Under the pieces are notes generated by a model. That model did not search any database and was not told the DNA's origin. It was given only the letters and a program-made list of their open reading frames with translations. A DNA stretch of 64,000 bases from Saccostrea echinata (lineage: Eukaryota), in assembly GCF_033153115.1 (NCBI RefSeq), contig NW_026889832.1, positions 1,302,001 through 1,366,000 of the forward strand, read 5' to 3'. The position numbers and the translations under genes were made by a program. Shown piece after piece: positions 1 to 64,000 of the stretch; within the stretch, counting starts at the first letter, position 1; each line of letters opens with the position of its first letter.

Positions 1-28189: not shown

Positions 28190-29429
28190 TTTTTTTTTTA
28201 ATTTTTTTTTGTTTGGGGGGGGGGGGATTTACTAAATGATAGTATTCAGCATGTGAAATGAAAAAGTTACGACATCTGGCTTGTACAAACTCATAAAATC
28301 ATTATTACAGTGTGATAAATGTTCTATATAAAAAGAATCTTCTATACACATATTAAAGAATTAGCAATCAAATCTTTATATCCATATTGGTATTTTTTAT
28401 TTGCTTCAGTATACATGTATAAATTTAATAATTCTACAAATCCAGAGGTGGGGTTAGTCAGATCCCCTCCCCCCCGAACTGTGCATGCTCTTCTTTTTTC
28501 CCTAAGCGGGGGACACAAATTCTCTGAATTAGCTTGTTTTATAATATGTGCGAATGTCATACAAAAAAGTCATGTACGGTTCAGGAACTTAATACTTTTT
28601 TCCTCTTTGTGAAGCTCATAATAGAGATAGTTGTACCTTTATTTGAAAGCTTAATATCCAATAGTAGGGAATTGAATACAATATTGTTTTGTATTAAATC
28701 GTTTATATACAGGACTAAATGTCGTAAATGAGGTGTTGTCCTTACAAGGATTGCTCGGAGACATCAAAATATTACTTTCTACAATGAAATATAATGCAAC
28801 AAAAAGTAATTAATTAAGAGTCTAAAAATAAATTGAAATACATGTCTTTTGCTTTCATAAGACCTTGAAACCAGACACTTTAAAGACATCTTGCAATTCT
28901 TGGGCACATATGCTCTTACCAGTACTATAAATAACATAGATCTCCTTCTCCGGTTCATTCCCCCTCCTCTTTCACCTTCTCCCCCTTTCAATTATCATCA
29001 TTATAGAATCTTTGTATTGTTTATCATATTTACAACAACATATATTTTTGTATTTCATATCATAAATACAAATGTATAATATATCTGTGACAATTGATAC
29101 CAATAAAAAGATAAGGCAGCTTCCTGTTATTTTCTTTTTTGTTCTACAAATTTTTGTTATTATTTATAATTTATTTTCCAACTTTTAGTTCAGTATTAGT
29201 CCCCTTCAGTCAAGGATGCTTGGTGTAAAGTTTTGTTTAAATATAGACGAACAAATTTTCCTCAGAAAAAATTTCCTCAGAAAAAATTATTTTATTAGTC
29301 TTAGATCCTCAATTTCTAAATTAATATTAAATTGTTACTTTTCTTATTCTAACTTTTGGATGCATCCACTGCTGTCAATACATATCCGTACTTAGTAATG
29401 CTGAAACTGATAGGTTTGTATGTGGTGAT

Positions 29430-31025
29430 TCGTGATCAACATCAGTACTGGTGGGATTAGGAATGTCCTTGCCGGCCTTAATCCATACAAGGCCACCGGT
29501 CCTGATAATGTCCAATGCAGATTATTGAGGGAGTTTGCAGTAGCCCCAGTATTTCAACTACTCTTCCAGGCATCAGTTAACCAGCGTACAATACCAACTG
29601 ATTGGAAGTCTGCAAATGTTGTGCCAATATACAAGAAAGGGGACAAAGACAAAGCTGAGAACTATAGACCGGTGTCCTTGAATTCAGTCACATGCAAGCT
29701 TCTTGAACATATCATGGTCAGTAACATCATGGACCACCTAGATACTCACAAGATCCTGCATGATGCACAACACGGATTCAGGAAACGCCGCTTCTGTGAA
29801 AGCCAGCTTATATTAACAGTACAGGATTTGGCTAAAAACTTGGACAACAAGGGACAGACAGATGTCATATTGGGATTAGAGGCATATGGGATTAGAGGCT
29901 ATCACCTGCAATGGATAGAGGACTTTTTAAGTGGACGCATCCAACAAGTTCTATTAGAGGGACAAACATAAGGTACAGCTGCAGTAAAATCTGGAGTACC
30001 ACAGGGGAGTGTTCTTGGACCACTCCTATTCCTTCTGTTTATTAATGATCTGCCAGAGTATGTATCCAAAAATTCAACTGTCCGCCTATTTGCAGATGAC
30101 TGTGCTCTATATAGAGACATCAAAGATGAGGATGATGCCATACAGCTCCAGAAAGACCTAGATGGACTTCAGAGATGGGAGGACGAATGAATGATGGAAT
30201 TTCATCCTGGCAAATGTCAGGTCTTACATGTTACCAACAAAAGGAAGGTGGTCAGTGTACCATATGTTATCCACGGTCATGTCCTCGAGGTAGTAGAAAC
30301 AGCTAAATACCTTGGAATCCACCTTCATGAAGGTCTGAAGTGGAACCACCACATTGATACCATTGCAAAGAAGGCCAATTCCACCGTTGCCTTTCTGAGA
30401 CGCAAACTACACCAGTGTCCATCAGAAACAGAGGCCCTATGCTATCAGACCTTAGTCAGGCCCATCTTGGAATACGGGAGCAACATCTGGGATCCTTACA
30501 CCAAGGATAGCATTGGCAAACTGGAGATGGTCCAAAGAAGAACTGCCCGTATGGTAACATCTGACCATAGAACAACTAGCAGCGTATCGGACATATTAAA
30601 ACAGCTGAGTTGGACATCTCTACAGGAGCGACGTGGTCAAGCAAAAGCTGTTATGATGTACCGCATAGTGTACCAGCTCATCGACATTCCAACACTCCTC
30701 TTGTTTCCAGCCACGACAACCAGAGGAAACAGCATGATGTTCCTGGTTCCTTATGCCAGAACCTTAGTGTACCAGAAGTCATTTTTCCCCGATGGTATTC
30801 GAGTGTGGAACTCTCTACCAACATCTTTGGTTACCACCACCTCCCTAGATAGCTTCAAATCGAAGCTATCCAGCCACATCATCCGACCGTAAACCAACCA
30901 ATCTATTTCACCTGCACTGTAAATAGTTTATCTTATTTTTGAATCACCTTGTTTTCCTCGCACCACCATGTGCCAGTACGAAATATCAGAAGTTCTGATC
31001 AGTACTTTATTGGAAGAAGAAGAAG
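29430..31025 (+). mobile_element. 5'-truncated CR1-group LINE (RT pseudogene)
   Basis: [50 protein letters not shown] and SFFP..IRVWNSLP motifs. Stops at 29969 and 30188, the DFSKAFD region is deleted, and it ends in a (GAA)4 tail. Confidence 0.9.
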
Positions 31026-31329
31026 GGCATTTGGAGGAATTTCGGGAGTAACTTTAACAGACTCCACGGGCACAGGTAAGTTTAAGTTAGCAGATGAATG
31101 CGAAGAGTTCGCATATTCAGGATTTGTTAGGGATGCTAAAAATGTACTAGCTTTTTTCTTTTGCTGAACGGAAAGATCTCTATTGTAGGATTTTAAAGAG
31201 GCTTCGGATCTATGACCAGACATGAACATCATTTGCCTTGCTTCAAATCCTGCATCGTTCATAGCAGTTATTGCAGTGGCACGCAGACAGTGGGGAGTAT
31301 ATGATTGTTGACATTTTGCGGACTTGGAT
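31026..31329 (-). pseudogene. Crypton-type tyrosine recombinase, C-terminal half (catalytic box II)
   Basis: SKSAKCQQSYTPHCLRATAITAMNDAGFEARQMMFMSGHRSEASLKSY contains HxxR, H and the catalytic Y. It is continuous with 50509-51762 across the TSD. Confidence 0.9.
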
Positions 31330-31483
31330 CAATCGGAACTCCTCGGATGTCTCGCGAACTCAACAATAACCTCGGATGTAAAACGATGGACGCCATCGCG
31401 CTTTGAATGTTGGGAAAGGGACTACTTTAACCTCGTTTTCTACAATGGTGGAAAAACGTGTTACTGTCGAGTGTAGTCTGCTC

Positions 31484-31780
31484 TTCGTAATTTGAGGGTA
31501 ATTAAATTTGATGGTAGTTTTTGCTTTAATTGATTGAATTAATTTTCTTCATTGTGTTTACTTCAGCATACACCGTTAGATAATTATAGAATAGTAGAAC
31601 TTTTATTTCCTGTCAGGTTATTTTAGAAAATTGTAGTGGTGTTCGTAATTTGATGGTAAGTTTTGCTTTAATTGATTGAATCGATTTTCTCCAATGGGTT
31701 TATTTTAGCATACACTGTTAGATAATTATAGAATGATTATAGAATTCTATAACTTTTATTTCCTGTCAGGTTATTTCAGA
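31484..31780. repeat. Two ~150-bp direct repeats inside the AcademH left arm
   Basis: ttcgtaatttga...ttttgctttaattgattgaat...acttttatttcctgtcaggttattt occurs twice. Confidence 0.7.
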
Positions 31781-31975
31781 AAGTATTAAACTTTTACGGG
31801 ATGCAAAAACCTGATAAATTGACAGAAGTGTAAATACTACCAAAACAAAAAAAATAAGCAAAGATATTCAATGAGAATTATGTCTCAGTGGTGGTTGATT
31901 TAATTTTTACAGCAAAAAGCATATCACGAAAAGTTTACAATGATATTCAGAAGAAATTTTTTTATTTCAGTTAAC

Positions 31976-32658
31976 CAGGTCTGGTACAATCACTAGATTT
32001 ACCTGCGTAGCTTGAATTACCTACATAGCTTCATTTACCTACCTGAAGTAGCTTAATTTATTTAGCAACTAAATCAAACTTATTTCTTAAATTAGCATTT
32101 TTCCCAGAAAGTGCAGAAAAGTGCACTTATGCAGTGATAATTTTCAACTTTGAAGTCATCTGAAAACAATTAATGAAAAAATCACTCTTGGAGATGTGTC
32201 TTTTTCTGCGCAATTGCATTCAAAGTTCTAAAAGTTTTGGGGCTATATAAAACAGTTAATTTGTGACCTAACAGTTACTTCTTGAGTGAAATAACAAAGA
32301 AAGCCAGTTTTGGTTAACATGAACACAATGAGAAGTAATCATACTTATCCACGCCTCATCGCACACAAGGTGGTGTACAGTTACTCAAACAATGGAAATG
32401 CATATTTTCCTTAAAAGTGTTCAAACGCAGCAATGTTAAAACTATTTCTGCTTTAGATTGCTTTTTAAATAATACGTAGAATAAATATTAGTAGACATTT
32501 ACTTGCGCCTTTTTGTCTTTTTAAAATATGAAGCAAAATTGTGAAAAGTTGCCTTAAAATAGCTAAATAAAGCTACCTGAGGTAGGTAAATAAAACTATG
32601 GTAGGTATGGTAGGTAATTTTAGCTACATAGCTAAATGTACTGATTGTACTAGACCTG
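31976..32658. mobile_element. hAT5-like non-autonomous element
   Basis: TIR caggtct(g/a)gtacaatca and a 5-bp TSD ttaac. Confidence 0.65.
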
Positions 32659-35600
32659 TTAACATGTAGATCTATTTATGGGAGTCCTGGTCATTAGATA
32701 TGTTTGATTGTTGAATTTGTCACAGCAAAGCAACTTGATGTGAATTATGAATTATCTAATTATTGTGGTATGAATTATCTAATTATGAAGAAATCCAACA
32801 TGGTTGAACGACAAAACCTGCTTGAACTTCACTGAAAAAACATGCAATAAACAAACTGAATTTGATCACATATTTTGTTAAGTTTTTCTTTGGGAAAACT
32901 TCCACTACATTTTGGGAATATACAGGCATATTATCAGTTGGGACTGGGGCCGAATTACGGCCCAAAATTGGCCCTTAAAAAATCATGTATGTTTGATTGC
33001 TGAATTTGTCACAGGTAATCAACTGGATTTAAAGGTATTGGACTAGCAGGTCCACCTAACAGATATAACTATAAGACAAACCCTGTTGAAATACTGTGTT
33101 GGTGCAGTGAGTAATGGTTTGTGTCATTTTTCGATACTTTTCATCGTAAAACATTTATTCAAAAAAAAATCTTTCAGTTTACATGTAGATCTGTTTACCA
33201 CAAACCTAGATATGGAGTCCTGGTTATCAGATATATATGTTTTGATTGCTGAATTTGCCACAAAGTTTGAGGTATATCAACTTTTACATCTGTATAGTAG
33301 GTCTTCCTCATGCTTTCTTGTCGAGTGTATGCAGTATGTGAGAAACATTATTCCAAAGTCATTTGATCAAGTTAAAGTTTACTTATTGAAAAATATAATT
33401 AATATATAGTACAACAATTAGTGTACTGTACATACAGCTTGATGATGCAAATATATCTATTACAGAAATAAGTACTTTCATACATGGCTTCTACAAAGGA
33501 ATCTGTTGAAACACCTGTCAAAGTGATCTTTGGGGACTGTTGTGTGGTTTGTGAGTCCAGTACACGACGTCTACACTGTTTTCAGAATGTAAAGGCCAGA
33601 GAAGAGCATTTCAGGAAAAATTATGAAGCAGTACTGGGACAGAGAGTAGAAATGTTTTCATCCTTGAAAATATGTTATGTTTGTGCAAAAAATTGTGCAG
33701 ACTTTGCAAATTTTCAGGTTATAGTGAAAGATTCTTACAATAACATTTTTCAACGAAAACGAACTAAGCGACTTGCGATAACTCCATCATCTAAACTTCA
33801 GAGTGAAAGTGTCGTTTAAAGACTAAAAAAATCTATTGAAAAAATTAAAAGTCTCAAAATGTCTGACCAAGATGATCCCTCTAGATTTAAAGTATCTACA
33901 TTGAAATCCAGAAAATGTCTTTCATTGGATGATGATCATTCATATAACAAAACCATAAAAGGAAATGCTAATATAGATGGTAAGGGTTGATTATATTTTT
34001 TCTTCTTTTAATTTTTTAAAAATTTTTCTAGTCATGATTTCACTATAGTAAAGCAAGCTTGGTACACTTGAAGAAATAAAATGTTTGTTTTTTTTTAAAA
34101 TAGTAGTTCTTGAAAGATAAATAAAAATTCTAATAATATTTATAAAATGATGCATCATTATGCTGTTCTGTATAAATTTTACAGCTTCATGCTCCAAAGA
34201 CCTTGTTTGTGCTTCATTTTATGACCATATATACACAACTTGTGTCAAAAACACCTGCTCGAGAGGAAAAGTCTCTCACTCCAGATCCAGACAGCTGCAA
34301 AAATACTAACACGTTCAATGCGGAATGTCTTTTGTCCCAGGTATCAAATCAATTAAAGCTTACAATTACCTTTAGAAATGGTAATTTTATGACATTTTAT
34401 TTGTTCTTGAACAGTAATCATCATTATCATATTGATTAAAATGAAATTAATAATCACATATGAAATTTTACTGTATAGTAGAGGTTTAACCATACAATGA
34501 TACAGCGACCATATTGATCGCAAGGGCTTACATGTATGTCATGATACAGTACAAGTTAATTTTCATTAATTAATTATCAGTTAATTTAATTGTTGACTGC
34601 TGCATCATGATACATGTTGTATTGCATAATTGTATCATATCATTAGATAGCTTGCGATACTCAGGCCTACTGTATAATATGCCAATATATTATTAAACTA
34701 CAGTCACTACACTTCTTAATTTTTGTAATGTGCTTGAATATTTTGAACTTGACAAATTTTCATCTCTTAGGTATCAGAGGAGTATAAGAACCTGGATGCA
34801 CAGATTTCTCAGTTAAGCAAAGCGAACGGGAGCATTTTGTGGTTAAGAGATCCCAACCACCTCAGTGACAGTGATATTTTTGAGAAGTGCATTTTGGAAA
34901 TGAATGAACAGTGTCCTCTTTTTCTGTCCATTCTTGTAACCTGTTTAGGGCAGAAAATATCCTTGGAGTCAAAAATGGCAACAATAGCAACCATTTATGG
35001 CATGATACTGCATTCAAGAAACATGAAGGTGTCAGCTGTGCAAAGAATCTATACAGCAATTGCAATCCACTGCCATGCTGACAATGAGGTAGTATAAATT
35101 ATTACAACTGTTTGATATATTTAAAAAAAATTAGTGGTAAATTTAGATGAGATCACAATAAGATATAAAGATTTTTTGAGATATATAAGCACAAAATGTG
35201 TCTTTATCTTGAATCAAGCATTTTTCTCCTAACCTAATTTTGCCACTACATTGTTTGAGTTATGTTGCAATAAGTTATTGGTATAAGTATAATGAAGAAT
35301 GGATAAAGTAAATGATTTTAAAGTAAAAACCAAACCAGTGATGAGTTAATTAAAAGAAAAATTATGACAAAAATTGTGAGGAATGTGTCATTTTATGCAT
35401 TCTTATTTGAATGTTATACCAATTGTTTTGCTTTATTGCATGCTTGTTATGTAGAAAAGAAATGTTGAAAAGGCATATTGATTTAGAAGAAGGACCTACA
35501 GAAGCCATAGTTATCAGAAGTTCTTGTGTCCATTGCCCAGGTTTAAAAAATTTTCATTGCTGTTTATGCTTAAGGGTAAGTATGATTTTATAAGTACTTA

Positions 35601-36866
35601 TTATTTTGCATTCTTAACATGTTTTATGTTTTTATTAATGATTTTTCTAATATATAATGCAAATAACTGGTAAATTATGTAAAATTTATTCTTGGACCAT
35701 TGATTGGGAAGGCTATAAAGGCCAATGGGACTATTGTAAGAATTTTTAATAGGCCATTTTGAAAATAAACGGGCCTTCTATATTCTTAAGGGTCATACTG
35801 CATTTTAAATGAACAAGATGTGAAAATAGAACAAGAATGTTGTACACAAAATATTTCCAATAAACATTGCTTAAAAAATTGAATGCGTACCATAGCCTCG
35901 ACTACATGTATTATTGATTTAATGTGCCAATTTTTACTACAACTTGCGACTTTGGCCAAGCCTTTCCCAATCACTCTTGGACAACCATCGATTTTTATTC
36001 ACTGAATTATAAGCTACAGTAAATGAATGTACATGTATTTTGTGTGATATTTTAAAAGAAAGTGAAAAATTTTGTTCGTTACTAAAGGATATGTAATATT
36101 CTTAACTTTCCTGTAAATGAAATCAAACTTAAATAGCACAAGTTAACTTCATGATATAATGATGCACAGATATATAATTTTTGAACCACAATACGGTACA
36201 ACTTTCTGTATTTTGGGGGTTAATCTGCATATTATTTAAGCCTTACTATCACACACATTTTTTTTCAGTTGTTTCACAGGCTGAACAAGGTTCACATCAC
36301 CCTTTCTCATGAGTTGAAAAGATTTCTGCTTGGAAAATTTGCTGAATACTCTGAGGAGGAAATAATCAAGCAGTATGCAGAGGAAAGGAATGGAGAAATC
36401 AATGGTGACAATCTGGTTATTTATGTGAGGTCAAATGACATAAGGCATGATCATACTAACAGAGATCTACATTTCTTTGCCTCTGACATCACATTTGATC
36501 GTGTTAAAGGAGACCATCTCAGTAAAACTTTACCCTGTGGTGAGGTGAACAATATGGACTTCAGGACTTTTGTTCCATCACTGACAGAATTGAATCTCTA
36601 CAAAGAGGCTTCCAAAATTCTTGTGGGAAGGCTTCTATCAGAAAATATGGAAGCTTTTGAGTGGACGAAGAATGTCATACCATTGCATATTCCACACAAA
36701 CATGAAAAGGAAATGGCAGAAAAATCCAGTACACTGCTGCTACCATTGCAGTTAAAGAATGAAATGCACCATGACCAGTGTGTTGAAATTATGCTAGAAT
36801 ATGAAAGAATAATCAATTCAATATATTCCAAATCTGGCAGAGGTACATGATCAAAGGGATGATATA

Positions 36867-37046
36867 CAGTTCAACTGTGGTATCTCGAACTCTGATATCT
36901 CAAATACCATCTATAGATATGTCCAAGTAATTAAGAGGTTCAAACAACTTTGTATCTAAGTATTTTACCCTCAATAACTAAAATCCTCAGATATCTCAAG
37001 TTTTTTTCTCAGGCCCCTGGAGTTCGAGATAAAGGAGGCTTGACTG
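36867..37046. mobile_element. Tc1/mariner-pogo-type MITE in a transposase intron
   Basis: TA|cagttcaac...tatctcgaact mirrored by agttcgagata...ttgactg|TA. Confidence 0.65.
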
Positions 37047-38357
37047 TAGTTGACACTAGTTCATGACAATCTTTTCACATATTAAATTTTGTAATGGCAC
37101 TTGCACATTGATGAAATATCAAATTCCATAATACTATGTAAAGCTGAAAATGAAGTACTCTGAATTCTTAATTGAATTTTTTTGTCAAAAATGTACAAAA
37201 AAATGTATTCTTCAGAACGTTCAAATAACAAGTATATAGCATAGTATTGCAAGTTGGTATTGAGTAATATATTCATAATTTTGTTTTTAGGTGCTGATCT
37301 AGAATCACCGAGTATTCCTGTGGGAGGGGATCAATTGACGCGTGTTAATCTACAATCTGCTAAAAATCTTCGAGCAGGCTGCCATACTGCAGCTGAGAGA
37401 TTAGAACATCTTGATCCTATTGTTGTGGAGTTATTTCATACATCAATGAACTTCCTGCAGGTATGCATGCATGTAAATGTATCATAATACATACATGTAA
37501 TACATATGGTCTTTAATATATAGAATTGTTAGATATGTTTTTAACCTCACCTGAGCTAAATTCTCAAGTGAGCTTTTCTGGTCAAAATTTATCTTAATAT
37601 CTTGGTGCCATATTAAAAGCTCTGTGAGTGAAACAATTACACATGTAAAGATTTAATTGATTGTTAATGAGTAAACATGTACATGTAGGTTACTGTTATG
37701 AAGGAAATTTAATATATTTCTTGTCAAAGTCGAGTTGTTTTGCCTCACATTTAAAAGATCCAATGTCCAATAAACAGTGTTTTTGGTCCTAATAAATGAG
37801 AATAATTTTATTGAGGAAAAAAAATCATGAAAATCCAATGAAGATGAATAGCAAGGACAAAAGTGATTCACTTGAGGTTTGTGGGCCATGGGCCCCATCT
37901 TAAGTACTCTTTCCCAAATAAATGCATGCAGATCATTCTTTTTTTAATTTCAGAAATTATTTGTCAAATTCTATAAAACAAACCATCTCCGAGATGTTGG
38001 CACTATGGCTCACCTTAAACTGCTTATACAGAGAGGAAATGTAAATGGACAGGTTAAAAGAAGGTTTGAGGTAAATAGTTTACATTTTGCAATTTGATGA
38101 AAAAAACCTCACACTGTATTATAGAGTAGAAGGAGTTCTGCACTGCTTATGTGAGTCACTGTAACTTATACGCAGGTAGGTTAAGGCTTCCCGTAGAATA
38201 TCACAGTGCACTGTGTGCCTTCACATCTCTGAACTACCAAAATATGACGTCATAATGGAAAATAACGTCAAGTCACTGCAAACTTGATATGTTATGACGG
38301 GGAGAGTGTCATGAACTCTACACTTTATTTCAAACTGCATGTAAAATGCTAGATAGC

Positions 38358-41300
38358 TGAAGAATACTCGAATTTAATCCGTTTTACAAACTTTATTACA
38401 TGTAACAGGCATTACAGCTTACATCAACATATGCTTTCACACCGACCTCCTGGCTGCACGCACTACCCATGCTAATACACACTGACACATGACCAACACT
38501 AAGAAACATAACTCTTGCACACAAACTCTTACGTACAATACACATTCAGAGTTACTTCCCTTAGATAATATCAATCCACTACAATACCCCCTTTTCTAGA
38601 ATAAACTTTTACAATTCTCAAAAATAAAATGAATTACTGGAAAGAAATTACTGTCCAAAATATTGATAGAAAACATTTACAATATACAGTCTTATATATA
38701 GAGAACTTACAATCAATCACATTCACAAGGAAATAAGTTTCACATTTCAAAGTCCTCAAAACGTTGCGGTAATTTCCTAATACGGGTCGACCTTCTCAGT
38801 TTCGGAGTTACTGGAGCAGAAGACGGAACATCATCACTGTTATCTGTAGACTCAACACTCGGTTCACTAGGAGTCTCTGGAATATCAGATGCACTTTCCG
38901 GTTCCTGATATTTTTTAACAAATTCACTATTTCGCTTCACTAAAACTCCCTCCGACGATTTTACGACACAACTGTTTCCCGTTTTCTGTACAAGTTTATA
39001 CGGCTCGGCATGATACGGCGTATCCATTTTATCCTTGACTGCTTTCTTCAATAGAACCGAATCTCCTAGCTCTAAATCACAATCCATTGCACCACGTTTC
39101 TTGTCGATATAAAGCTTGTTTTTGTATTTGGAATACACATCCTTATCACGCACTCCCTCATCATAAACATTTTATTGTAGATTTTCTACTTGTGGTAGCT
39201 TTGTTCTCAGTTTACGACGGAACATCAATTCTGCAGGTGGTACTCCTGTTGTATTATGAGGAGTCGTTCTGTATGCAAATAGATATTTGCGGACTTCTGT
39301 CTTCCAATTCTTAGACTCTGCTTGTGCTATCCGAATTCTTTTCATCAATGATCTGTTTTGTCTCTCTACCTCCCCGTTTGCTGATGGATGTAATGGTGTA
39401 ACTGCTCGGTGCTTGATACAGTTATCTGTTAAATAGTCCTTGAATAACTTAGATCTGAATTGGGGTCCATTGTCTGAAGTTATTTGTAGAGGAAGTCCAT
39501 GTCGACAAAACATTCCCTCCAGTATATCAATGATTTTCTCACTTGTAATATCCTTGGTAATTTCAATCTCATAGTATCGGCTGTAATAGTCCACAACAAC
39601 TAACACATACTGTCCAGATGTTAACGGTCCAAGAATGTCAATTGCCAATTCTTGCCATGGTCCTGTTGGTAAGGGTGTTGGACTGATTGGTTCTGGTTTC
39701 GGAAATGCACTAGTAATCTGACATCCATGACACGATTTCACATACTTCCCTCTTTGATAAAATTCCGAATTCTAATAAGTTCATCATCCCTCCTTGAAGC
39801 TTCTTCTACTTCATGAGTGGACAGTGCCTGAGGAGTTGCCTCCCTTGCAATAAATTTCACATATTGCTCAGTGTTCCATGAATTACTGTTTTCTGCAGGT
39901 GTCTTGTCCACCAAACGTGATAATGCATCTGCGATATTCTGATGCCCAGGTGAATACCGCACTTTGAAGTTGTAAGCCATAAGTTTTCATAGCCATCTTT
40001 CAATTCTTGCATTAGGTCTGGATTTTCTTCCATAAAGCACTTCCAATGGCTTGTGGTCTGTGATTAATTCAAAATCAACCCCGTATAGATAGATATGGAA
40101 CTTCTCACATGCCCATACAACTGCCAAAGCTTCTTTCTCTATTGAATAATTGCGTTCGGCTGCTGACAATGTACGACTAGCATAACTGATGACCCGTGTT
40201 TCACCCTTGTTAACTTGAAGTAGGACAGCACCAAGGCCTACATTGCTAGCATCTGTCACTAACTGAGTTTTTTCTGCATCTAATTTGTAATGTCCCAAAG
40301 TTTTCACATTTGACAAACAACTCTTTAAAGTGTCAAAACTTTTCTTCTGTTCAGCTGTCCAGACAAATTTCACATTTTTCTTTGTCAGTCTTCTGAGAGG
40401 TTCTGCCACAGTAGCAAGATTTGGTATATAACGAGCACTAAAGTTTACAAGTCCAAGGAAACTTTTCACTTCAGATCCATTTGTTGGCTCTTTAGCGTTG
40501 AGTAATGACTTGATCCTTTCAGTAGTAGGTCCTATACTATTCTTTGACAAGACATGCCCCATGAATGTTATTTTATTCATCTTAAATTCACACTTGTTTA
40601 AATTTAGTGTCAATCCTTTATCCTTGAGTCTCTGTAAGGCTTTGCGAAGTCGCTCATCATGTTCTGCTTTGTCACGACCGTAAATAACAATATCATCTGA
40701 AATATTCTGTACTCCTTCACAGTCATGAAACACTTGTAAAATCACTTGCTGATATTTCTCTGGAGCTGATGAAATGCCAAACATCAGTCTTTCATATCTG
40801 TAGAGACCTTTGTATGTAACGAATGTAGTGATCTCCCTTGATGACTCTTCCAGCTCAATTTGATGGTATCCACTTCTAAGGTCCAACTCACTAAAAACTT
40901 GGCTACCATTCACCATGTAGAGTATGTCATCCACTGTTGGAATAGGATGCCGTTCACGAATTATGGCAGCATTGGTTTGTCTCATGTCGACACACAATCT
41001 AATGTCACCACTGGGTTTTGGTACAATAATGACTGGACTGACCCACGGTGTAGGATCATTAACTCTTTCAATGATATCCTGAGACTCGAGTTCATCCAAC
41101 TGTTCTCCTACTTTATCCCTCAAACTGTAAGGAATTCTGTACAAAGCTTGTGCTACTGGTTTCACATTCTTGTCAATATGTAATTTCAACTTAAAGTCTT
41201 TTAGTTTTCCTATTCCTTGAAAACACTCAGAATATTCATGAACAATGTCAGTTGGCTGAACTGTGTTGACTCCAAGTTTCAAAACTCCTAAATTCATAGC

Positions 41301-42728
41301 AGTGTCCTTGCCTAGTAATGCCGGTCCTTTACCATCCAGTACATAGAATTCTTCTCTGCTGTTACCAGTTTCTTGAATTGATGCCTGCGTTCTGAATCTA
41401 CCAAGTAATTTTAAGGGTTCCGTAGAACTGTAAGAAAAGAGCTTTTTCTCGCACTTCTCTGACTGACACTTAATACGTTTCTTCTTCAGAGATTCCCAAA
41501 GTTCTTTGTCAATAATATTTGCTGACGCCCCACTGTCAATGACGAACTCCACGGGATTTCCTCCAAGACTGACTGTCACTTTATCCGACAACTTGTCCCC
41601 TGTTTTAAGACTGAATGCATACACATCAGAGTCAGAATCCAGTTCAGAATTATCCACTGTGTGAATTTTCCCTCCTTTGCTTGGTCTGCTTGTAGCCCCT
41701 TTTCCTGATTTCTGCTTTGTTAAACAACATTTCATAAAGTGTCCAACTTTTCCACATTTTCTACACTCTTTATTCCTCGCGGGACACGATATATCTTTGG
41801 CGAAATGACCATCTCGTCCACAACGAAAACACTTATTACCTGGCTTTTTGTTCTGAAATTTTTGTTTCTGTTTGTCAGTTTTTTCACGATGTCCCTGAAT
41901 TCTGTTAACTGACGCCACAATTTCAGTGTCCATATGTCTAGCCTGTACTTCAGTCATTTCATATGTAGCTGCTTTTGTCCTCAATTGTTCTAAAGTCAAA
42001 TCTTTTCCTTTCTCTAACAACTTAGCTCTTATTTTGTGAGACCTACACTTTTCAATCACTTGATCCCGAATTTGCTCATCCTGATTTGCAAAATCACAAT
42101 ACACTGCCTGTTGTCTCAATTTCGTAATAAACTGTTCTACTGTTTCATTCTCGGTTTGTGTTATTTTTCGAAAAACATAACGTTCATACGGCACATTCAC
42201 TTTGTTTTCAAAATGTTTATCTAATGTTTTCACTGCAACTGTGTACACATTGTCACCGTCACCCGCTTGCACTTCATTCAATGTATAAAAAATGTCTTGA
42301 ACTTCTGGTCCTGCACAATGTAATAACAATGCTTTTTTCTGTTCTGGGTCACTTACCCCTTTTCCAACCACAAAAAGTTCAAAACTTCTGTGCCATCTTT
42401 TCCACGCCTGATTTAACTGCGATGGTTCAACATTTGGATCAAATTTCCCAATTCCGTTGAGTTCTATGAGTGTAGCCATTTTGTATTCATCCTCGTCGCC
42501 AGTGAAGAATACTCGAATTTAATCCGTTTTACAAACTTTATTACATGTAACAGGCATTACAGCTTACATCAACATATGCTTTCACACCGACCTCCTGGCT
42601 GCACGCACTACCCATGCTAATACACACTGACACATGACCAACACTAAGAAACATAACTCTTGCACACAAACTCTTACGTACAATACACATTCAGAGTTAC
42701 TTCCCTTAGATAATATCAATCCACTACA
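38358..42728 (-). mobile_element. Gypsy (Mag-like) LTR retrotransposon
   Basis: 226-bp LTRs (38358-38583, 42503-42728) with TG..CA ends and a 5-bp TSD atagc. PBS tggcgacgaggatg (42501-42488) and PPT agaaaagggggtat next to the 3' LTR. Confidence 0.97.
38740..42479 (-). pseudogene. gag-pol polyprotein (gag with two CCHC knuckles, protease, RT, RNase H, integrase), disrupted
   Basis: CFRCGRDGH..C, IDSGA, ISDD RT, TDAS/TDHKPL RNase H and SDNG..NGEVER integrase. Stop at 39987, deletion/frameshift at ~39740 removing the integrase HH region, frameshift at ~39170. Confidence 0.92.
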
Positions 42729-45700
42729 ATAGCTTATGCAAAATTCACGGGTCGTTAAAGGTTTTTTAAGTCTTATATGTCCGAATGTTTTAAAAATACA
42801 CCGCTTACCTACCCTTGATTGAAATTCAGCATGTTCAGAATGCTTATGAAAAATATACTTTTGAAATGTACTCTGTTTTATACCCGTGGTTGAGGTAGAA
42901 TTTATTTTGTGTGTATAAAAGAGTCTGGCGCACGTGATTAATGAGGATTAATCTGAGAATTTCTGTGGAAATCTGTAAGAAGAGGTTGTTCTCTAACTAA
43001 ATCTTGCTTGGGAAAAATGTGTGTTGGCTTTGTTTTAATACAGATTACGATATTGTGTGGAAAATACCCTCAAATTTGTAGGTAAGTTGAATTTCTCAGG
43101 AAATATTTTGTACCCAAGTAATACCATGACTTTTCCCAAGCACATTTCGGATACACAAGGATACGATGAGTTTATTTATATAACAAAATGTTAATAATTA
43201 TCGTGTTAATCAGCTGCGCCGAAGCAATTTATATGAAACACTTCAAAAAATTATAAATGACCGTCACGTGATCAACAAAGTCATGTGATATCATAACAAA
43301 ATATGTTAATATATAGCCGAGGAAACCCTTTATATAAATTGGAAGTACTAAAGTTCAATACTTATAAATTAAAACCAAAACCGACCTCGCAATGACATAT
43401 TATGTTTTGAGCGCATTTTAAAGCTTCGGGAAGCCTTAACATAGCTGCGTAATTTAAAGATTAAGATAATATGGAAAATGTACTACAGTATATTGCTCTA
43501 ATTTATACACATCTTTAGCAATGTTGACGGGGCTAGACAAATAGCATTAGCTGACGCCCGGTGTAGCATTATATTTTGATACCGCGATATGTTGAACCCG
43601 GGTTCAAAAGGGGGGGGGGTTGAAATCAAGTGAAAAAAAGCAAGGCCAAAGTTACTCAGGTGAGCGTTGTGGCCCATGGGCCTCTTGTAATTGTCATAAT
43701 TGTTGCTGTTATTAAAATTGGAGCATTGACTGGAGAACACGCACGCGCTACGAAGTCTCCATAGAATTTGAAATCCCCCCTACCCCTTTTATTTTTTACC
43801 ATGGGAGAGCTAAGTGATCTTGGGTCAAAGTTGGTCCTTCACTGTAATGATATTAAATTAATGCTTCAATTTTGTGTTATTTAAAAACAAAAATAGGACA
43901 AGCATATTTTTTGGTAGGACAAGTAATTTTACGATGGAAACCTGTCTGAGGGCAAGTACTGAAAAATTCTATTCGTATACCCCTGGTTGACATAATTTTG
44001 TTCCATTTATAATAAACAACATTGGATGAACATACCACTTGCTGCAGATATGTACTACATAACATTTTTGTTGATATTCATACAAAACAGTATAAACTTT
44101 TAATTCATTTTAGGGTTTTTAGGCCCTTGCCATAAATTGGCAGAGGGCATATAGTGTTACCCTGTTCCGTCATTCTGTCATCATTGACTTTCCATTCATT
44201 TTCTCGGCAACAGTTGCAAACATTTAACTCAAATTTGACATACGGATACGCCATAGGAATGTATACACAAGTCAACTTCGAATTTAGTCATGGTCAGATG
44301 ATTTTTGACAGAGTTATCCCCCTTGAACTTAGAAAAAAATCAGAAATTTTCAGTTTCCGCTCTCTAAATTTTGTAGGAATGTATGTATAAGGTTGAAATT
44401 GCATATGTAGGTATTTTTCCAGAAAATACAGGTCAAATACAAATTTGGTCCTGATGCAAACAAATTTAAAACTAAATATGGCATTTGAAATTTTAACTGC
44501 TTGCGGGGGGCATTCTTGGCGTTATTACGCCTCTAGTTTCTAATTAAAAAGCTTTACTGCAAATTAAACAGGCACATGAAGAATTCACCTTGACTTTTGG
44601 AATGTCTTACCTTTTACTACTGGTGATGGATATATTTAAAATGGATGATTTGTCTTCCAAACCTATCCATCCTTTAATAAAGGAAAACATGAAAAATAAA
44701 CACACGCAGGACAAGAAGATGATTTTCAATGAAATTATGGATAGCATCTTGGACAGAGCAATGATTTTGCCCAATTTTATGGTATAAAAGAATTTATTTT
44801 ACCTGGTTTAGTACATTTATTGATGTTAATTTCTTTCGACTGATGTATGTAAACTCTAAGGGCATATTTTATACAACCTTCCTAAGTCAAGAGTTTCTGA
44901 TTCATTCCGATTCACATTAACCTTTGACGGAAATAACAGAGGTCAATAGAGTTCAAAACGTATTCAGTAAAACAGGCTTATAATGAATTGATGTTCATTC
45001 CCCATGAGTCTAAACATATTATGAAGCTAACAGATATAACGAAGCAAAATCACCCGTCCCTGGCATTTTGTTGTCAGTTCTCTTCTTTCGAGGGTTTATG
45101 TGGAGTGGTGTGGATCAGAAACCCTAGACTCGAGAAGATGATTTCATACCCCTGCCAAAAAGGTTGGAGGGGAGGGTATTTTCAGGAATCGTGTCTGCCT
45201 ATCAGTGGAGTATGTCAAAAGCTTGAGTTTTTCTGATCAAAATTTGTTGTTGATGTCTCATATTCTTCACTAGACAAAATTCAACCAAACTTGGCAAAAA
45301 GCATCCTTGGGCCAGAAAGATGAAACTTATTCGGAAGTTCTAAAATTTTAATAGCTAACTTTGCACCCTTAAATCTTGTTATTAGTCCATTATTGAACAC
45401 TATATGTTTCTAGCTTGTGTACATCCATATTCAAGCATATAGAAGGCTCAATTGAAGATGTTTTATTATTTTGGTTTCATGAATGTTCCTCTGTTAAGCA
45501 AATTATGTCAGTGTTTTCCACAGGCCATTTTTACATTGGGTGTCAATGGAGGCCTACTCAGTGTGTAGAAAAAATGCGCAACACAGCACATTAAAAAAAA
45601 GCCCAGTGGCATTAAAGGGGGGAGAGGGGGAACTAGTAGCAACAATTTTTTTTTTATGAATGCATCTATTTTATTAAAAAAAAAAGGGTTTGTTCTTTTA

Positions 45701-46990
45701 TTAAAAGTTAAATTGACAATTTATTCCAAATATATTTATTATTTAAATTAAGGGGGGGGGGGGCACCGCAAAGCTGAAAATCCCCTCACAAAGAGTATAT
45801 AAATGTGCCATGCCCCCTTTCAAGGGGAAATAATTAAGAATTTATGAAAATTTGGTTGCATCTTCCTTTCCTTCCAATCCCCCAACCCCCAATTCAATAC
45901 TGAACTGATTTCTGCTTCTTCTTAGCCAATGTGCTCAGGTGAGCGATGTGGTCCAAGGGCCTCTTGTTAATATTCCTGTGAGCTGAGGTTGACCAAAGAT
46001 ATATTTCTAGTTTAATTTGCTGTTACTTTTGGATTTGAATTTAAGGTAATTTTTAACAATTTACAGGGGGAAGAGAATGCAGACTTAATTTTGTGTGTTG
46101 GATCAAATGAAACAAAGATAGCAGCAACTAATATTGATGGAAGAATTTCATTGAACCTTATTTATGCAGATAAACAGTATAGGATGAACTTATCATATGA
46201 TGAAATCAAATCTTCTACCACTGGAATTTTTGTCAACATAGACACAGAAAATGGTATCATTCCAGTAAACATTCGTCTGAATTCTACTGATGAACGCATA
46301 ATTATGTCAAATGTTTTATGCAATGGTACTTTGTGCTCATTAATTCCAATGATGCAATCAAAGAAGGAGACTAGAACAAATGTTATTTTGAAACTTCCAA
46401 TACCATTTTTCTACAGTCATTCTGCTCTCTCAAAGTACATGGTTGAGTGCATCGACTACATTCTGAAAACCGAAGTGATGTTGTCACATCAGCTTTCCCT
46501 ACGTGTGCGAGCAGGATCTTTTGTTAATACAAAAGGAGGAAAAGGCAACAACAAAGCTAGATATCTTAAAAGAAAACCAGGTCAAAATGTTGAAAAATTA
46601 ATATGTGGACTTGGCTCGAACAAAACTAATAATGCCATAGTCATCATATCAAAGGCTGCACCAGTGATTGAGTCAATTGTAGAAAACTTTGACTCTGTTA
46701 TTAAACTCAAGGAAATCAACACCACACACAAAAAATTGAAATGATGGGAGACGTCAGCATCATCATAAAGTTTTTAAAGGAAAATCAAATATGGACTGAA
46801 ATACTAGGACGAACTCTCAGTGATTACCGTAACATTTCACAGTCCCCATTTACATTCTCTCGACACATATTCAGAATGGATTTAATGAATGTTGTTCACA
46901 GGCTTAGACGAGGTCTAGTAGAATTAAACATTATGTCAGATGATTCGGACGAGGAATCAGACTGAGTGTTTCCGATTTTAATATTCAAAA

Positions 46991-49900
46991 TTAGTTACCT
47001 GTAGCTACCACTTTGCAATTAGAGCAACACATTTCTGATGGAACTTGGTGTTGACCGCCAAATCCAAAATATTTCAGTACAAATGATCTTAGACAAGTTT
47101 TGGTCTTGACATATTCAATCATTATGGGATATAATCCTCTACGATTACTTGCAATGTCATTATTGTTATAGTACGTTATTGCTTTTGCATTTTGTCCACT
47201 TCGACTAGCCCTACCAACCTCTTGAACATATTTCTCAATGCTTGTTGGTGGTCGCATGTGAATTACCCTAGAAACTGAAGGTGAGTTTAGCCCCATCCAA
47301 AGTGATACACTTGCAAATACTAATCTAAGTTTCGGATTTTTGATGGAAAGTTCAGCCACAATGTGTAATTTCATTTTTTCAGAATAATCTTTATGATATT
47401 GCCCAAAAATTCTGTTTTCTGGTATTTTTTTTCACCTTCAGGACTGTATGCTTGGTCACCCAGTATGTCTTGGCAGAACATGTAACTGTAACCTATGGCC
47501 TCTAAGTTGTCACAATATACAATTGTGACGGGGTTATCAAGCTTGAGTTCTTTCAGCTCCTCACAAATACCTAACAAGATTTCATCATATTTCTCATGCT
47601 TTTTGATGTTGGGAAGCCGTGTCCGAACTTCATAGAATATGTTTATTCTGTCTGTATTTTCAATGACAACAGCAGGATTGTGAAACTCTAAAGTGTTGCA
47701 CAGTTGCTGAATATCTTGTATTGTTGAAGTTGCTGTCAATGCTAAGTGAGGCACATGACTAAAGATGCTTGTAAGTTGTCCTAACTTCGAAAACGCTTTC
47801 CGAACTTCTTTACCCCTACAAAATTTAAAATTGTATGCTGCTGTTGTTAAATTGCTAGGACCCATTGTATTGATATTTACTAGGCCTTTCCAAGTTCTTC
47901 CTATGTTTAGCGTCTGCGTGCACTTTGGTTTTTGACACAACATAGCAGAAAAAACAAACAAAATCAGAAGCCCTAAAATTGATTATTCTAGTCAAAATCT
48001 CTTAAATTCTTTTAATTATATCAATTTCTGAAAATATTTTTCTACAATATTATGTTTATTTTAAGAATTTAATACAATGATTTTGCTAAAGAATTTATCT
48101 TTCTTCGAGAAAATCATTAACAAAATCAAATGCTTTGAATGATGTCATTTTTAAGACTATAAAGTCTGTGTTTTATTTTTTAGCTTTTGTGTTTTTTTGC
48201 GAATACTGAGGTAGGTACATATGTAGGTTTTTAAAGATGGATGGACGCTAAACAGAGAAAAAACTTGGAATGGCCTTCCTTTGAACATTAACATGACAGC
48301 AGTGATGTGCAATGTGTATATGTAATTTTACCTATGTACATTTACATGTATATGTCTGATTATATTTAATTGAATATGTGTGGCTTTTGACATATATGAT
48401 TGAGCTGTTTTGTACTGAGAACATATTCAGAATAAATTTGTTAATGATTTTGACATTGACTAATTGATATATTTGCAAAATAATAGATTATCACTCTGAA
48501 ATCATGTGCACTTCATCAATTGCTGTGCAGCATACATTATCCTGATAAAGTTTACTTCTCAGTATCTTTCCAATTATTTTATTGTCTGTTAGTGTCTTGG
48601 GGTGTGCATATATCAAATGGTAGCCCCCATTCTGGAAGTCACTCATAGAAACACTTGAGTATGCAAAGGTTTCTTGACTTGCTCCATCAGCATCCTCATC
48701 TCTGAAGGAGAATTTACAGTCAATTTGTGGAAAAGAACAAACAAGGAGCAGGAATTTGTATGATATATTGAAAATACTGCTGTTGTCATTGAAAATACTT
48801 TCAGTTCATCTGAACTGAAAGCTCAGGTGAGCTTTTCTGATCACATTTTGTATTTCTACCTATTCGCCCGTTCAGCTGTAAACTGTTCACATTGTCGAGT
48901 TCTCCAGAAGTACTTGACCAATTTCAACTAAACTTGTCTCGGAGCATCCTTGGGTGAAGGGGATATCAGTTTTTTTTTTTAAGGGTAATGCCCTTGTTCA
49001 AGAGGAGATAATTAAGAATAAGTGAAATTTGGTGACATCTTAAAAACCACAATGTTACAACTTGTATTAAAGCTTCATTAAATAGTGTAGATTCAATGGG
49101 ACAGTCAGGCAAAAAAAAATTGTGAAACTTGGTAGCTTATTAACTCCAACTCCAAGATCGGGCTAAGTTTACAAGTTTATTAATAAGTAAATTTACTCAA
49201 GTATGACTATCTTTTATTTACTCATTGACATCTTGCAGAAAATAGGACTATCTTTTCAATACAGAGGTCAGACCTCCCAGTTGGTCATATATAAATAAAT
49301 AAACTGAAAGTGGACCTACTTAACTCCTGATCTAGCGTTACTTTAAAGAATATTAAAAGTAAGATTAAAAAATATTATATATATTACATACCCCCTTGTT
49401 ACACAGAGGAGTATTAAGGATATGAGGTATAAAAAGGGTAGGAGTATATGAAAGTCTATAAATAGAGCCTAGTGACAAGAGAGCTGGGACCAAACTTCCA
49501 AAAATATTTGTTTGCAGTTCCTGATCTATAATATTTGACTAGTTTGCTGGGTGTTTTTTTTTTTTTTTTTTTTTTTGTTAGATAACAAAAATAGACTGAA
49601 CATAATTTATAATCTTCATTTGTTATAAGCCATTGATTTAAAGAACAGAAAATGAAAAGTTTCAATATCTGAATGCTTGAAACTTAAAACAAATGTAATA
49701 CTACTAAAAAGCTTGAAAAAAGTTTGGGTCTGTTGCATTTTCAGGGGGTCAGTAAGCAACTGCAAACAAACAAATTCTTATTTTAGACCTGAGTAGACTA
49801 ATAAGACTGTCAAAGGAGAGGTGTTATATATTTTAATTACCTCGTGGAATTGAAAGTGAAGTAACGGCCACTTGTTCCTTCTATGTTAAGAAACATGGCC

Positions 49901-50176
49901 TTAACTCCCCTCAAACACAACTGCCTAACCTGGTCTTGCATGATGGAATTTAACGGTGAAACGATGAAAACAATCATAGGCCGAGCTTGCCGAATTTTCT
50001 CTGCAATAGATACGGCAATAACTGAAAAAGAATGCTTTTGTCATATCCAGTAGGCAGTACCGCCATTGTATCTCTACCTCAAAGACATTTTTCAAAGTTT
50101 CAATTTGCTTGTCGCGCAAATTAAATGAAATATCTAAACAAGACTCAGCATAAGCTTTGTCTTCTGCAAAGCCCAT
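46991..50176 (-). pseudogene. RecQ-like SF2 helicase of AcademH, three exons (50176-49841, 48701-48492, 47815-46991), decayed
   Basis: LRDKQ, LPTGYDKS (mutated Walker A), SPLNSIMQDQV, AIDEVHMISEWG, LALTAT, IVYC, QEVGRASRSG and C-terminal CLR..YFG..CCSNC. Contains frameshifts and one mutated splice donor. Confidence 0.88.
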
Positions 50177-50508
50177 GCTGACCTTATTGTCCTTATCTCA
50201 TCCAGCTGTTATTAACTTTCCTTGATTAAATTGTCTTATGATAACTACTTTGATTTAATTTGGACCTTTTATTTAATTAAAAGGAAACACAGAAAAGTCG
50301 GTTAATTTGATTATTGCATCTCAAACTAGACCATTGTGAGTTTTTGATGAGAAGTGGATTATATTATATGAACACTGCATTATTCGGTGGGAATTACTAC
50401 GCGGACCTGTTCACAAAATGCATCGAATTCACTCATGGCGTCCATCGTTTTACATCCGAGGTTACTGTTGATTGTTGAGTTCGCGAGACATCCGAGGAGT
50501 TCCGATTG

Positions 50509-51762
50509 GGACTTGGATATGTCCTTCATGAAGCATCTGAATGATTGTTTCTGAAGAGGTTTTGAAGTGTACCAGATGTCACAGGCACTTGGAAAAGAGA
50601 GAGCATCTTTTAAACAGACATTAAACAGTTGAGTAGCTCCTTTTTCTGTTTTCGACATGAGGAGACAAAGCATTTTGAGAGGACAAAAAGGGGAATCTGG
50701 GATAGCGTAGAAGCGTTTGTCAGCAGGAACTTCATCACTGTGGAGACCACCTTGAAAATTTTTTTGACGAGTCTCATGCCGGAGAACAACATATTCAGTA
50801 TTGCCCTCACTACAGAATTCAAATGAATCGAGACGCAGTTGATGGTGAAATTCAAGGCCGCGAGAAACAAAGTGCACAGACAGATTAAACCAGACACATT
50901 GACGGAGAACAATGGGTGAAAAAGGTGCAGCTTTGAAATAGGAAGAATTTTTTTCGAGATCGTGTTGATTAAGAACTGTTTTATGCATTGTCGGCCTTGA
51001 AGCGCCGCTTTGGGTCATTTGTTTGAGCATCCCATCAAGGGTACGGTTTGCTGATTTGAACACAGTGTCATGAACAATATCAATTGGCCGACCGATGTCT
51101 TGTAGGTGCCTATTGATTGCGGATCTTATGATTTTCAGAGTATTCTTATGGTAGTGCTGTGTTTGAACATCAATCATATTTTCTTTCCTTCTAGTGCATT
51201 CCTTTGGTTTGGTCTCACAGTAAAATTTTCGTAAGTGTGATGCCAGGACTTCAGCTGTCACATTAGCAAAATCAAGTGATTCATCATAGACCTCAGAATG
51301 CCAATCTGAAATATTTATACGACTTTGCTAGGAAAGGGGGAACAGCTTTTAATAGTATTAAAAAAAAAAAAGAAATGTAAGGTTTTTTTTAATTTTATTC
51401 TTTGTTTCAAATCTATTTAAAGGAAAAAGTTTATATTTTTAAAATTATTTACCTTGAAATAATTTAATAGCCGACTTTGTATACATTTTGGTAGATTTTG
51501 ACTGCCTTGCATCTTCAAACTTTTTAAGATCATTTTCAGTACACGACTTGAATCTTTTGGGTACAGCTGGGGTCTCTGGAGGAGGGAGGCATGTAAAGGC
51601 ACTCTCTAACAATTTTTCCTTCATTTCAATCACATTCTGGACAGAGGATACTACTTCCATATTTGATAGATCCAAATTTTCCATAATTTCATCATCAAAG
51701 AGGAGCAATAACTCCTCACAAATTTAATTTTCCCCAATATTAAAGTCTCCATAATCAGCCAT
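50509..51762 (-). pseudogene. Crypton-type tyrosine recombinase (DUF3504/KCTD1-ZMYM-related), N-terminal part; intron 51452-51306
   Basis: Spliced junction KLFQ|DWHSEVY is in frame. Motifs LRKFYCE, IRSAINRHL, FVSRGLE (catalytic R), KNFQGG and CPL. A TAA follows 12 codons after ATG 51762; the next in-frame ATG is at 51684. Confidence 0.88.
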
Positions 51763-52132
51763 GTTTCATGTATAATTTACATGTAAAATGCAGAAGCAGA
51801 CGGATTTGTATAAATACATGGTTTTTATTTTTTCAAGTCATATATATTATGCATTTCTATTCAAGAAAATAAATGATAAATGTAGATTTGTTAATAAATA
51901 CTACAAAACAAGGCTTTGTTTGGCATGTTTTATTGTTTTCAGTTGTGTGACCTAATTTACAATGTTTACATATAGAAAGAAGTACTATTCCATGTAGATA
52001 TTACTACGCCATGTAATTCGACCATGTATTGACCTCTGACCTCTGAAAAACTTCATACAGAAATGAAGATATTTGCTCTCTGTATGTTTATATAATGGAG
52101 AAATACCACAAATGTATATATTTAAATGTGTT

Positions 52133-52134
<2 letters not shown>

Positions 52135-52216
<82 letters not shown>
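52135..52216. repeat. (AT)n microsatellite
   Basis: Direct read. Confidence 0.95.
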
Positions 52217-52219
<3 letters not shown>

Positions 52220-52409
52220 CATTTTTCATCTTCTAGTTTTGGTTTGTACTGATTCTTAGCTCTGAATTTTGAAGCATTTACCAATGAACATACATAGGTT
52301 AGTTCTTAAATCTAACAGGTAATAGTATGACAAACGTCCAGATTTATTTTGAGTGACAAAATCCAGAGCATAGTGAATATTCACTGCTAGTCACTATCAT
52401 GAATATGAA

Positions 52410-64000: not shown

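Follow-up and report, generated by a model that had tools for sequence, protein, structure and literature searches.

The window, a 64,000-nt stretch of Saccostrea echinata contig NW_026889832.1, contains a Crypton-type (DUF3504) tyrosine-recombinase gene on its minus strand, split by an element of 19,179 nt. The following features, in window coordinates, make up the locus.

29435–31025, plus strand: 5'-truncated LINE with a (GAA)n tail and no duplication, standing in place of the final 49 codons and the 3' end of the Crypton
31026–31319, minus strand: recombinase exon 2, second part, with HxxR (31281–31292), His (31209–31217) and Tyr (31182–31190)
31076–31188, plus strand: 113-nt GT...AG stretch antisense to the recombinase, skipped in contigs of paralogous copies
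31320–31329, no strand assigned: left copy of the 10-bp target-site duplication, GGACTTGGAT
31330–31396, plus strand: left terminal inverted repeat (TIR) of an AcademH-type element, 67 nt
33484–46744, plus strand: DUF6589 transposase gene, broken, with several exons whose limits are inferred
38358–42728, minus strand: Gypsy LTR retrotransposon with identical 226-nt TG...CA LTRs and a 5-bp duplication, ATAGC
46991–50078, minus strand: broken RecQ-type helicase gene (Helicase_C, RecQ_Zn_bind)
50435–50508, minus strand: right TIR of the AcademH-type element, 74 nt
50509–50518, no strand assigned: right copy of the target-site duplication, GGACTTGGAT
50519–51305, minus strand: recombinase exon 2, first part, DUF3504, with the catalytic Arg (SRG, 50857–50865) and Lys (KNF, 50755–50766)
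51306–51452, minus strand: phase-1 GT-AG intron, 147 nt, at a position common to three paralogues
51453–51762, minus strand: 310-nt recombinase exon 1, starting at the family ATG (51762) and carrying N94Y and W97S
51724–51726, minus strand: premature stop TAA at codon 13, where L002 and L004 have GAA (Glu)
51763–52122, minus strand: Crypton 5' end and leader, ending where homology to L002, L003, L004 and 1.1-kb non-autonomous copies ends

The first-pass annotation had read the gene as open from an ATG at 51684 across one phase-1 intron. The intron and the continuous frame hold; the start does not, since this ATG is codon 27 of a family frame beginning at 51762. Splicing of the intron was not seen in public contigs, one of which retains it. 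The second part of exon 2 ends after codon 467 of 516. Profile searches, which had been proposed as a check, matched the window pieces to DUF3504 (E 3.8e-7) and to Phage_integrase (E 2.9e-5, below the curated cut-off), and the L002 recombinase to both (6e-9 and 5.7e-9, respectively). The joined protein aligned contiguously with its relatives: a single HSP crosses the junction in 83 of 95 homologues, 82 of them gap-free within 5 residues. R, K, HxxR, H and Y, all claimed by the earlier annotation, are present in the joined frame and identical in each of the 29 homologues that were aligned from the 95, except for the second H (28/29). The insertion point falls between the catalytic Lys and HxxR. 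Ala383 is retained in the window copy and is A, S or T in all 29 homologues; the open paralogue L002 has Asp. The predicted fold of L002 matches Cre, lambda Int and Xer (XerH), and a sequence search of solved structures gave weak XerA and integrase matches only (E 0.05–1). The homologues are mollusc proteins without names. The Crypton/DUF3504 assignment is thus borne out by the DUF3504 match, the homologues spanning the junction and the fold matches.

The 10-mer GGACTTGGAT is present exactly twice in the window, immediately outside the two TIRs, which differ solely by one 7-nt indel. Two paralogues in the same genome, L002 and L003, carry the empty site, and L002 is an open 516-codon gene. Together, the perfect duplication, the TIRs, the continuous frame and these paralogues confirm that a ~19-kb insertion with a 10-bp target-site duplication split the gene. 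A search for the empty junction, also suggested at the outset, succeeded in these paralogues and in three public contigs, all of which carry paralogue alleles instead of the window-private ones (among them C at 31230 and G at 31278). No locus-specific empty site was found in public contigs, which is a weak test given that the locus is absent from the runs: each run listed for the locus contains at most 8% of the query words, no RNA run is on record for it, and neither junction is bridged by any run. The run search is therefore silent on both the expression and the junctions of the locus.

The insert carries a DUF6589 transposase gene and a convergent RecQ-type helicase gene between its TIRs and 10-bp duplication. 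The transposase matched DUF6589 above the cut-off (E 3.7e-10), and the helicase matched Helicase_C (E 3.3e-9) and RecQ_Zn_bind (E 4.1e-6). Both genes are broken. In the transposase, there is a stop at 33817–33819, GDNLD has become GDNLV, the frame changes near 46370 and the KAADxxxE stretch is altered; in the helicase, Walker A GYGKS reads GYDKS and the frame changes near 49990 and at 47431–47437. The convergent pair recurs in 4/4 relatives fetched, three of which show CA..TG TIRs and 10-bp duplications. By this anatomy, the insert can be classed as AcademH-type, with DUF6589 as the putative Academ transposase domain. Three short elements, L033, L034 and L039, end in the same TIR and are flanked by 10-bp duplications, with one mismatch in L039. 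Only 13 TIR matches were found genome-wide, a lower bound, and none lies on a second full-length element; within 1.5 kb of five unpaired TIR ends, no second full element was found. For a transposase exon the next best relative is 47% identical, and one exon compared with longer proteins had no match at E ≤ 0.001 in 589 candidates, which is weak evidence. Genome searches, as lower bounds, found no close intact helper, and an active Academ helper may exist in other individuals. Among the few duplications seen, no target-sequence preference of the Academ family is evident.

Further elements lie within and beside the insert. The Gypsy, a young element, sits in a repeat within a transposase intron, and its pol is interrupted. 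At the 3' end of the recombinase gene, the LINE joins the Crypton directly. A single paralogous segment, on C40, matches both outer flanks of the window copy in the same order, at 74–93% identity, and ~5.9 kb of that segment is absent at the LINE joint. At the opposite end, the Crypton terminus reads ...GTATATATT; its target is of the ATT type, shows no clear duplication and is unoccupied in the C40 segment.

The Crypton copy itself bears multiple lesions. Besides the nonsense codon 13, the changes N94Y and W97S affect two conserved N-terminal positions; the Trp of the W97 motif is kept in 16/16 homologues chosen by a pattern permitting W, S or F. The last ~620 nt, 3' terminus included, are missing, and the L002 3' region has no match anywhere in the window, so that the copy is a remnant of a family member rather than a mobile element. 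In silico removal of the insert yields a 449-codon frame open from Met27 with every catalytic residue, and the earlier claim that precise removal restores the catalytic domain stands to that extent. It does not extend to the native protein, the last 8 codons of the joined frame being LINE tail in place of 49 native codons. Given this frame and the retained Ala383, a shortened protein starting at Met27 might conceivably act in trans if the insert were removed. Such rebuilding on paper follows only from the fact that a target stays complete when it is duplicated; in silico excision of any insertion that makes such a duplication "restores" a gene, and the locus serves as a warning in this respect. 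Compared with the paralogues, 25 substitutions in 1,400 nt are private to the window copy (8 synonymous, 16 missense and 1 nonsense), with a private dN/dS of ~0.57 that is not distinguishable from neutral (P 0.14, in an underpowered test with a point estimate below 1).

A simple model would order these events as follows. The Crypton would have integrated at an ATT target and then decayed. LINE insertion and a simultaneous or later deletion would have removed the 3' hairpin end and ~5.9 kb of host DNA. Finally, the Academ element, probably already defective, would have been mobilised by a helper transposase and entered exon 2. The TIR and duplication pairs (77 nt) differ by 0 substitutions, compared to ~2.75 expected at the copy's private mutation rate (P ~0.06), which suggests that Crypton decay was already under way before the Academ insertion; the order rests on this one weak test and on a paralogous segment only 74–93% identical. 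The description of the locus as a recent insertional knockout consequently needs division: the split is real, its recency is weakly supported by the same comparison, and the copy was apparently decaying before the insertion that was to have knocked it out. Were the Academ insertion instead to have inactivated a then-active Crypton, with the remaining lesions arising later, the intact catalytic residues, the private dN/dS of 0.57 and an insertion point between the catalytic Lys and HxxR would fit, but the 25 private substitutions set against none in the repeat pairs make this order improbable. It is, in any case, merely an alternative sequence within the same ordinary picture.

Two other readings would change that picture. 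The more speculative suggestion of the first-pass annotation, reactivation by precise excision, treats the insert as a removable interruption that turns the recombinase back on, like the bacterial skin or nifD elements, interruptions whose precise excision switches a gene back on. Such a switch might be read from the joined frame, which is open from Met27 and retains R-K-H-R-H-Y, and from the perfect TIRs and target-site duplication, but it would have to act on a gene with a nonsense codon 13, both N94Y and W97S, a tail taken over by a LINE and no 3' end, through a broken transposase and helicase with no close helper found. The paralogues are uninterrupted and lack the insert, all three contigs across the empty junction carry non-window alleles, and the excision of DDE cut-and-paste elements generally leaves a footprint behind instead of deleting one copy of the duplication. 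An excision-activated interrupted gene would be expected to be otherwise intact, with an active excisase and locus-specific empty sites; here the gene bears further lesions, the transposase is broken and public runs, from which the locus is absent, show no locus-specific empty site. Reactivation is highly implausible. An assembly artefact, in which two repeat copies were mis-joined, would agree with a repeat-rich genome in which neither junction is bridged by any run. Joining two copies in error would not, however, place an exact 10-bp repeat of the target seen in the paralogues just outside matching TIRs. Each half of the gene is distinct from every paralogue, and the two outer flanks line up with the one C40 segment; this explanation hardly deserves credence. 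The window copy is thus very probably a multiply broken Crypton-type recombinase transposon with an AcademH-type cut-and-paste insert, dead with or without that insert. The split gene is a transposon gene and not a host gene, and the locus is likely an ordinary set of nested transposons, a pile-up of dead mobile elements. A domesticated gene of the KCTD1/ZMYM/QRICH1 type is ruled out by the intact R-H-R-Y tetrad and by copies that have element ends.

The wider family retains structures lost from the window copy. Four close Crypton copies were found at unrelated sites, searches for related copies giving lower bounds. L002 is 2.5 kb long, and its sole long sense frames are the two recombinase exons. 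The recombinases of the sister copies L005 and L024 are likewise open. In intact members, the two ends form no TIR pair, and a 160-nt hairpin (z −20) makes up one of them. In a survey that scored 40 of 1,409 candidate hairpin loci, 22 of the 23 examined proved to be 1.10–1.16-kb elements with both ends common to the family. The hairpin holds a mirror of the joined ends; in 19 of 22 copies it includes 12 nt that mirror the far end. At the two sites with a known empty state (L082 in its own hairpin and the window compared with C40), the target reads as ATT with no clear duplication. Among 17 matches, a TIR element of 1,060 nt flanked by a 5-bp duplication interrupts the Crypton copy L006, and a ~0.9-kb repeat interrupts another, L010. 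The match of L010 to the Academ interior might suggest a Crypton–Academ partnership, a reading rejected here since the match is an unrelated repeat in a transposase intron.

The antisense 113-nt skip was seen in contigs from 5 public runs of three studies, and its acceptor overlaps the catalytic Tyr codon. The spliced product has no ORF longer than 37 codons. Conservation of this intron across Crypton families is unsupported: the sister copies L005 and L008 lack an acceptor at the corresponding position, and a pattern search did not locate the splice site in L022 and L024. Taken together, these features could describe an active Crypton lineage that would move via a folded strand (the 160-nt hairpin with its joined-end mirror) into ATT targets, give rise to the numerous 1.1-kb non-autonomous copies and restrain itself by a spliced antisense RNA starting near the stop codon and running across the catalytic Tyr codon, a scenario we regard as doubtful. 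The hairpin with its junction mirror and the ATT target nevertheless offer a concrete substrate for a recombination assay. The locus itself is of little importance; it is a clean case of nesting among four mobile elements, a Crypton, a LINE, an AcademH-type element and a Gypsy, and four AcademH-type elements with exact ends are added.

As far as the sections of Kojima and Jurka (2011, PMC3212892) drawn on here go, animal CryptonA elements encode a DUF3504 tyrosine recombinase alone, with an R-H-R-Y tetrad and no extra C-terminal domain, and occur as dispersed copies with far commoner non-autonomous derivatives that keep both ends and with no long target duplication; Crypton copies with other transposons inserted in them already appear in Table 2 of that paper. 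The window family shares the sole DUF3504 recombinase, the tetrad, the dispersed copies, the abundant non-autonomous derivatives and the lack of a long duplication. It differs in that the window copy is truncated and dead and in that intact members carry the 160-nt hairpin and internal mirror of the joined ends. By domain, tetrad, copy pattern and target, a CryptonA-like identity is partly supported by these comparisons. In the same sections, no terminal repeats were found in animal Cryptons and their movement is described only as a proposal; the family-level results are possibly weightier because, on that account, movement is only proposed and no terminal structure is reported.

AcademH elements, according to the parts of two reports used here (PMC10045372, PMC10799480), combine a helicase with 9–10-bp target-site duplications. 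The insert resembles them in pairing a putative Academ transposase with a helicase, and in its TIRs, 10-bp duplication and low copy number; it differs in having neither gene intact and in having been lengthened by the Gypsy and intronic repeats. KolobokH likewise pairs a DDD/E transposase with a RecQ helicase, as in the insert, but in the account consulted (PMC9587614) it is reported from fungi only, and Kolobok elements have 4-bp TTAA duplications and RR..YY termini; the 10-bp duplication and CA..TG termini rule out this identity. In DIRS-like retrotransposons, as outlined in the portion of PMC13465315 cited here, an internal complementary region (ICR) is complementary to both joined ends. 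Intact Crypton family members similarly hold an internal stretch complementary to the joined ends of a tyrosine-recombinase element, but they have no reverse transcriptase and carry their mirror at the base of a long terminal hairpin; the window copy has lost this mirror.

The minus-strand recombinase gene of the window is split by a 19-kb insertion, as the first-pass annotation had proposed. Two copies of the decamer GGACTTGGAT are present in the 64-kb window (31320-31329 and 50509-50518), each directly outside one of two inverted repeats, 67 and 74 nt long, that differ by a single 7-nt indel; this sets the limits of the insert.

Mobile elements interrupting or adjoining the recombinase gene
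29435-31025: 5'-truncated LINE with a (GAA)n tail, adjoining recombinase codon 467
31330-50508: AcademH-type insert of 19,179 nt, limits from inverted repeats and 10-bp duplication

The right-hand part of the recombinase was searched against the genome from which the window comes (923 Mb, 425 contigs); of the 17 matches, three are close paralogues (L002 to L004, 92-97%). The empty-site junction was found uninterrupted in L002 and L003; in L004 it is missing through an internal deletion. On the minus strand, the right-hand frame matches DUF3504 (E 3.8e-7) and the left-hand frame matches Phage_integrase (E 2.9e-5, below the family cut-off). L002 encodes an open protein of 516 residues and shares a phase-1 intron with the window copy; its second exon identified 95 homologues, the named ones being mostly uncharacterised mollusc proteins. 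The joined window product aligns contiguously with 83 of these 95 in a single HSP across the junction, 82 of them gap-free within five residues. Across 29 of the homologues, aligned together, R, K, H, R, and Y never vary and the second H is conserved in 28; all six catalytic residues are present in the window copy. Structural matches of the modelled L002 exon (pLDDT 75) include QRICH1, Cre, XerH, and lambda integrase. The gene split and the assignment to the DUF3504 tyrosine recombinases are confirmed.

Right in its core, the earlier observation was incomplete at both ends of the gene. The family start codon is ATG 51762, and ATG 51684, previously taken as the start, is codon 27; between them, codon 13 (51724-51726) is TAA in the window copy versus GAA in L002 and L004. 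At the other end, paralogue homology stops at 31026, where the gene meets the LINE tail and 8 LINE-derived codons replace 49 native ones. The last ~620 nt of the Crypton element have no match anywhere in the window. A paralogous segment on another contig (window 15-59 kb is collinear with G000:C40:241800-266800, 74-93%) matches both outer flanks, and ~5.9 kb of it are missing at the LINE/Crypton joint, so a deletion removed the Crypton 3' end and probably host DNA as well.

Relative to its paralogues, the window copy carries 25 private substitutions in ~1,400 coding bases; 16 are missense, 8 are synonymous, and one is nonsense. The resulting dN/dS of ~0.57 is not distinguishable from neutral (P 0.14, weak test). 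N94Y and W97S are among the missense changes, the motif Trp being present in 16 of 16 pattern-matched homologues. Two features count against a dead copy: reading from Met27 meets no stop over 449 codons, and Ala383 is kept, versus Asp in L002. Asp383 adjoins the catalytic Arg, and the position is A, S, or T in 29/29 homologues; L002, the one close paralogue that is fully open (L002:1057-2760), may itself be impaired.

The insert contains a multi-exon, plus-strand DUF6589 gene (E 3.7e-10 and 5.2e-5 in two profile searches) convergent with a helicase gene (Helicase_C and RecQ_Zn_bind). DUF6589 is putatively the Academ transposase, and the insert is accordingly called AcademH-type. Four relatives taken from the genome carry the same pair, three of them (7.7-13.9 kb) with CA..TG inverted repeats and 10-bp duplications.

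Further transposase-helicase elements, each with exact TIRs and a 10-bp duplication
L097-L098:2723-10523
L095-L096:3175-10903
L099-L100:706-14583

Duplications of 10 bp also flank three short elements (L033, L034, and L039) that share the TIR of the window insert, with a mismatch in the case of L039. Two of the three, L033:1465-1543 (79 nt) and L039:1501-1564 (64 nt), are fold-back elements composed of little besides the Academ TIR; the target of L039 is found empty in the flank of L002. Searches for relatives give lower bounds: at least a 0.4-kb remnant by DNA (93-95%), at least 13 TIR-pattern matches (four paired elements and five single ends), and, for a transposase exon, a next best relative 47% identical. 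With inferred exon limits, both genes are broken, the transposase by an exon 1 stop, a frame change near 46370, GDNLV in place of GDNLD, and an altered KAADxxxE stretch, and the helicase by GYGKS to GYDKS in Walker A and two frame changes. A Gypsy element (38358-42728; identical 226-nt LTRs, ATAGC duplication) lies inside a transposase intron, where it splits a ~1-kb repeat (38170-38345 and 42922-43461) with relatives in L010 and L093.

The locus is very probably a CryptonA-type copy, dead and adjacent to a LINE, into which an AcademH-type element has inserted that is likewise dead and has a Gypsy inside. The first-pass annotation had instead read a recent knockout that excision might reverse. 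Deleting the insert and one duplication does rebuild the frame, which is expected of any duplication-making insertion, and reactivation by excision appears extremely improbable. The TIR and duplication pairs carry no substitutions, against 2.75 predicted from the rate of private change in the Crypton copy (P 0.064), which weakly favours decay before insertion: the Crypton copy would have decayed first, and an AcademH-type element, probably defective beforehand, would have inserted later, moved in trans.

Six public runs contain 5-8% of the sequence words, none recorded as RNA; four were compared with window 30600-31900 and four with L002, five different runs in total. None of the five bridges an Academ junction (31329/31330, 50508/50509) or the LINE junction (31025/31026). 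Three contigs span the empty junction; all carry T at 31230 and A at 31278, the L002/L003 alleles rather than the window's, and two continue into the native tail, not the LINE. They are paralogue-derived and show no sign of excision; the runs lack the window locus and so do not test it. Nor are interrupted Cryptons rare here, with two more split copies among the 17 matches. In L006, a sister Crypton, the break lies 30 codons further on, between HxxR and the second His, and is caused by an element of 1,060 nt (L006:2292-3351) with 28-nt TIRs and a 5-bp duplication. L010 is split by a ~0.9-kb repeat.

Contigs of all five runs, from three studies, skip 113 nt at 31076-31188 (L002:1257-1369), and none of the contigs compared with window 30600-31900 covers them. 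Its ends read GT..AG on the plus strand only, antisense to the recombinase; the donor is CAG|GTAAGT, a pyrimidine tract is present, and the acceptor overlaps the catalytic Tyr codon. The skip-bearing contigs differ among themselves, which indicates more than one template, and no DNA copy with the gap was found in the assembly. In two studies contigs end close to the stop codon, at L002:1029 and L002:1047, which hints weakly at a transcript start. A spliced antisense RNA is likely, the RNA nature of the runs being guessed, and one guessed to be DNA. The skip product holds no ORF longer than 37 codons, sister copies L005 and L008 lack the acceptor, and a regulatory role seems doubtful.

Other features of the window
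8859-9442: palindromic array of 19/22-nt units with inverted ends
14220-16374: exon-like frames with, by eye, EGF-like cysteine spacing and a hydrophobic segment
60263-63348: probable further DNA transposon of 3.1 kb, with inverted ends of 65 nt and subterminal repeats of 11 nt

The family 3' end absent from the window copy is a ~160-nt hairpin (-79 kcal/mol, z -20; with its mirror at L002:584-760 and in L060-L082), with 40 scored matches among 1,409 candidate places. All but one of 23 hairpin loci examined are 1.10-1.16-kb non-autonomous elements, which also have ~130 nt in common at the opposite end. A reverse complement of that opposite end lies at the hairpin's inner foot (12 nt exact in 19 of 22), so an internal stretch mirrors the joined ends. 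At two sites whose empty state is known, insertion reads as being at ATT, with no clear duplication. L004 is deleted from mid-gene to the hairpin loop (L004:2105-2170) and sits inside another DUF6589-type transposase gene; L005, L008, L022, L023, and L024 represent two more Crypton families, 56-58% identical to L002, with open second exons.

The members described here are new and their kinds known. Interrupted Cryptons are listed for medaka (PMC3212892, Table 2), and the internal mirror of the joined ends resembles the ICR of DIRS elements as outlined in PMC13465315. According to PMC10045372, AcademH elements encode a helicase and make 9- or 10-bp duplications, and the insert shares the helicase and the 10-bp duplication, whereas KolobokH, the other RecQ-helicase lineage, is described in PMC9587614 as making TTAA duplications.

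Follow-up and report, generated by a model that had tools for sequence, protein, structure and literature searches.

A probable full-length, now inactive AcademH transposon and its nested neighbours in Saccostrea echinata

Transposons of the AcademH lineage, reportedly defined by Kojima in 2020 within the Academ superfamily, are known from sequence descriptions. Their terminal inverted repeats (TIRs) have YR..YR termini, and they carry two genes on opposite strands. The domain DUF6589 is presumably the Academ transposase domain. In the available part of PMC10045372, the target site duplication (TSD) is given as 9 or 10 bp for AcademH and 3 or 4 bp for AcademX, a difference tied to the accessory enzyme, which in AcademX is a nuclease. 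The element described here belongs to the same superfamily as AcademX but, unlike AcademX as covered there, has a helicase and a 10-bp TSD.

This element occupies positions 31330–50508 of the window, the whole 64-kb stretch of Saccostrea echinata DNA that was analysed. It is very probably one full-length AcademH copy, now inactive, that likely entered by cut-and-paste transposition with a 10-bp target duplication and subsequently decayed. It shows five AcademH features, namely a DDE transposase, a RecQ-like SF2 helicase, a 9- or 10-bp TSD, YR..YR TIRs and genes on opposite strands. The DUF6589 transposase, the convergent RecQ-type helicase and the 10-bp TSD support the AcademH assignment made in the preliminary description.

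Element boundaries and order of insertions

The left TIR (67 bp; 31330..31396, plus strand) contains CCTCGGATGT motifs at 31341 and 31370, and the right TIR (74 bp; 50435..50508, minus strand) contains them at 50452 and 50488; these are the four occurrences in the window. All 67 aligned TIR sites are identical, the sole difference being a 7-bp insertion in the right TIR. The termini are CA..TG, as in all six sister elements with both ends, so the TIRs are as first described, with two internal motifs each. A CTCG(G/T) core is present at TIR position 13 and again at positions 37–49 in 10 of 10 ends compared, from six elements. The CCTCGGATGT motifs are likely to be transposase-binding sites.

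Immediately outside the TIRs, the 10-mer GGACTTGGAT is present at 31320..31329 and 50509..50518 (both plus strand), a pair with a random expectation of ~1.5e-6. The same 10-mer can be read in uninterrupted paralogues of the flanking DNA. Because two such Crypton-like paralogues without AcademH carry it only once (in one case with one mismatch), the 10-bp TSD is proven. The TIRs, the TSD and this empty site together support the boundaries proposed earlier. A 9-bp TSD was also considered and was dropped, as it would require asymmetric ends and copies of the same family agree at 10, not 9.

Three mobile elements are nested at this locus: the Crypton-like host came first, followed by AcademH and then by a Gypsy-type retrotransposon. 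The host is a tyrosine-recombinase gene on the minus strand (DUF3504/YR, motifs HCLR..H..Y) that is split by AcademH. Its 3ʹ part (31026..31329) matches Phage_integrase (E 2.9e-5) and is 98% identical to a paralogue on C35; its 5ʹ part (50509..52122) matches DUF3504 (E 3.8e-7), is 96% identical to C35 and at its end adjoins an (AT)41 run. In C35 the gene is uninterrupted, with a stop-to-stop frame of 420 aa. The DUF3504/YR gene and the multi-copy state are shared with CryptonA, as described in the available part of PMC3212892, and the catalytic motifs are present in the intact paralogue; this Crypton-like host is separate from AcademH itself. The retrotransposon, a Ty3/Gypsy-type LTR element of 4,371 bp on the minus strand (38358..42728), lies in transposase intron 6. 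It has identical LTRs of 226 bp each (38358–38583 and 42503–42728; 15 LTR matches in the genome), a 5-bp TSD, ATAGC, and a coding region split over three open frames. The 19.2-kb span from 31330 to 50508 includes 4.4 kb of this unrelated retrotransposon, and AcademH proper measures 14,803 bp. Neither the retrotransposon in intron 6 nor the Crypton-like host was mentioned in the preliminary description.

Transposase and helicase genes and their decay

The transposase gene, on the plus strand, comprises eight predicted exons with AG/GT borders and consistent phase from exon 3 to exon 8; for both genes, splicing was read from the sequence alone. Exon 1 (33484..33979) encodes a Cys-rich, zf-AD-like start (zf-AD E 0.33, below the cut-off) and has an in-frame TAA at 33817–33819. 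It matches a same-family remnant on C2 at 89% and, weakly and across the stop, the proteins P0194 and P0159 (E 0.012–0.013). Exon 2 (34185..34340), with a net frame change near 34245, is inferred from AG/GT borders and phase arithmetic, a homology search with it having returned no match. Exons 3–8 have strong matches to relatives. Exon 3 (34771..35088) is 32–45% identical to sister elements and relatives, exon 4 (36269..36842), with the first catalytic D (GDN, 36404), is 50% identical to P0009, and exon 5 (37291..37460) contains the second catalytic D (GDQLT, 37326) and matches DUF6589 at E 3.7e-10. Exon 6 (37954..38070) and exon 7 (44572..44781) are 57% and 44% identical to P0009, and exon 8 (46067..46965) again matches DUF6589 (E 5.2e-5). 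The eight-exon GDN/GDQLT transposase that had been proposed is thus borne out, with exon 2 backed by splice signals.

Exon 4 has 808 relatives at E<=0.001 (HMMER); a word-index search of the same exon against longer proteins gave 0 matches in 817 candidates. Identity of the transposase is 40–49% to 23 relatives, whose sources are molluscs, a brachiopod and a priapulid, plus three further records; in a tree of DUF6589 proteins without family names, the transposase groups with P0180 (support 1.0). An RNase H-like DDE fold is supported by modelling of the relative P0009 in place of the window protein. The AlphaFold model of P0009 (pLDDT 89, pTM 0.87) aligns with the P element transposase (Z 11.1, rmsd 5.3, 301 aligned), with Hermes (Z 9.8) and with integrase cores (Z 8–10; all VIA-align). 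Its D28, D186 and E508, which are 97–100% conserved among relatives, sit where a DDE core would have them, on a strand, at a strand end and in a helix. Foldseek against the PDB gave no transposase match at E<=0.001, and a profile search of the PDB with the transposase gave 0 significant matches.

The helicase gene has three predicted exons on the minus strand and is convergent with the transposase. Exon 1 (49841..50176) has two frame changes and a Walker A motif reading TGYDKS in place of TGYGKS. Exon 2 (48492..48701) contains DEVH at 48517 and ends in an AT donor, which is GT in 4/4 sisters. Exon 3 (46991..47815) encodes motifs III–VI and the RecQ Zn tail, with GRAS in place of GRAG in motif VI, and is shifted in frame once, within an A8 run near 47430; the corresponding run of the C2 remnant is two bases shorter. 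Matches to Helicase_C (E 3.3e-9) and RecQ_Zn_bind (E 4.1e-6) confirm the opposite-strand, three-exon DEVH helicase with a RecQ Zn tail and, together with the DUF6589 match, answer the Pfam comparison that had been suggested. The protein is 55–81% identical to seven relatives, P0003 being the closest named one (65%). Intact relatives contain DEAD, Helicase_C and RecQ_Zn_bind and no further domain, and their nearest PDB entries are RECQ1, WRN and RecQ (E 1e-41). In databases, the proteins of AcademH copies carry the label "uncharacterized" or pass for WRN/RECQ1-like host genes.

An autonomous, active copy needs intact transposase and helicase frames. Here, the two genes contain at least 11 disruptions (one stop, nine frame changes and one lost splice donor), and the copy is judged from these lesions to be pseudogenic, full-length but dead. 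Frame changes fall in transposase exons 2 (one) and 8 (five, mapped against relatives) and in helicase exons 3 (one) and 1 (two). Two of those in transposase exon 8 flank the catalytic E segment (KENQV, 46569) and leave it out of frame. Additionally, VALGMG in the same-family remnant reads VSLWMG in the window. The earlier expectation that this copy would give exact gene models is right for most exon borders and wrong for the proteins; because the copy is a pseudogene, their frame must come from relatives.

An intact, active element whose frame changes are assembly errors is extremely improbable. Such errors would fit the four of nine frame changes that lie within runs of 5–8 identical bases, the two mutually compensating frame-change pairs in transposase exon 8 and the lack of any substitution in the TIRs or TSD. 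However, the other five frame changes lie outside long runs, and the lesions also include substitutions (the TAA stop, GT>AT in the helicase donor, G>D in Walker A and G>S in motif VI). Moreover, the local assembly is not rich in indels, because the nested retroelement keeps an 843-codon frame and 1,087 host coding sites are gap-free against C35.

The copy might also have been dead before arrival and mobilised in trans by the enzymes of a sister element, but this is unlikely. Perfect TIRs and TSD stand alongside at least 11 coding lesions, and indels number 0 across the 1,087 coding sites of the host compared with 9 in ~4.3 kb of the element, yet this indel contrast is not significant (P ~0.10–0.22). 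Furthermore, losses at conserved columns (12/144 and 7/91) are inside the range of relatives. Private substitutions in the host (21/1,087, or 1.9%) equal the upper bound obtained from the TIR and TSD pairs, and decay in place therefore fits.

Sister copies and the route of transposition

The genome yielded no second full-size or intact member of this family; the next-best transposase in it has 47% protein identity, and the C2 locus is the one deleted same-family remnant. The other two-ended copies of the family are nine tiny hairpins of 62–119 bp, one of which has grown to 1.5 kb by an insert. They consist of little beyond two TIR arms of 19–40 bp, with a different middle and a separate junction in each. 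A 10-bp TSD, perfect in several, is present in 5/9, and none is recognisable in 4/9; mini-elements of sister families have 9-bp TSDs in 2/2. The proposed survey of TIR copies thus yields TSDs of 9–10 bp in 7/11 other two-ended copies, with none recognisable in 4/11; these counts exclude TIR matches on C30, C52 and C54, which have a common flank and are not independent insertions. For solo TIRs on C51 and C20, no partner end was found within ~20 kb. Among 13 sister loci examined, both ends were located in six, all full-size (10-bp TSD in four, 8-bp in two), and not located in seven. The 8-bp TSD belongs to a distant sister, C24/C62, and is a single site seen twice.

A convergent helicase lies within 15 kb of 27/35 transposase loci (chance ~0.003 per locus), with other arrangements at 0 loci. 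Intron-rich AcademH copies are thus common in this genome, with 27 paired loci. The helicase is very unlikely to be a captured passenger without a role in transposition. Such a passenger might explain the 74/101 helicase matches unpaired with those 35 transposase loci, although both lists are lower bounds, one exon of each gene having been used as query. Arguing the other way, six full-size copies all have the convergent layout between their TIRs, the stop codons of the two genes are close (25 bp apart here and 119–975 bp in four sisters), the helicase motifs are conserved in relatives from distant molluscs, and the transposase and helicase have matching nearest relatives.

Judging by the predicted fold and by other known DDE enzymes, the transposase would be expected to bind both CTCGG motifs in each TIR, excise the element and join its ends to the target with a 10-nt stagger. 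The helicase may be a dedicated transposition partner and most likely works on the strand-transfer intermediate, where it could unwind or clear the DNA so that the long 9–10-nt gaps are filled. The hairpins are likely internal deletions that arose when repair of an excision gap was interrupted. Gap-repair deletions of this kind are established for P and Ac/Ds.

A helicase-driven replicative route (copy-out or peel-off) in place of simple excision, with the hairpins formed by template switches between TIRs, is improbable. Retention of the helicase at 27/35 loci and the near absence of anything but TIR arms around ever-different middles would suit it, but the nearest folds are those of cut-and-paste enzymes (P element and Hermes), copy numbers are low, and ordinary TSDs and gap-repair deletions account for the mini-elements. 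Similarly doubtful is the proposal that AcademH transposition is helicase-coupled and that the 62–119-bp hairpins are its direct by-products, marking the minimal ends. If that were true, intact P0009-type transposases and P0004-type helicases of molluscs, with the hairpins as donor substrate, would give access to the role of a transposon-borne RecQ helicase. The literature searched held no functional test of an AcademH helicase, and the window copy cannot reveal that role because it is dead. Under the preferred cut-and-paste reading as well, the natural mini-elements suggest how little DNA the AcademH enzymes require.

Comparison with known systems

The P element transposase (6p5a) and Hermes (8edg) share with the P0009 model an RNase H-like DDE core with a large insertion; however, they are only 6–8% identical to P0009, and neither has a helicase partner. 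Human RECQ1, WRN and RECQ5 and E. coli RecQ have the motor and the Zn-binding domain in common with the element helicase (E 1e-41 to 1e-25). Unlike these cores, the element helicase stops directly after the Zn domain, and a domain search of intact helicase relatives gave no match to a winged helix or HRDC. KolobokH, in the available part of PMC9587614, is likewise a DDE transposon with a RecQ helicase, but has a 4-bp TTAA TSD and is reported there only from fungi, whereas the window element has DUF6589 and its family 10-bp TSDs of varied sequence.

Entries of the curated bivalve library that end in TAG are presumably AcademX. In the part of that library available (PMC10294476, file 24), there are 100 curated Academ consensus sequences, common in bivalves, and 13 of the first 14 Academ entries start with TAG, whereas the window element starts with CA. 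The terminal 10-mer is absent from the available entry starts of this library, and supplementary files 1–12, 21, 23, 24 and 25 of 33 gave no match to the terminal motif, long sequences in files 21, 24 and 25 being shortened.

For the specialist, the value of this copy lies in cataloguing and brings no surprise; it contributes exact ends, a paralogue-proven 10-bp TSD and a two-motif TIR design common to six elements. With AcademH, as described in the available parts of PMC10045372 and PMC10799480, it shares the DUF6589 transposase, the DEAD/Helicase_C helicase, TIRs and a 10-bp TSD, and its family likewise has a low copy number and an animal host. It differs in being dead and enlarged by a nested retrotransposon, and in having one distant sister with an 8-bp TSD. 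The element thus likely represents a new family within the known AcademH lineage, not a new kind of element.

Boundaries and nesting of the element

The AcademH element is bounded by a 67-bp left terminal inverted repeat (TIR; 31330-31396) and a 74-bp right TIR (50435-50508), which match at 67 of 67 aligned sites, the right one carrying a 7-bp insertion. The two internal motifs noted in the preliminary description are present: CCTCGGATGT occurs twice in each TIR and, on a window-wide search, nowhere else in the window. The CA..TG termini were likewise borne out at both ends, as was the 10-bp target site duplication (TSD), GGACTTGGAT, whose 10/10 match has a chance probability of about 1.5e-6. 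Flanking the element are two halves of a single tyrosine-recombinase gene with DUF3504 and Phage_integrase matches; DUF3504 is the Crypton recombinase according to PMC3212892. This 1.9-kb Crypton-like host (31026-31329 and 50509-52122) has at least four close copies, with paralogues on contigs C35 (L062; an open 420-aa frame), C54 (L063) and C1 (L064) of the same genome. The uninterrupted C35 and C54 paralogues cross the insertion site with one copy of the TSD 10-mer, and therefore the insertion point and duplicated length are shown rather than inferred.

Intron 6 of the transposase gene holds a Ty3/Gypsy-type retrotransposon (38358-42728) with identical 226-bp long terminal repeats (LTRs; 15 matches genome-wide), a 5-bp TSD, PBS- and PPT-like sequences and a coding region split over three frames. 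Without this insertion, AcademH measures 14,803 bp. The host copy has 1.9% private substitutions (21/1,087), AcademH divergence has an upper bound of about 1.9% from TIR/TSD pairs, and the 95% upper bound for the Gypsy insertion is about 0.7% per LTR. The Crypton-like copy came first, followed by AcademH and lastly by Gypsy.

Elsewhere in the window are a 41-bp foldback minisatellite (8859-9442), 165-bp satellite-like arrays (52600-59500) and a 3-kb element with inverted ends rich in repeats (60263-63348). A 233-aa ORF with no Pfam match (30191-30892) resembles the C-terminus of non-LTR retrotransposon proteins.

Two convergent genes and their decay

The transposase gene (33484-46965, plus strand) was modeled with eight exons, with AG/GT borders throughout and consistent phases from exon 3 onward. 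Exons 3-8 align with sister elements (other AcademH-type loci in the genome) and database proteins, and exons 5 and 8 match Pfam DUF6589 as anticipated; exon 1 is tentative (E 0.012 against database proteins; 89% in a same-family remnant), and exon 2 was drawn solely from splice signals. The transposase core is 40-49% identical to 23 relatives, those named coming from oysters, scallops, mussels, clams, abalones, a brachiopod and a priapulid, which makes a bivalve host likely. The predicted structure of an intact relative, P0009 (49-row alignment, pLDDT 89), matched P element transposase best in VIA-align (Z 11.1, rmsd 5.3, 301 aligned), followed by Hermes (9.8) and retroviral integrases; Foldseek returned no significant match. 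Its D28, D186 and E508, 97-100% conserved among relatives, correspond to GDN at 36404, GDQLT at 37326 and KENQV at 46569 of the window.

On the opposite strand, the expected three-exon helicase gene (50176-46991) has seven relatives at 55-81% identity. Relatives of full length measure about 458 aa, with DEAD, Helicase_C and RecQ_Zn_bind as their only domains, and their nearest PDB entries are RECQ1, WRN and RecQ. A convergent helicase lies within 15 kb in 27/35 transposase loci and another arrangement in none; that the helicase is a passenger is unlikely. With only 25 bp (46966-46990) between the two stop codons in the window, overlap of the 3ʹ UTRs would be expected, and the transcripts might pair into double-stranded RNA.

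The earlier proposal that the gene models can be read exactly from this copy does not hold for the proteins. In the transposase gene, a premature TAA stands at 33817-33819, and phase points to a net frame change within exon 2. Exon 8 has five more frame changes, two of them throwing the catalytic E out of frame; the D after GDNL, 97% conserved in relatives, is V. The helicase has two frame changes in exon 1 and one in exon 3, an AT splice donor where 4/4 sisters have GT, and G>D and G>S substitutions in Walker A and motif VI, respectively. These lesions, read from the assembly sequence, mark the window copy as dead. Assembly error is an unlikely source, since long homopolymers hold only 4/9 frame changes and no indels interrupt the neighboring frames.

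Family copies and sister elements

All family counts from the 923-Mb genome searched are minimum values. Beyond the window copy, no full-size member of the family was found in this genome, the next best exon-4 match being 47%. A same-family remnant (C2:23017495-23018166; 89-95%) has lost two large internal segments, and the 20 kb examined there contain no TIR. A 26-nt TIR pattern (≤3 mismatches) gave at least 24 matches at a minimum of 19 loci, and the reversed control gave none. The 19 loci comprise the window, nine small two-ended family copies, two sister-family minis (tiny copies keeping little more than TIR ends), two solo ends, three ends with one flank in common and two sister-family ends. 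The expected TSD length was only partly recovered: a 10-bp TSD flanks 5/9 small family copies (10, 10, 9, 9 and 7 of 10 matching), and none was found in the other four.

Eight hairpin mini-elements of 62-119 bp (C22:17064440, C33:34464018, C25:19757051, C13:3130637, C1, C14, C10:2170362 and C57) retain 19-40 bp per end around a middle that differs in each; the C22 mini folds into a perfect 37-bp stem. Most simply, the minis are products of interrupted gap repair. A perfect 10-bp TSD flanks the 1.5-kb copy at C10:12536666-12538167 (L126), which resembles a mini hairpin enlarged by an unrelated insert; this insert ends in a palindrome and is presumably Helentron-like. The 82-bp sister-family mini occurs at two unrelated sites (C28:16935285 and C34:3386289), each with a 9-bp TSD, and is likely a true mobile MITE; TSD length looks family-specific.

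Both ends were located for 6/13 sister loci examined, with TSDs of 10 bp in four and 8 bp in two that represent one site. That site, present on two contigs (C24:2366480-2375140 and C62), holds a distant helicase-transposase element with an 83-bp TIR. In each of the ten ends compared, one CTCG(G/T) lies at position 13 and a second at 37-49. Further AcademH families of 6.7-13.9 kb lie at C16:13828705, C5:13372174, C25:25292722, C5:5487099 and C33:6592403 (one end found); the C5 and C25 copies share 98% identity.

Classification and proposed transposition

AcademH elements have two genes on opposite strands and TIRs with YR..YR termini. Their 9- or 10-bp TSDs and helicase partner are described in PMC10045372 and PMC10799480. 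Every AcademH feature open to test was found in the window element, which is real, correctly assigned to this already known lineage, and dead. Academ is reported as expanded in bivalves (PMC10294476), and the window-family terminus is absent from the kept starts of 100 Academ consensus sequences in that bivalve library; by comparison with this one library, an uncatalogued AcademH family is plausible.

The ends, TSD, gene content and fixed gene pairing are direct observations. By analogy with DDE enzymes, the transposase would bind the TIRs at the repeated motif, excise the element and perform strand transfer with a 10-nt stagger. The helicase may then process the strand-transfer intermediate, a putative role to which we give about an even chance; a helicase-driven replicative route has a low probability. 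Such processing of the strand-transfer intermediate would fit the link between an accessory enzyme and TSD length described for Academ elements in PMC10045372.
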